From an uncultured Candidatus Saccharibacteria bacterium (GTDB lineage: Bacteria; Patescibacteriota; Andersenbacteria; UBA10190): DNA of 64,000 nt. How positions within the stretch are numbered: position 1 is the stretch's first letter; every line of letters begins with the position of its first letter. Made by a program: the position numbers and the translations under genes. Of this stretch, positions 1 to 64,000 are shown one piece after another. The DNA lies in the NCBI GenBank assembly GCA_964443125.1, contig CAYUBL010000002.1, positions 35,243 to 99,242 of the forward strand. The letters are read 5' to 3'. The notes under the pieces were generated by a model. The model was not told where the DNA came from, made no database searches, and was given only the letters and a program-made list of their open reading frames with translations.

Positions 1-126
1 GCACACGGATCAAGGACTTATCGCAAAGACCTAGTGAGTCCCCAAGAAGCAACGGCCTCTTTCATTACAGAGGGACCGACTTAACAGCCCCGCTTATTGC
101 GGGGTTGTCTCATGGCGATGCGGCGG

Positions 127-155
127 GTTTACTGATAGCCTGTACTATGTATAAT
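127..155 (+). promoter_or_regulatory. Putative sigma70-like promoter for the tRNA-Met/tRNA-Asp pair (TTTACT-17-TATAAT)
   Basis: TATAAT at 150-155 lies 10 nt upstream of the tRNA 5' end. A weak -35 (TTTACT) sits 17 nt further upstream. Confidence 0.4.
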
Positions 156-165
156 GCCTTACATT

Positions 166-239
166 GGTGACGTAGCTCAGTTGGTTAGAGCGTGGGACTC
201 ATAAGCCCGAGGTCGGAGGTTCGATCCCTCCCGTCACCA
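166..239 (+). tRNA. tRNA-Met/Ile2 (anticodon CAT)
   Basis: Cloverleaf with acceptor GGTGACG/CGTCACC, anticodon loop CTCATAA and T-loop GGTTCGATCC. 74 nt; CCA not encoded. Confidence 0.85.
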
Positions 240-287
240 CGTTTGCTTTACAATTGGGGGATATTCTGTATTCTAAGGTAATATATT

Positions 288-361
288 GGGCCTGAAGTGT
301 AACGGTTTTGCATGTCTCCCTGTCACGGAGAAGGCAGCGGGTTCGACTCCCGTCAGGCCCG
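288..361 (+). tRNA. tRNA-Asp (anticodon GTC)
   Basis: Acceptor GGGCCTG/CAGGCCC, anticodon stem TCTCC/GGAGA with loop CTGTCAC, T-arm GCGGGTTCGACTCCCGT, discriminator G. Confidence 0.8.
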
Positions 362-431
362 CCTTCGTTTTGCGTATGGCGGAGCCTCGGCAGGTCAACC
401 CGCTAATAATAGGGGAGGAAAATTTTGAGAG

Positions 432-845
432 ATGCTGTATGATTCTCCTATGACGGTACGAACGTTCATTTTAGGGGCTATTGCAATGATGGTGCTTTCG
501 GTGGGCGTTCTCGCGATGATCGTAAGCTGGATTGATCCGCGGTCCTCCGCAGCGGCCATGGGGTTCGTATTGTTCTTTCTTGCGATGTTCTTGGCAGTTG
601 CCTCATTGGCGGCATTATTAGGATACCTGTTCCGCTCTCTCTTTCTTGCAAAAGAGCTGCCGGCATACCGCGTACGGCCTGCGCTCCGACAGGGGGTTCT
701 CTTAGGGGCGTTTGTGGATCTCTTGCTATTCCTCCAGCTCGAGCGGTTGCTCATTTGGTGGGTAAGTGCCATCATCGTATTACTGTTTCTTGTGATTGAA
801 CTAGTGTTTATTTCGTATGACAAACATGGAGCGGCGACTTCTTGA
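432..845 (+). CDS. Small integral membrane protein (hypothetical)
   Basis: 137-aa ORF with four hydrophobic segments. GGAGG lies 14 nt upstream. Overlaps the pheS start by 29 nt. Confidence 0.45.
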   Translation: MLYDSPMTVRTFILGAIAMMVLSVGVLAMIVSWIDPRSSAAAMGFVLFFLAMFLAVASLAALLGYLFRSLFLAKELPAYRVRPALRQGVLLGAFVDLLLFLQLERLLIWWVSAIIVLLFLVIELVFISYDKHGAATS

Positions 846-1860
846 GATTGAGAAAAGTGCTCGCAGCGAATTGGCTGGCGCAGAGGATACGCGTGCGCTC
901 GAAGCGTGGCGGACGCAATACATCGGCCGAAGCGGCAACGTATCCGCATTGCTTCGAGAAATCAAAAATCTGCCGGCAGAAGAGAAGAAGTCCGTGGGCA
1001 GCCGCGCTAACGCGCTTCGCCGGGAACTTGAAGAGCTGTACCAAGAAAAACAGCGCACGTTCAGCAACGCACAAGAAACAGCAAGTCTAAAAGCGAAAAG
1101 CTATACGCTAGAAGCTAGTGAAGGTCATGTGCATCCGCTTACGATCACTCTCAATCGCATTTACGATATTTTTTCCGCGCTTGGATTCGTGATTGCGGAT
1201 GGCCCGGAGGTGGAGGAGGAAGCCTATAACTTTGATGCGCTGAATATTCCCGTTGACCATGTTGCCCGCAAAGAAGGGGACACGTTCCTCATTGATCCGG
1301 AAAGCGTAAACGGACAGGAGGGGCTTGTGTTGCGTACACAGACATCCCCCATGCAAATTCGTTCCGTCGAGACACTGCGACTGCGGCCGCCGTTTAAAGT
1401 CATTGCGCCCGGGCGGGTGTTTCGTCGGGAGAAGGTGGATGCCACGCATGAATCGACATTTTACCAATTCGAAGGACTTGGCGTTAGCGAAGATATGAGC
1501 ATTGCGGAGTTCAAGAGCATTATTGCGGAGTTTTTTTCTTTGTTTTTCCAGAACGATGTTACGGTGCGCCTGCGTCCGTCGTACTTTCCGTTCGTGGAGC
1601 CCGGGTTTGAAGTGGACATGTCATGCGTGTTCTGTGGAGGGTCAGGATGCCGCGTGTGCAAAAAAACGGGATGGATTGAGGTGATGGGCGCCGGCATGGT
1701 GCATCCGAATGTGCTGAAAAATATGAATCTTGATCCAGCGGTATACCAAGGATTTGCGTTCGGCGGAGCGGCGGACCGGCTCACCATGATCCGCCACGGT
1801 ATTGGCGACATCCGCATGTTCTGGAGCGGAGATATTCGGTTTTTAAGGCAATTTTCGTAG
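817..1860 (+). CDS. pheS: Phenylalanine--tRNA ligase alpha subunit
   Basis: Class II aaRS motifs (FRREKVDATHESTFYQFEG ... GFAFGGAADRLTMIRHGIGDIRMF) plus a Cys-rich insert. Alternative start at 826. Confidence 0.9.
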   Translation: MTNMERRLLEIEKSARSELAGAEDTRALEAWRTQYIGRSGNVSALLREIKNLPAEEKKSVGSRANALRRELEELYQEKQRTFSNAQETASLKAKSYTLEASEGHVHPLTITLNRIYDIFSALGFVIADGPEVEEEAYNFDALNIPVDHVARKEGDTFLIDPESVNGQEGLVLRTQTSPMQIRSVETLRLRPPFKVIAPGRVFRREKVDATHESTFYQFEGLGVSEDMSIAEFKSIIAEFFSLFFQNDVTVRLRPSYFPFVEPGFEVDMSCVFCGGSGCRVCKKTGWIEVMGAGMVHPNVLKNMNLDPAVYQGFAFGGAADRLTMIRHGIGDIRMFWSGDIRFLRQFS

Positions 1861-1861
1861 C

Positions 1862-3712
1862 ATGAAATTCTCTTATTCCATTCTCAAGCAGCTGGTTCCG
1901 AGCATGAAGCTTTCTCCAAAAGAACTTGCCGAGCTTTTGACGATGAAAAGTTTTGAAACCGTGGTTGATCGGGAGTATGTGATTGATCCACTTATTCGGG
2001 CGGTGAAAATCGTGAAACTCGAGAAGCATCCCAATGCCGATCGGCTTCGTCTGGCGACCGTAACAGATGGAGAGAGCGAGGTGCGGGTCGTATGCGGCGC
2101 GCCGAACATTGCAACAGGCCAGGTGGTGCCGTATGCGCCTCCCGGTACGACGGTATATGGGGATGACGGATCCACGTTCGTGCTGCAAGAAGCTGTTATT
2201 CGCGGGGAGAAGAGCCCGGGCATGCTGAACTCGTTGCGCGAACTGGGCGTATCGGATAATCACGGCGGCATTGCCATTCTTCCGGAAGATACGCCGCTCG
2301 GATCCCGACTTGCGGACCACTTGCCAAGCGATACTATTCTGGATATTGATGTCCTGCCCGATCGGATTCATGATGCAAGCACGCATTACGGGATGGCGCG
2401 AGAGATTACGGCGCTCCTATCGGCGTCCATGCAAGAAGCAACAACCGTTTCGCTGCTTGCGGCATGGGGGCAGGTTGCGCCAATGGGGGAATTTAACGTC
2501 CCAGAGCATAATACCGGGCGTTCTTTGGCATTCGATCCGGATGCGCCGTCTCGGTATGCGGGTATTCCTATCAATCGAGAAGACGTGCGCGATATTCTGG
2601 GGAGGTTGAGATTTTTGGTGGATGCAACGGGAGATACATGGTATGTGACGCCTCCATCCGATCGCATCGATATCCTCGGTGAGCACAATCTGATTGATGA
2701 AGTGGTTCGCGTGTACGGTCTCGATGGAATCCCGTCCAAGAAATACGAGGGCGTCCGCCCGCTGCCGGTAACGGACAGCGTGTATTGGGAGCGGAATATT
2801 CGATCGCTTCTTGTTGAGCGGGGGTTCACAGAAACATACGGCTATTCGTTTGAGGATGAGCGGTTCGCAGCGCTTGTGGGAGCTGATCGGCATCCGCATG
2901 TGGAGTTGAAAAATCCCATGGCGCCGGAACTGAAGAAGCTGCGGTACTCCATGCTCCCGGGGCTGCTTGCCGCAATGGTAAAAAGCAGGGATGAAGTGCA
3001 TCGCGATCGCAAGGAAAATGAACGGGCGCTGTTTGAAATCGGACGCGTATACCATCGGGGGGATGGCGGCATGGTCCCGGGCGTGATCGAGCGGAAAGTG
3101 GTTTCCGGAATATTGGTCGGCGATCAGTCGTCTTTGCAAGAAATCTTGGATGCCATTCGAGCGCTCTTCCGGATAGAGCCGGGGGAGATGATTGCATTGC
3201 CGGAGAGTAAACCCTTTGCCAAAGCGTTTCGGATGCAGTATGCCGGCGAGTTTTTTGGCATAACGTATGTATTGAGCGATGAATTATTGCAAAAAATAAA
3301 ATACCGCTTGCCGCTCGCGGCGTTCGAGATAAGCTTTGCTGCACTCATGAAGCATGCGCCGGATGTTGAAATACCTGTTCGGACAATAGACGAAATTCGC
3401 GCGCAGAAGGATACCCCCTCGCAGTTTGTTGAACTTCCGAAATATCCAAGCGCTTTTCGGGATATCTCGCTTATTATCGACCCCATGCATCGCATCGATG
3501 CTGTCGAATCATTCATCGCAGAAAAGGGCGGACACATGGTTGCTGACGTAGATTTGTTCGACGAGTATACTCCCAAGACGGGCAATCGCAGCTTGGCATT
3601 CCATATCGAATACCGCGTGCCGGATCGCACCCTGACAGACAAGGAAGTAGACGAGGCACACAAAAAAATCGAGCACGCCCTGAAAAAGCAATTCGACGCG
3701 GAAATTCGGTAA
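1862..3712 (+). CDS. pheT: Phenylalanine--tRNA ligase beta subunit (short, 616 aa)
   Basis: N-terminal tRNA-binding fold (KLEKHPNADRLRLATVTDGESEVRVVCGAPN). Begins 1 nt after pheS. Shorter than the typical ~800-aa PheT. Confidence 0.85.
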   Translation: MKFSYSILKQLVPSMKLSPKELAELLTMKSFETVVDREYVIDPLIRAVKIVKLEKHPNADRLRLATVTDGESEVRVVCGAPNIATGQVVPYAPPGTTVYGDDGSTFVLQEAVIRGEKSPGMLNSLRELGVSDNHGGIAILPEDTPLGSRLADHLPSDTILDIDVLPDRIHDASTHYGMAREITALLSASMQEATTVSLLAAWGQVAPMGEFNVPEHNTGRSLAFDPDAPSRYAGIPINREDVRDILGRLRFLVDATGDTWYVTPPSDRIDILGEHNLIDEVVRVYGLDGIPSKKYEGVRPLPVTDSVYWERNIRSLLVERGFTETYGYSFEDERFAALVGADRHPHVELKNPMAPELKKLRYSMLPGLLAAMVKSRDEVHRDRKENERALFEIGRVYHRGDGGMVPGVIERKVVSGILVGDQSSLQEILDAIRALFRIEPGEMIALPESKPFAKAFRMQYAGEFFGITYVLSDELLQKIKYRLPLAAFEISFAALMKHAPDVEIPVRTIDEIRAQKDTPSQFVELPKYPSAFRDISLIIDPMHRIDAVESFIAEKGGHMVADVDLFDEYTPKTGNRSLAFHIEYRVPDRTLTDKEVDEAHKKIEHALKKQFDAEIR

Positions 3713-3761
3713 CGACGATAGGAGCTGCTATACTGATACTGTTTATCTTTTACCTTTTTCT

Positions 3762-4157
3762 ATGAACGAAGAACCGCAAGGAGCGCCGCTCCCTATTAAG
3801 ATTATTTCTATCTTGCTCATGATATTCGGCGTTGCCTGGATTGCTATAGCAGGCCTAACGCTTGCCTTTATAGGTATCCCCGGCCTTGCCCTCATAGCTG
3901 CCCTGCTTGGTGCCTCAATTATTGTAATCGCTATCGGATTGCGCAAGATGAAGCGATGGGCGTTGTATCTCTATACCGCAGGGGCTGTGCTGCAGACGAC
4001 CAGTACGCTCAATAATATATTAGGATTGTTGAGGACGGAGGGTGTGCCAGTATCTGTGCTGTGGAAGGAAGGGGAAGTGATCGTATACCTGCTCTGGATA
4101 GTAGTTGACATAGCGATATTGGCATACCTTTGGAAAAACAAGCGGCTCTTTCGGTAG
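3762..4157 (+). CDS. Small membrane protein (hypothetical)
   Basis: 131 aa with three or four TM helices. No recognisable motif. Confidence 0.4.
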   Translation: MNEEPQGAPLPIKIISILLMIFGVAWIAIAGLTLAFIGIPGLALIAALLGASIIVIAIGLRKMKRWALYLYTAGAVLQTTSTLNNILGLLRTEGVPVSVLWKEGEVIVYLLWIVVDIAILAYLWKNKRLFR

Positions 4158-4167
4158 GGGGGTATAA

Positions 4168-6165
<1,998 letters not shown>

Positions 6166-6189
6166 GCAGCGCTCCAAAACCGGGGGTGA

Positions 6190-6609
6190 CTATTTTATAT
6201 ATCCAGCTTTAAATAAATCCTGCAAAGTGTCTCTGTATGAAAATGCTATTTTTAATTCTTTTGCTTCACTATAGCTAAAAAATTTCCATTGAGACGCTTC
6301 TTCTTTTTGCAAAGTAATTTTACCAGACCATTTCCCGAGATAGACAAGTGAGAAATATCGTTTTCCATTATGTATACTTTCATAAAAGTTAAATTTATCT
6401 TGAGGAACAAAAATCAGCCCTACCTCTTCTCGGACTTCTCGAATGACAGTATCTTGAATAGTTTGGTCTGTTTCCTCAACTCCTCCTGAGGGGAATGTCC
6501 AATAACCTGGATATGCAGCAACTGCATCTGATCTTTTGATAAGCAATATTTTCCCATGTTCTATAATTGCTGCTGATCCCGCAATTTTTCCGAGGGGCAT
6601 TGGTTTCAT
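6190..6609 (-). CDS. NUDIX hydrolase
   Basis: Nudix box GGVEETDQTIQDTVIREVREEVGL. Confidence 0.75.
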   Translation of the reverse strand: MKPMPLGKIAGSAAIIEHGKILLIKRSDAVAAYPGYWTFPSGGVEETDQTIQDTVIREVREEVGLIFVPQDKFNFYESIHNGKRYFSLVYLGKWSGKITLQKEEASQWKFFSYSEAKELKIAFSYRDTLQDLFKAGYIK

Positions 6610-6663
6610 TATTTATGAGTATAGCTTATTTTCGAGATTATAAACTGACTTATTGAGGGAGAG

Positions 6664-6692
6664 TTGCATATTTTTACCATATCGTCTATAGT
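6664..6692 (+). promoter_or_regulatory. Putative promoter for secE-nusG-rplK-rplA (TTGCAT-17-TATAGT)
   Basis: Hexamers with 17-nt spacing about 50 nt upstream of secE. A GC hairpin plus TTTT follows at 6702-6720. Confidence 0.45.
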
Positions 6693-6742
6693 ATCAACAA
6701 CGGCCCTGAAGGGCTGTTTTAAGAACAAGGAATACGAGATCC

Positions 6743-6934
6743 ATGGCAAAAGTCTTTAATGTAGCGTTCGTGAAAGAAGCTCGGGAGGAACTGAAAAAGG
6801 TTTCTTGGCCGTCTCGAGAGACTGCCGTGCGATATACGCTGATCGTTATTATCGGATCGCTTGTGGTCGGGATGATTGTCGGAGCGATGGATTATATTCT
6901 TTCCCTTTTGTTTAAAACATTTATTTTCTCATAA
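6743..6934 (+). CDS. secE: Preprotein translocase subunit SecE
   Basis: 63 aa with a single C-terminal TM, immediately upstream of nusG. N-terminal KEAREELKKVSWPS matches SecE. Confidence 0.8.
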   Translation: MAKVFNVAFVKEAREELKKVSWPSRETAVRYTLIVIIGSLVVGMIVGAMDYILSLLFKTFIFS

Positions 6935-6943
6935 CGAATTCCC

Positions 6944-7495
6944 ATGGAGGAAAACGCACAACCGACGGATGGAAGAGGGTGGTATGTTCTCCACACCTAT
7001 TCCGGATATGAAGACAACGTAGCCCGCAATTTGCGGCAGCGTATCGAGTCAATGGGCATGGAAGACAAGATTTTCCAGGTCATTGTTCCGCGCGAAAAAA
7101 AGATCCGCGTGAAGAACGGCAAGCGGCGAACCATCGAAGAGCGGCTGTTTCCCGGATACGTCATTGTGGAAATGATCGTTACGGAAGATTCCTGGTATGT
7201 GGTTCGCAATACGCCGAATGTGACCGGGTTTGTCGGCTCTGGCACCACGCCAACGCCCGTCTCGCAAGAAGAAATCAATCGGCTGCTTTCCCGCATGGGC
7301 GATGAAGAACCGAAGTACAAGATCGACGTTATCGAAGGAGATTCCGTGCGCATTATGGACGGACCGTTCAAGGAGTTCGAGGGCAAGATTTCGGAAGTCA
7401 ATGACGCCAAGGGTACCGTGAAGGTGCTGGTCAACGTCTTCGGCCGAGAAACGCCCGTTGAACTTGACTTTTTGCAGGTAAAGAAGGAAGGTTAA
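6944..7495 (+). CDS. nusG: Transcription termination/antitermination factor NusG
   Basis: NGN domain ([11 protein letters not shown]) and a C-terminal KOW ([21 protein letters not shown]). Confidence 0.9.
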
Positions 7496-7507
7496 TAATC
7501 GAATCCT

Positions 7508-7927
7508 ATGAAAGAAATTAAGACAATACTGAAGATCCAAATTCCGGGAGCAATGGCAACTCCGGCTCCTCCGGTAGGAACGGTGCTTGGTCCTCATGGC
7601 GTCAATCTGCAGGAATTCGTCACTCGATTTAACGACATGACCAAAGACATGAGGGGGGACATCGTTCCTGTGGAAGTGACGATTTACGCAGACCGGACGA
7701 TGGACTTGAAACTGAAGACATCCCCTGCCGCAGAGCTTCTAAAGAAAGCCGCAGGCGTGGGAAAGGGGTCGTCAAGTTCCAAAATAGACAAAGTCGGCAA
7801 GGTAACGAAAGCTCAAGTGAAAGAAATTGCGGAAAAGAAGATGGTGGATTTATCCGCTCGAGACATTCCTTCCGCGATGAAAATTATCGAAGGGACCGCA
7901 CGGTCCATGGGAATAACGGTTGAATAG
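7508..7927 (+). CDS. rplK: 50S ribosomal protein L11
   Basis: KIQIPGAMATPAPPVGTVLGPHGVNLQEF. Confidence 0.95.
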   Translation: MKEIKTILKIQIPGAMATPAPPVGTVLGPHGVNLQEFVTRFNDMTKDMRGDIVPVEVTIYADRTMDLKLKTSPAAELLKKAAGVGKGSSSSKIDKVGKVTKAQVKEIAEKKMVDLSARDIPSAMKIIEGTARSMGITVE

Positions 7928-7930
7928 CCT

Positions 7931-8608
7931 ATGCGAAGCAAGACATACAAATCGGTCCGCGAGAAGGTTGGAGAGAATGCAATGGATGTGCCGGCAGCGG
8001 TAGCATTCCTCAAGGAGCATACGCGAAAAAGCTTTGATGAAACGGTAGAAGCGCATATTGCGCTTGGGGTCGATGCAAAGAAGTCCGACCAGATGGTTCG
8101 CGGGAGCGTCGTGTTGCCTCACGGCACGCCGAAGCAAAAACGCGTGATTGTGTTTACGTCAGATGCGGCCAAGCAGGAAGCTGCGAAACAAGCCGGAGCG
8201 GTTCGCGCCGGAGGAGAGGAGCTTATCGCTGACATTGAAAAGAACGGCATTGCGGATATCGATATCGCAATTGCGTCTCCGGATATGATGCCGAAAATCG
8301 CAAAGGTGGCAAAAGTACTCGGTCCGAAAGGTCTGATGCCGAATCCGAAAACAGGCACGGTTACGCCGGATGTTGCGGCCGCCGTTTCGGAACTTGCTGC
8401 AGGAAAGGTTTCTTTTAAAATGGACGTGCAAGGAAATATGCATGTCGCGATTGCAAAGGCAAGCTGGGAAGCTGACAAGATCGTTGAAAATACCCAAGCA
8501 TTTATCGAAGCGGTGCGCGCAGCCCGGCCTTCGTCCCAGAAAGGAGAATTTCTCCGCAAGGTCGTGCTAAAGACCACCATGAGTCCCGCAGTACGGATTA
8601 GCCGGTAG
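7931..8608 (+). CDS. rplA: 50S ribosomal protein L1
   Basis: AFLKEHTRKSFDETVEAHIALGVDAKKSDQMVRGSVVLPHG. Confidence 0.95.
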   Translation: MRSKTYKSVREKVGENAMDVPAAVAFLKEHTRKSFDETVEAHIALGVDAKKSDQMVRGSVVLPHGTPKQKRVIVFTSDAAKQEAAKQAGAVRAGGEELIADIEKNGIADIDIAIASPDMMPKIAKVAKVLGPKGLMPNPKTGTVTPDVAAAVSELAAGKVSFKMDVQGNMHVAIAKASWEADKIVENTQAFIEAVRAARPSSQKGEFLRKVVLKTTMSPAVRISR

Positions 8609-8611
8609 CGC

Positions 8612-9301
8612 ATGCTGATCAGTTTCGACGGACTCGATTCTTCCGGAAAAGCGACGCAGTCTCGCTTGCTGTACGAGCATCTTCAAAATCGCGGCATTCG
8701 AACAGAAAAGTTTTGCACGCCGGATTACACCACTCCTTCCGGGAAAGAACTGAAAATGCGTCTGCAAAACAAACTTGGCAATTGGCAACAAACCCCATGG
8801 CAGGAAAAAATGGGGTTTTTTGCTGCAAATCGAAAAGAGCACAAAGAAGAGGTGCAGCGCGCCCTGCAGGAAGGCGCGGTCGTGATATATGATCGATACG
8901 TGCCCAGCAGTATCGTGTTTATGATCGAAGAAGCCGCATCTGAAGAGGCGCGTCAGACGCGGGAAGAAGTGCGCCGCAAGGTGATGCAGCTGGAATACGA
9001 AGAAAACGGCATGCCGCAGGAAGATATTTCCATTTTTCTGGATATTCCGCCTTATATCGCAATTGATTTGTTAGAAGGAAGAAAGGTGCACAGAGGGGAT
9101 GAAGATGAACAGACCGATCATATGCACGTGCAAGAAGCGCTGTATGCGGAATATATCCGTATCGCAGAGGAGTATCCTGAAAAGACGCTTCACATCCGAT
9201 GCATGGAGGGGGACAGGCTGCGAGGAATACAGGAAATCGAATCGCTGGTCAGGCAAGAGTTGGCAGCACGGTTCCCGGAACATACTAACTATTTCCTATG
9301 A
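8612..9301 (+). CDS. tmk: Thymidylate (dTMP) kinase
   Basis: P-loop ISFDGLDSSGKATQ and a DRY motif (VIYDRY). Starts 3 nt after the rplA stop. Confidence 0.75.
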   Translation: MLISFDGLDSSGKATQSRLLYEHLQNRGIRTEKFCTPDYTTPSGKELKMRLQNKLGNWQQTPWQEKMGFFAANRKEHKEEVQRALQEGAVVIYDRYVPSSIVFMIEEAASEEARQTREEVRRKVMQLEYEENGMPQEDISIFLDIPPYIAIDLLEGRKVHRGDEDEQTDHMHVQEALYAEYIRIAEEYPEKTLHIRCMEGDRLRGIQEIESLVRQELAARFPEHTNYFL

Positions 9302-9951
9302 AAAGCAATCCGTTCATCGTACTCGAAGCCCTCGATGCCGGCGGTAGCCAGACGCAAACAGACTTGCTGTGCGCTCGGCTCACGCAAGAGGGGTATAAGC
9401 CCCACCAGTATCATTTTCCGCAGGAAGATGCCGCGACCGGTCGGGTCGTTTATGACAAGTTCTTGCTGTACAAGAACAAATATCCATTCAGTCGCCGCGA
9501 ACAGGCGCTGTTGTATATCCAAGATTTTTATTCGAGACAAGAAGAAATGACCTCGCTGATCACCAGCGGATCCAGTCGCGATATCGTGGTGTCCGACCGC
9601 TATGCAACCAGCACAATGGCATATCAAACGATCGGATTGTCCGGCGCCAAGCGCAAGCAGATGCTCGATTGGATTACCTGGCTTTGTTACAAGGCAGCAC
9701 CCGCATTGCCCAAGCCGGACAGGGTGCTGTTTTTGGACACTCCGGTCGCAATATCTCTGCAGCGACTCAAAGGAAAAAAGAAGGATTTCTTTGAAACGAA
9801 AGAAAAGCTATCCGCAATCCGCAGCAGCTACCTCAAGCTGGCTACAGAGCAGAAGTGGCACGTGTTCAATAGCGTGGATGAAAAAGGAAGACAGCGGACG
9901 CGAGAAGATCTGCACGCGGAAATCTGGGAAACGGTAAAAAAGTTTCTGTAG
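9298..9951 (+). CDS. Thymidylate-kinase-like paralog with a degenerate P-loop
   Basis: Same fold signature (IVLEALDAGGSQTQ, VVSDRY) but the P-loop Lys/Thr are replaced by GGSQT. ATGA overlap with tmk suggests translational coupling. Confidence 0.6.
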   Translation: MKSNPFIVLEALDAGGSQTQTDLLCARLTQEGYKPHQYHFPQEDAATGRVVYDKFLLYKNKYPFSRREQALLYIQDFYSRQEEMTSLITSGSSRDIVVSDRYATSTMAYQTIGLSGAKRKQMLDWITWLCYKAAPALPKPDRVLFLDTPVAISLQRLKGKKKDFFETKEKLSAIRSSYLKLATEQKWHVFNSVDEKGRQRTREDLHAEIWETVKKFL

Positions 9952-9958
9952 CGCGCAT

Positions 9959-10570
9959 ATGGAAACGAAGCTGGTATTTTGGGATTTTGACGGCGTGATT
10001 GCAAGCACGTTCGAGCAAGCATACGAAATTATTTCTCGTACGAATCCAGATCTTACGCGCGAAGAATACCGCAAGCGGTTTGAGGGGAATGTAAATGATA
10101 CTATTTTCGAGACGAGTTCGGTGCGTGCGCGGGATTTTTTCGCAGCATACGAAAAAACCATTTTGCAAGGAGCGCTGATTCCGGGCATTGGCGATGTGAT
10201 TCAAGTATGTGCAGATGCATATACCAACAGCATCGTATCATCCACGACGTCGGATCTGGTGGACGGCTATTTAACCCATCATCAGCTGAGGCAGTATTTT
10301 GCGGAAATTCTCGGCAATGATGTTGCGCACAGCAAAGTCGAAAAAATGCAATTGGCCTTTGAGAAGTATGCATCATCGAATGAGCATGCGGTATTCATCA
10401 CCGATACCTTGGGAGATATCAGAGAGGCGAACAAGCTAGCTGTGCCAAGCATCGGCGTGCTGTGGGGGTTTCATGACAAGGAAACCTTGGAAAAAGGACG
10501 CCCTCATGCAATCGTCGAAACGCCGCAGGAGCTCATGAAAACGATAGAAGGCACGTTATCGAAAAGCTAA
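9959..10570 (+). CDS. HAD-superfamily hydrolase (phosphatase)
   Basis: Motif I FWDFDGVIAST, plus downstream HAD motifs (ITDTLGDI). Confidence 0.7.
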   Translation: METKLVFWDFDGVIASTFEQAYEIISRTNPDLTREEYRKRFEGNVNDTIFETSSVRARDFFAAYEKTILQGALIPGIGDVIQVCADAYTNSIVSSTTSDLVDGYLTHHQLRQYFAEILGNDVAHSKVEKMQLAFEKYASSNEHAVFITDTLGDIREANKLAVPSIGVLWGFHDKETLEKGRPHAIVETPQELMKTIEGTLSKS

Positions 10571-10588
10571 CGGAGCTAAAAGCTAATC

Positions 10589-11011
10589 TCACCGCCCGCT
10601 GCTGCCGAAGCCGGAGTCTCCTCGCTCTGAGTCGTTTAATGCTGCAACTTCGGTAATGTTTGCCGGTTCGAATTTTTGAATGACGCACTGGATGATTTTG
10701 TCTCCGGCTTTAATTTTAAACGGCTCGCTGGTGGAATTCCATAGCACGACCTTCCATTCTCCGCGGTATCCGGAATCAATTACCCCTGCAAACCGGTGGA
10801 TGCCTTTTGATCCCAGTCCAGAGCGATCCCACAAGAGGGCAACGTATCCGTCGGGGATAGCGCATGCGATGCCCGTCGTAAACATATGGCGCTCTCCGGG
10901 CGCGAGCGTGTAGCTTTCGTTCGTGTAAATATCGATTCCCGCATCGGTTGCATTTGCTTTTGTGGGAAGCGTTGCATCGGGAGAGAATTTTTTGACCTGA
11001 AATTCAATCAT
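10589..11011 (-). CDS. dut: dUTP diphosphatase
   Basis: dUTPase motifs AGIDIYT, GERHMFTTG, RSGLGSKG, GVIDSGYRGE. Confidence 0.9.
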   Translation of the reverse strand: MIEFQVKKFSPDATLPTKANATDAGIDIYTNESYTLAPGERHMFTTGIACAIPDGYVALLWDRSGLGSKGIHRFAGVIDSGYRGEWKVVLWNSTSEPFKIKAGDKIIQCVIQKFEPANITEVAALNDSERGDSGFGSSGR

Positions 11012-11053
11012 AGTTTAAAAGCTAACAGCCAGAAGCGAAAAGCTCAAGAAAGC

Positions 11054-11626
11054 CTACAGAATTTCTTTACCAATATCCGATTCTTTCGCTGCGTCTTGAC
11101 CATGGTATTTTGCGCCGGGCTTCTCCGTATATGGCATTTCTGCGGGAGAGGAGAGCAGTTCGAATACCAGTTGGCAAATGCGCATTTTGGGATGCAGCAC
11201 GATCGGCATCATGCCGATATTGGAAACCTCCATCGTGATGGATCCTTTGAACCCGGCATCGATATGCCCGGCTGTGGAGTGAATAACGAGCCCCAAGCGG
11301 CCCAGGCTGCTTCTGCCGTCGATTCGGGCGGATATATGAGACGGAAGCTCTACCCATTCCAAAATGGAAGCAAGAACGAATTCCCCAGGCTGAATAACGT
11401 ACGGCTCTTTATTGCTGATCGTAACCTCCTCGGTCATGTTGTGGGTTGTTTTGGGGTCCGTAGGGTCGATATAGGGGAATTTGCGATGCTTGAATACGAG
11501 GAATTTGTACCCCAGGCGCAAGTCCAGACTGGAGGATCCCAGCTGCACATGCAGGTTCGGCTTCGGCCGGACGACGATTTCCTTCTTTCGGAGCGCTTCC
11601 TTGATATCTCGGTCTGATAGAATCAT
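11054..11626 (-). CDS. dcd: dCTP deaminase
   Basis: MILSDRDIKEA ... GRSSLGRLGL ... EVSN. The 326-aa ORF is trimmed to the internal Met at 11626 (GGAG-like site upstream); the longer form would overlap gatB. Confidence 0.8.
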   Translation of the reverse strand: MILSDRDIKEALRKKEIVVRPKPNLHVQLGSSSLDLRLGYKFLVFKHRKFPYIDPTDPKTTHNMTEEVTISNKEPYVIQPGEFVLASILEWVELPSHISARIDGRSSLGRLGLVIHSTAGHIDAGFKGSITMEVSNIGMMPIVLHPKMRICQLVFELLSSPAEMPYTEKPGAKYHGQDAAKESDIGKEIL

Positions 11627-11792
11627 AGGTATCAAATAACGGTACTTGATAGGGCAGGGCGTGTAAAGCATACTTATTCCCATGAACTTGGTTCCCGTAA
11701 TCGGCCTCGCCCCGCACCAGAGCAGAGCTCGGAGCAAGGGCTGCGTCGGGCGGCGTGGTTGGAATAAAGTAACTTTATTGGGATAAGGAAGT

Positions 11793-13277
11793 ATGATGCG
11801 ATTCATTCCTGTTATTGGACTTGAAATACACGTGCAATTGAAGACAAAGAGCAAAATGTTCTGCTCGTGCAAAAACGTGCTCGGGGATGCTGCGCCGAAC
11901 ACTTCCATTTGCCCGATTTGCATGGGGTATCCGGGAACGCTTCCGGTACCGAATGCGCAGGCGGTAGAGTGGATCCAGCTTGCGGGCGCCGCGCTCGGAT
12001 GCGAATTGGCAACAGAGAGCAAATTCGATCGCAAAAGCTATTTCTATCCTGATTTGCCGAAAGGATATCAAATCAGCCAGTTTGATAAACCATTTTGCGG
12101 CAAGGGGGCGTTTCCGATTGTTGTCGACGGAAAAGAAAAGATGATCGGCATTACGCGGATCCATTTGGAAGAAGATGCGGCAAAGAATATGCATGCAAAA
12201 GGCAACAAGAGCACGCTGGTAGATTTTAATCGCGCCGGCACTCCGCTGATCGAAATCGTGACCGAACCGGATATTGCATCTCCCGAAGAGGCGAGAATAT
12301 TTCTGCAGGAGCTTCAGCGCGTGATGCGCACGCTGGGCATATCCGATGCAGATATGGAAAAGGGGCAAATGCGCTGCGATGCGAATATTTCTCTGCGCCG
12401 CGAAGGGGAAACCGAATTGTATCCGAAGACGGAAGTAAAAAACGTCAATTCTTTTAAATTCGTGGAAAAGGCGCTGGCGTATGAAATAGAGCGGCAAACG
12501 CGCGCGTGGGAGAAGGGCGATGTGCCAAGCCATGCGACGCGCGGATGGAACAGCAAGGAATCAAAGACAACACTGCAGAGGACCAAGGAAGAAGCGGCCG
12601 ATTATCGGTACTTTCCCGAACCGGACATTCCGCCGTTTTTCTTTTCCGAAGAAGAGCTGGCAGCCCGCGTAAAATCGCTGCCGGAGCTTCCATGGGAAGC
12701 GCGCCATCGGTTTATTCGTGAATATGGCGTATCGGCCCAGCAAGCGGAGCTCTTGATTGCCGAAAAGGCATTGGCAAGGCTGTTTGAAGATACGGTTTCA
12801 GAAATTGCGCAGATGGACAACGAGCGCGTGGATGTCGTGCCGGCAGACCAGAAGCGCCTTGTTCGCATCGCTACGAATATTATCTTGCAGGACATTCGTT
12901 CCATGCTGGATCAGGAGAGGGTTGATCAAGCGGAGATTCGAATTTCTGCGGAAAATCTTGCAGAGCTTGCAGCATTGCTTGAGCAAGGAAAAATCGGCAG
13001 TAATGCGATTGCCGCCATGGTGCGAGAGATGCAAAAAACGGGAGGAGACCCCGATGCGATTATGAGGAATCTCGGCCTGGAGCAGGTAAGCGATGCGGGA
13101 GCGCTCGATGCTATTATCCAAGAAGTCATCGCCGAAAATCCCGATGTGGTGGAAAAGATTCGGGCGGGAAAAGAGGCCGGGCTGCAGTTTTTGATGGGGC
13201 AGGTTATGGCGAAAACAAAAGGCAAGGCAAACCCCAGTGTTGTGCTCAACATGCTTCGCACAACGCTTAGCTTATAG
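11793..13277 (+). CDS. gatB: Asp/Glu-tRNA(Asn/Gln) amidotransferase subunit B
   Basis: N-terminal IGLEIHVQLKTKSKMFCSC and a C-terminal YqeY-like tail. Confidence 0.9.
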   Translation: MMRFIPVIGLEIHVQLKTKSKMFCSCKNVLGDAAPNTSICPICMGYPGTLPVPNAQAVEWIQLAGAALGCELATESKFDRKSYFYPDLPKGYQISQFDKPFCGKGAFPIVVDGKEKMIGITRIHLEEDAAKNMHAKGNKSTLVDFNRAGTPLIEIVTEPDIASPEEARIFLQELQRVMRTLGISDADMEKGQMRCDANISLRREGETELYPKTEVKNVNSFKFVEKALAYEIERQTRAWEKGDVPSHATRGWNSKESKTTLQRTKEEAADYRYFPEPDIPPFFFSEEELAARVKSLPELPWEARHRFIREYGVSAQQAELLIAEKALARLFEDTVSEIAQMDNERVDVVPADQKRLVRIATNIILQDIRSMLDQERVDQAEIRISAENLAELAALLEQGKIGSNAIAAMVREMQKTGGDPDAIMRNLGLEQVSDAGALDAIIQEVIAENPDVVEKIRAGKEAGLQFLMGQVMAKTKGKANPSVVLNMLRTTLSL

Positions 13278-13291
13278 CTTCGTTAGCTGCG

Positions 13292-14167
13292 TTAGCTTTG
13301 CACTTTGAGCTTGGGTGCGCACACCCAGCCAATATCGTCTCTTCGCTTCCACCATGACATTTGCCGGTGGGCGTAGCGCATATTCGATTGCACCATTTTC
13401 TCGGTGTCGCAGTGCTCTTTGTAGTTCATCGTGTGCAAGAGCTTGGATTGAGGATGATGCTGTTTCAGTGTTGCTATTTCGTCTTCTAATCCGCTCTCTA
13501 CCATTTCTTCTGCCCGCTTTGCGATGCGTTTCCGGAGCGATTCCCAATCGGGGAATAAGCCGATCATGCAAGCATTCATGGGAGATGGCCGCTTGCTGCG
13601 AAGATCGGAAAATTTCTTTCCCGTGCTTTCCATGACCTCCAGTGCGCGGATGATGCGCCTGCGGTTGTGGGGCTCAATAAACTCTCGCGCATCCGGATCT
13701 TGTGCAAGCAGCATCTTGTATAAGTCATCGGCGGGTAATGATTCCAATGTGCGGCGAAGCGCATCGTTGGGCGCTACGTTCGGGATGGCATATCCGTCGA
13801 TAATCGCGTCGATGTACAGCATGGTTCCTCCCGCAATAATCGGCACAAGGCCGCGGCTTCGGATGATCGCAATTGCGTGCGTTGCATCGCGAATGTAGTC
13901 GGAAAGGGTGTACGAAGTATCAGGCGAGGCGATATTGAGAAGGTAGTGGTCTATGCCTTCGATGGTATCGGGAGTATCGGCTGCGTGCACGGCCGTGCTC
14001 CATGCGCTTTCAGGTTTTGCCGTGCCGATATTCATACCTGCATACACTTGGCGGGAGTCGGCGGAAATAACAGCTCCGCCCATGCGGCGAGCCATATCGA
14101 TTGCATATGCGGTTTTCCCCGATGCCGTCGGGCCGAGAACGGCAAAGATATCGTACTGTTCCATCAA
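13292..14167 (-). CDS. miaA: tRNA dimethylallyltransferase
   Basis: P-loop GPTASGKT and SADSRQVY. Convergent with gatB. Confidence 0.9.
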   Translation of the reverse strand: MMEQYDIFAVLGPTASGKTAYAIDMARRMGGAVISADSRQVYAGMNIGTAKPESAWSTAVHAADTPDTIEGIDHYLLNIASPDTSYTLSDYIRDATHAIAIIRSRGLVPIIAGGTMLYIDAIIDGYAIPNVAPNDALRRTLESLPADDLYKMLLAQDPDAREFIEPHNRRRIIRALEVMESTGKKFSDLRSKRPSPMNACMIGLFPDWESLRKRIAKRAEEMVESGLEDEIATLKQHHPQSKLLHTMNYKEHCDTEKMVQSNMRYAHRQMSWWKRRDDIGWVCAPKLKVQS

Positions 14168-14193
14168 GGAGATTCTAGCGATATACTGAGCCC

Positions 14194-14751
14194 ATGTCCA
14201 AGTTGTTCTTGATTTCCATTATCGCCCTTGCAGTAGCGGGGGTGATAAGCGGCGTATTCGAAGTACGGGTGCATCCGGAGAAATTCGGAAATGCGTTTGC
14301 AGGAGCAAAGCAATTTATCGGTAGCAAGGATATTATCGCAAATAGCCAGTATTATGCTATAACATGGATGCGCAAGGCAGAGATAGCGGTGGCAGGGGAT
14401 GAAGATGAAACATTTACTATATACATGAAGCATGTCGAAAAAGATGCGGAAGCGTTGAAGCAGGCCATCGACATGAACAAATCCCCGGGTGTTGTCGTGG
14501 CAAAAAGCCGTTTGCTCGATGAAAGCTTACAGCGCGCCAAGAGCGCCGTGGAGACCATTTCCGATGATGCCATGGCCCGTGTACGCGACCAGTGGGTGAA
14601 AGTTCTTTCGAGTGCGAACCAGCAGCTCGGGCGTCTCGCTGGAGTTGCGGGAGAGTACCAGCAATACAAAGAAGCGCTCGAAGGTATTGCGCCCGCACAG
14701 CAGGAAGAAGCATCGGATCCTACGCCTACCCCGGTTCCGCTGAAGTTTTGA
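14194..14751 (+). CDS. Hypothetical membrane-anchored protein
   Basis: N-terminal TM, coiled-coil-like body and a PTPTPVP tail. 26-nt convergent overlap with bcp. Confidence 0.5.
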   Translation: MSKLFLISIIALAVAGVISGVFEVRVHPEKFGNAFAGAKQFIGSKDIIANSQYYAITWMRKAEIAVAGDEDETFTIYMKHVEKDAEALKQAIDMNKSPGVVVAKSRLLDESLQRAKSAVETISDDAMARVRDQWVKVLSSANQQLGRLAGVAGEYQQYKEALEGIAPAQQEEASDPTPTPVPLKF

Positions 14752-15208
14752 TTGTGCGAAAATCGCGCAATATTTCCTGCGCGTGGCGGTCAGGTTTGAC
14801 CGTAGGATATGTTTTTGCAATAACGCCATCCGGCCCGATGAGATAGGTGATACGAAGCGTTCCTTCGTATTCCCGTCCGTACATCTTCTTCATGCCGATC
14901 GCTTCGTAAGCGCGGAGTATTGTTTGGTCGGGGTCGGAAAGCAAGGGGAATGGCAATGAAAATGCGCTTGCAAACCGTTCATGGCTTACCACGGAGTCGC
15001 GGCTCACTCCCAGTACCTGGAGGCCGGCTTCCTGGAACTGTGTCCAAGCATCCCGAATGGCGCATGCTTCTTTCGTGCATCCGGGCGTGTTGTCTTTCGG
15101 ATAGAAGTACAGCATAAGCCACGAGCCTGCATAATTCGCGAGCGTATGCTCGTTGCCGAACTGGTCTTTCGCCAGAAAGCCAGGGGCTTTTGTTCCTTCC
15201 TGCAGCAT
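14726..15208 (-). CDS. bcp: Peroxiredoxin (Bcp-type thiol peroxidase)
   Basis: KAPGF ... YFYPKDNTPGCTKEAC, with the peroxidatic Cys in the expected position. Confidence 0.85.
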   Translation of the reverse strand: MLQEGTKAPGFLAKDQFGNEHTLANYAGSWLMLYFYPKDNTPGCTKEACAIRDAWTQFQEAGLQVLGVSRDSVVSHERFASAFSLPFPLLSDPDQTILRAYEAIGMKKMYGREYEGTLRITYLIGPDGVIAKTYPTVKPDRHAQEILRDFRTIKTSAEPG

Positions 15209-15248
15209 ACTTTGAGTATACAGCGGATATTTTCATTTCCCAGGTGTA

Positions 15249-15620
15249 TTGTGCATGGTATGTGTAATGGATAATTTTCTCGCAGTTGAGCGAAAAGTGG
15301 GGTACAGTACACGTATGATCGTGGATAGGATATTGGAGTATTATGGATATGATTTAGGAGCTTATCCTGTCGCGGAGGATCGATGGATGACTGCTTTCAA
15401 TGCTATATTCTTGTCTATTTATCCTATTTTACCACTGATCTTTGCATTGGTACCCTGGATATATTTCTATCTGCGGCGAGAAAAGCATTTGAAAAACAGG
15501 CAACAATTTACTAGAAAAATTATCATCATTTCAATAATTGGGTTACTGCTCGGCTTAGCAGCGCCTTATATTATTCTCATAATCGCAGCATCTCTCGCAG
15601 CCTATGGCGGGATATTATAA
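15249..15620 (+). CDS. Small membrane protein (hypothetical)
   Basis: 123 aa with three or four TM segments. Confidence 0.35.
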   Translation: MCMVCVMDNFLAVERKVGYSTRMIVDRILEYYGYDLGAYPVAEDRWMTAFNAIFLSIYPILPLIFALVPWIYFYLRREKHLKNRQQFTRKIIIISIIGLLLGLAAPYIILIIAASLAAYGGIL

Positions 15621-16377
15621 AAGATACATACTCACGCCGCTTCTCTTGTTTGTTCTGTTTCTCGTTGCAGCTCCGACGTCTGCGCAAATTATCGTCTTGC
15701 CGGAATTTTCGGAAAAAGACCCTGTGATCATTGTGCCCGGCATCGCCGGATCGTTTAATATACTAGCATTGTTTGCAGATAAATCTGGCGGCCAGTGGGG
15801 TCCGGTGCCGTTTCATAATATGTATGCAGGGCTGATTGCGCGGTTTGAAGCGGAGGGATATGTGCGCAATGAGACGCTGTATACGGCGTATTACGATTGG
15901 CGGCAGGGGAATGATGAGTCTGCCGCAGAATATTTGGCGCCGATTATTGCAGAAGCCAAAGAGAAAACAGGCAAGGTGGATATCGTGGCGCATAGCATGG
16001 GAGGGCTGCTCGTGCAGGCATACATGAACAGCGACATGTACCAGCCCGGAGAAATCGACCAGTTTATTATGCTGGGAACCCCGAACAAGGGAGCAAGCGC
16101 GGCATATTTGCCTTGGGAAGGCGGGGTGTTGCCAAGTACGTGGAGCGGACCAGCAAGGTTTTATATGAATTTCGTTCATGATTCTCTGAAAAATAAAAGA
16201 GATATCAATGATCCTCCTCCCAAATCCTACCGCCAAATATTTCCATCTCTCAAAGAGCTCTTGCCTACAGGAAATTTTCTTCAGAAAGGCGGCAGCAGTG
16301 AATCCTCCGGTGAGCGCAATACATTTCTCGAAAACTTGGCTGCAGTGCGGGTAGCCTGGTTGCCGGAGGGGATGTGA
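15604..16377 (+). CDS. Secreted alpha/beta-hydrolase (lipase/esterase-like, PGAP1/LCAT-like)
   Basis: Signal peptide. Nucleophile-elbow motif AHSMGG. Confidence 0.65.
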   Translation: MAGYYKRYILTPLLLFVLFLVAAPTSAQIIVLPEFSEKDPVIIVPGIAGSFNILALFADKSGGQWGPVPFHNMYAGLIARFEAEGYVRNETLYTAYYDWRQGNDESAAEYLAPIIAEAKEKTGKVDIVAHSMGGLLVQAYMNSDMYQPGEIDQFIMLGTPNKGASAAYLPWEGGVLPSTWSGPARFYMNFVHDSLKNKRDINDPPPKSYRQIFPSLKELLPTGNFLQKGGSSESSGERNTFLENLAAVRVAWLPEGM

Positions 16378-17390
16378 AAACGACAACAATCGCAGGTACG
16401 GAAACCAATACTCTGGGGGAGGTTGCAGTATCTGATAGTCGAACAAAAGAGGATGAGAATCTGGATAGGTGGCGGGACGGCCATCCGACAGAAGAAATAC
16501 CTTCGCCAAATACGACGGAAGGCGATAGGACGGTGCTTTCTTCAAGTGCATTCCTGTTTGGGACAATCCAAGTGCCTGTCGAAAACGTACCGCACGATGC
16601 GCTTCCGGAATACGCGCAAGATGAAGTGCTCAAGGCGCTGGGCATTGCAATCGATAAGCCGAAGGCGTTCATCTACGAAGAGCCGGAGTGGCTGACCGGG
16701 TTTGTGGTGCTTTCGCCGGTTGATATTGTCATTATGGACAGTACGGGGAAAACAATTTCAAAAGATACAAACGATTTCGGAGATGATGCATACGTAGACG
16801 TGATATCTGAAACGGATGAGCACGAACCGAAGCTGGTGATTATAAAAAATCTTCCGAACGGAACGTATGTGGTCCATTTGACCGGAACGGGAACGGGCGA
16901 ATATACGGTGATTGTAACGCAAACTGGCGGGGATGAGGCGGTGACGAAAACGCTGACCGGCACGACAACGCCGGGTAAAGAAGAATCGTTTACGGTAACA
17001 ATCGCAGACGGCGAAGCGGTTATTTCGGAAATCCAGAACGATAATGGAGTGGGGCTTGCCCCGCAAAGCCCTGCCGCAGCGGGGCGAAGTGGGGAGAAAG
17101 ACTGTTGCCCGGGCAAGGATCCGGTGGTAACAAAGCCGGTGAAGAAAGGCAAAGTGCTCGGAGCGACTGCGGGCAAGAGTATACAGCGAAGATATGTTCC
17201 GCTCGAAAAGCTCGGACCGCTCAATGATACGTTCTTTGCGGTCTATGGTCGGCAGCCGACATTTGAGGAATGGAAATACTGGGCGGATAGGTATTTGACC
17301 GATAAGCCGAGCTGGGAGCTGCTGAAAGGCACGATGCAGTGGTGGAAAAACAAGGGGATTTCGCTTCCGCCACCTCCGCCGTGGGTATAA
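16374..17390 (+). CDS. Hypothetical secreted protein (possible partner or C-terminal part of the lipase)
   Basis: GTG start overlapping the lipase stop (aTGTGAaa). Thr/Gly-rich beta-rich body; ends PPPPPWV. Confidence 0.45.
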   Translation: MKTTTIAGTETNTLGEVAVSDSRTKEDENLDRWRDGHPTEEIPSPNTTEGDRTVLSSSAFLFGTIQVPVENVPHDALPEYAQDEVLKALGIAIDKPKAFIYEEPEWLTGFVVLSPVDIVIMDSTGKTISKDTNDFGDDAYVDVISETDEHEPKLVIIKNLPNGTYVVHLTGTGTGEYTVIVTQTGGDEAVTKTLTGTTTPGKEESFTVTIADGEAVISEIQNDNGVGLAPQSPAAAGRSGEKDCCPGKDPVVTKPVKKGKVLGATAGKSIQRRYVPLEKLGPLNDTFFAVYGRQPTFEEWKYWADRYLTDKPSWELLKGTMQWWKNKGISLPPPPPWV

Positions 17391-17531
17391 AACGGTTTTA
17401 TTGACAAATGCCGGGAATTCATTAAAGTGTTCTGTACCGATTGTTATTATTGTTCTTCTTTCGTAAACGGCAGCAAGTGTTAAGGCGAGTGAAGTGTCCA
17501 TTCGTCCTTCTTGCCTTAGCTTGCTTGCCGG

Positions 17532-17572
17532 CCCTGGTTACCGGTGCAACGGTAACCAGGGCATCTTTTTTT
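17532..17572 (+). terminator. Rho-independent terminator
   Basis: 12-bp perfect stem CCCTGGTTACCG/CGGTAACCAGGG followed by T8. Confidence 0.75.
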
Positions 17573-17615
17573 ATGCATAACCATGTGGATCCTGGCCTGT
17601 CCGTACCTCACCCGG

Positions 17616-17677
17616 CCTCTCCTTCGAAAGGAGAGGAGACGACGCGCGACACCCTTCTCCTTACGAAGGAGAAGGGA
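17616..17677. repeat. Two near-identical stem-loops (CCYCTCCTT-nnn-AAGGAGARGG) 16 nt apart in the thrS 3' region
   Basis: Hairpins at 17616-17636 and 17653-17677 with 9-11-bp perfect stems. No U-tract on either strand. Confidence 0.5.
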
Positions 17678-17691
17678 AGGGGATGAGGTTA

Positions 17692-18909
17692 CTACGGTCT
17701 TGATTGTTTTGCGATCTGCTCGACAGCGTCTTCGAGTTTAAGCGGACCTTCGCCGAATAGTTTGCTGCGCAGCGAAACCGTACCGTCGGTCATTTCTTTC
17801 TTGCCTGCAATGATGAGTACGGGAATTTTTTGCGATGATGCGAGTTGAATCTTTTTCCCGATTCGCTCCGATGTAGTGTCGACGGTTACGCGGACATTTT
17901 TTTCCTTCAGCTGACTTGCGATCTGTTCGGCGTATTCGTGTATGTCTTCCGCAATCGGAAGCACGGCAACTTGGACAGGGGAGAGCCAGAGGGGGAGATT
18001 GCCGTTGGTGTGCTCGAGCAGCATGGCGATAAACCGCTCGAATGAGCCCAGAATTGCGCGGTGAATCATTACCGGCCGCTGACGGCTGCCGTCTTCGGCC
18101 GTGTATTCCAGTTCAAAGCGCTCTGGCATATTAAAGTCGAGCTGCGCCGTTGCCAGCTGCCACGTGCGGCCGAGGCTGTCTTGTGCGGTAAAGTCTATTT
18201 TCGGTCCGTAAAATGCCGCTTCTCCTTCTTGTTTTTCTACGTTGGAAAACCCTTCCGCGCTCAGTGCGTCGGCGAGGATCTGTTCCGCTTGCTGCCAAAT
18301 TTCGTCGGAACCAAGGTATTTTTCCGGCGCATTCGGATCGCGCAGGGAAAGGCGGGCGGTCAGCTCAAAGTCGAATGCGCGGTAAAATTTCGTAATACTT
18401 TGCAGGATGCGGTTGATCTCTTCTTGAATTTGATCTTGCCGGCAAAATACGTGCCCGTCATCCTGGGTGATGGAGCGCACACGCGCCAGCCCCAAAAGCT
18501 CCCCGGCTTGTTCGTCGCGGTATACGGTTGTGATTTCTGAAAACCGAAGGGGCAAATCGCGGTAGCTGCGCAGCCTGCTCGCGTAGATTTGCGTATGGTG
18601 CGGGCAGTTCATCGGCTTGATGACAAAGTCATCGTCCTTGTGGCCTTTTACATGAAAAAGATCGTCTTTGAATTTATCCCAGTGGCCGGAGGTGTGGTAC
18701 AGCTCGGGTTTTGTGATGTGGGGTATCCATACGCGTTCATATCCAAGCGGTTCGATAATGGACTGGAGGAAGTTTTCCAGTTCGCGACGGATAACGGTGC
18801 CCTTGGGGGTAAACAAGGGAAGGCCCGGGCCGATGTGGTCCGAAAATGTAAACAAGTCGAGATCGTATCCGAGCTTGCGATGGTCCGGTTGGGGCGAGGT
18901 ATCTGCCAT
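17692..18909 (-). CDS. thrS: Threonine--tRNA ligase, catalytic plus anticodon-binding domains only
   Basis: Class II core (HRKLGYDLDLF ... TSGHWDKFKD ... FRDE) and a C-terminal anticodon-binding domain. 405 aa with no N-terminal TGS or editing domains. Confidence 0.85.
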   Translation of the reverse strand: MADTSPQPDHRKLGYDLDLFTFSDHIGPGLPLFTPKGTVIRRELENFLQSIIEPLGYERVWIPHITKPELYHTSGHWDKFKDDLFHVKGHKDDDFVIKPMNCPHHTQIYASRLRSYRDLPLRFSEITTVYRDEQAGELLGLARVRSITQDDGHVFCRQDQIQEEINRILQSITKFYRAFDFELTARLSLRDPNAPEKYLGSDEIWQQAEQILADALSAEGFSNVEKQEGEAAFYGPKIDFTAQDSLGRTWQLATAQLDFNMPERFELEYTAEDGSRQRPVMIHRAILGSFERFIAMLLEHTNGNLPLWLSPVQVAVLPIAEDIHEYAEQIASQLKEKNVRVTVDTTSERIGKKIQLASSQKIPVLIIAGKKEMTDGTVSLRSKLFGEGPLKLEDAVEQIAKQSRP

Positions 18910-18983
18910 GGTGTTATTGATACCACAGAACGGTGTGGGAGCGAAAGGGGGTATTTATGGCTGTATACAGTGAAAAAAATATA

Positions 18984-19018
18984 TTGACTGTTGACAAGGT
19001 GCAAAAGGGGAGTATAGT
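18984..19018 (+). promoter_or_regulatory. Putative promoter (TTGACA-16-TATAGT)
   Basis: Tandem TTGACTG/TTGACA, then TATAGT after a 16-nt spacer, about 50 nt upstream of the 19106 ORF. Confidence 0.5.
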
Positions 19019-19105
19019 ATAGCCGGTTCTTTTCATCGTGAAGTAGTTTGCCAGCGTGGCAGGTAGTTGTACGGCCCTCTAGAGGATGTTTTTGAAAGGA
19101 TTGTT

Positions 19106-19585
19106 ATGACGACGAGTATGATGCTTGGGAAAGTTCTGCCTCAGGAAGAAAAAGTGAAGATTCCACTCGAGGCAGAATCGGCACGGAGGTGGGTGGAGTT
19201 GATCGAACGCTGCAACTTCGGCGGGTTGTCGCCGGGGTTGTTGGGGCGCGTCGATTCATTCGTTCCGTATCGGGGCTTGGTCGTCGAAGATGTCGAGTTC
19301 GACGACTTCGGCAAGATGATGACTTGTCAAGACGTACTCACTCGTCAAAAGCTCGACGGCAAGAAGTCGCTCTCGCCGCAAGGGCTGTTGGAGTGGTACG
19401 CGCTTGCGCCGCGGGAGCAATCGCTCGACCGGCTTCCGTTGATAAGCCCGGAACCAATTTTGGTTGAGGGTAACAGGAAGTACGTAATATGCATTTATCG
19501 CGGTGCCGTCGGACGCGTCCAGTTGTCTCTCGACGACTACAATGACGTGTGCCTGTCAGGATGCCGCTTTCCGTACATTCGATAA
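19106..19585 (+). CDS. Hypothetical protein
   Basis: Start placed at the internal Met with AAAGGA 6 nt upstream (ORF track begins at 19067). No motif recognised. Confidence 0.45.
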   Translation: MTTSMMLGKVLPQEEKVKIPLEAESARRWVELIERCNFGGLSPGLLGRVDSFVPYRGLVVEDVEFDDFGKMMTCQDVLTRQKLDGKKSLSPQGLLEWYALAPREQSLDRLPLISPEPILVEGNRKYVICIYRGAVGRVQLSLDDYNDVCLSGCRFPYIR

Positions 19586-19632
19586 TCGTTGATATTCGCT
19601 TCTGTAGCACATCGCTGCAGAAGCGTTTTCAT

Positions 19633-20772
19633 TTACGATGCGTCCGCCACGCTAATATCGATTTGGTCGGTGCGAGAGGGGACGGAAGCAACCCAAAAGG
19701 GGCGGAAGGAAACATCGACCGATCCAATCGTAGAGGAAGCGAGGAAGCGTTCAATCACTTCTTCTTTTGAAAGTCCCGACAAATTTTCGCTGGCAAGTTC
19801 TCCGGCGCCGATCTTTTTCGCATACGTTCCGGTAAGAGATGCCGCAATGCGGGCTTGGCCTTTTGTCCAATCGGTTTGGGCGATTTCGACAGCGAACGAT
19901 TCGGGATCATACGAGACGAATTCTTCGTCCGGCGCTACCGATGCCCGAAGCGCAAGCGTCATGAGGCTGATGAGGTCATGGATGTCTATGACGAATCCGC
20001 GCGCATGCACGGTCGCATTCGCGCTATAGCGTACCGATCGGCTGCCTGGAGCGGCGGATACGGATTGGGAGATGACTTCTACATTTACCAAATCGGATCG
20101 GATGGGCGCTCCTCCCGCCTTGGCGGTAAGCTTGGAAGCGGCGTCTTGCTTTGCCTGCTCAAGAACCGCCTGCCTTGCTGCCGCGATTGCTTCCTCGGTA
20201 ATTTCCGTATTGGTGGACTGTCCGCCGGAGAAAGGGGCGGTACTTTCGGCATACACGGCTTCCTGCATGCCTTGGGAAAATTTATCGATCACGAATCGTC
20301 CCGGCGGCACATCTCCTGCGGGACCTTTTTCTTTCGCGGTGACAGGCATTTCAAGCGTGCCATGCGGAGGAATCACCGCTTGCTTGTCGGTAAGGAACTG
20401 TACGCCGGATTCTCCATGGCGCATGTGGGTATGAGGAAGCAGGCGAGTCTCTTCATCGAGCGTATTGGTAAAGGTGATAACTCCTTTGGCGTAGTCCTCA
20501 ACGATTGCTCCGCCCGTGTTCTCGAATGTTTTTGTGACGGATATTTCTTCCTCCACGACGTTCGCCGGGAGAATAAAACGTACGTAGTCGGGCGCTGCCA
20601 AATCTTTTTCGAGCAAAATATCTTTTGTTACTTGTTTGGTTTCCGTTTTCGGGTGGACGGTAATCGACGCCCTAGGGAGGAGCGTGGATGCGGTAAGCGC
20701 CGCGGCGCCGCCAAACAGCAGAATGACGATCAGGAGAATTCCTCGGGCGGGAAGCGCGAAATGAGTCGGCAT
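19633..20772 (-). CDS. Hypothetical membrane-anchored protein
   Basis: 379 aa with an N-terminal TM and a beta-rich extracytoplasmic body. Confidence 0.5.
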   Translation of the reverse strand: MPTHFALPARGILLIVILLFGGAAALTASTLLPRASITVHPKTETKQVTKDILLEKDLAAPDYVRFILPANVVEEEISVTKTFENTGGAIVEDYAKGVITFTNTLDEETRLLPHTHMRHGESGVQFLTDKQAVIPPHGTLEMPVTAKEKGPAGDVPPGRFVIDKFSQGMQEAVYAESTAPFSGGQSTNTEITEEAIAAARQAVLEQAKQDAASKLTAKAGGAPIRSDLVNVEVISQSVSAAPGSRSVRYSANATVHARGFVIDIHDLISLMTLALRASVAPDEEFVSYDPESFAVEIAQTDWTKGQARIAASLTGTYAKKIGAGELASENLSGLSKEEVIERFLASSTIGSVDVSFRPFWVASVPSRTDQIDISVADAS

Positions 20773-20774
20773 AT

Positions 20775-23700
20775 CTACGCTTTATATCGTATCGCTTGGG
20801 TTCCGACTATAGCTGCAATGGCAGTAGTCGTTTCATCATTCTGAGCGATTTTATACGGAGTGGATATCATGGTGGAAGCTCCGCCGCGGACTATGGCGAG
20901 AACAACCGGAAGCGAGTCGGTCTCCGTGTGAAGTTTGGCAAGGGTTTGCCGGAGGCGTTCCAGCGTTTCTCGATTCGTGGATGGTGAAAGGGAAAGCAGG
21001 ACGGCTTTGCGGACACCTCCAGCCGCGGCGCGCTGCACGACAGGCTTTTCGGATGCGGCGGAGTCTTTGGTAAGGGGTTTGACCGCGTTTGCGAGCAGCT
21101 TTGTTTCCCCGTCTTTGTCGGAGAGCACCCCGTCGACGATAACGCGGGCGCCGTCGGTCCATAGATCGCTTGTTTGGGCAAGGGTCTTGGGAAAGACGAG
21201 TACTTCCATGCTGTGTGACAAGTCTTCTATGAGCACAAACAGCATCGGCTGTCCGCTTTTTGTAATGATTTTTTTCATTCTGCTGATCACTCCCGCGATA
21301 CGGACAGGGGTTTGGTCCTTGCCTCCGATAATGGAAGAAATCGGATGTGCGATTTTGGGAAGGATGCTGCGAAATTCCGTAAGCGGATGCTCTGATACGT
21401 ACAGTCCGAGCAATTCTTTTTCCCACGCAAGGCGATCCTCCTGCGCTGCCGCAGGAACCTCCGAGAGCGTTATTCTGGGCTCTGCAAGGGGAGCCGCGGC
21501 ACCGCTGCCAAACAGCCCTTGCTGTCCTTGGTCGGTTTTGCGATGCAGCGCACGATTGAAGTCCAGAAGCGCATCGGTATGGGTGATCACATAATTGCGT
21601 TCCGCAACGCAGTCGAATGCGCCTGCCTTCGCCAGGCTCTCAACGGATTTCTTGTTAAAATCCTTCGCGTTCACTCTTCGGAAAATATCCAGCAAATCCT
21701 TGTATGGTCCGCGCGCGTTGCGTTCCTGGATAATCGCCTCAATCGCGTTATGGCCGACATTTTTGATTGCGGAAAGTCCGAACCGGATTCCCGAAGCGTT
21801 TTCTTTTGTGGTAACAACCGTAAAGTCTTCTTCGCTTTCGTTGATGTCCGGCGGAAGGATGGGGATGTCTTGCGCCATTGCATCCGCAACTTCGATAGCT
21901 TGCCGATCCGTATTGCCTTCGTCGCATGTCAGGAGCCCCGCCATGAATTCCGCGGGATAGTTTGCTTTTAGGTACGCCGTTTGATACGCGATCATTGCAT
22001 AGCATGCCGCATGGGCGCGATTAAATCCGTACCGCGCGAACGGTTCAATGAAGTCCCAGACTGCCTCCGCGGTGCTCTGGCTGACCTTTTGGGTTTCTAT
22101 TGCCCCCTGGATGAACTTTTGCCGCTGTTCATCGAGCAGCTCTTTAATCTTTTTTCCTACCGCTTTGCGCAAGATGTCCGCCTGCGCGTACGTAAAGCCG
22201 GAAAATTGCCGGGCGATTTGCAGCACCTGGTCTTGAGTAACGATAACGCCGTACGTTTTTTCGAGGATCGGCTGGAGGGTCGGATGGATGTAGGAAATCT
22301 TTTTCTTGCCATGTTTTGCAGCGATGAAGTCGGGAATGGAATCCATGGGACCGGGCCGGTAGAGCGCCACCATGGAAATAATGTCTTCGAATTCTGTGGG
22401 TTTGAGTTCTTTTAAGTAGCGCCGCATGCCGGAGGATTCCAACTGGAATACGCCGACCGTTTTTGCCTCTTGCAGAAGAGCATAGGTTTTTGCATCGTCC
22501 ATGGGTAGGCTTTCCAGATCGATATCTACGCCATGGCGCTTCTTGATAATCGCAAGGGCCTTTTGAATTACAGTAAGGTTTTTTAGCCCCAAAAAGTCCA
22601 TTTTCAGCAATCCGAGGGATTCGACTGCGGACATGGCATATTGGGTGACGGTGTCCTTTGTTCCTTCGGACGTACTGGAAAGCTGGAGCGGAACGTATTC
22701 CGTAAGTGGAAGGTCGGTGATAACGACTGCGGCAGCATGGGTACTCGCATGCCTGCAGACGCCTTCTAGCTTCTTTGCGGTATCGATGAGTTTCTTTGCC
22801 TGCGGGTCGTTATCGTACATATCTTTTAATTCGCCGCCTTGCGAGAGTGCTTGCTCAAACGTCGTAAACGGAGGGATGGCTTTTGCAATCGTGTCGCAGA
22901 AGGTATACGGAAACCCGAGCGCGCGGCCTGCGTCTCGCACGGCCGCCCGCGCAGCCATCGTACCGAACGTGATAATTTGCGATACGTGTTCTTGGCCGTA
23001 TTTTTCCCGGACGTAATCGATGACCTCGCCCCGCCTGTCATCGGCGAAGTCCAAATCGATATCGGGCATGGATACGCGTTCGGGATTCAAAAATCGCTCG
23101 AACAGCAAGTCGTACTTGAGCGGATCGACGTTGGTAATATTGGTCAGGTAGGACACAAAACTTCCCGCGGCGCTTCCGCGCCCCGGTCCCACCAAGATGC
23201 CGCGCCGCTTTGCTTCGTTGACGAAATCCGAAACAATCAAGAAATACGAGGAAAATCCTGTCTGAGCGATGACTTGCAGCTCATAGTCGAGCCGCTCTTT
23301 TGCCCCTTCTGGTACTTGGTCTTGGTATCGCTCCATGAGGCCTTTTTCGCATAATTCCCGAAGCGCTTCTTCGGGGGTGACGCTCTTGGGGAGCGGGAAG
23401 CGGGGGAGTTTGTTTTTCCCGAATTCAAACTCCACATTGCACATGTCGGCAATTTTCTGTGTGTTATCGACAGCTTCGGGATAGTCTTTCCATACTTCTT
23501 TTACTTCTTCGGGGCTTTTCAGGGAAAAGTCTTCTCCCAGCATGCACATGCGATCTTTTTCATGAACCGTGGTGCCTGTCTGGACGCAGATCAATACGTC
23601 TTGCGCTTCCGCGTCTTCCGGATGGATGTAGTGGCTGTCTGCCGTTGCCGCCAGCGAAATATTGTATTTTTTCGCATACGAAATGAGCGCGGCATTGAGC

Positions 23701-24278
23701 TGGACCTGTTCGGGCAAGCTGGGGTGGTGCTGCACTTCCAGATAAAAGCGGTCTTTTCCGAACCGTTCGATATGCCATTCAATGAGTCGCTTCGCATCAT
23801 CGGGGCGTTTTTCCAGGATTGCTTTTGAAATGTCGCCATTGAGGCATCCCGAGAGGACGATAATGCCTTCCGAATGCTGTTCCAGCAAATCGTAATCAAT
23901 CCGCGGCTTGTAGTAGTATCCGTCAAGAAATGCCTTTGTAGACAGTTGAATAAGATTTTTATACCCGGCGTTATTCATTGCGATCAAGCCGAGGTGGCGC
24001 GGGTTTCCATCCACTTTGCCTCGCTTTTTATCATGTCCGTTGGGCGCAAGATACCCCTCCATGCCGATAATCGGCTTGATGCCCGCCTGTTGCGCCGCTT
24101 GGACGAATTCGATCACGCCATACATGGAGCCGTGGTCGGTAATAGCGAGAGAATTCATGCCCAACTCCCGGGCTCGCGACACCAGCGCATCGACTTTCCC
24201 TAATCCGTCAAGGAGGGAGTAATGGGAATGTACGTGCAGGTGGGTAAAGTCGTTCATGGACTTTTTAGTATACCGCAT
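20775..24278 (-). CDS. dnaE: DNA polymerase III alpha subunit
   Basis: PHP domain (LHVHSHYSLLDG ... ITDHGSMYG), polymerase core and OB-fold; 1167 aa. Confidence 0.95.
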   Translation of the reverse strand: MRYTKKSMNDFTHLHVHSHYSLLDGLGKVDALVSRARELGMNSLAITDHGSMYGVIEFVQAAQQAGIKPIIGMEGYLAPNGHDKKRGKVDGNPRHLGLIAMNNAGYKNLIQLSTKAFLDGYYYKPRIDYDLLEQHSEGIIVLSGCLNGDISKAILEKRPDDAKRLIEWHIERFGKDRFYLEVQHHPSLPEQVQLNAALISYAKKYNISLAATADSHYIHPEDAEAQDVLICVQTGTTVHEKDRMCMLGEDFSLKSPEEVKEVWKDYPEAVDNTQKIADMCNVEFEFGKNKLPRFPLPKSVTPEEALRELCEKGLMERYQDQVPEGAKERLDYELQVIAQTGFSSYFLIVSDFVNEAKRRGILVGPGRGSAAGSFVSYLTNITNVDPLKYDLLFERFLNPERVSMPDIDLDFADDRRGEVIDYVREKYGQEHVSQIITFGTMAARAAVRDAGRALGFPYTFCDTIAKAIPPFTTFEQALSQGGELKDMYDNDPQAKKLIDTAKKLEGVCRHASTHAAAVVITDLPLTEYVPLQLSSTSEGTKDTVTQYAMSAVESLGLLKMDFLGLKNLTVIQKALAIIKKRHGVDIDLESLPMDDAKTYALLQEAKTVGVFQLESSGMRRYLKELKPTEFEDIISMVALYRPGPMDSIPDFIAAKHGKKKISYIHPTLQPILEKTYGVIVTQDQVLQIARQFSGFTYAQADILRKAVGKKIKELLDEQRQKFIQGAIETQKVSQSTAEAVWDFIEPFARYGFNRAHAACYAMIAYQTAYLKANYPAEFMAGLLTCDEGNTDRQAIEVADAMAQDIPILPPDINESEEDFTVVTTKENASGIRFGLSAIKNVGHNAIEAIIQERNARGPYKDLLDIFRRVNAKDFNKKSVESLAKAGAFDCVAERNYVITHTDALLDFNRALHRKTDQGQQGLFGSGAAAPLAEPRITLSEVPAAAQEDRLAWEKELLGLYVSEHPLTEFRSILPKIAHPISSIIGGKDQTPVRIAGVISRMKKIITKSGQPMLFVLIEDLSHSMEVLVFPKTLAQTSDLWTDGARVIVDGVLSDKDGETKLLANAVKPLTKDSAASEKPVVQRAAAGGVRKAVLLSLSPSTNRETLERLRQTLAKLHTETDSLPVVLAIVRGGASTMISTPYKIAQNDETTTAIAAIVGTQAIRYKA

Positions 24279-24315
24279 GTGGTATCATATATGCACGATG
24301 AGCATGCATAGGGCC

Positions 24316-25095
24316 ATGAAGAAGACGGCGTACGCGACAGGGTTTTTTCTCGTCGTTGCACTCCTTCTCTTTGGCATTATTGCTCCGTTTTTTCGCAAAG
24401 CTCCGGTTGTGCCCGCGCCGACGCCGGCAACCCAGGCATATTTGCCGATCAGCATTGAGGGGGTTGTTGTGGTGCCCCATATTGAGAACCCCGGCCCGAG
24501 AGGAAAAACAATTGACGTGGTGGGGAGGGTAAAGAACCAGAATGCTCGCGCGGGCGTCGCGTCGTATCCGGTGAAGATTCTCGTAAAAAGCCCATCAGGT
24601 TCGGTTATTTCGACTGTGGAGCAGAATATCTATGTGCTGCCGGGAGGACTGCAGTATATGGCTGCGCTTGATATTCCCATTCCCGCGGATCAGCAGTTCG
24701 GGAGCGTCTCGATAGAAACGCCCAATGCCGTGACATTTACCGTGCTTGCGGAGAGTGCGACGCTTCCGAATTTCGGCGTATTCTTGCGCGATCGTTCGCA
24801 GTTTGAGTCAGGATCCCAACACATCGAACAGCAGACCGGGATTGTCACGAATAATTCTACATTCGACTGGGAGCGCGTTGAGGTAACCGGGGTTGCCCTG
24901 GATGGAGAGGGGAACATTGTCGGAGTGGGCAAAACATTTGTAGGAAGGCTGATCGTCGGTGAACAAAGGGAATTTACGATTCAGTGGCCGTATCCTCAAG
25001 CTGCCACCCAGCGCGTCATCGCCATCGCGACAACAAATATCTATAGCCCGGAGAATGCCGTCCACATCATTGGCGACCCCAGCCGGCTTCGGTAG
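24316..25095 (+). CDS. Hypothetical membrane-anchored protein
   Basis: Start taken at MKKTAYATGFF to avoid overlap with the divergent dnaE start. Single TM, then a beta-rich domain. Confidence 0.45.
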   Translation: MKKTAYATGFFLVVALLLFGIIAPFFRKAPVVPAPTPATQAYLPISIEGVVVVPHIENPGPRGKTIDVVGRVKNQNARAGVASYPVKILVKSPSGSVISTVEQNIYVLPGGLQYMAALDIPIPADQQFGSVSIETPNAVTFTVLAESATLPNFGVFLRDRSQFESGSQHIEQQTGIVTNNSTFDWERVEVTGVALDGEGNIVGVGKTFVGRLIVGEQREFTIQWPYPQAATQRVIAIATTNIYSPENAVHIIGDPSRLR

Positions 25096-25104
25096 GCTTG
25101 TTGT

Positions 25105-26229
25105 ATGAATTGGCGGCGTATTTTTGCTTCGGCCGACTACGTGCTTATGAGCTGCGCGCTCTTGCTATCCGGTATTGGGCTCGCGATGCTGGCTTCTTCC
25201 GCGAATACCACGACTGCGGCAGTGTCTCCGCTCTTGTATCGGCAGGCAATCGCGCTCGGAGCGGGGGCGCTGCTCTTTCTGTGCGCGATGAAAATTCCGT
25301 ACCATACGTGGAAGCGGCTTGCTCCGTGGATGTTCGGGGGTGGGGTTATCGTACAAGTTGTTTTGCTGTTTACCGGGCGGTTGATCCGGGGGACGGTGAG
25401 CCGGTTGGATTTTTTCGGATTCCAGATCCAGCCATCGGAGTTCGTGAAAGTGGCGCTCGTGCTCATGGTCGCATGGGTGCTTGCAAGGCAGAAGCGAGTA
25501 GGGGCAAGGGGCGTGCTGATAAGCGGCGCAATCATGCTGCTTCCCGTTGTACTCGTGCTTCGGGAGCCGGATTTCGGCATGGCATCCGTGATGATTGCGT
25601 CATGGGCGGGAATGCTTTTCGTGTTTGGATTGCCATGGAGGACGGTTGGCCTGTTGGCTTTGTTGGGAGCAGTACTGTTCGGGACTGCATGGCAGACCGC
25701 GTTGCTTCCATACCAAAAAGAGAGAATTCTCACATTTTTAAATCCCACCGCGGATCCATTGCGGTCGGGGTATAACGTTACCCAGTCGATTATTGCGCTC
25801 GGGTCCGGTCAGCTGCTTGGGAGGGGGTTGGGCCATGGTCCACAATCGCAGCTAAAGTTTCTCCCCGAGCGCCATACCGACTTTATTTTTGCCAGTGTCG
25901 GAGAAGAGCTGGGATTTCTCGGAATTGCGCTCGTTACGATCCTCTACGGCATTATGCTGGGGAGGATTATCGTTCTTGTGCGGTCAGTGAATGATCCGTT
26001 TGGCCAAATGGTAGCGACCGGCGCCTTCTTTGTTTTTATCGTTGGCTTTACGGTAAATGCCGGAATGAATATGGGATTGCTGCCAGTGACCGGCATCCCG
26101 CTTCCGCTCATCAGCTATGGCGGATCCAACCTGGTTACCTCATGCTTTTTGTTGGGGCTGGTGGAATCGGTAAAGGTACATAGCAAGTTCTTATCAAGCG
26201 CCCCGATGGAGCTGTCTACCTTTACATAG
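25105..26229 (+). CDS. SEDS-family peptidoglycan glycosyltransferase (RodA/FtsW)
   Basis: Ten TM helices. Conserved SEDS motifs. Confidence 0.85.
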   Translation: MNWRRIFASADYVLMSCALLLSGIGLAMLASSANTTTAAVSPLLYRQAIALGAGALLFLCAMKIPYHTWKRLAPWMFGGGVIVQVVLLFTGRLIRGTVSRLDFFGFQIQPSEFVKVALVLMVAWVLARQKRVGARGVLISGAIMLLPVVLVLREPDFGMASVMIASWAGMLFVFGLPWRTVGLLALLGAVLFGTAWQTALLPYQKERILTFLNPTADPLRSGYNVTQSIIALGSGQLLGRGLGHGPQSQLKFLPERHTDFIFASVGEELGFLGIALVTILYGIMLGRIIVLVRSVNDPFGQMVATGAFFVFIVGFTVNAGMNMGLLPVTGIPLPLISYGGSNLVTSCFLLGLVESVKVHSKFLSSAPMELSTFT

Positions 26230-26328
26230 AGCCACAAAAAGGAACAATATTTGTGTTCAAAAAAGCAAAAATAAAATTGACAGAAGGTAAAAATTAGACT
26301 ATCATTAAGAGCATAACAAGAGCACCCT

Positions 26329-26655
26329 ATGGAATTCGACGAAAATGTACACTTTGTATCTCGATGCCCCTTCTGCAGCGCGGAGTATGACTTAGACGGT
26401 GCGCGGGTCATTGGAGAAGAGGAGGATGCAACGGTGGTATACGTAACGTGCTCTAAATGCGAAAGCTCAATCGTGGCGATGGTGGCAATGACCGGCTTGG
26501 GGATTGTCAGCCTTGGATTGGTAACGGATATGACGGCAGAGGATACCAAGCGATTTTTCGGAGGCAAAGAAGTTACGAGCGATGAGCTGCTTTCCATCTA
26601 CACGTTACTGAAAGAAGACCAAAACGCCATTCGGGCATTGACACAAAGAACATAA
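26329..26655 (+). CDS. Hypothetical zinc-ribbon protein
   Basis: CPFC...17...CSKC. TTGACA-17-TATCAT promoter-like site at 26276-26304. Confidence 0.45.
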   Translation: MEFDENVHFVSRCPFCSAEYDLDGARVIGEEEDATVVYVTCSKCESSIVAMVAMTGLGIVSLGLVTDMTAEDTKRFFGGKEVTSDELLSIYTLLKEDQNAIRALTQRT

Positions 26656-26676
26656 CGCACTACGCTTTATGTTCAT

Positions 26677-27363
26677 ATGGCAGCAGGACTTACATTAGCT
26701 GTGGGAGCACGCTCCGGACACCCCGGAGCGGTTCGTCGTGCCGGAAATATTCCCGCTGTATTGTATGGCCGGGGAATTGAGCCGCAGCACGTAGAGGTGG
26801 AATATCGGAAATTCCAGAAGCTCTTTTCCGAATCGGGATACACCACGATGATTACGCTTTCTGTGGAAGGCAAGGATAATCGACCTGTCTTTATTCGAGA
26901 TGTGCAATTTCACCCGTTGAAAAATACGATTACTCACATCGACTTTTATCAGGTTCGAATGGATGAAGCCATCCGCGCGAATGTTCCTATCCGGTTTGTA
27001 GGGGAGTCTCCTGCGGTGAAGGATTTGGCCGGAACGTTTGTCCGAAGCATAGACGAGCTCGAAGTGGAGGCGTTGCCGCAAGATTTGCCGCACGATATTG
27101 AAGTGGATATTTCATCGCTCGTGGACTTTGAATCAGTAATCCATGTGAAAGATATTGCGCTTCCCAAGGGAGTGACGACCGATCGGGATGGCGAAGAAGT
27201 TGTTGCGCTCGTACAGCCTCCGCGGTCAGAAGAAGAGCTTGAGGCGCTTTCCGAAGAAGTGAAGGAAGACGTGGAAAACGTTGAAGGAGTGAAAGAGGAA
27301 GCTCTCGCTGAAGCCGGTGCCGAAGGAGAAGCGAAAGAGCCGGAAGAAAACCAAGGAGAATAG
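26677..27363 (+). CDS. rplY: 50S ribosomal protein L25 / general stress protein Ctc
   Basis: N-terminal L25 fold (RSGHPGAVRRAGNIPAVLYG) and an acidic C-terminal tail. Confidence 0.85.
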   Translation: MAAGLTLAVGARSGHPGAVRRAGNIPAVLYGRGIEPQHVEVEYRKFQKLFSESGYTTMITLSVEGKDNRPVFIRDVQFHPLKNTITHIDFYQVRMDEAIRANVPIRFVGESPAVKDLAGTFVRSIDELEVEALPQDLPHDIEVDISSLVDFESVIHVKDIALPKGVTTDRDGEEVVALVQPPRSEEELEALSEEVKEDVENVEGVKEEALAEAGAEGEAKEPEENQGE

Positions 27364-27371
27364 CAGCGCGG

Positions 27372-28130
27372 TTACGCCGTGATGATTGTGCCGCCGGTCG
27401 TTTCGATGATTGACGGTATGGGAAGCGATGTAATCTGCTGAACGAATGCTTGTCCGTCCGATCCGCCGTCGAGCGCGATTGCCGGCTCGAAGAGTAAGCC
27501 GCGGGACTCTATTGTGTCCCCGGCTTTTTGCAATTCGTCGGTGGGGACATACGGAGGATTGCTGACGATGAGATCTACAACGCGGCCATTGAGCGGATGA
27601 TGCATGTCTCCCTCGAGGAATTCTATGCGATCTTCTACTCCATGTGCGCGAGCGTTTTGCCGTGCAACGGCGAGCGCTGCGCTTGATATGTCTGTTGCAA
27701 TCAAAGAAGCGGATGGGTATTCCAGCGCGAGCGTTATTGCAATAACGCCGCTGCCCGTGCCGATATCCGCAATTGCGATATTGGGGCTTTGATGTTGCTT
27801 GGCGTAGGCAAGCGCTTGCCGAATCAATTCTTCGGTTTCCGGGCGGGGAATGAGCGTGTCAGGGGTGACGAGGAATGTTCGGCCGTAAAATTCCGCTTCT
27901 CCTAAAATGTATGCCAACGGCATGCCGGATGCACGCAGTGCAGTCATGTGCCGGATTTGGCGCAGGGACTGGTCATCGAGGGGATCTTCTCCGTGAGCGA
28001 GCAGGAAGCTCGCGTCGCGTTTTTTCGTTACTGCAAGCAAGATGCGCTCCGCATCCAAGTGTGGGGCGTCGGAATGGTCCTTTACGCTGTGAATAATGTA
28101 TGCCGCTGCGGTTTGAATCGTATAAGCCAT
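27372..28130 (-). CDS. prmC: Release-factor glutamine N5-methyltransferase (PrmC/HemK)
   Basis: NPPY motif (LIVSNPPYVP) and SAM-binding DIGTGSG. Start trimmed to the ATG at 28130 to abut prfA. Confidence 0.85.
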   Translation of the reverse strand: MAYTIQTAAAYIIHSVKDHSDAPHLDAERILLAVTKKRDASFLLAHGEDPLDDQSLRQIRHMTALRASGMPLAYILGEAEFYGRTFLVTPDTLIPRPETEELIRQALAYAKQHQSPNIAIADIGTGSGVIAITLALEYPSASLIATDISSAALAVARQNARAHGVEDRIEFLEGDMHHPLNGRVVDLIVSNPPYVPTDELQKAGDTIESRGLLFEPAIALDGGSDGQAFVQQITSLPIPSIIETTGGTIITA

Positions 28131-28137
28131 ATGCGCG

Positions 28138-29175
28138 TCATACTGCATCGCGAAGCCGCTGTTCGCGGTCTTTTGCCTGCAAGCTTTCAATGATAGGACC
28201 GAGTCCGCCCTCCATGACGCTTGCGATATTGCTCCAAGATTCCTTAATGCGGTGGTCGGTGATACGGTCTTGGGGGAAGTTGTAGGTCCGGATTTTTTCC
28301 GACCTATCTCCGGTTCCGATTTGAGATTTCCGCTCTTGCGCCTCCTTTGCATGGCGGGCTTCTTCTTGTGCAGCAAGCAGCCGCGCGCGCAGAAGGCTCA
28401 TGGCCATTTCCCGGTTTTTGTGCTGGCTGCGTTCCTGCTGGCAGGCAACCACCGTGCCGGTCGGAATATGTGTGATGCGGATTGCCGAGCTGGTTTTGTT
28501 GACATGCTGCCCCCCTGCGCCGCTTGCCCGATAGGTATCGATACGCAAGTCTTCCGGACGGATAACGACATCTTGCTCTTCTGCCCGGGGAAGAATAGCG
28601 ACCGTAACGGTCGAGGTGTGCGTGCGCCCCATTTTTTCCGTTTCCGGAATGCGCTGAACCCGGTGCACACCACTTTCGTATTTTAAGTGTCCGTACACTT
28701 CCTCACCGGATATTTCGATTGTTCCTTCGTCGATAGAAGAAACGCGCCAGCCGCGCTCCTCCGCATAGCGGATATATGCGCGGAGCAGCTCTTGCGCGAA
28801 CAGCGATGCCTCTTGTCCGCCGGCGCCCGCGCGGATTTCCATGATAATATCGCGGCTGTTGAGCGGATCTTCGGGGATCAAAAGCTCTTCCAGCTTGCGC
28901 TCAGCCTGCGCCTTCGCCTCCGCCAGGCGCTCGGATTCTTCTTCCGCAAGCGCGCGGATATCCAATTCCGGAGACGAGAGAAGCGTACTATTTTCCGCGA
29001 ACTCTTTTTCGATGCGGGTGATGTCATCGATAGCGGCCAGGGTGTCTTTTGCCCGGCGCAGCTGATGCGTAATGTCTTTTAAGATGCTCGGCTGCTTGAC
29101 GAGCGATATATCCGCAAGGCGTTCGGAAAGAGAGTCGATATGTGCGACAAGGTCTTCTCGGGATGGGAGTACCAT
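28138..29175 (-). CDS. prfA: Peptide chain release factor 1
   Basis: GGQ motif ([11 protein letters not shown]) and a PET tripeptide (RF1 PxT type). Adjacent to prmC. Confidence 0.9.
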
Positions 29176-29199
29176 AGGGGCCCGGTCCGGGGCAAAAAT

Positions 29200-29496
29200 C
29201 TACTTTGAAATACGGACTTCTTGATTCGATCCGTCTTTCTTTTTCGCGCGGGTTTTCTTGGGTTTCTTGGTTTGAAGCTTTTGTTGCAGAGCTTCTGCTT
29301 CTTCTTGCCGTTTGCGGAACTTGTCGACCCGTCCTGCCACGTCAACGAGCTTTTGTTTTCCGGTATAGAACGGATGGCATGCGGAGCATACCTCGACAGA
29401 AAGGGACTTCATCGTGGACCCCGTTTCAAAGGAATTGCCGCATGCGCAGGCAACCTTGATCTTTTCGTGATATGGAGGATGGATATCTGGCTTCAT
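29200..29496 (-). CDS. rpmE: 50S ribosomal protein L31 with a Lys-rich C-terminal extension
   Basis: [10 protein letters not shown] ... CACG ... [10 protein letters not shown]. Start set at the internal Met. Confidence 0.85.
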
Positions 29497-29525
29497 AGGA
29501 ATGTTCAAAAGTATACAAAATGTCC

Positions 29526-29554
29526 TTGATTTTTGCAAGCATGTCCGGTATGAT
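29526..29554 (+). promoter_or_regulatory. Putative rpsB-tsf promoter (TTGATT-17-TATGAT) followed by a ~170-nt leader
   Basis: Hexamers with 17-nt spacing. A long 5' UTR is consistent with a known S2 autoregulatory leader. Confidence 0.45.
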
Positions 29555-29724
29555 CAACTCTATTCTTTTTAATTATTAATTTCACACCCGGAGCCACATT
29601 TGGAGCCCAAGAGGGGTTTCTTCTCCTCTTTACCTTACGCGAAGCTAAAAAAGGATCGCTGACGTAGAGCCACGAGAAATCCGTTCCACTAGAAGCCCGG
29701 GGAGGAACAAGGAGTAACTATACT

Positions 29725-30483
29725 ATGTCACCAACAGCAACAAAGAAGAAACAAGAGGGGGGAGCGCCTGCTACAGACCTTTCCGGCATTATTCCGGATG
29801 TAGTAGCAATGCTCGAATCCGGCGCTCATTTTGGGCACGAGAAGAGCAAGCGAAACCCGAAAATGGAACAATACATTTACATGCATCGCAGCCGTATCGC
29901 CATTATCGATCTGAACCATACGCGGGACGGACTAGTAAAGGCAGCGCAGTTCGCATACGAGGTAGCTTCCAAGCCGAACGGAGAAATTCTCTTTGTCGGC
30001 ACCAAGCGGCAAGCTCGCAATATCGTGAGAAAATATGCCGAGGCGGTAAATATGCCGTACATCACGAAACGATGGCTGGGCGGAACGCTGACGAATTTCT
30101 CCACGATTCAAAAGAGCATAGAAAAACTCGATGAACTCAAACGGATGGAAGAATCGAAGCAGACAGCGACACTCACGAAAAAGGAGCGCGCCGTACGCCA
30201 AAAAGAAATTGAGCGCTTGGAAGGGGTTCTGGAGGGGATGAAGTCATTAAAGTCCCTGCCGGCAGCAATATTCGTTGCGGGGGCTCACGATGAACGCATT
30301 GCGGTGAAAGAGGCGGTTCGTACGAACATTCCCGTCATCGGTATTGCGGACACGAACGCGGATCCCCACATGCTGACATGCCCCATTCCCGCAAACGACG
30401 ACGCGATTCGATCGATTGAGCTTGTCACGAAAGTGATTGCGCAGGCAATCGCGAAAGCAAAAGGCATTGACCTTGCGGTATAA
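29725..30483 (+). CDS. rpsB: 30S ribosomal protein S2
   Basis: MLESGAHFGHEKSKRNPKM. Confidence 0.95.
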   Translation: MSPTATKKKQEGGAPATDLSGIIPDVVAMLESGAHFGHEKSKRNPKMEQYIYMHRSRIAIIDLNHTRDGLVKAAQFAYEVASKPNGEILFVGTKRQARNIVRKYAEAVNMPYITKRWLGGTLTNFSTIQKSIEKLDELKRMEESKQTATLTKKERAVRQKEIERLEGVLEGMKSLKSLPAAIFVAGAHDERIAVKEAVRTNIPVIGIADTNADPHMLTCPIPANDDAIRSIELVTKVIAQAIAKAKGIDLAV

Positions 30484-30524
30484 TAGATACAACACCAAAG
30501 CACTTAGAACTTAGAACAACAATT

Positions 30525-31109
30525 ATGATCACAATGGAACAAATTAAAGAACTGCGGAGCCGGACTGGCGCCGGAGTTGTGGACGCAAAGCAGGCGCTCA
30601 CGGAATCTTCCGGAGACGTCGAGAAGGCGATTACCTGGCTTCGAGAAAAGGGAAAGGCGACGGTTGCCAAGAAGTCCAGCCGCGAAACGAACGAGGGCAT
30701 CGTAGGATACTACATCCATAGCAATAAGAAGCTCGGCGTTCTCGTCTCCTTGGTATGCGAGACGGATTTTGTGGCGCGCAATGAGAAATTCCAAGAGCTT
30801 GCGCAAAACATCGCGATGCACATCGCCGCAAGCGATCCGCTCGTCGTACGTCCGGAAGATGTTTCCGAAGAAGAGGTGGAAAAGGAGCGTCAATTCGCGC
30901 TTAAGCAGCTCGAGCAAGAAGGAAAGCCCGCGGAAATTCGGGAAAAAATCGTTGAGGGCAAACTGAAGAAGTTCCGAGAAGAGCGCGCGCTCATGACCCA
31001 GCCATACATTAAAAATCCCAAGCAGACGATCGCGGAGTTGATCACGGAATCAGTTCAAGAAATCGGAGAAAATATCTCAGTAAAGGAATTTACTCGCCTG
31101 AGCATCTAA
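30525..31109 (+). CDS. tsf: Elongation factor Ts (short form)
   Basis: N-terminal UBA-like segment (IKELRSRTGAGVVDAKQAL) and TDFVARNEKF. Confidence 0.9.
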   Translation: MITMEQIKELRSRTGAGVVDAKQALTESSGDVEKAITWLREKGKATVAKKSSRETNEGIVGYYIHSNKKLGVLVSLVCETDFVARNEKFQELAQNIAMHIAASDPLVVRPEDVSEEEVEKERQFALKQLEQEGKPAEIREKIVEGKLKKFREERALMTQPYIKNPKQTIAELITESVQEIGENISVKEFTRLSI

Positions 31110-31137
31110 AAAAGGGGATAAGTCGGGGCAAGTACTC

Positions 31138-32268
31138 TTGGCGAGAAGTGCCCCAATTGGTACGATATGCACAGGCCTCATGTTATACGATGTATTACCA
31201 CCGCTAGTACTGTTCATATCCTTTGGGGGTATCATCGCACTCGTATCTCGGGTGATCATGAGAATGAAGCATGTACAGTTTTCCCGGGAGCTCCAAGCGG
31301 AAGCCGTTTCGGCAAAGCCAATTCATGAAAATTCTCTTTTGCGGCCAAACCGCAAAGGCGTTTCTGTTGCAAAGAATCGGATTTCTCACATGGTAACAAG
31401 CGCGCGGCAGGGAGTCGTTGCAATGAAAGACAGGAGAGAGGCGCGAAAACGCGAAAAGGAAGAGCAGGCAATGCAACCGGTGAAGAGTGTAGCAAAAACG
31501 CTCGAGAGCGCTACTCTGCCAGCTCCTGCCGCGCAACCCGGCATCGCCGTTCCCAATCGAAAAATCCAGCTTCCGGAATTTGGATTTCAGGATAAAGTCG
31601 CCATGCTCGCGCAAAAAGGGAAGCGAGGAATTTCAGTCTTGCAGAAAGGGATTGCAAACCGAATGCCGGACGTTCAAAAGCTGAAAGAGAAAATGCCGGT
31701 ACGCGTAACGCTTGAAGATGAACCGAAGCCGAAGTCCAGTCCGATGATCCGGCTTGTTCGCCATAGCGAACCTGTGACGCAGGAGGAAGAGCAAGCAAAA
31801 GACCAACAATCGGTGAAAAAGAATGGCATCATGTCCCATATGCTCCGTCGCGATACGGAAAAAACTCCGAACGAAAAAGCCGCAGATGCGATAGAAAAGA
31901 AGCAGTACGAGCAGGCGGAAGATATTTTGATTGCTCACATTATGAAGCATTCTTCCGATACGGATGCATATATGATGCTCGGGCGCGCCGCAATCGGAAA
32001 AGAAGCGTGGGAAGAGGCCATCGAGATATTCCAGCAGGTTATTAAACTCGACAGCACGATTGTTGACGCATATGCAGAGCTCGGACATGCCGCGCTCAAT
32101 GCGGGGAAGTTCACGCTGGCAATCCAATCGCTCCAGCATGCTCGCGATATGGACGCGAAGAATATCCGCATCCGAGAGGAGTTGCTGTTTATCGCGCGCC
32201 GCATGGATAACAAGGTGGTGGAAAAGGGCGTGTTGGAAGAGCTTGCAGAGCTCAAGCAGGAAGCATAA
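31138..32268 (+). CDS. Membrane-anchored TPR-repeat protein
   Basis: N-terminal TM, a charged linker and at least three C-terminal TPR-like repeats. Confidence 0.6.
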   Translation: MARSAPIGTICTGLMLYDVLPPLVLFISFGGIIALVSRVIMRMKHVQFSRELQAEAVSAKPIHENSLLRPNRKGVSVAKNRISHMVTSARQGVVAMKDRREARKREKEEQAMQPVKSVAKTLESATLPAPAAQPGIAVPNRKIQLPEFGFQDKVAMLAQKGKRGISVLQKGIANRMPDVQKLKEKMPVRVTLEDEPKPKSSPMIRLVRHSEPVTQEEEQAKDQQSVKKNGIMSHMLRRDTEKTPNEKAADAIEKKQYEQAEDILIAHIMKHSSDTDAYMMLGRAAIGKEAWEEAIEIFQQVIKLDSTIVDAYAELGHAALNAGKFTLAIQSLQHARDMDAKNIRIREELLFIARRMDNKVVEKGVLEELAELKQEA

Positions 32269-32390
32269 AATGCCCGTCCTTGCATACACGCCCTCTGTCG
32301 TATCATGGCGCTTGATAGCCTGCAAGAAAAAGGGGTATGGTAAAGACCGGAAGGGTCACACGCACATTCTCAACTTGGGGGGAGGAAAGA

Positions 32391-32756
32391 ATGGCAAGAT
32401 ATCCAGTGGCGACGTTTGGCGAATTTTTCGATACGTCATACAGAAGGGCAATGCCGGAGGGGCAGTGGCTGCTCTACGAGTGGCAAAAACGCCTCCTTGT
32501 GTATAACAAGGATTGGCTGCCGAAGCTGATGCGCATGACGCTTGCGGAAGATTTGGTATGGTCCTTTTATTGTGATGTCGCGTCCTTGAGCAAGCTTCGG
32601 GTTAAGGAGTGCAAAGGGAAAGCACGCAAAGACGCGCAGAAAAGCGGAACGGAGCTTCTGTGGGAAATTCGGCGGATTGCGCGCTCGTTCGGCGTACCGA
32701 TCAATTGGGACTTGGCCGCCCCGAAGCCTGCATGGGAAACAGTCCATGCGGGGTAG
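32391..32756 (+). CDS. Hypothetical protein
   Basis: Start at the ATG preceded by GGAGGAAAGA (ORF track begins at 32337). Confidence 0.45.
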   Translation: MARYPVATFGEFFDTSYRRAMPEGQWLLYEWQKRLLVYNKDWLPKLMRMTLAEDLVWSFYCDVASLSKLRVKECKGKARKDAQKSGTELLWEIRRIARSFGVPINWDLAAPKPAWETVHAG

Positions 32757-32955
32757 AGAGGTTCTTTATGGAGGCAGTATCGCCGCACAGCAATCGTGCT
32801 TGTGCGGCTTTTTGATGGAAAAACAGGATGGGATGCATCTGGAAGGTTTGGCATGGTAGATAAGGGAGAGATGCCTACGTAAAAGATATTGACTTTAAAA
32901 CGTTTTTATTTTATGATGCTTAGTCCTTCTGAGGGGCAATTACCATTGGTATTAT

Positions 32956-33975
32956 ATGAAAATATCGGTCCTAATCCCGTGTCATAATGAGGAAAAATCC
33001 CTCTATGCATGCCTAGAGTCCTGTATGCGTCAAACTCGTCCCGTAGACGAGATTGTTGTCGTGGACGATGGCAGTGTGGATCGCAGCAGGGAGATACTCG
33101 AATACTTCGGCGATCGCATCACGATCGTATCTACCGGCTTGGCAACCGGCAGTAAGAGCCGTGCGCAAGAAGCGGGCATGCCGTACATAACGGGAGATAT
33201 TGTTATTGCAACCGATGCAGATACGATACTTGATAGGCGGTTTGTTGAATACATCGAACAAGATTTCCAGGATCCTGAAGTGATGGCGGTGTCGGGATAT
33301 GTAAAAAGCATTCCGTACAACTGGCTCACCGCATGCCGAGAAATCGATTATACGTTTGCCCAAAAAGTCCACAAGCACGCGCAGGCGTACATGAATTTTC
33401 TTACTATTATCCCCGGATGTGCGGCTGCATATCGCACCAGTATTTTCTCCGACATGATCGTATTCGACCACGATACGCTTACGGAGGATTTGGATCTTAC
33501 ATACAAACTGCATGAACAAGGTCTGCGGCTGCTGTTCGATGAGCGGGCAATCGTACATACGCAAGACCCTTCCGATTTGCCTTCCTATTGGAGGCAGATG
33601 CAGAGATGGTATGCCGGCGGATGGCAGAATCTGGTGAAGCATAAGAAGCTGGCAAAGTCTCCTGTTGCAGCGCTTGAACTCTCGCTGCTTTACCTAGAAG
33701 GCATTGTGCTTCCGCTCGTGCTGATCGCCTTGCCCCTGCTCAATGTTGCGTACTTTCTGGAGTACTTGTTTGCATATGTGTTTGTCGCATATGTGATTGC
33801 CGCATTCGCAGCATTTGTAAATCGGCGTCCGTCATTGGTACTGTATGCTCCATACTATCTGGTAATCGTCGGCATGAACGCTTTCTTGTTTATCCGAGAA
33901 TTCCTTGCCGAAGTGATACTGCGCCAGCGGAAAATGGTGTGGCTGCGGACGGAAAGGAGAGAGGTCACCATATGA
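32956..33975 (+). CDS. Processive family-2 glycosyltransferase (PgaC/IcaA/NodC/chitin-synthase-like)
   Basis: GT2 motifs (DDGSVD, ATDADT) and the Q(R/Q)xRW signature (QMQRW), plus four C-terminal TM helices. TTGACT-17-TATGAT promoter at 32891-32919. Confidence 0.8.
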   Translation: MKISVLIPCHNEEKSLYACLESCMRQTRPVDEIVVVDDGSVDRSREILEYFGDRITIVSTGLATGSKSRAQEAGMPYITGDIVIATDADTILDRRFVEYIEQDFQDPEVMAVSGYVKSIPYNWLTACREIDYTFAQKVHKHAQAYMNFLTIIPGCAAAYRTSIFSDMIVFDHDTLTEDLDLTYKLHEQGLRLLFDERAIVHTQDPSDLPSYWRQMQRWYAGGWQNLVKHKKLAKSPVAALELSLLYLEGIVLPLVLIALPLLNVAYFLEYLFAYVFVAYVIAAFAAFVNRRPSLVLYAPYYLVIVGMNAFLFIREFLAEVILRQRKMVWLRTERREVTI

Positions 33976-35177
33976 TCGTGCCGATTATGGGGGTTACAAC
34001 GATTATTCATGTGGCAGTGATCGGGACGGGGCGCCTGCTGCGCGCATTGGATGCGAAATCGAAGATGGCCTATGTTACCATCGCCGTTATTGCGCTGTTT
34101 ATCAGCGCGAGCGTTGCCAGCATCGTGCAGGGAGCGCTCATGGACGGAAATGCGAATCATCGGCTGGTAGGCGAGCTTGTCCCCTGTGTTCCGTTCGAAA
34201 AAAAGGCGGCGCACAACAAGGTGGTGCTGCGGATTGATGATATCCAGGCGCATGCGTACACGGATATACAGATTCGCATGATGAGCGATGCGTTCAATCA
34301 AAGCATACCATTGGTACTTGGCGTGATCCCGTATGCCATAGCGGAGGATGTGCGGATGGTCCGGTTCTTGCGGGAACATGAATGCCATGCCGAGATCGCC
34401 CAGCATGGATGGGACCATAATTATGAAAACGGATCCGAGACGCCGGAGTTCGGCAATGTATCGGAAGAAGAAGCATACACGCTCATAACGCGGGGGAAAG
34501 AGTTATTGCAAGAAGTAACAGACCAGCCGGTAGTGACGTTTATCCCGCCGAACAATAGAGCATCCCGGGGGACTCTCCAGGCGCTTATGCGGACAGGTAC
34601 CTTGGTAAATTCGGCAACCGGAACGGGGGAATTTGATTATGACGCAAAGACGTACGACTTTATCCGGTCTCGGTTCATACCGGCATCCGAAGTGCTTGCA
34701 GAGTGCGATTTGCATTTCGCGAAAGACGGATTGTGTATCATTATGATTCACCCGCAAGATTACATGCAAAACGGAGCGTTTGATGAAGAAAAATATCAGC
34801 AATACAAAGATCTGATTGCCGGGCTTAAGAAGCGAAATGTCTCGTTCGTGACGATGAGGGATATCGTGGATGCAGAGGGGCGCCGCAACTTGTCGGACGG
34901 ACGCCTGCCGATTATGCAAGATAGGGTGTGTAAGAATGCGATTGCTTCACAGATTATTCCGGGGGCGCAAAACAATCCTTCGGACGTTGCTATTTTGCAG
35001 GCTGCACTTAAGCGGTACGCTGGATTCCCGGATCTCCCGCTCAGCGGAGTCTATGACACTCCAACGCAGGAAGCCGTTGCCGCATACCAAATGAGCATCG
35101 GCAACCTGCTTTCTCCTCGCGCAATCGGCAACAAACTCCTTTGCGAGAAAAAAGAACCCCCGCGGACGAATCCGTAG
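33972..35177 (+). CDS. Polysaccharide deacetylase-like protein with C-terminal peptidoglycan-binding repeat
   Basis: ATGA overlap with the GT2 stop. N-terminal TM; deacetylase-type metal motifs (RIDDI ... HGWDH). C-terminal PG_binding_1-like segment. Confidence 0.65.
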   Translation: MIVPIMGVTTIIHVAVIGTGRLLRALDAKSKMAYVTIAVIALFISASVASIVQGALMDGNANHRLVGELVPCVPFEKKAAHNKVVLRIDDIQAHAYTDIQIRMMSDAFNQSIPLVLGVIPYAIAEDVRMVRFLREHECHAEIAQHGWDHNYENGSETPEFGNVSEEEAYTLITRGKELLQEVTDQPVVTFIPPNNRASRGTLQALMRTGTLVNSATGTGEFDYDAKTYDFIRSRFIPASEVLAECDLHFAKDGLCIIMIHPQDYMQNGAFDEEKYQQYKDLIAGLKKRNVSFVTMRDIVDAEGRRNLSDGRLPIMQDRVCKNAIASQIIPGAQNNPSDVAILQAALKRYAGFPDLPLSGVYDTPTQEAVAAYQMSIGNLLSPRAIGNKLLCEKKEPPRTNP

Positions 35178-35196
35178 GGGGTGGGAGAGAGGTATG

Positions 35197-35415
35197 CTAT
35201 CCATCCATCTGCATTCCTGAAGGACGATCGAGTAACCACTGCACTTGCTTTTCCAGAGCCTCAACGCGCTCTTCCAGTGTGAGTTTGGGCTTTGGCGGGG
35301 TAGCGGCCGATTCCGGCTCGTTCTTCTTCTTACATTCAGGGCACAGAGACTCATACCTGTCTACTGTGTAGCTAAACGGTTTGCCACATTTGGGGCAATT
35401 GTCTACTACTGCCAT
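35197..35415 (-). CDS. Small zinc-ribbon protein
   Basis: CPKCG...CPEC. GGAGA lies 8 nt upstream of the chosen ATG. Confidence 0.5.
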   Translation of the reverse strand: MAVVDNCPKCGKPFSYTVDRYESLCPECKKKNEPESAATPPKPKLTLEERVEALEKQVQWLLDRPSGMQMDG

Positions 35416-35449
35416 GCTGTTTCTCCGTAAAAAGGACGGGAACATTATT

Positions 35450-35525
35450 TGGTCCAGCGGGTAGGAGTCGAACCTACCTAAACGGGTTTTACAGACCCGC
35501 GCATCAGCCGCTCTGCCACCGCTGG
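35450..35525 (-). tRNA. tRNA-Tyr (GTA), archaeal/eukaryal-type
   Basis: 76 nt. C1:G72 pair, A73, anticodon GTA, short 5-nt variable arm; CCA encoded. Confidence 0.85.
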
Positions 35526-35526
35526 A

Positions 35527-35601
35527 TGGAGCCAGCTGTCGGGATCGAACCGACGACCTATTGTTTACAAAACAATTGCTCTACCACTGAGCTAAGCTGG
35601 C
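35527..35601 (-). tRNA. tRNA-Thr (TGT)
   Basis: 75 nt with anticodon loop TTTGTAA; CCA encoded. Lies 1 nt from tRNA-Tyr. Confidence 0.85.
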
Positions 35602-35631
35602 GTATCTTTATAAAATGTATACTATGAATAT

Positions 35632-36702
35632 ATGACAGAAAAACAGGAAATAATCAACCGTTTAACGAATAATCTTGCCGAGGTGATTACCGAAGAAGAG
35701 TTGCGATCTCGCCTGGAATCCGGGGAACAGCTCACTCATTACATTGGGTTTGAAATTTCCGGCTACGTGCATATCGGCCAGGGGATCATGAGCGCGCTGG
35801 TTATCAAGGATCTGCAAGCGCTCGGCGTACAGTGCACTATTTGGCTGGCAGACTGGCATACCGCAATCAATGGAAAGCTGGACGGTACGAAAGAAACGGC
35901 GGCAAAAATCGGCAAGGGATATTTTACGGAAGCGATGAAAGCATGTCTGTTGTCGGTCGGCGCCGATGCCGACGCGGTTGAGTTCCGTTTGGCGAGCGAT
36001 TGGTATAAACAAAACGAAGGAAGCTACTGGGATACGGTAATGAATGTCTTAAAGAACACAAGCATTGCACGACTGCAAAGGAGTATCAGTATTATGGGCA
36101 AGCAGGCAGGGGAAGATGTCGATGGCGCAACCATTATGTATCCGGCTATGCAAGTTGCCGATATATTTTTCCAAGACATCACAGTTGCGCATGCGAGCAT
36201 GGATCAGCGCAAAGCGCATGTCGTCATGCGAGATACGGCGGAAAAAGTGATGCCGGGGAAACCCAAGCCGGTGGCGCTGCATCACGCGCTGATCGACAGT
36301 CTTTCCGGAGAAAACAAGATGAGCAAATCCAAGCCTGATACGGCCGTATTCGTGCACGACAGCGAAGAAGAGATAGCTCGCAAAATCAAAAAAGCCTTTT
36401 GCGAAGAAAAGAATATCGAAAAAAACCCCATTCTCAACTGGACGAAAAACATATTGTTTTGGTCGCGCACAAAACCGTTTGTCATCGAACGGAAGCCGGA
36501 GCACGGCGGGGATGCATCATTTGATTCGTATGAAAACCTGGAAACGGCATATGCAAACGGCGACGTGCATCCGATGGACTTGAAGGCGGCAGTTGTTAAG
36601 GAAATTACTGCGCTGCTTGCACCCGCGCGGGAGCATTTTGCAAATCCTGAAATCGCCGCGTTCAAACAGGAATTGGATACCGTTATTGCAAAACGTACAT
36701 AA
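35632..36702 (+). CDS. tyrS: Tyrosine--tRNA ligase, archaeal/eukaryal type
   Basis: HIGH-region YIGFEISGYVHIGQG and KMSKS. Also matches the archaeal enzyme at EVITEEELR, MYPAMQVADI and HPMDLKAAV. No bacterial C-terminal S4 domain. Confidence 0.85.
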   Translation: MTEKQEIINRLTNNLAEVITEEELRSRLESGEQLTHYIGFEISGYVHIGQGIMSALVIKDLQALGVQCTIWLADWHTAINGKLDGTKETAAKIGKGYFTEAMKACLLSVGADADAVEFRLASDWYKQNEGSYWDTVMNVLKNTSIARLQRSISIMGKQAGEDVDGATIMYPAMQVADIFFQDITVAHASMDQRKAHVVMRDTAEKVMPGKPKPVALHHALIDSLSGENKMSKSKPDTAVFVHDSEEEIARKIKKAFCEEKNIEKNPILNWTKNILFWSRTKPFVIERKPEHGGDASFDSYENLETAYANGDVHPMDLKAAVVKEITALLAPAREHFANPEIAAFKQELDTVIAKRT

Positions 36703-36722
36703 GCCCGTACACTGAGTTCATT

Positions 36723-36794
36723 GCCGATGTAGCTCAGTGGTAGAGCATTTCCATGGTAAGGAAAAGGTCGTGGGTCCGATTCCCACCATCGGCT
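36723..36794 (+). tRNA. tRNA-Thr (GGT)
   Basis: Acceptor GCCGATG/CATCGGC, anticodon loop ATGGTAA, T-arm GGTCCGATTCC. Confidence 0.85.
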
Positions 36795-36831
36795 CATTTC
36801 GTGATCCGACCTTGCTCGGCGCAGTCCGCGC

Positions 36832-38346
36832 TTGATGTACAATAGAAAGATGGCTTTTCTTTTTCGCCGGATGCTGATGTGGATCCTGCTGGCGCTCATC
36901 ATCGCGGGCGCGTATTTCTATTTCTTTGTGGAGCAGCAAGGACCTGAGAGCCGGGAGCCCAATCCTCAGGTGCTGCAGGCGGTGCATCGGGAAATCCCCG
37001 CAATTCATGCACTGGTGGTTCAAGAGGACGGCGATGCCGGCAATCGCCGCATGGTACAGTGCGAGGCGGGCAAGTGCTCCGTCCGTCGAGCGCCGGAATC
37101 AATCGAGGGGGAAGCGCTGTTCGATGGAGAGAACTGGTATCGCTATGCAAATGCGGGAGATGAAGCAAGGAAGCGGATCGTACTTGAACGAATAGATTCA
37201 TCCGGAGCCGCGCATACTATAACGGAAGAAAACATATTGGTACGCCCGCGCGATATGATTATCAGCGTGGATGGTGGAAAGCTGGCATACTTCCTCGACA
37301 ATATCAGCGATGCGAAAGGGCTAACGGAGCTGTGGGTATACGATAGCAAAGAGGGAGGCACTCGAGTGGTTGCGGAAAAGCTGACGAAGAACAATATTGC
37401 ATCTCCCGTCCGATGGAATGCGTCTTCCCGCGTGGCGTGGTTTTTACAAGAAGAAAAAAAGAAGCAGCTTACCGTTGTCCGCATGCATGGCGCAACGGCT
37501 GCAGCGGGCTTTGCGCATGTTGATTGGAATATTCATGCAAAAGCGGCGGAGAGCGGCGCAATGGATATCAATGATGACGCAACGCTGGTAGCATTTGCGG
37601 AAGAGTCGAGCGGGCCTGTTTCCAAGCTGTTTGTTGCCAAGGAGGGCGGAGGAATGATCCAAAAGTCCGTGAAAGGCACCGTCGTGTTTCTCCAATGGAC
37701 GCAGGGCGACTCGCTCGTGTACGCAGTACAGGACGGGGGAGATATATCCTTCTGGATGGCAAATACGGAAAAGGAGTGGCCGATTACCCGCATGGCAGCA
37801 ACGTTTGAGTCCGCTCGAAGCGTACATGCGTCGCAGGGGAAAAGCTTGGCGTTTGTTGCGAGTCCGCGGAATGGCGAGACCCATGTATACGTATTGCAAA
37901 TTGAAAGCGGGAATATAAAAGATGAAGCGATTGTCCCGCAATTCGCCGGACGGACGCATCTCGTACAAGCGTCGGCAAGCAATTCGGGGGCGGCGTTTGC
38001 GCAATTCGCCGAGCATGCTATTTCCGATAGCGAGCTGATTGCATTCATAGAGCAGCATATTCAGGAGATTTCCGGCCAGCAGTCGGCGCGGCTCACGCGT
38101 ATTTTGGTGACCGATGCTTTGCATACCTGCCTCGTAGATTATGTTGACGATGCCGGGCAAGAGCAGCGCATCCAGGTGGCAATTATGGATATTTTGCACC
38201 CGGAATGGCGGGTATTGGGGCGGTATACGGTCGTAAACGGCAAGTGGATCCGCTCGGAAGAGGGGGCGGGAAGAGAGCCTGGAGTTGTTCGATTATATGA
38301 ATGGGAAGAAGCGCTTTCCCAGTGGATTTTGAAAAATACGTTCTAA
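36832..38346 (+). CDS. Hypothetical membrane-anchored protein (beta-propeller-like ectodomain)
   Basis: N-terminal TM and a long beta-rich body. No catalytic motif. Alternative start at 36850. Confidence 0.5.
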   Translation: MMYNRKMAFLFRRMLMWILLALIIAGAYFYFFVEQQGPESREPNPQVLQAVHREIPAIHALVVQEDGDAGNRRMVQCEAGKCSVRRAPESIEGEALFDGENWYRYANAGDEARKRIVLERIDSSGAAHTITEENILVRPRDMIISVDGGKLAYFLDNISDAKGLTELWVYDSKEGGTRVVAEKLTKNNIASPVRWNASSRVAWFLQEEKKKQLTVVRMHGATAAAGFAHVDWNIHAKAAESGAMDINDDATLVAFAEESSGPVSKLFVAKEGGGMIQKSVKGTVVFLQWTQGDSLVYAVQDGGDISFWMANTEKEWPITRMAATFESARSVHASQGKSLAFVASPRNGETHVYVLQIESGNIKDEAIVPQFAGRTHLVQASASNSGAAFAQFAEHAISDSELIAFIEQHIQEISGQQSARLTRILVTDALHTCLVDYVDDAGQEQRIQVAIMDILHPEWRVLGRYTVVNGKWIRSEEGAGREPGVVRLYEWEEALSQWILKNTF

Positions 38347-38398
38347 ATTGGCTCTATTGAGCCAATTATAAATTCTGGGAAAAACGGACAAATAGCAC

Positions 38399-38428
38399 TT
38401 GACATTTTTCCCAATATTGTAGTACTAT
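38399..38428 (+). promoter_or_regulatory. Putative promoter (TTGACA-18-TACTAT) upstream of the first surface-protein gene
   Basis: Hexamers about 40 nt upstream of the 38467 start. Confidence 0.45.
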
Positions 38429-38466
38429 CACAGGTTAATCTTTAACCTAACTAATTAACGTACGCT

Positions 38467-39684
38467 ATGGTACAAGCAATGAGTCGAACACAAATACTGG
38501 GAACAATGCTGGTTGCACTTGCGGCAGTACTGTTTGCAGGCGTTGCGCCTGATGCAAACGCATCCGCTCCTGCAACGTTTAAATTCACCTATCAGCAGGA
38601 AATGGTGCATTTTCTCAACAGCTTGGGAAAATATCCATATATCAAGGCTGATTCGGTTCTCGGAAACAGCGAGAATGCGCAAAAGCTTTGCTATTTGAAG
38701 GGGTACGAAAAAGTGGCCGGATTTACGGTTCGCAAGTATTCGTCTCCATCAAATAACACGATCGCGTACTGGGATGGCCATGGATGGTCTACCAAGAACG
38801 CAGCAAAGCTGGGTAATCCCGGCCAGCTCGACACGCTGACGTGTTCGGATCCGTTTGGAGCGGCTATGCCAACTCCGACTCCGACGCCAAAACCAACACC
38901 GAAGCCAACTCCAAAACCAACACCGCATCCGACTCCAACTCCTACCCCTGAATCCAAGGACGTGATTATCACGATGTTGATTAATGGACAGGCAAAACCG
39001 GAGGGAATTGACGCAAATACTTCGTTTACCCTTTCATGGCATGCGAAGAATGCAAACTTCTGCAAAGCGTCTCGTGATTGGTCTGGAAACAAGCCGGTAT
39101 CCGGTTCCGTAGTTATTACGCCAACGGAAGGACGAACCTTCTCGTACCGGCTCGATTGCGGAAACACCAAGACCGGGGAGTCTGCGCACAAGACGATCAA
39201 TCTGACTGTCTTTGGCGAAGAGGAAACTCCTACGCCTACTCCGGAAGCAACTCCAACTCCGACTCCTACCCCAACTCCTGCAGTATTCGCAACATGCGTC
39301 AATGCTGACGGGAAGCTGATTGCGGTTACGATCGACTCGTTGGAAAACTGCAACGTAAACACGAACACGCAAACGATTAGCTTGAATATCGACAACAGCG
39401 CGAACAACAGCGCGAATAACAGTTCGAACAACAGCTCCGAAAACAAGGCTGTAGCTAACAACTCCGGCAACAGCAACAAAGTGAGCGTGAATCAGGAAGT
39501 TGATTCAGAAAAGCAAGGAAGGATCGCAGGAGCAGCTGCAATCCACACAGTTCGCCCAGTATCGGCTGTGCCGGTACCGGTAACTGCAAAGACCGGTGCG
39601 GGAGACATGGCAGCGCTTGCCTTCTCCACAATCTCCGGAGGAAGCGGACTTGCATACATCATCCGCAAAACCCTGCTCGGATAA
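38467..39684 (+). CDS. Secreted Pro/Thr-linker surface protein with C-terminal sorting-signal-like tail
   Basis: Signal peptide. A conserved ~95-aa N-terminal domain shared with the next gene. PTPTPKPTPKP linkers; an N/S-rich segment. Tail is VPVTAKTGAGD, then hydrophobic, then RKTLLG. Confidence 0.7.
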   Translation: MVQAMSRTQILGTMLVALAAVLFAGVAPDANASAPATFKFTYQQEMVHFLNSLGKYPYIKADSVLGNSENAQKLCYLKGYEKVAGFTVRKYSSPSNNTIAYWDGHGWSTKNAAKLGNPGQLDTLTCSDPFGAAMPTPTPTPKPTPKPTPKPTPHPTPTPTPESKDVIITMLINGQAKPEGIDANTSFTLSWHAKNANFCKASRDWSGNKPVSGSVVITPTEGRTFSYRLDCGNTKTGESAHKTINLTVFGEEETPTPTPEATPTPTPTPTPAVFATCVNADGKLIAVTIDSLENCNVNTNTQTISLNIDNSANNSANNSSNNSSENKAVANNSGNSNKVSVNQEVDSEKQGRIAGAAAIHTVRPVSAVPVPVTAKTGAGDMAALAFSTISGGSGLAYIIRKTLLG

Positions 39685-39793
39685 CAACGATTAAAGAGGA
39701 CATAGAAACCCCGCTTGCGCAAGCGGGGTTTCTGCTATACGGTGAACTGTTGGCCCTTTTATCTCTTTATTTACCCATAAGCATATTCATTCC

Positions 39794-42124
39794 ATGAATA
39801 AATTTCTTTCGTACGGAGCAGGAATAGGTATCGCGGCAGGGCTTATGTTTGCGCTTCTTGTGCAGGCGGCGCCCAAGGCTCACGCGGCTCTTCCGTCCAC
39901 ATACACGTTCACCTATCAGGAACAGATGGTGCAGTTCCTCAACAGCCTGGGAATTTATCCGTTTATCAAGGCTGATTCTGTCCGCGCGAACACCACAAAC
40001 GCGTATAAACTCTGTAATCTCAAGGGGTATTCCACCGTTTCAGGGTACACGGTGCGCAAGTATTCTTCTCCGGAAAACAATACGCTTGCGACATGGAATG
40101 AATCGTTGCAGCAATGGACTACGCAGAATGCAAAAAAGGCGGGTAACCCCGGCCAGCTCGACACGCTGATGTGTTCCAATCCAATCGTAAAGCCGACGCC
40201 TACTCCAACTCCGACACCAACACCAACACCTACTCCAACGCCGACTCCAACACCTACGCCAAATGCGGCACCGGTAGCAAATGCGAAGGTGAGTGTGAAC
40301 GGCGGCACCCCATCTGCCAGCGTGAGTATTGAACGCGGCGTGCCGGTTTCTATTAGTCTTTCCGCAGAGGGCAGCTTTGATCCGAACGGATGGAATACCC
40401 AGCTCACTGGCGTATCTACAGGAGGAAAGTGCGAATGGAATTCCGACTTGAACCAGGGAAGCCCGACGTTTGATCACACGGTATTTAACCCTGCATCGCC
40501 AGGGGCCTGCAACATCGGCCTTGGCACGCTTACATTCTTCGATGCACCCGGAACATACACCTACCATGTATTGCGCATCACCGACGCTGCAGGCGCAGTG
40601 TCGAATGTAGCATCGGTTTCAGTGACGGTGTTTGCAAGCGCAACGCCGACCCCAAAGCCGTCTCCGACTCCAACGCCGAGCCCGACGCCAACTCCCACCC
40701 CAACGCCTTCTCCAACGCCTATCGTTGATGTAGCAACAAGCTTGGAATGTCCGGTCATTCACGGGACGGTAACGCCGGGCGCAACGAAGATTTCTGTGCA
40801 ATTGCATCCGACGCCTTCTTCGGCATCCAAGTCGGGGCACGTGATCCATTGGAGCTCTTCGCTTGGGACGTCATTCGTTGATCCGGACCAATCGACGACG
40901 AATGGACAGGGAATTGCATCCACTGACTTTATCCTGCCATTTGACGCCGGAATTAGTGGCACGGCAACCGTAACCGCGCAATTCCAGGGATCAACGGTTG
41001 GCAATCAGCATTATCAATCGTCCAGCTGTACGATTTCTTTCGCCTACGATTCGCCGCTGCTTCCGTCCCCGACGCCTACTCCAACTCCGACACCAAGCCC
41101 AACTCCAACACCAACTCCCACACCAACGCCTACGCCAAGCCCGACTCCGTCTCCTACACCGTCTCCGACTCCAATTCCAAATAATGCGCCCGTAGCCGAT
41201 GCGAAAGTAAGTATCAACGGCGCAACGGCAGTACACCACTTTACCGTAACGCGAGGCGTGCCGGTAACGGTTGGGCTTTCGTCTGCAGACAGTTTTGATC
41301 CGAACGGATGGAGCACGCCGAATGTCGGAGTATCTGCAGGAGGAAAATGCGAATGGAATTCCGACTTGAATCAGGGCAGCCCGACGTTCGAATCGATCGT
41401 CCATAATCCGGCAGCGCCATTTAGCTGCAACATAGGCCTCGGAACGCTGACGTTCTTCGACACCCCGGGAACATATACATACCACGTACTCCGCATTACC
41501 GACGCTGCAAATGCAGTATCGAATGTCGCTGCGGTCCAGGTAACTGTGCTTCCGGGACAAGAACCAAGTCCGACGCCAACACCGACTCCAACGCCGAGCC
41601 CGACACCTACGCCAAGTCCTTCGCCGACACCAACTCCTACACCTACCCCCACACCAACGCCGACTTGCAGCGATGGGATCGATAATGACCATGACGGATT
41701 CGTAGACAGCCACGATTCCGACTGCCACACGGACCATAATCCGAAGAATCCGAATTCATACGATCCGAACGGAAATGAAGACGGAAAGAATCAGGCTCAG
41801 TGTTCTGATTCAAAGGACAACGACAATGACGGAGCGATCGACGGCGGAGATGCAAACTGCCACACGGACGGCAACCCGAATAACCCGAACTCCTTTAATC
41901 CGCATGGCAGCGAGTTTCCGACGGTAACGCCGACTCCGACAGTGCCTCCAGTCTCTCTTTCAACCGGAAACCAGCAGAAGCAGGGCCAGTCGATACGCCT
42001 GAAGATCAACAACAGCGCAAATAATTCTTCGAATAACAGCTCCAACAACAGCTCGGAGAACAAAGCAGAGGCGAAAAACGAAGGGAATAGCAACGAGGTC
42101 ATCATTAACCAAAAAGCAGACTAG
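39794..42124 (+). CDS. Large secreted Pro/Thr-linker surface protein (paralog of 38467..39684)
   Basis: Signal peptide and the shared N-terminal domain. Two ~125-aa repeats. Two Cys/Asp motifs resembling the MopE-type metal-binding motif. N/S-rich tail. Confidence 0.7.
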   Translation: MNKFLSYGAGIGIAAGLMFALLVQAAPKAHAALPSTYTFTYQEQMVQFLNSLGIYPFIKADSVRANTTNAYKLCNLKGYSTVSGYTVRKYSSPENNTLATWNESLQQWTTQNAKKAGNPGQLDTLMCSNPIVKPTPTPTPTPTPTPTPTPTPTPTPNAAPVANAKVSVNGGTPSASVSIERGVPVSISLSAEGSFDPNGWNTQLTGVSTGGKCEWNSDLNQGSPTFDHTVFNPASPGACNIGLGTLTFFDAPGTYTYHVLRITDAAGAVSNVASVSVTVFASATPTPKPSPTPTPSPTPTPTPTPSPTPIVDVATSLECPVIHGTVTPGATKISVQLHPTPSSASKSGHVIHWSSSLGTSFVDPDQSTTNGQGIASTDFILPFDAGISGTATVTAQFQGSTVGNQHYQSSSCTISFAYDSPLLPSPTPTPTPTPSPTPTPTPTPTPTPSPTPSPTPSPTPIPNNAPVADAKVSINGATAVHHFTVTRGVPVTVGLSSADSFDPNGWSTPNVGVSAGGKCEWNSDLNQGSPTFESIVHNPAAPFSCNIGLGTLTFFDTPGTYTYHVLRITDAANAVSNVAAVQVTVLPGQEPSPTPTPTPTPSPTPTPSPSPTPTPTPTPTPTPTCSDGIDNDHDGFVDSHDSDCHTDHNPKNPNSYDPNGNEDGKNQAQCSDSKDNDNDGAIDGGDANCHTDGNPNNPNSFNPHGSEFPTVTPTPTVPPVSLSTGNQQKQGQSIRLKINNSANNSSNNSSNNSSENKAEAKNEGNSNEVIINQKAD

Positions 42125-42163
42125 GAGTTGCAATAAAACAGGCTTTGTGGTAGAGTGCTTCCT

Positions 42164-42328
42164 ATGTCACAAGATAATCTCATTCGGCTCCAGTGCACTG
42201 AATGCAAGACCTACAACTACCATACCCGCCGCAATCTGAAGCGAAGGGATACGGAAAAGCTTGAACGGTCCAAGTATTGCAGCACGTGCCGGGAGCATAC
42301 AACCCACAAAGAAAAAGCAAAGAAGTAA
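42164..42328 (+). CDS. rpmG: 50S ribosomal protein L33
   Basis: 54 aa, MSQDNLIRLQCTECKTYNYHTRRNLKRRDTEKLERSKYCSTCREHTTHKE, with a CxxC...CxxC zinc ribbon. Below the ORF-track length cut-off. Confidence 0.85.
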   Translation: MSQDNLIRLQCTECKTYNYHTRRNLKRRDTEKLERSKYCSTCREHTTHKEKAKK

Positions 42329-42537
42329 AAAGAGGCCCCGTATTAGCCAAATGGCAATGCGTGGCTCTTGTAAGGGTTCAAAATCTTCGCGTTCCCCGAT
42401 GAAGAGGTAGCTTACGGCGTCTCCAAAATCGCAACCCGCAGCTATATATCGTTTTTCTGCTTGTTGGTCAGTCAAAAATCGCTTGAAAAAACGAGACATT
42501 TTGCTTTCTCCTAAAAAGAGCAGGATTGATCGGCGGG

Positions 42538-42608
42538 CAGGGGTGGAAGGAATCGAACCCTCAGTCTGGGATTTGGAGTCCCATGGTTTACCATTAACCG
42601 ACACCCCT
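42538..42608 (-). tRNA. tRNA-Trp (CCA)
   Basis: Starts AGGGGTG as in E. coli tRNA-Trp (A1:U72). Anticodon loop CTCCAAA; discriminator G. Confidence 0.8.
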
Positions 42609-42671
42609 CTATGTGCCCATTGTACATATATTTCACTTTTCGGCTAGTTTGGGTCGTGTTAGGTTACTTGC

Positions 42672-43343
42672 ATGGCTAATCAGAGGCTAAAAATTGGCGT
42701 TGATATTGACGGCGTGTTGATAGATACTGATCCGCGCGCCTACTTGGAATTCTGTGAAAAAGAATTGGGATGGAATATCGACTATAAAGCGTTCGAAGAA
42801 ACGCACGCGTTCTATAGGGCGACCGGTGTAACCTCGCATGAAGAAATATCCGCAGCATTCGAGCGGTTCATTCATGAAACAGAGAATGCGCAAGGTCCGA
42901 TTGATGGCGCGCATGATGCGTTAAAAGCACTGCAAAAACATGCGGATATTTATTTAATAACTGCTCGTACCGGAATGATGCGAAAAATTACGGAAGATTT
43001 TTTGCAGGAACATCTGCCCGATGTGCAGTATATGGAAATTTCGATGGGGAATGTGAATGGTAAAGCGCCGCAGATTATTAATTTCGGGGTCGATTATTAC
43101 ATTGATGACAGTTATCGAGAAATAGCTGCTATTCTAGAAGACTCCACAGTTACGACAAAAATCATCCCGTTTCCGCCATTTCATAGCTTTCAGCGATGGA
43201 ACAGCATTCGCGATGACCGCATCCATTGGCTTGATGTCTGGAAAAAAATCCCGGCGGATCTAGATATGAGCAAGCACCCGGAGATTCGGAAAAGGGCATG
43301 GGAAGAAATTGTATCGCATATATTGCCCCTAGAAGCCGTATAG
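42672..43343 (+). CDS. HAD-like nucleotidase (5'(3')-deoxyribonucleotidase-like)
   Basis: Motif I IGVDIDGVLID and a YYIDDS motif. Confidence 0.55.
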   Translation: MANQRLKIGVDIDGVLIDTDPRAYLEFCEKELGWNIDYKAFEETHAFYRATGVTSHEEISAAFERFIHETENAQGPIDGAHDALKALQKHADIYLITARTGMMRKITEDFLQEHLPDVQYMEISMGNVNGKAPQIINFGVDYYIDDSYREIAAILEDSTVTTKIIPFPPFHSFQRWNSIRDDRIHWLDVWKKIPADLDMSKHPEIRKRAWEEIVSHILPLEAV

Positions 43344-43351
43344 ACACTATT

Positions 43352-43382
43352 CCAAGGAAAATCCTTGGAATAGTGGTGTTCT
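43352..43382. repeat. Perfect 13-bp inverted repeat with 5-nt loop (CACTATTCCAAGG-aaaat-CCTTGGAATAGTG)
   Basis: Begins 8 nt after the stop of the 42672 gene. No U-tract follows. Confidence 0.7.
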
Positions 43383-43465
43383 GCATCGCTAGACATGCAT
43401 GTTCTCGCTGCGTATATAGTATTAAAGGAAACAGTAGTTCTTCTTAATCAAATAGGAGTGAAATA

Positions 43466-43792
43466 ATGCTTACTGCCGAAAAACTGTCCGAAGGTCTTGA
43501 GGGTTTTTGTGTGCAGTGTCTCGCTGAGGTCTACGGGGTTAATGTGGATGGTTAAAAGACGGAGTCCATCGGCTTTTTCAAGGATGCAACCATAGCGAAC
43601 GCTTTTGCGCAGAATCAGGTTGATGCTGACTACTTGAGAGTGAGCCCGGCTTGGGCGATCGTGAAGGGCACGGATGCGATATTGTTAGGGCAGGGAGTTG
43701 AACTTTCCTCGGACGAGCAGGCTGAGCAAATGGTTCGCGAGAAAGTGCTTGCCAAGCTTAGTGTCGAAGAAAGAAAGGTGCTTGGATTATAA
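43466..43792 (+). pseudogene. Small ORF interrupted by one in-frame TAA (29 codons + TAA + 78 codons)
   Basis: AGGAGTG lies 7 nt upstream of the ATG. The same frame stays open for 78 more codons past the TAA at 43553-43555. Confidence 0.35.
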
Positions 43793-43806
43793 GCGCTCCG
43801 CACGTA

Positions 43807-43837
43807 GAGGGTCTCCATTGAGACCTTCTTTTTCTTT
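43807..43837 (+). terminator. Rho-independent terminator
   Basis: Stem GGGTCTC/GAGACCT followed by TTCTTTTTCTTT. Confidence 0.6.
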
Positions 43838-43874
43838 AAAATGACAAAAAGACACCCCATCGAGGGACGGGGTG
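43838..43874 (-). terminator. Rho-independent terminator for the convergent minus-strand gene
   Basis: CACCCC...GGGGTG stem; the minus strand reads TCTTTTTGTC after the hairpin. Confidence 0.5.
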
Positions 43875-43889
43875 CGGTGAGAGGGTTGG

Positions 43890-44177
43890 TTATGTCGGTT
43901 GAAGTACCGGGAGAAGCTTTTGCGCGACAGTGCAAGCAAACTCTTGTTTGCGTTGCAATTGCGTAAAGTAGTCGACGGTTGCTTGTGGCAGGGTGATTTC
44001 AGAAATAGTGGTGTACTCGACACCTTCTCGCTGGTTTGCAAGATGGATATGATCACCCACCAGCCATATCGCAAGCGATGCCGCTTCCGGAATCAGAATG
44101 CGCAGCTGCTTCTGCGCGACCGAGTAAGCAGCCGTGAATGGCTCACAAACTTCAACTTCAATAATGTACGCCTGCAT
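43890..44177 (-). CDS. Hypothetical protein (95 aa)
   Basis: AAGGAGAA lies 6 nt upstream of the ATG. No motif recognised. Confidence 0.5.
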   Translation of the reverse strand: MQAYIIEVEVCEPFTAAYSVAQKQLRILIPEAASLAIWLVGDHIHLANQREGVEYTTISEITLPQATVDYFTQLQRKQEFACTVAQKLLPVLQPT

Positions 44178-45017
44178 GCCTGTTCTCCTTTAGGCTCAAA
44201 AATGAACAAATACCGGACTGGAGCTGGAGGTACCATAGAATAGTTGTCCCAAAGATGCAAGCTACAGCATGGCGCAATTCAAAGGGTAATTCTTAGAATA
44301 GTTGAACATAAAAACCGACCAAGAGAGTTTCCTGGTCGGATGGATGGATGAAGGAAGGGGCTTTGCAAGCTTTAGTTATTATGTTGGAGCTTCAGCCCAG
44401 TCTCCCCGCCGAGGTGGGTTAGTGTGGCAACTCTGGTCCAGGGGCGGTAGTTCGGCCCGGGGGTGTTGTACTAAGTGCCGGATAAGAGTTCTATCACACA
44501 AGTATAGGCTCTGCCTGGGTAGTGTCGAGCAAGATTGGCGAGCAGTGAATGGGCTTTCTCCGAAAGCGCTGACTCGGGACGTATCCAGAATGCATCAATG
44601 CTTCGGAGTTCGATGCCTGATTCGAAATAGTCTGGCAGATATTCTTTGAACAGACCTTCTCCGAAGGGGTTTGGTTCCCATTGGCCAGAAGCAGAGGCAT
44701 GAGAAATCGCCTTTGACCAGCATTGCTCCGGGGACTAGGCGAAAGCCTAGCATAGAGGCGCCACTGATCGGATGAACCTGTTCGGTTGCTAACTGGATCA
44801 TGTGTAGTGCTCCTTGAAAAGAACGGTAGAGTTGTTCGTCATTGAGCTTGGGGTTATTAGAGTCCCAGCTTTGGTATAATAAACCTACTAATGGACTCTT
44901 CAAATAAATTCCTAAATTGAACCTTATATACCTAGCTATTGCAATTTATCGAATAGTGTGGTACGATGGTTCTTCGGTTGAAGAAGTGTTCCAACTCTTT
45001 TTAGGAAAGGATTACTC

Positions 45018-45395
45018 GTGATCTATTGCATTACATTTACTGACTCTATTGTTTCCGACGACGTGCGGGACATGTTGTTCCAAACGGCATACCTCATGCT
45101 GAAGGGGGGGCAAAAGCGGAAGAAATTTCGCTCAAAGGAATGTAGTGGCGTAGTCGTTACCAAGTTTCAGCCGTTGGTCTACGTCGGCACGTCGGGCATC
45201 GAGTTTACCGGCATTGTCGAATCCGAAGAAGGCGAAAACACCATTACCTACCTCGTGCGCGACCAAGATCTTGCAATGCTGGAACAAGCGAAGGAGGGTG
45301 CGTGGTTGTCCGGGGAAGATATGCTTTCCGGAAACATTCCGGAAGAAAAATGGCGCCCCAATCCGATCCGCCGGGTAGCGCACGGTAATAATTAG
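45018..45395 (+). CDS. Hypothetical protein (GTG start)
   Basis: 125-aa ORF. AAAGGA upstream, and an extended -10 (TGGTATAAT) at ~44864. Confidence 0.4.
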   Translation: MIYCITFTDSIVSDDVRDMLFQTAYLMLKGGQKRKKFRSKECSGVVVTKFQPLVYVGTSGIEFTGIVESEEGENTITYLVRDQDLAMLEQAKEGAWLSGEDMLSGNIPEEKWRPNPIRRVAHGNN

Positions 45396-45466
45396 CCCAA
45401 TCGCTACTCGATCGTTAGTTCATAGCTGTTTCTTCGGAGGCAGCTTTTTTGTGGTAATGTGGGGAT

Positions 45467-46102
45467 GTGAGCAATGATGTATTAAAAGACACCTATAACA
45501 AAATCGCGGAGGACTGGCACAAAGACCATCAAAGCGACAATTGGTGGCAGGAGGGTACGGATAAGTTCGTTTCATATCTCCGTGCCGGAGCTTCGGTTTT
45601 GGATGTAGGGTGCGGAGGCGGTAATAAAAGCAAGTACCTGGCTGACAAAGGCTTGAACGTTTTGGGTATAGATTTTTCAGAAAGCATGATTGATATATCT
45701 TCCCGCGAAGTTCCGAATGCGAAATTTCAAATCCTGGATATACACGATATAGATACGTTGGATAAAACTTGTGACGGCATATTCATGCAAGCGGTGCTGC
45801 TCCATATTCCGAAAAAAGAAGTTGCAGGCATATTGCAAAAAGCCGTTCAAAAGTTACAATCCGGCGGGTATGTATACGTTGCAGTAAAAGAAAAGATGGA
45901 GGGCGGGGTGGATGAGGAAGTGAAGAGGGATGATGAGTACGGATACGAATATGAACGATTCTTCAGCTATTTTACGATTGATGAGCTGCGAGGATATTTT
46001 CAGAACGTAGGACTGGAAGTCGTATATGAAGACGTAAAGCTGCCAAGCAGGACGGCAAGGAAAAGCAACTGGGTGCAGATTATCGGGAGGAAGCAAGCAT
46101 GA
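45467..46102 (+). CDS. Class I SAM-dependent methyltransferase
   Basis: Motif I VLDVGCGGG; motif II GIDFSESM. Confidence 0.75.
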   Translation: MSNDVLKDTYNKIAEDWHKDHQSDNWWQEGTDKFVSYLRAGASVLDVGCGGGNKSKYLADKGLNVLGIDFSESMIDISSREVPNAKFQILDIHDIDTLDKTCDGIFMQAVLLHIPKKEVAGILQKAVQKLQSGGYVYVAVKEKMEGGVDEEVKRDDEYGYEYERFFSYFTIDELRGYFQNVGLEVVYEDVKLPSRTARKSNWVQIIGRKQA

Positions 46103-46497
46103 ACATCTTCGATCAAGTGAAATCTCTAAATCTACCAATGGGCGAGTATGTAGTCGTTGGTGGAGGAGTACTGGCTGCTCATAAAATAAGAGAAACGCAA
46201 GATGTAGACGTTGTTGTAATGCCAGAACTTTTTGAAGAAATTAAAAAATGGGAAGGATGGCAAGAGGGCGAGAAGCCAGACGGCGGACCAGTATTACATA
46301 AAGATATTTTTGAAATTTACCTTGACGTAAACTGCGACAGCTACCGGCCGACTACGCAAGAGCTATTAGAACGGTCGGAAACAATAAAGGGTATACAAGT
46401 TATTTCCTTGCAGGACCTTCTGGAGTTTAAAAAAGGGTATGGTCGGCCGAAAGATCAGCCGGACATTCCACTCATTGAAAAGGCTTTAGCGAAATAA
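46099..46497 (+). CDS. Hypothetical protein, minimal nucleotidyltransferase-like
   Basis: GGGVLAAHKIRETQDVDVVV resembles the NTase G[GS]...DxD motif. ATGA-coupled to the methyltransferase. Confidence 0.4.
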   Translation: MNIFDQVKSLNLPMGEYVVVGGGVLAAHKIRETQDVDVVVMPELFEEIKKWEGWQEGEKPDGGPVLHKDIFEIYLDVNCDSYRPTTQELLERSETIKGIQVISLQDLLEFKKGYGRPKDQPDIPLIEKALAK

Positions 46498-46506
46498 ATA
46501 GATAGT

Positions 46507-46950
46507 ATGATTGATTGCATCTTTGAGGATGGCGGTAAGGGCTCTTTGCGGCATGTGGCGACGCAGGTCATTATATTTAAAGAAGGAAAAATTCTGCTAA
46601 TCAAAAGAGCAGAAGGGATGCTCGAAGGAGGAAAATGGGCGCTGTCGGGAGGGTTTGTTGACCGTGATGAAACCCTTGAAGAAGCAATGGCTCGGGAGGT
46701 TATGGAAGAAACCGGTTGGACCGTGAAAAATATCAAATTGTTAAGTATTTATGATAATCCCGACCGACCCAATGAAAACAGACAGAATATTGCCTTTAAT
46801 TATTCTTGTGAAGCCGTTGAAAAAATAGGAGAGTCAGATAAAGAAGTGGCTGATGTAAGATGGGTGAGCCTTACAGATCCCTTGCTTCAGGAGCTAGCTT
46901 TTGATCATACGAAAGTAGTGACGGATTTTCTTGGGAAGTATACAGAATAA
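46507..46950 (+). CDS. NUDIX hydrolase
   Basis: Nudix box GGFVDRDETLEEAMAREVMEETGW. Confidence 0.8.
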   Translation: MIDCIFEDGGKGSLRHVATQVIIFKEGKILLIKRAEGMLEGGKWALSGGFVDRDETLEEAMAREVMEETGWTVKNIKLLSIYDNPDRPNENRQNIAFNYSCEAVEKIGESDKEVADVRWVSLTDPLLQELAFDHTKVVTDFLGKYTE

Positions 46951-47013
46951 ATACCGTACAGACGTAATTAATTATTAGTTGAACTTTTGTTCATCTTTTG
47001 GTAACCTATAAAC

Positions 47014-47229
47014 ATGGAAAATATCATCGGACTAAAAGAACTTCGGCAAAATGTCGCCAAATATGCCCGCAAGGTCCAGGAAGGGCAGTCTTTTACCGTA
47101 TTCAAGCATTCAAAGCCGCTGTTTAAAATTACACCGGTCGACGATGAACATCGTTGGGAAGAGGTTATTGATTTCACGAGGATCCATCGCGGCGGGGTGG
47201 ATGTAGACGATCTGCTCGAGCGATTGTAA
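47014..47229 (+). CDS. Type II antitoxin, Phd/YefM family
   Basis: 71 aa; N-terminal IGLKELRQNVAKYARKVQEGQSFTVFKHSKP. Confidence 0.7.
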   Translation: MENIIGLKELRQNVAKYARKVQEGQSFTVFKHSKPLFKITPVDDEHRWEEVIDFTRIHRGGVDVDDLLERL

Positions 47230-47232
47230 TGC

Positions 47233-47481
47233 ATGGTAGACCGCGTAACTAAAGCGCTTCGAAAGTTAAGCGCTAAAGAGCGTAAAGCTGTTAAGGCAAT
47301 ATTGCTTCAAATAAAATCAGGGAACGCAAAAGGGCTGGATGTTAAAAAACTAAAAGGCAACACCGCAATATATCGTGTTCGGAAAGCAGATTTGCGAATT
47401 ATTTATCAAGTGAGCAAACAGGGCGGGGTATCTGTTTTGGCAATTGAACGTCGCTCGGATCGGACGTATAGTAAGTTTTGA
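47233..47481 (+). CDS. Type II toxin, RelE/ParE family
   Basis: 82 aa; C-terminal IYRVRKADLRIIYQV motif. Starts 3 nt after the antitoxin. Confidence 0.7.
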   Translation: MVDRVTKALRKLSAKERKAVKAILLQIKSGNAKGLDVKKLKGNTAIYRVRKADLRIIYQVSKQGGVSVLAIERRSDRTYSKF

Positions 47482-48065
47482 TGTATAAACGAGTGTTCAT
47501 CATTCACGGTTGGGGAGGTAGTCCCGATGAACATTGGCTGCCTTGGTTAAAAAACGAATTAACGAAAAGAGGCTTTGAAGTGACGGCACCGCAGATGCCC
47601 AACACTGATGCGCCTGTTATCGAAGAGTGGATCAGGCACCTTTCGCAATCGGTAGGAGAAGTTGATGAACATACGTATTTTGTCGGCCATAGTGTCGGCT
47701 GCCAGGCTATTATGCGATATTTGGAAACGCAGGCAGGCAAAAAGGCGGGCGGCTGTGTGTTTGTCGCCGGCTGGTTCAAGCTTCAAAACTTAGAGAACGA
47801 GGAAGAAGAACGAATTGCAGAGCCGTGGCAGCGGGACGATATAGATTTTCCTAAGCTTAAAGAGGTAACCGGTAACTTTATCGTATTGAACTCGACAGAT
47901 GACGACTACGGCGCGGTGGAAGAAAATAAAAAATTGTTTGAAGAAAAACTCGGCGCCAAGGTTGTTATTATGCGAAATAAGGGGCATTTTACGGAAAGCG
48001 ATGGTATTACGGAATTACCGGAAGCGCTTGAGGCCATCATGAGTTTTGAGAAAAATAGCATATGA
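47481..48065 (+). CDS. Serine hydrolase of the YdeN/RBBP9 alpha/beta-hydrolase family
   Basis: IIHGWGG and nucleophile elbow VGHSVGC. ATG overlaps the relE stop. Confidence 0.7.
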   Translation: MYKRVFIIHGWGGSPDEHWLPWLKNELTKRGFEVTAPQMPNTDAPVIEEWIRHLSQSVGEVDEHTYFVGHSVGCQAIMRYLETQAGKKAGGCVFVAGWFKLQNLENEEEERIAEPWQRDDIDFPKLKEVTGNFIVLNSTDDDYGAVEENKKLFEEKLGAKVVIMRNKGHFTESDGITELPEALEAIMSFEKNSI

Positions 48066-48697
48066 ACATCACAAAAATCGGGCATTGCTGTTTGCTGATT
48101 GAAGAAAACGGGAAGCGGATACTGACCGATCCGGGCGCGTGGACGACGGAGCAGAACAATGTAACAGGAGTTGATATTATCGTTATCACTCACGAGCATC
48201 CCGATCATTTCCATTTGGAATCGCTCAAACAAGTGCTCGCGAATAATCCAACCGCAACGATAGTCACAAATAGCGCGGTGAGCAAGTTGTTGGAAGCGGC
48301 AGGGATTGCGTCCGTGATTGTAGAAAACGGGCAGAAGCAAAATATAGAGAGCATTGAGCTGGCAGGATTCGGCGATACGCATGCGATCATTCATCCGCGG
48401 GTACCGAACGTACAGAACACAGGATATATGATTGCAGGCAGGTTCTTTTACCCGGGAGATGCGTTTACGACACCGAACCTGCCAATTGAAATTCTCGCCA
48501 TGCCGATGATAGGCCCTTGGATGACGCTCGCGCAGGCGATTGATTGGGCAATCGACATAAAGCCAAGCGTGTGCATTCCCGTCCATGACGGCATGCTCAG
48601 CCCTCGCCAATGGATATATAAAAATCCCGAACGGATTCTCGACGAAGAAGGAATCCGCTTCGATGCAATCGAACCGGACGAAAGCAGGGAGTATTGA
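48062..48697 (+). CDS. MBL-fold metallo-hydrolase
   Basis: HxHxDH motif (ITHEHPDHF). Confidence 0.75.
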   Translation: MNITKIGHCCLLIEENGKRILTDPGAWTTEQNNVTGVDIIVITHEHPDHFHLESLKQVLANNPTATIVTNSAVSKLLEAAGIASVIVENGQKQNIESIELAGFGDTHAIIHPRVPNVQNTGYMIAGRFFYPGDAFTTPNLPIEILAMPMIGPWMTLAQAIDWAIDIKPSVCIPVHDGMLSPRQWIYKNPERILDEEGIRFDAIEPDESREY

Positions 48698-48924
48698 ACG
48701 CTTCCCGGTTTGTTTTTGGGGGATTGCGCGGGGTACAATAAGCGCATGATAGCAACTCTGGTATTGATCGGCGCACTCGCAGGATTCGGTATGTTCAGTT
48801 TGATCTTGGAATACCACTGGAGAAGCCATGTTCCCAGGAGGGTTCGCATTCTTGTTCGCACGGCATATTATGGAGGATCTCTTATACTATGGCTTGCGGT
48901 AGCCATGGCGTTTATCGTGCTTGT

Positions 48925-49479
48925 ATGACATCTCTTCTGCCAAAAGAGAAAGTTCTCATCGAGGTGCGCAGGCACTGGCTCATTATTGTGATACACGCGC
49001 TTGTATTGCTGGTATTGGCGTTTGTGCCTATCTTTGTAGCCCCCTTGGCGCTTTCCTACATTGTGCCGGATACTGTGCGGCAACTGGGAAATGAACTATT
49101 GGCGGCGATGTTCATATTCGCCAGCGCTCTGTGGCTGCTTTTTGTGTGGGTGATGTTTTTCGCAGCTTGGACGAACTATTACCTTGACGTACTGATTGTT
49201 ACCAATCAGCGCATTATTGATCGAGAGCAGTTCGTATTGTTTTCGCATGACGAGGTAACCATACCGCTCGAGAATATTGAGGATATCAAGATAGAAAAAA
49301 CAGGATTGCTCGCGACGCTCTTTAGCTTCGGGAATATTCAAATTCAAACGGCCGGCGCAAAGCGAGAAACGATTGCGAAATATGCCAGGCATCCGGAGCG
49401 GGCAAAAGAACTGATTGAGCAGGGACTGATAGAAAACAGCAAGAAGAAACCCCGAGAGAAGCATAAAGCGGAAAAATAG
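48925..49479 (+). CDS. Membrane protein with bacterial PH (YdbS/YdbT-like) domain
   Basis: Two TM helices then a PH-like segment. Start taken at the internal Met. The upstream 72-aa ORF 48710..48928 may be a separate small membrane protein. Confidence 0.5.
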   Translation: MTSLLPKEKVLIEVRRHWLIIVIHALVLLVLAFVPIFVAPLALSYIVPDTVRQLGNELLAAMFIFASALWLLFVWVMFFAAWTNYYLDVLIVTNQRIIDREQFVLFSHDEVTIPLENIEDIKIEKTGLLATLFSFGNIQIQTAGAKRETIAKYARHPERAKELIEQGLIENSKKKPREKHKAEK

Positions 49480-49688
49480 CCGGAGCCACAACCCGCATTG
49501 CGAAGACGGTGTCTACGGATACGCCGCAGGTAATGGGTGCACAAACAAGCGTGCCGGTATTGGCTTCGACCGGAGAATTTGCCGATCGTTTTCTGCGATT
49601 TATGGCAATGGCAGGTGTCGGACTGGTACTGTTTGGACTCATTGACCGGTATCGAGCATATCGCCGAAGCGAAGCTCGTGCAAAGTAA

Positions 49689-50222
49689 ATGTTTTTGCGT
49701 TCGCATATTGTAATCGCGGCGGGCTTGTTGCTCGTGTGCGCGAGTCTTGGGATATCGGAATACCGGCGCCAGCAATACGAGAACCTGATACAGAGCGTGC
49801 ATCTGCAAGAGGTGCACGCAAGCCACGCTGCAAGCCCTCCTGCGGCAATCGACATACCGTCCGTTCATCTGAATGTGCCGCTTGCTGCCGGATATATCAT
49901 TGACGGCATCTGGACAGTATCAAAAACGCACGCGCTGCATTTGTCCAACTCCGCGTATCCGGGCCACCCGGGCAATATCATTGTATACGGGCATAACAGC
50001 AGGGATATATTCGGCCGTTTATCCCAGGTGCAAATCGGCGATGAGATTATCCTCTCCGCTGCGGATCAGGAGCGCTATGCATATCGCATCACCGGGATTC
50101 ATACAACAACCGCAGACGACGCTTCTTCGATAGCGCAAACAGAAGAAGAAGTGCTGACGATCTATACGTGTACGGGGTTGTTTGATTCCAAGCGGCTTAT
50201 TGTGAGAGCGGAGCGTTTGTAG
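49689..50222 (+). CDS. Sortase (membrane-anchored transpeptidase)
   Basis: N-terminal TM. His motif IVYGHNSRD, Cys motif LTIYTCTG, conserved Arg in RLIVRAERL. Confidence 0.75.
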   Translation: MFLRSHIVIAAGLLLVCASLGISEYRRQQYENLIQSVHLQEVHASHAASPPAAIDIPSVHLNVPLAAGYIIDGIWTVSKTHALHLSNSAYPGHPGNIIVYGHNSRDIFGRLSQVQIGDEIILSAADQERYAYRITGIHTTTADDASSIAQTEEEVLTIYTCTGLFDSKRLIVRAERL

Positions 50223-50239
50223 TTTTTAAGAAGCGTAGT

Positions 50240-50665
50240 ATGATTACATCCATGAATATTTACTTCGCAGGATCAATTCGCGGCGGGAGAGAAGATCTGG
50301 AACTGTATCAGGCAATTGTGGAGCTCTTGCAAGCATACGGTACGGTGCTCACCGAACACGTTGGCAATAATGCGATAACGGCAGTAGGGGAAAACCATGA
50401 AGACGCGGAAATTTTCCGCCGGGATATCGAGTGGCTCAAGCAGGCGGATGTGATGGTTGCCGAAGTGACCCAGCCAAGTCTTGGGGTGGGATACGAAATA
50501 GGGCAAGCCGAGGCGATGGGAAAGAGAATTCTTTGTCTGTACCGTAGTCTGCCCGGAAAATACTTATCCGCCATGATCGGTGGAAATCCGAATCTGCGCG
50601 TAGAAGAATACCAGTCCGGTGCGGACGTGGAAGATATCGTGAAGAAATTTCTGGAGGGAACGTAG
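50240..50665 (+). CDS. 2'-deoxynucleoside 5'-phosphate N-hydrolase (DNPH1/Rcl-like)
   Basis: N-terminal IYFAGSIRGGRED plus VMVAEVTQPSLGVGYEIGQA and KRILCLYR, all matching the DNPH1 family. Confidence 0.75.
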   Translation: MITSMNIYFAGSIRGGREDLELYQAIVELLQAYGTVLTEHVGNNAITAVGENHEDAEIFRRDIEWLKQADVMVAEVTQPSLGVGYEIGQAEAMGKRILCLYRSLPGKYLSAMIGGNPNLRVEEYQSGADVEDIVKKFLEGT

Positions 50666-50682
50666 GTTTCCCGACACGTCTG

Positions 50683-51438
50683 CTAGACAGAAAGGCTGAC
50701 TGGCCGGGTAAGTTGGGTGATATTCGTCAATTCGGCGTGGATAAGCATGCGCTGCTTGGTCGACCACAGCGGCCAGCATGCCATGATGGAGAGCGTCGGA
50801 ACGGGACGGTCGGAGATAACTCGAAAATCGGCTGTGGGGGTAATAATTTCGCTTTCGGTAATCCGGTACGAGTACCGGGCGCCGTTCCAATCCACATGCA
50901 CTGCGTCGCCCGCCTGTAATTCATTGATGCGCAAAAATGCAAACCGGAACGGACCTTTCCATGGCTCTCCGGTGCTGTGGGCGGAAATAAACGCATTGCC
51001 AAGGGCTCCGGGAGCAACACCGTTGGGGTAGAGCGCCGCGCCTCTCTCGAGCGTGTCGATGACATCGCTATCCGCAAGGGATGCGCTTTTTACGAGCGGG
51101 ACTTTAACATCTATCGCCGGAATACGCAGCATGTTTTGCCGGGCTTCTGCAGGCTCGTACGGAGGGGTAAGCGGAATTTGAATAGGATATGGATTTACCG
51201 CAGCCTGTGCAACGGCTTCGGATACGGGAATAACCCGGTCGGGGCTTACGGGGAGCTGGGCAATGCGGACCGGCTCCGAGAGGGAGAACAGAGACGCGGA
51301 AAGCAGGGGGGCGAAGGTGGATGCTCCCATGGCAATACCGAAGAGAAACAAGAATGCGAAGAAAAACGTTGCAGAGAACGTTTGGGCGGCCTTGGAGGCG
51401 CTGATCGGCTCAATGAAGTATTCCCGGTTCGTAAACAT
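50683..51438 (-). CDS. Sortase (second copy, class E/F-like)
   Basis: N-terminal TM; LRIPAIDVKVPL, His in NAFISAHSTG, Cys in TLSIMACWP, RMLIHAEL. Confidence 0.7.
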   Translation of the reverse strand: MFTNREYFIEPISASKAAQTFSATFFFAFLFLFGIAMGASTFAPLLSASLFSLSEPVRIAQLPVSPDRVIPVSEAVAQAAVNPYPIQIPLTPPYEPAEARQNMLRIPAIDVKVPLVKSASLADSDVIDTLERGAALYPNGVAPGALGNAFISAHSTGEPWKGPFRFAFLRINELQAGDAVHVDWNGARYSYRITESEIITPTADFRVISDRPVPTLSIMACWPLWSTKQRMLIHAELTNITQLTRPVSLSV

Positions 51439-51503
51439 AACCAGGCATTATATTCCTATTTTCTGAAAATGTCAAGGATACAATGATAAAAAGTGGCTAT
51501 ACA

Positions 51504-51546
51504 AAGCAAAAAACCCTCTTTTCCACCGGGGAATTCGAGGGTTTTT
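51504..51546 (-). terminator. Rho-independent terminator for the 51570..51746 small gene
   Basis: 9-bp stem AAAACCCTC/GAGGGTTTT; the minus strand reads TTTTTTGC after the hairpin. Confidence 0.6.
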
Positions 51547-51569
51547 GCCGTTGTATACCCGAAATTCGG

Positions 51570-51746
51570 TTATACGTCCTGCGGCTTTACGGTTGTCCGC
51601 TTGTTGCCACGGGATCGTGCTACTGCCTCATCGAGGATAGCCATCACTTTCTTGTTTACTGCTTCAGGAAGGTCTCCAGACATCTTTGCGTTCTTTTCCT
51701 TCAAGTATGTCCGAACCTTGCTTGCTACTACGAGAAGTTCGCTCAT
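51570..51746 (-). CDS. Unlisted small protein (58 aa)
   Basis: GAAGGAGGTG lies 7 nt upstream of the ATG. Sequence MSELLVVASKVRTYLKEKNAKMSGDLPEAVNKKVMAILDEAVARSRGNKRTTVKPQDV. Followed by a terminator. Confidence 0.55.
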   Translation of the reverse strand: MSELLVVASKVRTYLKEKNAKMSGDLPEAVNKKVMAILDEAVARSRGNKRTTVKPQDV

Positions 51747-51834
51747 AGATACCCACCTCCTTCATGTGTGTTCATAGGATTCACGTTTTTCCACATCGCT
51801 AAAAGTCTACCATTATACGGCTGCAGAGCACAAT

Positions 51835-53181
51835 CTATGCAAAAAGGAAGCGGAGTGCGAACAAAATAATAACAGATGCGTGGGCGAGGAGCGCCGGATG
51901 CTGGACTCGGATTTTTATGAGGATGGTAAATGCCAGGAGAAAGGCGACGATGAGCGTAATAATGCCAGCCGCAAGACGGGAACCGTGCAAGAATGCAGCG
52001 GTAAACATCTTTTCATCCGTGCTGCCTTGAATTGCGAATGAAGGAGCGGCGCTGATGACGTGCGCTGTTGTCGCGATGCTGGATCGTACGGAAAAGAGCT
52101 GCGGCGCCGCTTCTTGGCCACGATATAGCAGGGCAAATTCTTCTTGATCGAATAAGGGAGAGAGAAGGAGCGAATAGTCTGTTGCGGCAAGCGGCTTCGG
52201 GTTCGTGAATGAAATCGGGTTAGAAGGATCGCTTTCATTGCCTGCATCGTTTTTTGCAACTGCGCGCGCGATAAGCGTGCCGGACGGAAGCGAAGAAGAT
52301 GCGAGCGTGACGGTAAGTGTGCCTTCGGGAGGAATGGTGCCGCTTGTGCGTTCTTGGTTCTCGATAAAGAGCATGGCAGTAGATGCGCTCTCACCGGTTA
52401 TCGTGAATGTAACGGAGTCCTCACTGTCTTTGGGAGAATGCGCGAGGGCGATGCGCGGCGTGCGAGGTGCAGGGAGCGGGGTAGCCTCGGGGCTTGGAAG
52501 CGCTTCTGTCGTCGGAAGCGGCGTTGCTTGGGGGGCAGCAGTGGGAGCTGCTTCTTGTGCGGGCGCCTCTGCCTGTTCTTGCGGTGCTGCCGGCTGCTCT
52601 TCTGACGCGGCTCCTGCCTGCAGCGGACGACCAAACATATGGACGACGATAATGGATGTTCCGCCCTGGAATTGCCCGCTGACAACGGCAATGCCGGTTT
52701 CCGTGTATTCTTCATGGAGCAAATTAGCCCGATGAGACGGGCTATGAAGCCATGCCTCAACTACATCCTCTGCTTCGCCGAAGTCTATGGCAAGATTTTC
52801 TCCCGCAACGGTGTACTCATACCCCGTTTTCTTCATCCAAAACCACGGAGTGATTCCGGAAGGGGAAATGTGCGCAAAGTATTCATGCGTGAGCATATCT
52901 TGCCCTTTGAGCTGTGCCGCTTGGGTGAGTGCGCTGTTGACGGAAAGCGCCGGAAGTCCCGCTTCTTTTCGCGCTTGGTTGGTAAGCTGAATCATTCGTT
53001 CCTGGGTGATCGTGGAAAGCCGGGCGGTTGTAGGCACAAGCGTAACTGCGATAATTGTCGCAAGTTTTGTGAGTACCAGGAAGAGAGAGACGTACGCAAG
53101 CGACCGATGGCGCAGCGCCAGGGGCCAGTGATCGTTGTCCGGATGCGGTATGAAGCAAACCTTTGCAACTCCCATAGACAC
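51835..53181 (-). CDS. Membrane-anchored CAP/SCP/PR-1 (YkwD-like) domain protein with Ala/Pro-rich linker
   Basis: TM, then a CAP domain (TNQARKEAGLPAL ... HSPSHRANLL), then an AAPQEQAEAPAQEAAPTAAPQATP linker. Start only 23 nt from the divergent manC start. Confidence 0.6.
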   Translation of the reverse strand: MSMGVAKVCFIPHPDNDHWPLALRHRSLAYVSLFLVLTKLATIIAVTLVPTTARLSTITQERMIQLTNQARKEAGLPALSVNSALTQAAQLKGQDMLTHEYFAHISPSGITPWFWMKKTGYEYTVAGENLAIDFGEAEDVVEAWLHSPSHRANLLHEEYTETGIAVVSGQFQGGTSIIVVHMFGRPLQAGAASEEQPAAPQEQAEAPAQEAAPTAAPQATPLPTTEALPSPEATPLPAPRTPRIALAHSPKDSEDSVTFTITGESASTAMLFIENQERTSGTIPPEGTLTVTLASSSLPSGTLIARAVAKNDAGNESDPSNPISFTNPKPLAATDYSLLLSPLFDQEEFALLYRGQEAAPQLFSVRSSIATTAHVISAAPSFAIQGSTDEKMFTAAFLHGSRLAAGIITLIVAFLLAFTILIKIRVQHPALLAHASVIILFALRFLFA

Positions 53182-53204
53182 TAGTGTATCGTATTACTAC
53201 ACCT

Positions 53205-54272
53205 ATGAATATTGTCATTATGGCAGGCGGCGGCGGGAGCAGACTTTGGCCGCTTTCGCGCAAGGCGCTTCCGAAGCAATTCCTGGATTTGGGGACCGGA
53301 AAAACGCTGCTTGCACATGCGTATGACCGGGCGCTCCACATGGCCGATCCGCAGCATGTCTACATCGCCACGACGCAGGAATACCGGACGAGAATCATGG
53401 AGCTGCTGCCGGATGTTCCGGAAAAAAATATTTTTCTTGAGCCGGAGCGCCGCGAAACCGGTCCGGCGTTTGCCGCAGCCGCATGGCAGCTGCGGGAAGC
53501 GGGGCAAGGAGATGCGCCCACGCTCTTTTTGTGGTCTGACCATGTGTTTACCGATGAAGACCGGCTGTTTCGGGACTTGAACATCATGAACGAGCTCATC
53601 GAACGGGATCCCAAGCGCATCGTGATCTTCGGGCATGTTCCCGTGGCTCCGAAAACGGGATTCGGGTACATGAAAATGGGAGAGAAGCTTGCCGGATACG
53701 AAAACGTATACAAAATAGATTCGTTTAAAGAGAAGCCGGACGCAGCGACGGCACAGGCATATGTGGAAGACGGGTCGTATTTTTGGAATATCGGGTATAT
53801 GTGCGTTACCCCGGCGTTTCTTCTCAAGGAACTGCAAGAGTATGCGCCGGATTTGTATGATGCCATTATCCGGTATGGCGATGCGCTGAAAACCAGCGGC
53901 CAGGAGGCTGCCGATGAGGTATACCGGAATATTCCCAAAATCGCCATCGATTACGCATTGAATGAGCGTACGCCGAACATTATTGCGGTGACGGGGGATT
54001 ACGGTTGGAGCGATGTGGGAAGCTGGGCGGTCGTGAAGCAGCTGTTCGGCATCAACGGAGACCATGTGCCCCACGGCCATCATGTGCATATCGATAGCAG
54101 AAACAACTACGTGTACAATGCGACCCATAAAGCCGTCTCTCTGATCGGCATTACCGATACTGCGGTGGTTGTTACCGATGACGCCGTGCTGATTGCGGAT
54201 ATCGAAAGTTCGCAGAAGGTAAAAGAGGTGGTGCAGAAACTCGAGGAAGACGGAAAGGACGCATATCTATGA
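53205..54272 (+). CDS. Mannose-1-phosphate guanylyltransferase-like nucleotidyltransferase
   Basis: MNIVIMAGGGGSRLWPLS. Start moved to the conserved Met (ORF track begins at 53184). Confidence 0.8.
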   Translation: MNIVIMAGGGGSRLWPLSRKALPKQFLDLGTGKTLLAHAYDRALHMADPQHVYIATTQEYRTRIMELLPDVPEKNIFLEPERRETGPAFAAAAWQLREAGQGDAPTLFLWSDHVFTDEDRLFRDLNIMNELIERDPKRIVIFGHVPVAPKTGFGYMKMGEKLAGYENVYKIDSFKEKPDAATAQAYVEDGSYFWNIGYMCVTPAFLLKELQEYAPDLYDAIIRYGDALKTSGQEAADEVYRNIPKIAIDYALNERTPNIIAVTGDYGWSDVGSWAVVKQLFGINGDHVPHGHHVHIDSRNNYVYNATHKAVSLIGITDTAVVVTDDAVLIADIESSQKVKEVVQKLEEDGKDAYL

Positions 54273-55294
54273 CCGCTAAACAGCGCAGGCGATTTACAAT
54301 AACAAATTCCAGGAAATTCTCTCTGACGCTTCTGGCAATTGTATTGATTGCTGGCGGAGCGTTGTTTCGCCTCGTATGGGGAAGCGGAGAGATTGTGAAA
54401 ACGGGCACGATAGAAATACGGCAGGGAGAAGATGCATCGCGCATATGGCGGCGCCTTGTGGAGGAGGGGTACAGCGATCGGACGATTCCATGGAAGTATT
54501 ACGGCCGCATGGACAACGCGGCGGCAAAAGTGCAGGCGGGGGTATATCAAGTGGAAAAAGGAGAGAACATATCGCGCGTGCTGGATCGGCTTGTGCGCGG
54601 AGACGTGCAGACGAACGAATTTTCCGTAACATTTCCGGAAGGGTTCACGCTTGCGCAGATTGCAAGCCGGTATGCGGATCGGACGGGGAAGTCCGCCGAG
54701 GAGTTTATCCGCCAAGCGCATGTGAACAATTATGCGGATCGGTTTTCATTCTTAGTCTCGCTGCCCGGCACGCGGACCCTGGAAGGGTACCTGTTTCCAG
54801 ATACGTATCGAATTACTCCGGATGATGAGCCAGACGATGTGATTATGCGCATGTTGGGAAATTTCGACCGGAAAGTTCCCCAGGATATGCGAGAGAATCT
54901 TCCGGAAGGACGGACGCTGGGCGATATTATCATCATGGCGAGCATTATCGAAAAAGAAGTGCAAAGCGACGCGGATATGGCGCTTGTATCCGGAGTGTTG
55001 TGGAAGCGCATCAAGAACGGTGAAGGACTGTACGTGGATGCGACGATTGAGTATCTCGTTGAGAAAAACGGCAATCTAACGGCGGCGGATTTGGCCATCG
55101 ATTCGCCGTACAATACGCGCAAGTACCGAGGGCTTCCTCCCGGACCCATCAGCAATCCCGGGCTTCGGGCAATTGATGCGGCAATTCATCCGGAAGAATC
55201 GGAGTACTATTACTACCTGACCGCACAGGACGGGACGACGGTTTTCTCGAAAACCAACGACGAGCATAATCGGAACAAGGCGAAATACCTATAG
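54269..55294 (+). CDS. mltG: Endolytic murein transglycosylase MltG (YceG family)
   Basis: N-terminal TM; conserved YceG C-terminus (YNTRKYRGLPPGPISNPG ... YYYLTAQDGTTVFSKT). Confidence 0.85.
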   Translation: MTAKQRRRFTITNSRKFSLTLLAIVLIAGGALFRLVWGSGEIVKTGTIEIRQGEDASRIWRRLVEEGYSDRTIPWKYYGRMDNAAAKVQAGVYQVEKGENISRVLDRLVRGDVQTNEFSVTFPEGFTLAQIASRYADRTGKSAEEFIRQAHVNNYADRFSFLVSLPGTRTLEGYLFPDTYRITPDDEPDDVIMRMLGNFDRKVPQDMRENLPEGRTLGDIIIMASIIEKEVQSDADMALVSGVLWKRIKNGEGLYVDATIEYLVEKNGNLTAADLAIDSPYNTRKYRGLPPGPISNPGLRAIDAAIHPEESEYYYYLTAQDGTTVFSKTNDEHNRNKAKYL

Positions 55295-55370
55295 CAGGGT
55301 TAGAGGTTGGAGTGTATCCCACAGCGAAAAGATCGGAACAAGGCGAAATACCTATAGCAGGGTTAGAGGT
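55269..55370. repeat. 39-bp perfect direct repeat (two copies, 63-bp period) spanning the mltG stop codon
   Basis: ATCGGAACAAGGCGAAATACCTATAGCAGGGTTAGAGGT at 55269-55307 and again at 55332-55370. Confidence 0.85.
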
Positions 55371-55420
55371 AAGGAGGGCGTGGGGTATAGGCAGCGAGCT
55401 TCGCGAATGTTTACGACTCT

Positions 55421-55586
55421 TGCATATTTTCGGGTTTTTGTGTATACAGAAAACAGTCATCCAGAGACCAGGGGCGCCATTTAAGACCTCTGCAGGATAC
55501 ACTAGGCAACCTGCCCTTGCGGCAGATAAAGCTTCTGTTGCTTGGATATCTTTGTCGCACGGATGGCGGCAAATTTTTATTTTATG
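55421..55586 (+). promoter_or_regulatory. Putative rplJ-rplL promoter (TTGCAT-17-TATACA) and L10-leader-like 5' UTR
   Basis: Hexamers at 55421-55449, then ~135 nt of GC-rich leader before rplJ. Confidence 0.4.
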
Positions 55587-56111
55587 CCACTTACAAGACA
55601 ACAAAAAGAAACTCGTGTTGAAGAAGTGGGAAGCGATATCAGCTCCGCTGCGGGAGTCGTATTCTTGGCGTATGACGCGCTCACCATTGCCGACGGCAAT
55701 GAATTGAGAAACCGACTGTTCGAAGCCGGCTGTTCGATGAGGGTTGTTCCGAAGCGCTTGCTGAAAATTGCGCTTGGGAATGCCGATGTTACGTTCAATC
55801 CGATGGAGCATGAGGGCCAAATGGCAATCATCTTCGGTCCTGATGCGGTTGCTCCGGCAAAAGTGCTTGCAGCATTCGCAAAGGGAAAGGAAAATCTTCG
55901 CTTGGTTGCGGGGATGCTCGAAGGGAGCGTCATCGCATCGGCACAGGTATCCCAGCTCGCAAGCTTGCCAAGCAAGCAGGAGCTGCTCGGACAGCTCGTC
56001 GGAGTTCTTGCAGGTCCAATGCGATCCTTTGCCCAGATGCTCTCCGGAGTTCCTCGAAGCACCGTATACGTTCTGCAAGCGATCGCGGATAAGAAATCGC
56101 AAACCGCTTAA
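55587..56111 (+). CDS. rplJ: 50S ribosomal protein L10
   Basis: MPLTRQQKETRVEEV... Start taken at the conserved Met (ORF track begins at 55542). Confidence 0.9.
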   Translation, partial: PLTRQQKETRVEEVGSDISSAAGVVFLAYDALTIADGNELRNRLFEAGCSMRVVPKRLLKIALGNADVTFNPMEHEGQMAIIFGPDAVAPAKVLAAFAKGKENLRLVAGMLEGSVIASAQVSQLASLPSKQELLGQLVGVLAGPMRSFAQMLSGVPRSTVYVLQAIADKKSQTA

Positions 56112-56144
56112 GATTCATAATCCATAACATAATCCAATCATCCT

Positions 56145-56555
56145 ATGTCAGATGAAAAAGCAACAGTTGAGGTTCCGGAGAAGTTCCAGGATCTCGTAAA
56201 GAAGATTGAAGAAATGTCGGTACTTGAACTTTCCGAGCTGGTAAAAGTGCTCGAAGAGAAGTTCGGAGTTTCCGCTGCGGCACCCGCAATGATGGTTGCG
56301 GCAGGACCGGCAGCAGGCGGCGATGCGCCGGCGGCAGAAGAGAAGTCTTCGTTCACCGTTGAAATCGCAGATGCCGGAGCGCAAAAGATCGCCGTCATCA
56401 AGGCGGTTCGCGAGCTTACGCAGCTCGGCTTAAAGGATGCGAAGGACTTGGTAGACAAGGTTCCCGCAACCGTAAAGGAAAACGTTCCGAAGGAAGAAGC
56501 GGAAGAAATGAAGAAAGCGCTGGAAGCTGCAGGAGCAAAAGTAGAACTCAAATAA
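56145..56555 (+). CDS. rplL: 50S ribosomal protein L7/L12
   Basis: N-terminal dimerisation helix, Ala/Pro hinge and C-terminal domain ([24 protein letters not shown]). Confidence 0.95.
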
Positions 56556-56571
56556 CCTGCATTTGCAAGGT

Positions 56572-56600
56572 AAAAACCCCGCCTATCCGGCGGGGTTTTT
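56572..56600. terminator. Bidirectional rho-independent terminator
   Basis: AAAAACCCCGCC-tatcc-GGCGGGGTTTTT between rplL and the convergent 56602 gene. Confidence 0.85.
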
Positions 56601-56601
56601 G

Positions 56602-58746
56602 TTATTGGCCTTCTGCAAGCGATACTGATAGTACCCGCGTGCCGACCAGGAGGTAGACGGCGCTCTCGTCTTCGGCGACCGCAATATCAGCAATCGGCAG
56701 CGATTCTTCCAAGAAGAGCTGCCGTACCAGCGCGCCTTTTTTAGTATAGATGACGATTCGTTTGTTGGAGGGATCCAGCACATAGAGGTTGCTCATGGTG
56801 TCGGAGGTCATAATCTTGCTTGCCGAGGACAGGGAAGGATCCACGGTATCCTGGACGAAATCAGCAGCCTCTCCGCGGAACAGGCGGGCAATTGTTCCAT
56901 TTTTGGAAAGCGAATAAATGCTCCCGTCAATTGCGATGCTGGTAATAGGCGTGTTCTTTGCCGCCTCATCGGTAATCCATAGCGAGCCCCCGGTAAATCC
57001 TCGCAGCGTTTTGTTGAACGAAAGGATGTTTTTCAATTCGCTGTCATAGATATACAAGCGGTTACCGAATACGGAAATCGCTTCCATTGCAGGATTCTCG
57101 GATGGATAGTCGATGGTCTGCGCCGAGAGTGTCGCGTCTTTCGCGTCGAAAATCGCAAGGCCGTTCGCGTCGGTTCGGAAGGTGATAGTCTTGTCGGAAG
57201 GCTGCGCGCTTCCGTCGGTGATAAGTCCGATGCCGGACGTAGTGGATCGGACGGTGGAAACGGCGCCATCCAAGCCCATTTTTAGAATGGCATTCGTATC
57301 CGGGCTGGCGCCATATATCGCGTTATCAATGAGGAATATTTTCCGAGGCGCTTTTTGGGATGGCTCTGAAGCAAAATCTCCGATGGTTTTCGTGTTTGCC
57401 GCATTGCTCCTGAATATTTTCTGCAGGCGATCTTGCTGTTCCCGGATTCCCGCAAGCAGCACGGTAGTTTCTTGTTCATATAAATCGCCTCCTTGGAGCC
57501 CTTGGGCAATCGTCTTTGCCTCTCCGAGCAGCTTCGTTGCTTGTTCCCGGTTGTCATAAATGAGGGCCGTCTTTGCCGCATCGAGTTTGGTCTGGGCTTG
57601 ATGAAGGCTCTGGCTAGCGAGTTCGATTGCCTGGTCGGATGCCCGCTTGCTGCGCAGCATGAGCAAGCTGATGCCGAGCGCAACGAGGAGCAAAATGGCG
57701 ATGCCCGCAAAGATTTTACTCGATCGCGGCAGGGAAAACGCCCATGCGAGCGCCCGCCTCCAGGAAGGTTTGGGCAGGCGAATGGAAACGGTAGGGATTT
57801 TTTTGACCGCTCCGGTAGATCCTCGTTTTACTGCCGGGACGACGGAACGCTTCAGTAAGGATATACCATACGAGAATATCGACACTGCCAGCAGGACGAT
57901 TTGCTTTGCCCATGACCGTTTGACGATGAGTGCTTTTCTCGGTTCCAGCTTCGCCGGAGCCGTCGCATATGTTTTGCGGGCGGGGGAAGAAGCTTCTTGT
58001 TTCGGTTCGGATATGTATTGCGGCAGCAGTGCGACAATTGTAAGAGCGAGCGGTGCACGATGACCTTGGTCCAGATACAGCTGTTCCAGCCGCGCGGCGA
58101 TGGTGGATGCCGAATGCTCAAGCGCGAAGTGGCCCACGTCCACTGATCGGAAAATGGAATCGAACGTGGAAGAAGTGAAGAAGATGGTATCGCGAGCGGC
58201 GACTTCTCCGCTTGCAACTTGCGAGAATGTTTTGAGCGGATCGGTGATGGGAAAGTGGGAAATACCCTGGGAAATATTTGTTACCGTACCTTTGCGAGAC
58301 ATAAATACCGCGCCGGCGCCTGCAACGCTCAAGTGAAGGTGGTTTTTCGCGAGCACGCCAACGGCAACGTGAAAGTGCCCCATCCAGTCCCGAACACCGG
58401 ACTCCGCGGAATCGTACAGAATGAGGTTTGCTTGATGGAGCGCCATTTCAAAGCTTGTGGCGCTCGATCGGTCTGTTTCGCGGTAGTATTCCCGTTGGAT
58501 AGCGGTAATAACGGTGTCCAGCAGCTGTTTCCCGATGCCGCCTCTATCTTGCGTTTCGCCCGCCGCGAACAAAAAGCCAAGCTTCTCTTCTTCCGGAGAA
58601 GGTTCAAACAGGTACGTTTCGCACGTGAGAGAAGGGTCTTTGCAGAGGATGAGTTCCTCAGCGGAGGGTACGACAAGCTCCTGTTTCATAGGGGGAAGTA
58701 TAGCATGAAATGAAGCTATTGCGTCTTGCCCCGTTGGGGCGTACAC
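56602..58746 (-). CDS. Large membrane protein: N-terminal PP2C-like domain with degenerate catalytic residues, one TM, C-terminal beta-rich ectodomain
   Basis: FLFAAGETQDRGG and LHLSVAGAGAVFMSRKG resemble PP2C motifs but the metal-binding Asp residues are replaced. Apparent GTG start. Confidence 0.4.
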   Translation of the reverse strand: MYAPTGQDAIASFHAILPPMKQELVVPSAEELILCKDPSLTCETYLFEPSPEEEKLGFLFAAGETQDRGGIGKQLLDTVITAIQREYYRETDRSSATSFEMALHQANLILYDSAESGVRDWMGHFHVAVGVLAKNHLHLSVAGAGAVFMSRKGTVTNISQGISHFPITDPLKTFSQVASGEVAARDTIFFTSSTFDSIFRSVDVGHFALEHSASTIAARLEQLYLDQGHRAPLALTIVALLPQYISEPKQEASSPARKTYATAPAKLEPRKALIVKRSWAKQIVLLAVSIFSYGISLLKRSVVPAVKRGSTGAVKKIPTVSIRLPKPSWRRALAWAFSLPRSSKIFAGIAILLLVALGISLLMLRSKRASDQAIELASQSLHQAQTKLDAAKTALIYDNREQATKLLGEAKTIAQGLQGGDLYEQETTVLLAGIREQQDRLQKIFRSNAANTKTIGDFASEPSQKAPRKIFLIDNAIYGASPDTNAILKMGLDGAVSTVRSTTSGIGLITDGSAQPSDKTITFRTDANGLAIFDAKDATLSAQTIDYPSENPAMEAISVFGNRLYIYDSELKNILSFNKTLRGFTGGSLWITDEAAKNTPITSIAIDGSIYSLSKNGTIARLFRGEAADFVQDTVDPSLSSASKIMTSDTMSNLYVLDPSNKRIVIYTKKGALVRQLFLEESLPIADIAVAEDESAVYLLVGTRVLSVSLAEGQ

Positions 58747-58764
58747 TCGAAGTATTCGATATAT

Positions 58765-59403
58765 ATGCCACAGAAGCCATTTCCCCTGGAAAAGATTTTC
58801 GGATCCCGGACACGGGTGAAAATTATCACGTTGTTTACGACCGGAGTAAAGCGGCCGTATTTTGTGCGCGAAATTACGCGAACAGTCAACGAGCGGCTCA
58901 ATGCCGTACGGCGCGAACTGCAGATTTTGGAGAAGATCGGCATGCTGGCAACGTATGAGGAGCGACGCCGCAAGTATTACGTGGTGGACGAATCGTTTCC
59001 TTTGTTGAAGGAATTATCTTCCATCATGCAAAAATCCGGTCCGGGCGTGGAGGATGTGCTGTTCAAGGATATCGATACGATCGGCAATGTAATGTATGCA
59101 TGCGTTACGGGGTATTTTACCGGAAACCAAAATGCTCCCACCGATTTGTTTATCGTAGGCGATGTCCAGGAGAAAAAGCTGGAGCAATTCGCAAAGAATA
59201 TCGAAGACCAGATTGATCGAGAAATCAGCTATACGCCGATGACGTTTAACGAATACCAGTATCGCTTGAATTTCAGCGATTTGTTTTTACGGCAGATTTT
59301 CCAAGGCTCGTATAAAGAAATTATCAACAATCTCCCGGCGAATATGCGACCGAAGGAGGTTATGAACCAAAAATCCAAGAACATCATCCGTACGGCGGCA
59401 TAA
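58765..59403 (+). CDS. Hypothetical winged-helix DNA-binding protein
   Basis: N-terminal wHTH-like segment. Start placed at the second Met to clear the divergent gene. Confidence 0.45.
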   Translation: MPQKPFPLEKIFGSRTRVKIITLFTTGVKRPYFVREITRTVNERLNAVRRELQILEKIGMLATYEERRRKYYVVDESFPLLKELSSIMQKSGPGVEDVLFKDIDTIGNVMYACVTGYFTGNQNAPTDLFIVGDVQEKKLEQFAKNIEDQIDREISYTPMTFNEYQYRLNFSDLFLRQIFQGSYKEIINNLPANMRPKEVMNQKSKNIIRTAA

Positions 59404-59524
59404 TTTGGCTCAATAGAGCACAATAAAAAGTCTAATACTTGACAATATCTCAGTATAAGAGTATATTACTGTTATTCTGTTTTGGCACGACCATTGAAAG
59501 CTTTTCTTATAAGGAGAAAAAGAG

Positions 59525-59950
59525 ATGCGGCAGATTCTTGCTTGTTTGATGGCGGCGTTCGTTTTTCTCATGGCCACCTGGTGGACGGGCTTTAAGCCCG
59601 TTCCGGAACCACCCGCGTACGTTCCGCCGCCAACGAAGGCGGAACGCTGGCGGGCAGAGGAAACCCGCCGTCTCCGAGAAATCGGAGACGACCTGGAGAG
59701 CTTGAGCCGTCGGCTCAAGCGGGATCGAGAGGAGTCGGATCGCGAGATCCGGCAAATCGAGGCCGAGTGGCGGAAGCTCGACCTCGAGTACGAAGTTGAG
59801 CGGCTCCGCCCGCCGACAGCGGAAGAGCGGAGGCAAAACCTCCGCAAGCTCGACAAACTTTGGGAGGATCGAGTAGGTCCTTCCAAAGAAGAAAAACCGG
59901 AGCAGCCGCACAGGCGGCTTGTGCCCCGGCAGGGAGACAAGTTCGCGTAG
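59525..59950 (+). CDS. Membrane-anchored coiled-coil protein (hypothetical)
   Basis: AAGGAGAAAAAGAG upstream. One TM, then a charged helical region. Confidence 0.5.
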   Translation: MRQILACLMAAFVFLMATWWTGFKPVPEPPAYVPPPTKAERWRAEETRRLREIGDDLESLSRRLKRDREESDREIRQIEAEWRKLDLEYEVERLRPPTAEERRQNLRKLDKLWEDRVGPSKEEKPEQPHRRLVPRQGDKFA

Positions 59951-60064
59951 TGAAACTGCGCGAACGCACATTCACAAGACCTAGTTACACATTGTTGTGA
60001 CCGGGTCTTTTTTATTGATGCTTGCACCGCATAGCCCTTTAGGGCGACGTGGTGTGCATAAATC

Positions 60065-60153
60065 GTGGGTTGCAGGTATTGCGCCAGGGAAGGGAGAGGA
60101 GTATCGTGGGTAATACGTGGATAACTGTGGGGAAAAGTGGAGAGCAACTGTGG
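60065..60153 (+). promoter_or_regulatory. Array of GTGG(G) direct repeats at ~10-bp spacing upstream of mraZ (putative MraZ operator)
   Basis: GTGGG/GTGG at 60065, 60106, 60117, 60127, 60137 and 60150, ending 60 nt before the mraZ ATG. Confidence 0.55.
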
Positions 60154-60211
60154 AGAACCCATAAGAATGCACGTATAGCAGGGTTCTTTACCAAGTAAGA
60201 AACCAACGCTT

Positions 60212-60643
60212 ATGTTTATCGGACAGTACAATCACACGATTGATGAAAAGGGGCGCATGAATGTGCCCGCAAAATTCCGTCGTGAGGTTTCAGAAGGCGT
60301 CGTGGTCACACGAGGACTCGATCGCTGCCTGTTTGTCTATCCGAAATCAGAGTGGGAGGAGATGGCAAGAAAGCTCGCAAGTCTTCCGATTAGCCAGAAG
60401 AGCAGCCGTGCGTTTGCGCGATTGATGCTCGCAGGCGCATGGGAAAGCCATATAGACAGCCAGGGAAGGATTATGCTTCCCGAATATCTGCGAACGTATG
60501 CGGGGATTACCAAGCATGCGGTAGTTGCAGGGCTCTTCAACCGGGTGGAAATCTGGGACGAAGATGCATGGCAGGAATATCAGGCGGCAACGGAGAATGA
60601 GAGCGACTCGATTGCAGAAAGCATGCGCGAACTCGGGATATGA
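60212..60643 (+). CDS. mraZ: Transcriptional regulator MraZ
   Basis: MFIGQYNHTIDEKGRMNVPAKFR, with two DXXXR-type half-domains. Confidence 0.9.
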   Translation: MFIGQYNHTIDEKGRMNVPAKFRREVSEGVVVTRGLDRCLFVYPKSEWEEMARKLASLPISQKSSRAFARLMLAGAWESHIDSQGRIMLPEYLRTYAGITKHAVVAGLFNRVEIWDEDAWQEYQAATENESDSIAESMRELGI

Positions 60644-61608
60644 CGGAGCATATTCCGGTACTGGTGCGGGAAGTAATTGAGCTGCTTGATCCCAAGGATG
60701 GCGATGTATTGCTTGATGCAACGCTCGGCCATGGAGGACATGCAAAGGCGTTTCTCGACGCTGCAGGTCCCGCGGCGCGCGTGGTCGGTATCGATGCCGA
60801 TGAAGCGGCGCTTGCCGTTGCAAGGAAAACCTTGGCGGCCTATGGCGATCGCGTACGCTACATCCAGGGGAACTTCGCAGCATTGCCGGAAGGCACATTC
60901 CATGCGGCACTGTTCGATCTGGGGATTGGAAGCCACCAAATCGCAGATCCGAAGAGAGGATTTTCATTCTCTTCCGATGGACCGCTTGCGATGCGGTACG
61001 GACAAGAGGAAGTGCTTCCTTCATCCTGGATTCCCGCCATCAACGAGCTGACGCAGCAGCTTGGCCATTATCCCGACGCTCATGAGCTGCTTGATCTGCT
61101 CTCTCCCATTGCGATTGCCGACATGGTGCGCATCTATGGGGAAGAGCGGTACGCGGGAGTGGTGGCGAATGCCATTGTCCAGCATCGTCCGTTCAAGACG
61201 GCGAAAGAGTTGTCTCGCGCCATTGAGGATGCGGTTCCAAAGTCATACGAGAAGGGAAGAATCCATCCGGCGACGCGGACATTCCAGGCGCTTCGGATTG
61301 CGGTAAACAGAGAGTTGGAAGTATTGGAGGCGGCACTGCCCCAGGCGGTATCGCATCTGGTATCCGGAGGAGTTATTGCGGTCATCAGTTTCCATAGTTT
61401 GGAAGATCGTATTGTAAAGCGATACTTCCGCGAAGCATCCAAAGACTGCATTTGCCCGCCGGAACAAGCCATATGCACCTGCGACCATGTGCAGACGCTC
61501 GAAATTCTTACGAAGCGTCCTATCACGGCCGCGGAAGAAGAAGTGCGGGAAAACCCCAGAAGCAGAAGCGCAAAGCTCCGGGGCGCTCGCAAGCTTCGCC
61601 CCGGGTAG
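60640..61608 (+). CDS. rsmH: 16S rRNA (cytosine1402-N4)-methyltransferase
   Basis: DATLGHGGHA ... FHSLEDRIVK. Confidence 0.9.
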   Translation: MTEHIPVLVREVIELLDPKDGDVLLDATLGHGGHAKAFLDAAGPAARVVGIDADEAALAVARKTLAAYGDRVRYIQGNFAALPEGTFHAALFDLGIGSHQIADPKRGFSFSSDGPLAMRYGQEEVLPSSWIPAINELTQQLGHYPDAHELLDLLSPIAIADMVRIYGEERYAGVVANAIVQHRPFKTAKELSRAIEDAVPKSYEKGRIHPATRTFQALRIAVNRELEVLEAALPQAVSHLVSGGVIAVISFHSLEDRIVKRYFREASKDCICPPEQAICTCDHVQTLEILTKRPITAAEEEVRENPRSRSAKLRGARKLRPG

Positions 61609-61671
61609 GCAAACGCCCATCCCCCTTACGCCAAGAAGATTAAAAGAAACACTTAACACGTACACAAATAT

Positions 61672-62052
61672 ATGACACCAAAAATCACCCAGCATGTTGC
61701 GCCTCGAAATGTTCGCAGGCCCGTTATGATAAGCCGAAGCAATCGAGGAGCAATTAATCATACGACCGCAGCACTCGTATTCGGAATTGCGGCGGTTGCG
61801 ATTGTCGGTATGCTCGGGTTCTTTTATTTACAGCAAGTCGTGCAAACGGCGTCCCAGGGCACGGACATCCATCAACTGGAGGCGACGCTCACGGATCTGA
61901 AAGAGCAGCAGCGCGTATTGGAACTCAAAGGGGCCGAGCTGCGTTCCCTGCAGAACGTAGAGCAGGATGTTGAGAATATGAATCTTGTGCCGACCGATAA
62001 AGTGTCATATCTTGCTCCAGTGGACGATCGGGTTGCGTTTTTGGATAAATGA
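61672..62052 (+). CDS. ftsL: Cell-division protein FtsL-like (bitopic, coiled coil)
   Basis: 126 aa with one TM and a leucine-rich helix, sited between rsmH and ftsI. Confidence 0.55.
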   Translation: MTPKITQHVAPRNVRRPVMISRSNRGAINHTTAALVFGIAAVAIVGMLGFFYLQQVVQTASQGTDIHQLEATLTDLKEQQRVLELKGAELRSLQNVEQDVENMNLVPTDKVSYLAPVDDRVAFLDK

Positions 62053-63959
62053 AACATGTACGAGACGCGCGCATCAGCATTCTTGCCGTAGGAGCATATA
62101 TTCTCTTCGGCATTATTGTCCTGCGGCTGTTCGACTTGCAGATTGTCGATAACGGCCATTTTGAAAACGTGGCGCAGGCGCAGCGCAAGCGGGCGTCCGA
62201 ACTTCTCCCACATCGCGGAACGATTTACGTGCAAGAAGGAAAGGGCGGCGATATTTTTCCGATTGCCAGCAATACGAAGGCGTGGATCGCATATGCCGTG
62301 CCGAGGGACATGGAGAATCCGCAGCTGGTAGCCGATGCCTTGGCGCCGGCATTGGTCGCATTCCGCGATCGCCAGGCGGAGAAAATTCAATCAATCATTC
62401 AGCAAACGGGGCAGAACAATGCGGAGAAAATTGCGGCAATTACGGCGCCCCCATCAGAAGAAGAGCCATCTCCGTCACCCGAGGTAACCCCTACGCCGCA
62501 GGAGCGTACGGCACAAAATGCCCGCGAACTATTTGAGAAGTTTAATCAGCGAGCCGATCCGTATGAGCCCATTTTGAAGCCGCATGAAGTGCTCGATGAT
62601 GAATTTTTGGCATTCTTGCAGGAAAAGAACCTGGAAGGAATCGTGCTGGAAGAGCAGGAAATCCGGACATATCCGGAAGGGTCGCTTGCCGCGCATCTCT
62701 TGGGGTACGTAGGGTTCGATGATGCAAAACGGGTAGGGCGTTCGGGGGTGGAAGGATTTTTTGACGCCATGTTGCGGGGGGATTTTGGGTTTCTATCAGG
62801 AGAACGAGATGCCGGAGGGAAGCTGATCGGCGTTGCAGACAACGAATTCCGCGCGGCAGAGGATGGATCCGATGTGGTACTGACGATTGACCGGGTGGTC
62901 CAGACGTTCGCAGAGCAGGAGCTGAAATCCGGAGTGGAGCGCTACCTGGCGGAGCGGGGCAGTATTGTGGTGATGAATCCAAAGACGGGAGCAATTCTCG
63001 CAATGGCGACGTATCCTACGTTTGATCCGAATTTTTACTATGCGGTAACTGACGGCCGCATTCAGACCAACCCGATCGTATCTGATAATTTCGAGCCGGG
63101 GTCCATTTTGAAGCCGGTCGTTATGGCAGGCGCCATTAACGATGGGATTGTTACTCCTCATACGACCTTCGTGGATAACGGGCCGGTGAAAGTCGATAAA
63201 TTCACCATCAATACGTTCGATGGCAAGCATTTGGGCGTACAAACCATGACGCAAGCGCTTGAACAGTCGAACAACATCGGAATGGTATGGCTGGCGCAGA
63301 AGATGGGCGCAGAAAACATGTATGACTACCTGCGCCGGTTCGGGCTAGGCGAACGGACGGGAATAGAGCTGGATGGAGAAACGCAAACCAACCTGCCAGA
63401 GCCGCAGAAATGGAATGTTGCAACCGTGGCAACCATCGGGTTCGGCCAAGGAGTTGCCATGACGCCGCTGCAAGCGCTCGACGCCATCAATGTGATTGCC
63501 AATGGAGGTACGCTTGTGCAGCCGTATCTGGTATCCGAGGTGCGCCACCCGTCCGGAGAGGTGGAAAAGACGCAGGTAAAAACGGTCCGCCGCGTAATTT
63601 CCGAGGAAACCGCGGACACGGTTTCCGCTATGATGGTATCCGTTATCGAAAACGGAGTGGCAACGCTCGCGCGCGTACCCGGCTATTACCTTGCCGGAAA
63701 GACAGGAACGGCGCAGGTGGCGGACGAAACGGGGCAATATTCCAAAGATAAGAAAATTATTACATTCGCGGGGTTCGGACCCGTACCGGATCCGGAATTC
63801 TCCATTCTCATCAAACTGGATAATCCGTACGGACTTTCCTTTGCATCTGGAACGGCGGCGCCGATGTTTAAAAACTTGTCGGAAAAACTGCTGACATACT
63901 TCCAGGTTCCTCCTGCGTATAACGCATCGGAGCGCCAGCCAAGATTTTCGGTGGAGTAA
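62049..63959 (+). CDS. ftsI: Peptidoglycan D,D-transpeptidase (class B PBP, FtsI-like)
   Basis: N-terminal TM and dimerisation domain. Transpeptidase motifs TYPTFDPN, SNNIGM, KTGTAQ. Confidence 0.9.
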   Translation: MKHVRDARISILAVGAYILFGIIVLRLFDLQIVDNGHFENVAQAQRKRASELLPHRGTIYVQEGKGGDIFPIASNTKAWIAYAVPRDMENPQLVADALAPALVAFRDRQAEKIQSIIQQTGQNNAEKIAAITAPPSEEEPSPSPEVTPTPQERTAQNARELFEKFNQRADPYEPILKPHEVLDDEFLAFLQEKNLEGIVLEEQEIRTYPEGSLAAHLLGYVGFDDAKRVGRSGVEGFFDAMLRGDFGFLSGERDAGGKLIGVADNEFRAAEDGSDVVLTIDRVVQTFAEQELKSGVERYLAERGSIVVMNPKTGAILAMATYPTFDPNFYYAVTDGRIQTNPIVSDNFEPGSILKPVVMAGAINDGIVTPHTTFVDNGPVKVDKFTINTFDGKHLGVQTMTQALEQSNNIGMVWLAQKMGAENMYDYLRRFGLGERTGIELDGETQTNLPEPQKWNVATVATIGFGQGVAMTPLQALDAINVIANGGTLVQPYLVSEVRHPSGEVEKTQVKTVRRVISEETADTVSAMMVSVIENGVATLARVPGYYLAGKTGTAQVADETGQYSKDKKIITFAGFGPVPDPEFSILIKLDNPYGLSFASGTAAPMFKNLSEKLLTYFQVPPAYNASERQPRFSVE

Positions 63960-64000
63960 CCGCCTATCGCCCTCTCCCTTCGTCCCGCATCAGCGGGACT

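Follow-up and report, generated by a model that had tools for sequence, protein, structure and literature searches.

Can a bacterium charge tyrosine by archaeal rules and, if so, what became of its own tRNA-Tyr? Tyrosine identity (G1:C72 with a long variable arm versus C1:G72 with a short variable loop) is a classic domain-level barrier to the exchange of synthetases, and this difference underlies the orthogonal pairs employed to expand the genetic code. The question is raised here by a tRNA-Tyr gene and a neighboring tyrosyl-tRNA synthetase (TyrRS) gene in a 64-kb stretch of DNA, referred to as the window, from a member of Candidatus Andersenbacteria within the CPR. We propose, with a probability of about 0.88, that tyrosine charging in this organism follows archaeal identity rules, with a TyrRS of archaeal descent and a resident bacterial tRNA-Tyr that was most likely remodelled. 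The source genome is a new species-level member of the Andersenbacteria; no GTDB species representative has a TyrRS more than about 80% identical to its own, and an exact-sequence lookup found the protein absent from sequence records.

The tRNA-Tyr(GUA) gene lies at 35450..35525 on the minus strand, where it is called by ARAGORN and matched by the Rfam tRNA model (55.5 bits, E 1e-10). Read on its own strand it is a class I tRNA of 76 nt with a 5-nt variable loop, a C1:G72 pair and A73, as an earlier note on this DNA had described it, and with an encoded CCA. Segmented by structure, the sequence is CCAGCGG UG GCA GAGCGGCUGA UGC G CGGGU CUGUAAA ACCCG UUUAG GUAGG UUCGACU CCUAC CCGCUGG A CCA. The D-arm consists of a 3-bp stem (GCA/UGC), G13.A22 and the loop GAGCGGCUGA, and the anticodon loop, CUGUAAA, has A at position 37. 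All of the archaeal/eukaryal identity set is present (C1:G72, A73, GUA and a variable loop of 4-5 nt), and neither hallmark of bacterial class II tRNA-Tyr is found in this gene (G1:C72, a variable arm of at least 10 nt).

The same identity elements, short variable loop included, are invariant across 22 distinct members of the tRNA-Tyr family to which this gene belongs. Stem pairs were counted on the structural segmentation, because MAFFT placed a 1-nt length difference within the anticodon stem. Not one of 440 stem cells departs from Watson-Crick pairing in these 22 tRNAs, and compensatory changes occur at 10 of the 20 stem pairs. Judged from this pattern of substitution, the cloverleaf is under selection, with no change at C1:G72 and A73. 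Thermodynamic folding recovers the acceptor, anticodon and T arms with an unremarkable z-score of -1.64 and misses the 3-bp D-stem, so it is the Rfam model and covariation that support the class I cloverleaf which had been assigned to the gene. An A36-A37-A38 loop is a feature of MiaA substrates, and is a bacterial and eukaryal trait rather than an archaeal one. The window also encodes miaA, the tRNA i6A37 transferase (13292..14167, minus strand; TIGR00174, 201 bits; cutoff 148.65), and we infer that its presence is tied to the A36-A37-A38 kept by the tRNA-Tyr.

On the plus strand at 35632..36702 lies a gene for an archaeal-type TyrRS of 356 aa. The protein scores 367.9 bits against the archaeal/eukaryal-type model NF006330 of NCBIfam (PRK08560; cutoff 220) and falls under the cutoffs of both the bacterial tyrS model TIGR00234 (79.7 bits; cutoff 113.8) and the trpS model (93.5 bits; cutoff 176.75). 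PF00579 is its only Pfam domain (residues 31-329 of 356), no S4 or S4-like C-terminal domain is found by a Pfam scan of the 356 aa, and the C-terminus aligns with the archaeal anticodon-binding domain up to residue 340. The earlier note's reading of this ORF as an archaeal-type enzyme without an S4 domain therefore stands, as do the motifs it had quoted (YIGFEISGYVHIGQG, KMSKSKP and HPMDLKAAV), all of which are in the ORF. The class signatures are HIGQ (for HIGH) at 47-50 and KMSKS at 229-233; the fourth HIGH position, Gln in this protein, also varies among archaeal relatives (H/W/T/S/Q).

The top solved relatives are all archaeal or eukaryal TyrRS, the closest being that of P. horikoshii (2cyc, E 1.9e-88). 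With this enzyme and the M. jannaschii complex (PDB 1J1U), the window TyrRS shares the fold, the domain set and the tyrosine pocket. Aligned to the M. jannaschii TyrRS (MjaTyrRS; the reference sequence is identical to 1j1u), it keeps Y37, Y170, Q174, D177 and Q192 of the pocket (Mja Y32, Y151, Q155, D158 and Q173), the C1:G72 readers R150, R193 and K194 (Mja Arg132, Arg174 and Lys175) and the G34 readers H313 and D316 (Mja His283 and Asp286), the roles of the MjaTyrRS residues in C1:G72 and G34 reading being taken from PMC1934993. The two tRNAs likewise share C1:G72, A73, the GUA anticodon and a short variable loop. The enzymes differ in overall sequence (about 38% identity), in their signatures (HLGH and KMSSS in M. 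jannaschii versus HIGQ and KMSKS) and at position 291, which is His where Mja has Phe261 and F, Y or H among relatives.

The conserved residues suggest how recognition could work. The 356-aa TyrRS would be a homodimeric class Ic enzyme of archaeal descent that reads C1:G72 through Arg150, Arg193 and Lys194, A73 through the backbone near Leu220, and G34 through His313 and Asp316 together with the aromatic residue at position 291. In bacterial TyrRS, the S4-like domain is what binds the variable arm of the tRNA. Because the window enzyme has no such domain, it would have no need of the long arm found in bacterial tRNA-Tyr. Of the elements it would read, C1:G72 and A73 are normally present in bacterial tRNA-Pro as well. 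The enzyme is presumably active, and the archaeal-type pair would be the sole tyrosine system of the cell; our search of the literature found no tyrosylation assays for CPR TyrRS enzymes.

Is the contig itself bacterial? The secE-nusG-rplK-rplA cluster lies at 6.7-8.6 kb of the window, which also holds bacterial-type pheS, gyrB, dnaE and rodA as well as RF1, rsmH, an FtsI-type PBP, gatB, miaA and thrS, so for these genes the bacterial surroundings claimed when the locus was first noticed are confirmed. Bacterial genes stand on either side of the TyrRS locus on one contig, GC content is flat across it, and the codon-usage divergence of TyrRS (0.09, against 0.06-0.37 for host genes) is native. 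The earlier note had also named, as an outcome that would speak against it, a canonical pair elsewhere with this copy on a foreign contig. The contig proved to be native and bacterial, with synteny repeated in many independent assemblies, and the 64-kb window contains neither a bacterial tyrS (tblastn with E. coli TyrS as query) nor a class II tRNA-Tyr. As a control, the tRNA-Trp(CCA) at 42536..42608 on the minus strand (ARAGORN; AGGGGUG...CACCCCU-G) has the bacterial identity element G73, which on the evidence of these genes confines archaeal identity to the tyrosine system.

The layout of the locus places both genes within a recognizable bacterial tRNA cluster. One nucleotide upstream of tRNA-Tyr, and on the same strand, is a 75-nt tRNA-Thr(UGU), the thrU equivalent (35527..35601, minus strand; ARAGORN; Rfam 73.5 bits); given this spacing and shared strand, the two are probably processed from one dicistronic tRNA precursor. 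The tRNA-Thr had been overlooked before: the TyrRS ORF was said to begin 140 nt from the tRNA-Tyr, but the distance measured from the 5' end of the tRNA is 106 nt, 75 nt of which is the tRNA-Thr gene. What separates the divergent tRNA operon from the TyrRS start codon is an AT-rich spacer of 30 nt (35602..35631), which is too short for a conventional TyrRS leader and in which a consensus promoter/terminator scan, without enrichment overall, found no convincing promoter. Downstream of TyrRS, here and in related loci, comes tRNA-Thr(GGU), the thrT equivalent (36723..36795, plus strand; ARAGORN; Rfam 71.6 bits). The E. coli order is thrU-tyrU-glyT-thrT-tufB-secE-nusG-rplKA, and the order Thr(UGU)-Tyr is common to E. 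coli thrU-tyrU and most related loci. In other words, the TyrRS gene would have come to sit inside the ancestral bacterial thrU-tyrU...thrT cluster, closed by tRNA-Thr(GGU).

The same order of tRNA-Thr, tRNA-Tyr, TyrRS and tRNA-Thr is repeated at 11 genome loci of Candidatus Andersenbacteria and on about 20 metagenome contigs. The nearest relatives of the window TyrRS are those of Andersenbacteria MAGs (59-80% identical, with shared synteny), and the tRNA-Tyr of all 11 Andersenbacteria loci has C1:G72, A73 and a short loop. In a metagenome tRNA scan selected on the D-arm motif, an archaeal-type TyrRS was near 21 of 31 class I tRNA-Tyr loci and a bacterial-type TyrRS near none of the 31. With flanks of up to 10 kb searched at related loci, a bacterial-type TyrRS was absent from the window, from every Andersenbacteria locus and from 55 metagenome loci. 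By neighbor joining with bootstrap, on a pattern-biased sample, the Andersenbacteria TyrRS form a clade with 100% support, which together with L013 and the L069/L044 clade joins sequences of Nanopusillus and Nanobsidianus at 81%. On this tree the window TyrRS is nested among archaeal sequences.

The enzyme is of archaeal type; the tRNA gene probably has a different ancestry. Its 3-bp D-stem with G13.A22, its GAGCGGC D-loop, A37 and the position in the thrU-tyrU slot point to rewriting in place rather than import, and we conclude from these features that the resident gene probably had its identity set rewritten. Remodelling would have consisted of a flip of the 1:72 pair and loss of the variable arm from the resident bacterial tRNA-Tyr. 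The D-arm matches that of E. coli tyrU, with which the window gene shares the slot after thrU, the D-arm architecture, the GAGCGGC loop, A37 and A73; tyrU differs in having G1:C72 and a 13-nt variable arm, and E. coli tyrS encodes 424 aa with an S4-like domain. M. jannaschii tRNA-Tyr has a 4-bp D-stem and G37, and against this single reference sequence and textbook knowledge the window tRNA-Tyr, with its 3-bp D-stem and A37, shows neither archaeal body feature. Canonical long-arm tRNA-Tyr with G1:C72 and an identical D-arm also occur in the metagenome scan; since that scan was preselected on the D-arm motif, the presence of the motif in class II tRNAs is a biased test of origin. One of these canonical tRNAs (L075, G1:C72 with a long arm) also has the GUAGG/CCUAC T-stem, and another locus, L042, combines C1:G72 with a long arm.

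Systems of this kind have been described. Archaea/eukarya-type TyrRS with C1-G72 tRNA-Tyr were found in CPR bacteria by Mukai, Reynolds, Crnkovic and Soll (2017, Life 7:8, PMC5370408). The Figure 2 legend of that paper lists Andersenbacteria among five major bacterial groups that have such a TyrRS, and joint replacement of the synthetase and the tRNA identity set is concluded there for CPR, Andersenbacteria included. The window combines a bacterial (CPR) genome, an archaeal-type TyrRS and a C1-G72 tRNA-Tyr, and has in common with the published system the C1-G72 tRNA-Tyr, a DPANN-like origin of the enzyme and a proposed descent of the tRNA from bacterial tRNA-Tyr. Neither the position of TyrRS within the thrU-tyrU/thrT cluster nor the evidence from the D-arm is discussed in the text consulted. 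Archaeal tyrosine identity in Andersenbacteria is real, unusual for bacteria and already known since 2017. The earlier note's proposal that the synthetase and the tRNA identity set were replaced together is thus supported and agrees with PMC5370408; as that note put it, what was replaced is the identity set, and probably not the tRNA gene itself.

A literal co-transfer, in which an archaeal tRNA-Tyr and its TyrRS travelled in a single cassette and took the place of the bacterial tRNA-Tyr, seems unlikely to us. It would fit the adjacency of tRNA-Tyr and synthetase here and in most related loci, and also the contig L044, where a class I tRNA-Tyr lies directly upstream of TyrRS in shared orientation; the thrU slot of L044 still holds a class II gene, with a serine recombinase between them. 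The acceptor stem CCGGCGG/CCGCCGG of M. jannaschii tRNA-Tyr also occurs in several family members, and CPR tRNAs are given 'bacterial or archaeal origins' in PMC5370408. However, the D-arm and A37 fit bacterial and not archaeal tRNA-Tyr, none of 19 archaeal TyrRS loci has a tRNA gene within about 5 kb, the window tRNA-Tyr sits in the ancestral slot 1 nt after tRNA-Thr(UGU), and the L044 module is without flanking att-like repeats. Vertical inheritance of archaeal tyrosine identity by CPR from LUCA, with no transfer, is far less probable still. The idea of a LUCA with archaeal identity sets is raised in PMC5370408, but the TyrRS genes beside this tRNA family make up at least four clades that interleave with archaeal lineages, a pattern consistent with repeated transfer; the class II-type D-arm implies a long-arm ancestor, C1:G72 tRNAs that still have the long arm exist (L042, and others in PMC5370408), and the trait is patchy within CPR.

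Could the archaeal-type pair instead be an extra orthogonal system, with a canonical TyrRS and class II tRNA-Tyr elsewhere doing the bulk of charging? CPR genomes are small and seldom keep duplicate synthetases. Our search of the source genome covered 64 kb, both classes of tRNA-Tyr do occur together on the single contig L044 (with a different TyrRS clade), and Beckwithbacteria hold both TrpRS/tRNA-Trp systems according to PMC5370408. The ancestral housekeeping slot is nevertheless held by a C1:G72 class I tRNA-Tyr in the window and 10 other Andersenbacteria loci, the codon usage of TyrRS is native, and the searches for a bacterial-type TyrRS in the window, the Andersenbacteria loci and 55 metagenome loci were negative; we regard an auxiliary role as improbable. 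The joining of DPANN archaeal DNA to a bacterial contig by assembly or binning is effectively refuted. CPR and DPANN organisms are found together and bins of the one sometimes contain sequences of the other, as stated in PMC5370408, yet bacterial genes flank the locus on both sides of one contig, its GC and codon usage are those of its host, the TyrRS gene sits between bacterial-type tRNA-Thr genes, and the arrangement is repeated in more than 30 independent assemblies.

The class I tRNA-Tyr family shares a D-arm and a GUAGG/CCUAC T-stem, with C1:G72 and A73 invariant, and by neighbor joining the adjoining TyrRS genes represent at least four separate archaeal/eukaryal-type clades. In L067 and L069 the tRNA-Tyr genes are identical and the flanks related, but the TyrRS are only 31% identical past the first 25 residues. 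The L044 contig carries a class II G1:C72 tRNA-Tyr, a class I C1:G72 tRNA-Tyr and an archaeal-type TyrRS, adjoining a serine recombinase. We tentatively hypothesize that a class I tRNA-Tyr family of bacterial tRNA-Tyr descent is common to several CPR lineages, that after the identity flip foreign homologues replaced TyrRS one after another at the tRNA-cluster locus, and that L044 is a surviving transitional genome; this is a possibility that we hold with less than even confidence. The module of L044 was also considered as an integrative element at tRNA-Thr(GGU), and this was rejected: att-like direct repeats were not found there, the sole match being the mutual similarity of the tRNA-Thr genes.

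Natural bacteria that have crossed the tyrosine barrier show that the tRNA identity of a domain is not fixed. Because this point was made in 2017 for the same lineage, the window is one more genome and no new principle. Its additions are modest, namely evidence for rewriting of the tRNA in place within the thrU-tyrU cluster, the linkage of TyrRS to that cluster and a suggestion of different TyrRS clades in the same slot. A laboratory analogue exists in E. coli, which is viable when its TyrRS/tRNA-Tyr is swapped for an archaeal/eukaryal pair (refs 17, 18 of PMC5370408); there both enzyme and tRNA were imported, whereas here the tRNA was apparently remodelled from the resident gene. CPR TyrRS enzymes of this kind could be a candidate source of new orthogonal pairs.

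Two further loci from the survey deserve mention. The tRNA(CUA) of L090 was considered as a tRNA-Tyr-like gene and rejected, since its first pair is G1:C72 and its body differs. The TyrRS of L043 groups with Aenigmarchaeota, and its neighbors are thyX and an Asp racemase, the latter also found in L074, a carrier of an Ile(GAU)-Ala(UGC) pair; L043 was considered as an archaeal contig, but its neighbors point, not decisively, to a bacterium.

The TyrRS gene of the window (35632-36702, plus strand) encodes a 356-aa protein carrying the motifs quoted in the earlier note, and its assignment to the archaeal type is borne out by model scores: it passes the archaeal-type equivalog NF006330 (367.9 bits, cutoff 220), stays below the cutoff of the bacterial tyrS model TIGR00234 (79.7 bits, cutoff 113.8), and reaches the cutoff of none of the TrpRS models. 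The sole Pfam domain is the class I W/Y catalytic one; an S4 domain is absent, as had been claimed, and the protein's strong relatives of solved structure are all archaeal or eukaryal TyrRS, led by P. horikoshii 2cyc (E 1.9e-88). Residue roles were taken from a structural study of three-kingdom TyrRS complexes (PMC1934993) and transferred via alignment to MjaTyrRS of M. jannaschii, whose sequence was confirmed to be identical to 1j1u. In this alignment the tyrosine pocket (Y37, Y170, Q174, D177, Q192), the readers of C1:G72 (R150, R193, K194), and the readers of G34 (H313, D316) are retained. KMSKS is intact and the HIGH motif is HIGQ, its fourth position being variable in archaeal TyrRS relatives as well.

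ARAGORN identifies six tRNA genes in the window, including one Tyr, two Thr and one Trp. On its own strand the tRNA-Tyr(GUA) gene (35450-35525, minus strand; 55.5 bits against the Rfam tRNA model) reads CCAGCGG-UG-GCA-GAGCGGCUGA-UGC-G-CGGGU-CUGUAAA-ACCCG-UUUAG-GUAGG-UUCGACU-CCUAC-CCGCUGG-A-CCA, from which the C1:G72 pair, A73 and 5-nt variable loop described earlier can be read directly, as can an encoded CCA. MiaA is also encoded in the window, consistent with the A36-A37-A38 loop. This sequence and the TyrRS scores confirm the tyrosine pair as a whole; one detail changes, in that the distance to the TyrRS ORF is 106 nt and not 140, with 75 of the 106 occupied by tRNA-Thr(UGU) (35527-35601, minus strand). 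With tRNA-Trp (42536-42608, minus strand) as control, its G73 being the bacterial identity, archaeal identity is confined to tyrosine.

The surroundings are bacterial, as the earlier note stated: the contig carries bacterial-type pheS, gyrB, secE-nusG-rplK-rplA, dnaE and rodA, together with RF1, gatB, miaA, thrS, rsmH, an FtsI-type PBP, a sortase, YceG and glycosyltransferases. The GC profile is flat through the locus, and TyrRS codon usage diverges from the pooled housekeeping genes by 0.09, the housekeeping genes themselves spanning 0.06-0.37. The reading that synthetase and tRNA identity set were replaced together is supported. The finding, correct as it is, is already known: Mukai, Reynolds, Crnkovic and Soll (Life 2017, PMC5370408) had reported it for CPR bacteria, where an archaeal-type TyrRS goes with a C1-G72 tRNA-Tyr, and our search of later literature found no experimental work on CPR TyrRS. 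The relevant passages of that paper infer DPANN donors for the archaeal-type TyrRS of CPR and note that many such tRNAs keep a variable arm, implying derivation from bacterial tRNA-Tyr; its Figure 2 legend names Andersenbacteria among five major bacterial groups. What we propose below on tRNA origin, tRNA-cluster linkage and serial TyrRS replacement are leads, short of established results.

Among GTDB species representatives, the closest TyrRS relatives are from Candidatus Andersenbacteria MAGs (59-80% identity), followed by another CPR sequence (about 45-50%) and then archaeal sequences (about 35-44%). Lookup found no record of the exact protein, and the source genome adds a new member, at species level, to the Andersenbacteria lineage. 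Several MAGs labelled 'uncultured Candidatus Saccharibacteria' (L001, L002, L007, L008, L009, L011, L013) show Andersenbacteria-type TyrRS and synteny, and these labels are probably generic or wrong. The tRNA-Thr(UGU)-tRNA-Tyr unit adjoins TyrRS at 11 of the related bacterial loci, in most of which tRNA-Thr(GGU) and tRNA-Trp come next, and every tRNA-Tyr at these bacterial loci combines C1:G72 and A73 with a loop of 4-5 nt, the acceptor stems differing by compensatory changes. In a set of 22 distinct class I tRNA-Tyr sequences, none of 440 stem cells is non-Watson-Crick, 10 of 20 pairs show compensatory double changes, and C1:G72, C2:G71, A73, U8, G9 and G13.A22 are invariant. Judged from these sequences, such conservation is the mark of a functional tRNA under selection, with identity constraint acting on the acceptor end.

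In E. coli the gene order is thrU(UGU)-tyrU-glyT-thrT(GGU)-tufB-secE-nusG-rplKA. The window tRNA-Tyr lies 1 nt past tRNA-Thr(UGU), in that ancestral slot, and the TyrRS gene sits between tRNA-Tyr and tRNA-Thr(GGU) (36723-36795, plus strand). The window D-arm has a 3-bp stem, G13.A22 and the loop GAGCGGCUGA, and that of tyrU has CCC/GGG and the loop GAGCGGCCAAA; M. jannaschii tRNA-Tyr has a 4-bp D-stem and G37. A single-pattern metagenome scan fixing only D-arm, anticodon loop and T-loop returned 55 loci, comprising 31 class I tRNAs (C1:G72, A73 in each), about 20 canonical long-arm tRNA-Tyr with G1:C72 (a few U1:A72), and one locus (L042) combining C1:G72 with an 18-nt arm. A canonical class II gene, L075, has its entire D-arm and GUAGG/CCUAC T-stem in common with class I members, and none of 19 archaeal TyrRS loci has a tRNA gene within about 5 kb. 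Together, the ancestral slot, the D-arm, the scan loci (preselected for that D-arm), L075 and the tRNA-free archaeal loci favour in-place rewriting of the resident tRNA gene over import.

The same D-arm motif occurs in long-arm, U1:A72 tRNA-Tyr within dense tRNA arrays on five contigs (L038, L065, L066, L089, L092), which may be phage or mobile arrays.

Of the metagenome loci with a class I tRNA, 31 in all, 21 have an archaeal-type TyrRS and none has a bacterial-type one. In a bootstrapped neighbour-joining tree, the TyrRS of class I loci split into four or more groups: Andersenbacteria (100% support), a clade of L069, L076, L044, L050 and L090 (85%), L043 with Aenigmarchaeota (88%), and a distant HIGY-type clade of L047, L062, L067 and L082 (100%). 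On metagenome contigs L067 and L069 the tRNA-Tyr genes are identical and the flanking DNA matches at 70-87% of nucleotides, whereas the TyrRS (L067:6393-7418 and L069:2686-3819) fall in different clades, the proteins being 72% identical in their 25 N-terminal residues and 31.5% overall. This divergence between a shared tRNA and similar flanks hints that the synthetase body was replaced in place, in agreement with the domain-swap case described in Mukai 2017 (PMC5370408).

Metagenome contig Ga0209211_10004545 (L044:2778-9964) holds both tRNA-Tyr classes: a canonical class II gene with G1:C72 (9728-9814) in the thrU slot beside tRNA-Thr(UGU) and ddl, and a class I gene with C1:G72 (5301-5376) upstream of an archaeal-type TyrRS (2778-3905). 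Between them, immediately next to tRNA-Thr(GGU), lies a gene for a large serine recombinase (6800-8401); a search for att-like repeats at this locus found none. The contig may capture a transition between the two classes, or a state in which they coexist. On contig L090, which also has an IS110 transposase, a class I tRNA-Tyr and an archaeal-type TyrRS, a tRNA cluster includes a tRNA whose anticodon is CUA (amber) (10037-10111, plus strand), with G1:C72 and a body unlike tRNA-Tyr.

Several smaller features of the window deserve record. The AT-rich spacer between the TyrRS start codon and the facing 5' end of the divergent tRNA-Thr(UGU)-tRNA-Tyr unit is just 30 nt long (35602-35631). No Shine-Dalgarno sequence or consensus promoter fits in it, so TyrRS may have a leaderless mRNA or a promoter located within the tRNA gene. 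The window tRNA-Tyr is the one copy at the 11 genome-derived loci with a full encoded CCA. The tRNA-Thr(UGU), its CCA also encoded, is 1 nt from tRNA-Tyr (35525-35527), and an RNase P cut at tRNA-Tyr C1 would leave it a 1-nt trailer. The ThrRS (17692-18909, minus strand) has only 404 aa and aligns to thrS model positions 170-565; by that alignment, its N-terminal TGS/editing region appears to be missing. Directly downstream of tRNA-Tyr, an 82-aa ORF (35197-35445, minus strand) without a Pfam match has zinc-ribbon-like CxxC...CxxC motifs. Between tRNA-Thr(GGU) and tRNA-Trp lie three successive large ORFs (504, 405 and 776 aa; 36832-42124, plus strand), likewise without Pfam matches; the 405-aa one starts with a signal-like N-terminus and contains long Pro-Thr repeats.

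Follow-up and report, generated by a model that had tools for sequence, protein, structure and literature searches.

Modular ('bulky') type IV pilins, in which an adhesive module is carried at the C-terminus, are exemplified by PilB of S. sanguinis (vWA) (bioRxiv 10.1101/2021.01.27.428410). Pam pilins are described as a pair of beta-domains that a donor strand connects, encoded in an operon with (PapD-like) chaperones near ATP synthase genes (bioRxiv 10.64898/2026.03.03.709456). A sortase is encoded in more than half of CPR genomes (PMC6744442), and type IV pili together with several adhesins are required for the epibiotic growth of Saccharibacteria (PMC10633639).

Two tandem genes, designated as A and B, were analysed in the window (the whole stretch of 64,000 nucleotides under study) from an uncultivated Saccharibacteria-like (CPR/Patescibacteria) bacterium and were interpreted, with a rough probability of 0.55, as encoding paralogous surface proteins of modular build that carry a binding head at their distal end, of which A would be anchored by a sortase and B would be unanchored. 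Their role as attachment proteins is plausible and unproven, and would constitute no new kind of system. The earlier note had claimed two tandem open reading frames of 405 aa and 776 aa, both with a signal peptide and with a common N-terminal domain and Asn/Ser tail, and these claims were borne out. The two frames were matched exactly (Table 1), AXA-type sites were read from the sequence for both signal peptides, the N-terminal regions were 59% identical over 119 residues (E 4e-43; 65% for the ~100-aa head domain alone), and the Asn/Ser segments were 63% identical across 56 residues. Common to both proteins was a layout of signal peptide, head domain of ~100 aa, Pro/Thr linkers and Ig-like spacers, and the cysteines were strictly paired inside every domain, with an even and self-contained count.

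Table 1. Positions in the window of genes A and B, their parts and the related features.
Feature	Position	Strand	Description
Promoter-like site (TTGACA, 18-nt spacer, TACTAT)	38399..38428	+	Upstream of A; consensus match only
Gene A	38467-39684	+	Intact ORF, 405 aa, secreted modular protein with C-terminal sorting signal (predicted)
Signal peptide of A, aa 1-32, ANA↓S	38467..38562	+	Predicted from sequence: AXA site after a basic n-region and a hydrophobic core
Head domain of A, aa 33-131	38563..38859	+	Uncurated alpha/beta domain, conserved Cys pair
Linker 1 of A	38860..38949	+	Pro/Thr(/Lys)
Middle domain of A, aa 162-252, Cys199-Cys231	38950..39222	+	'LSW..NA..C.AS..WSG.K' Ig-like repeat type
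Linker 2 of A	39223..39279	+	Pro/Thr
Asn/Ser-rich segment of A (NIDNSANNSANNSSNNSSENKA...VSVNQEVD)	39385..39504	+	Common to the C-terminus of B
Tripartite sorting-signal-like tail of A	39568..39681	+	VPVPVTAKTG, hydrophobic segment, RKTLLG
14-bp palindromic hairpin in the A-B interval	39703..39734	+	Terminator-like, weak U-tract
Gene B	39794-42124	+	Intact ORF, 776 aa, secreted modular protein without sorting signal (predicted)
Signal peptide of B, aa 1-31, AHA↓A	39794..39886	+	Predicted, read from sequence
Head domain of B, aa 32-132	39887..40189	+	
Repeat R1 of B, aa 157-281, Cys213-Cys239	40262..40636	+	Ig-like, PKD-like beta-sandwich (modelled)
Middle domain of B, aa 310-421, Cys319-Cys412	40721..41056	+	Sub-threshold Big_1-like match
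Repeat R2 of B, aa 463-588, Cys519-Cys545	41180..41557	+	89% identical to orthologous R2
Two acidic Cys/Asp repeats of B (CSDGIDNDHDGFVD..C, CSDSKDNDNDGAID..C)	41666..41914	+	NF033662 match
Asn/Ser-rich C-terminal segment of B	42002..42121	+	Homologous to the A segment; nothing after
Sortase, 177 aa	49689..50222	+	Pfam PF04203, E 1.9e-24; best sub-threshold match class D
Sortase, 251 aa	50683..51438	-	Pfam PF04203, E 3.9e-19; best sub-threshold match class E

The promoter-like site 5' of A, with 10 of 12 consensus matches, was the sole such site in 38200-42700, and the intergenic hairpin had an energy of -23 kcal/mol (z = -4.3). The small ORF 3' of B is ribosomal protein L33-like. Positional orthologues of A (L001:6861-8066, 70% identical) and B (L002:380-2368, 77% identical) were present in the same gene order in a related Candidatus Saccharibacteria MAG, with which the neighbouring proteins shared 62-82% identity. 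The dN/dS values against these orthologues ranged from 0.05 to 0.24 in each domain of A and B (dS being saturated), and indicate purifying selection on both genes. For the head domain, dN/dS was 0.11-0.20 and dN was the highest among the globular parts, with no sign of diversifying selection overall between A/B and their orthologues. Given the positional orthologues and the low dN/dS, an assembly artefact is unlikely as the origin of A and B. The collapse of Pro/Thr repeats, which the earlier note had named as a possible source of error, was likewise contradicted by the linkers themselves, which are imperfect repeats with a 12-nt period and 60-75% identity and contain no perfect collapsed copies.

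The head domain could not be assigned in the earlier note, and the HMM search likewise gave no match in Pfam or NCBIfam, nor was there a match among PDB sequences. It is nevertheless a real, recurrent module, since 68 relatives were retrieved at E <= 1e-3 from 1.84 billion representative proteins and the AF2 model reached a pLDDT of 91. In a search of 5.8 billion clusters, only P0001 was matched by the N-terminal domain and only P0069 and P0002 by the 125-aa repeat of B. The proteins had been called lineage-specific, which proved partly right, but further CPR phyla and a MAG of the Bdellovibrionales contained the head domain as well. Invariant in this domain are two Cys together with Gly, Asn, Trp and Leu, which make up no acid/base/nucleophile set, and among 35 members both positions of a second Cys pair were occupied in 21 sequences and neither in 14, a single one never being seen. 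This co-variation, together with the even, self-contained Cys pairs of each domain, argues for an extracytoplasmic character.

The head domain was terminal in 54 of 67 proteins, and in each of the three complete tail-bearing proteins (A, P0004 and P0014) it came immediately after the signal peptide. It was located C-terminally to a pilin N-terminus (N_methyl, PF07963) in three relatives (L003:9467-10414, P0009 and P0032), the L003 gene being situated within a PilC-plus-pilin cluster of Candidatus Andersenbacteria, and at least 11 small proteins with a lipobox had it as their C-terminal half; these pilin and lipoprotein-like fusions belong to other lineages. The terminal position and the placement in tailed, pilin-like and lipobox-bearing proteins fit a displayed binding module. 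Its partner domains among the 68 relatives, namely DUF11, CARDB, PKD, FG-GAP and the MopE-type motif (PF11617 was matched in 8 of 68 other head-bearing proteins), are of extracellular, adhesive types. The best PDB matches of the head model by Foldseek were the SRCR domains of TMPRSS13, TMPRSS2, enteropeptidase, M2BP and hepsin, which were not significant (best E ~0.7 with TM ~0.44; range E 0.7-3 and TM 0.35-0.45), and no Pfam SRCR match was obtained among the 35 family members; the resemblance of the modelled fold to SRCR, its only one, is weak.

The two ~125-aa repeats noticed earlier in B were recovered, R1 and R2 being 70% identical as proteins (E 3e-64) and 75% identical over 300 nt as DNA. 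In the HMM search suggested in the earlier note, the repeat gave sub-threshold PKD_4 and He_PIG matches in Pfam (13.7-18.5 bits versus cut-offs of 24-27); B and R1 scored 13.7-13.9 bits against PKD (PF18911 / PF00801), below the gathering score of 27, and the relative P0069 scored 18 bits against PKD models. The AF2 model of R1 had a pLDDT of 67, and its best Foldseek matches (E 6e-3 to 8e-3, TM 0.4-0.5) were the CelAly B1 domain and the PKD domain 4xed (E 8e-3, probability 0.99), followed by many Ig-like folds. Judged by this model, the repeat appears to be a divergent Ig-like domain, PKD-like at the fold level, and not something new. The middle domain of B matched Big_1 (PF02369) at E 1.4e-3 with 19.2 bits, below the gathering cut-off of 34.9, so that it may be regarded as weakly Big_1-like; it was missing from the B orthologue. 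The middle domain of A had no Pfam match, and its module was also found in P0003 and P0006 and in ~11 tandem copies in L004:6779-10585. Two CxDxxDNDxDG segments (Cys pairs 625-644 and 670-689) were present in B as reported before, but their likeness to MopE gave way to another assignment: the curated NCBIfam repeat NF033662 (acid_disulf_rpt, acidic double-disulfide repeat) matched residues ~623-700 in two stretches with 53.3 bits (cut-off 41, E 1.6e-14), and Pfam PF11617 (Cu-binding_MopE) had no match in B at E <= 1. DxDxDG loops are associated with Ca2+ binding.

A was the sole coding-plausible ORF in the 64-kb window with a sorting-like tail (VPVPVTAKTGAGD, a hydrophobic stretch and RKTLLG); B had none, as noticed before, and no sorting-signal remnant was found downstream of it. 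The tail layout AGD-MAALAFSTISGGSGLAYII-RKTLLG was the same in the orthologue of A, P0004, P0014 and the L006:2-568 fragment, and the VPxTAxTG tail was thus seen on five proteins so far. Their core VP[VI]TA[KAR]TG (V-P-x-T-A-x-T-G) was invariant, the tails being otherwise 33-36% identical, and by this pattern the tail of A behaves like a conserved sorting signal. At least four of the five carriers (A, its orthologue, P0004 and P0014) belong to one head-domain family, so that the recurrence of the tail cannot count as independent support for a modular signal. A canonical LPXTG was absent from the tail of A, and TIGR01167 had no match at E <= 10 in A, P0004 or P0014; VPVTAKTG holds two variant readings, VPxTA (LPxTA-like) and TAxTG (LAxTG-like). 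As features of a sortase substrate, A has a predicted signal peptide and two divergent sortases in the same genome, both of which, already named in the earlier note, matched PF04203. The class-specific cut-off was reached by neither sortase, the class D model being LPxTATN-specific, and the 251-aa sortase was kept in the related MAG (74% identical). Both are located 8-9 kb from A/B, beyond unrelated housekeeping genes and not adjacent; their link to A is plausible, and gene order gives no demonstration of it. In L006, the VPVTARTG-tailed fragment is directly 5' of P0006, an unanchored protein with head domain, R repeat and acidic repeats, and the anchored-then-unanchored tandem order of A and B therefore recurs.

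The data show the domain anatomy and homology, the purifying selection, the conserved tail motif and the two sortases; from these we infer that the proteins are exported, form disulfides and bind a ligand, along with the sortase processing and the Ca2+ binding. A and B would be exported through Sec and would form bead-on-a-string stalks, with a disulfide-stabilised alpha/beta head at the far N-terminus followed by Pro/Thr linkers and Ig-like spacers, the acidic DxDxDG-type repeats of B being probably Ca2+-binding. One sortase of the genome probably cleaves the tail of A (VPVTAKTG) and links A to peptidoglycan, by which the head would form the tip, at the greatest distance from the wall. B, with the same head and a longer stalk, would be released or held non-covalently, since it has no anchor; its retention via the acidic repeats or via the Asn/Ser segment common to both proteins is pure speculation. 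The head would most likely be a ligand-binding (adhesion) module, and its ligand may sit on a host cell, given that cultivated Saccharibacteria live as epibionts.

The tail of A might instead be a membrane anchor only, by which A would be type I membrane-tethered without sortase processing and VPxTAxTG would be a structural juxtamembrane motif. This reading agrees with the failure of TIGR01167 on a non-canonical motif and with the distant sortases of unassignable class, and is nevertheless considered unlikely, since the tail has the classic tripartite layout (motif ending in TG, 2-4 residues, ~20 hydrophobic residues, R/K), its motif is invariant within otherwise divergent tails, and the LPxTA-like and LAxTG-like cores stand beside sortases whose best sub-threshold classes are D (LPxTATN) and E. 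More doubtful still is that the head acts as a toxin module or small secreted enzyme delivered by A and B: it is terminal and modular like many polymorphic toxin domains, but its invariant residues include no catalytic set of the above kind, it is N-terminal in A/B, unlike most polymorphic toxin domains, which lie at the C-terminus, the L33-like ORF occupies the place 3' of B where no immunity-like small gene was found, and the relatives carry it fused to pilins and lipoproteins.

Assembly of A and B into an S-layer or another envelope lattice, as the earlier note had proposed as an alternative, is very improbable. Both proteins are repetitive, are predicted to be secreted and probably bear glycans on the Pro/Thr linkers, and weak NCBIfam matches to an anammox S-layer glycoprotein model were obtained; however, those matches (NF052345, S_layer_anammox) reached 14-22 bits versus a cut-off of 1400 and were due to Pro/Thr low complexity in the linkers, no SLH or other S-layer Pfam domain was found in A/B, beads joined by flexible linkers typify fibrillar adhesins rather than lattice formers, and a major envelope component would not be expected to be so rare in 5.8 billion clusters. 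There is equally little to be expected from A/B as building blocks of a CPR-specific Pam pilus or of a pilus assembled by sortases, despite the nearby sortases, the Ig-like domains and the donor-strand-exchange pilus newly described in Saccharimonadia (bioRxiv 10.64898/2026.03.03.709456). B lacks the sorting signal that all subunits of such a sortase-built pilus need, neither sortase scored up to the cut-off of the class C model, and A/B depart from the published descriptions of Pam in their alpha/beta head, their Pro/Thr linkers and their gene neighbourhood.

Beyond the preferred reading of A and B as an anchored and an unanchored attachment protein, a wider one is put forward tentatively and is itself unlikely: the head would be a module for cell recognition, disulfide-locked and so far undescribed, that can be shown on any of three interchangeable platforms (sortase-anchored stalk, type IV minor pilin and lipoprotein). 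Its users would be bacteria with a life attached to other cells, namely CPR epibionts such as Saccharibacteria, Andersenbacteria and Staskawiczbacteria, and the predatory Bdellovibrionales. The anchored and unanchored pair would then be a functional unit, in which the soluble long-stalk paralogue cooperates with its wall-fixed partner (A then B; L006 fragment then P0006) and the non-canonical VPxTAxTG acts as the sortase signal.

Compared with known systems, the head is like SRCR domains in being of similar size, alpha/beta and, by prediction, disulfide-bonded and extracellular, whereas its Cys pattern differs; by hhalign, the 'D..A..(V/I)C..LG' helix was aligned with a probability of 1.9% against SRCR sequences. 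Strands as in PKD / He_PIG are present at the N-terminus ('APVA.A') and the C-terminus ('GTYTY..ITDA.G') of the R repeat, which differs in an extra ~35-residue Cys-bracketed insertion (GGKCEWNSDL...C) and in sub-cut-off scores. The Cys-bracketed DNDxDGxxD of B is like NF033662 and DxDxDG motifs (PF11617, thrombospondin type-3-like), each copy having one Cys pair and not the two of the NF033662 double-disulfide repeat. The three pilin-like relatives resemble bulky pilins in that the head is grafted behind an N_methyl pilin N-terminus, whereas A/B have ordinary signal peptides without PF07963 and the display platform would be a wall-anchored stalk. From the Gram-positive sortase-anchored fibrillar adhesins (MSCRAMM-type, 'stalk plus tip'), A/B differ in that the motif of A is VP[VI]TA[KAR]TG instead of LPXTG and is undetected by TIGR01167, the head is outside the described adhesin families, B is without an anchor, and the bacterium belongs to the CPR, with sortases that fit no defined class. 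They share with these adhesins the signal peptide, the distal N-terminal non-repeat domain, the stalk of Ig-like domains and low-complexity linkers, the motif-hydrophobic-basic C-terminus in A, and the sortases in the genome.

The products of genes A and B were assessed as secreted modular surface or extracellular proteins, with a probability of about 0.9. Both ORFs were found at exactly the coordinates reported in the earlier note, and its observation as a whole proved to be real and accurately described. Comparison of the two deduced proteins gave a common N-terminal region of 119 aligned residues (59% identity, E 4e-43), in which a conserved domain (the head) lies, and a common Asn/Ser-rich segment of 56 residues (63% identity), while R1 and R2, the two repeats of about 125 aa claimed for B, were 70% identical to each other (E 3e-64). 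The Pro/Thr linkers were imperfect repeats with a period of 12 nt and a mutual identity of 60-75%. GC skew was negative only in one region of the window (-0.01 and -0.14 vs about +0.1 elsewhere), and this local inversion at 38-42 kb arises because the linkers have CCN and ACN codons on the coding strand. A sigma-70-like promoter match was found upstream of A and a palindromic hairpin (14 bp, -23 kcal/mol, z -4.3) between A and B, so that the two genes may be transcribed separately.

Coordinates of the features in the window and, where a locus is named, on related contigs
Feature	Coordinates	Strand	Description
tRNA genes around TyrRS	35450-36795		tRNA-Tyr and tRNA-Thr on one side of the TyrRS gene, second tRNA-Thr on the other
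TyrRS gene	35632-36702		
504-aa ORF	36832-38346	+	directly upstream of A; N-terminal hydrophobic segment; no Pfam or NCBIfam family; MAG counterpart in same position, 62% identity
Negative GC skew	38001-42000		
A	38467-39684	+	405 aa; ORF exactly where the earlier note placed it
Second motif of A	~39514-39597		residues ~350-377
B	39794-42124	+	776 aa; ORF exactly where the earlier note placed it
R1 of B	40262-40636		
Middle domain of B	40721-41056		Big_1-like
R2 of B	41180-41557		
L33-like ORF	~42164-42328	+	directly after B; 54 aa, Cys-rich, MSQDNLIRLQCTECKTYNYHTRRNLKRRD...; presumably ribosomal protein L33
tRNA-Trp	42536-42608	-	just downstream of the L33-like ORF
177-aa sortase	49689-50222		class-D-like
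251-aa sortase	50683-51438	-	best score against class E
A orthologue	L001:6861-8066		
B orthologue	L002:380-2368		662 aa
MAG position syntenic to 177-aa sortase	L002 8660-9363		different 177-aa ORF
Pilin-head fusion	L003:9467-10414		
Continuous frame	L004:6779-10585	+	1269 codons
Tail-bearing fragment	L006:2-568		at contig end

Orthologues were sought with one genome per species. Positional orthologues of A and B lay on two contigs of a MAG (CAZPRL01) from an uncultured Candidatus Saccharibacteria bacterium, with the gene order kept, namely GT2, DUF2334 deacetylase, TyrRS, a 492-aa protein and the A orthologue on one contig (L001), and the B orthologue, a methyltransferase, hydrolases and the second sortase on the other (L002). 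Identity between the window and the MAG was 62-82% for the neighbouring proteins, 70% for A and 77% for B; the organism is Saccharibacteria-like. Public assemblies contained no exact match to A. The dN/dS values of A and B against these orthologues were 0.05-0.24 across all domains, with dS saturated. In view of the orthologues and the low dN/dS, assembly-artefact and pseudogene readings were rejected, and a collapse of Pro/Thr-repeat sequence, which the earlier note had considered, is unlikely. In the MAG the contig break falls exactly between A and B. The B orthologue lacks both the middle domain and a Pro/Thr linker next to it, which reflects either a real gain or loss or a short-read collapse between linkers; linker lengths and the presence or absence of this domain therefore need caution. 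Among the globular parts, the head had the highest dN between orthologues (0.23-0.28, compared with 0.075 in R2 and 0.09 in the acidic repeats), and its dN/dS was nonetheless low. Mutual identity of the two heads was 79% in the MAG and 65% in the window, and each MAG head shared about 66% with its orthologue by position; the closer mutual relation in the MAG suggests that the tandem paralogues of one lineage have undergone some gene conversion.

The signal peptides of A and B, as read from the sequence, end in AXA-type sites. A is composed of the head, a Pro/Thr linker, an Ig-like domain of about 90 aa, a second linker, the Asn/Ser segment and the sorting-like tail, and B of the head, R1, a Big_1-like domain (sub-threshold match, E 1.4e-3), R2, two acidic repeats, with a linker after each of the first four, and then the Asn/Ser segment and the stop. 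All cysteines fall into pairs, each within a single domain (75/126, 199/231 and 277/295 in A; 74/127, 213/239, 319/412, 519/545, 625/644 and 670/689 in B), a pairing that fits extracytoplasmic modules held by disulfide bonds. For the Asn/Ser tail, curlin-like and amyloid readings were discarded for want of Pfam support. The middle domain of A belongs to the 'LSW..NA..C.AS..WSG.K' Ig-like repeat type. The relatives P0003 and P0006 share this type, and a CPR protein of 1269 aa on L004 has it about 11 times in tandem. The public gene calls at this last locus appear wrong, since one continuous frame is overlaid by three minus-strand gene calls and a truncated 195-aa gene (P0069); the frame codes for a signal peptide, the R repeat in duplicate and a tandem array of about 11 Ig-like repeats of the form 'LSWTSTNATSCTASxGWSG'.

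The MopE-like reading of the Cys/Asp segments of B in the earlier note had the right motif class but not the matching family: the segments matched the acidic double-disulfide repeat NF033662 of NCBIfam (53.3 bits, cut-off 41), and the Pfam MopE motif PF11617 gave no match in B at E <= 1 while matching 8 other head-carrying proteins. DxDxDG motifs are generally a basis for expecting Ca2+ binding, and the DNDxDGxxD loops of B would putatively bind Ca2+ by analogy. The 125-aa repeat gave sub-threshold He_PIG and PKD_4 matches on its last strands; its AF2 model was an all-beta sandwich (pLDDT 67), for which the best PDB matches were the CelAly B1 domain and the PKD domain 4xed (E 6e-3 to 8e-3, probability ~1.0), with numerous Ig-like folds ranking next. 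The repeat is read as a divergent Ig domain of PKD-like type in which an insertion is bracketed by cysteines, and its exact form is rare (two proteins found among 5.8 billion clusters).

The head was described in the earlier note as unassignable, and Pfam, NCBIfam and PDB-sequence searches were indeed all empty. No Pfam or NCBIfam match was obtained for the head in A or B, none covered it in 68 full-length relatives, 35 isolated head segments searched at permissive E-values returned nothing recurrent, and the head profile gave 0 matches to PDB sequences at E <= 10. The AF2 model (pLDDT 91) indicated a confidently foldable domain. Only weak SRCR matches were returned by Foldseek from the PDB and no match from BFVD, and assignment to SRCR was rejected on an hhalign probability of 1.9%. 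As a word-indexed homology search gave one fragment only, an exhaustive HMMER scan of 1.84 billion representatives was needed to reveal the family (68 proteins at E <= 1e-3, 8 of them at <= 1e-10); metagenome scans with the head and with the tail confirmed no relatives. Cluster names gave an organism in three cases only. Sources named were Candidatus Staskawiczbacteria, a Bdellovibrionales MAG, Saccharibacteria and Andersenbacteria, and the partner domains were DUF11, CARDB, PKD, FG-GAP and MopE-type repeats. In the 35-sequence alignment Cys43, Gly47, Asn65, Trp70, Leu92 and Cys94 were invariant. Both positions of a second Cys pair were occupied in 21 sequences, neither in 14 and a single one never, and this all-or-none pattern is good evidence for two disulfides in the family, one of which would have been lost by A and B.

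The sorting-like tail was present in A and not in B, as the earlier note had stated, and consists of VPVPVTAKTGAGD, a hydrophobic stretch and RKTLLG. Among the matches returned by a tail scan of the window ORFs, only that of A lies on a plausible coding frame, and a lost sorting signal looked for downstream of B was not found, the L33-like ORF being there instead. The tails of A, its orthologue, the relatives P0004 and P0014 and the fragment on L006 have an overall identity of only 33-36% and share an invariant V-P-x-T-A-x-T-G, 2-4 residues, a hydrophobic segment of about 20 residues with a GG.GL core, and R/K. This layout reads as the classic tripartite one, and its motif is LPxTA-like when read as VPxTA and LAxTG-like when read as TAxTG. 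TIGR01167 did not match the tail, and a tail search in a set of 5.8 billion proteins gave no scorable match, the query being too short for the database size. In all five tail-bearing proteins a second motif, [RKQ][IV]AG[AI], was observed 13-40 residues upstream of VPxTAxTG (GRIAGAA, AKIAGAA, PRVAGAT, PRIAGAA and PQVAGIQ), which may belong to a longer signal for sorting or processing. On L006 the tail-bearing fragment is directly followed by P0006, a protein of 1268 aa that is unanchored and contains the head, the middle-domain type of A, the R repeat and acidic repeats, an order that parallels A followed by B. Similar short acidic C-termini with no hydrophobic segment (..GGVVETR, ..GGFQETR, ..GDVIETE and ..GDIRETE) were observed in P0003, P0006, P0031 and P0041, all large, unanchored and head-carrying, and may be another conserved C-terminal signal.

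A sortase is encoded in more than half of CPR genomes (PMC6744442). Both putative sortase ORFs of the window matched PF04203 (E 1.9e-24 and 3.9e-19), which bore out the earlier annotation; the 177-aa one scored best against class D models, including the LPxTATN-specific one, far below the cut-off, and the 251-aa one against class E, so that no class is assignable to either. They lie 8-9 kb from A and B, past housekeeping genes. The 251-aa sortase is conserved in the MAG together with the nucleoside 2-deoxyribosyltransferase beside it, and no counterpart of the 177-aa one was present at the syntenic position. We infer sortase processing of the tail as the most economical reading, and A is judged somewhat more probably sortase-processed than otherwise. 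The rival is a plain membrane anchor, against which stands the V-P-x-T-A-x-T-G kept in otherwise divergent tails.

In the proposed mechanism, A and B would be exported by Sec with cleavage of their signal peptides, and each bead would undergo oxidative folding. A sortase would attach A to the wall, so that a stalk of Pro/Thr linkers and Ig domains would be tipped by the head, and the head would bind a ligand outside the cell, which may be on a host cell. B would carry the same head on a longer stalk including the putatively Ca2+-binding repeats and would be released or held non-covalently. The head was terminal in 54 of 67 proteins and, in several readable anchored architectures, occupied the end away from the anchor. 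In A, P0004 and P0014, the three complete tail-ending proteins, the signal peptide leads straight into the head. N_methyl pilin-like proteins (P0009, which has four copies; P0032; the L003 fusion) have the head on the C-terminal side of their pilin N-terminus, and in at least 11 small proteins, whose N-terminus is lipobox-like by a crude regex, the head makes up the C-terminal half. This context is as expected of a displayed binding module, without giving the ligand; such a role is considered an even chance, with an enzyme or a toxin as the rival reading of a domain that matches no family, and a ligand on the host cell is the more doubtful proposal. The pilin fusion on L003 (Candidatus Andersenbacteria) is clustered with PilC (T2SSF, E 1e-58) and further N_methyl proteins; for A and B themselves, a sortase-assembled or Pam pilus has essentially no support, and the same applies to the S-layer-like system suggested in the earlier note.

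For the recognition of host cells by the ultra-small CPR/Patescibacteria and their attachment to them, genetic evidence has so far pointed to type IV pili and to a small number of adhesins (PMC10633639; PMC12206443). The locus is a concrete, testable candidate, and the head, which occupies the exposed end of stalks anchored to the wall, of pilins and of lipoproteins across several cell-associated lineages, is a candidate adhesion module in CPR bacteria. If the head were only another spacer, the locus would be an ordinary pair of hypothetical surface proteins. The specificity of CPR sortases is, to our knowledge, uncharacterised, and a literature search on it found nothing; the conserved non-LPXTG tail could define their substrate motif. 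Compared with known systems, most parts of A and B are divergent members of known module types, and their overall class is that of wall-anchored modular surface proteins; uncatalogued are the rare, well-folding head on several display platforms and the conserved non-LPXTG sorting-like tail.
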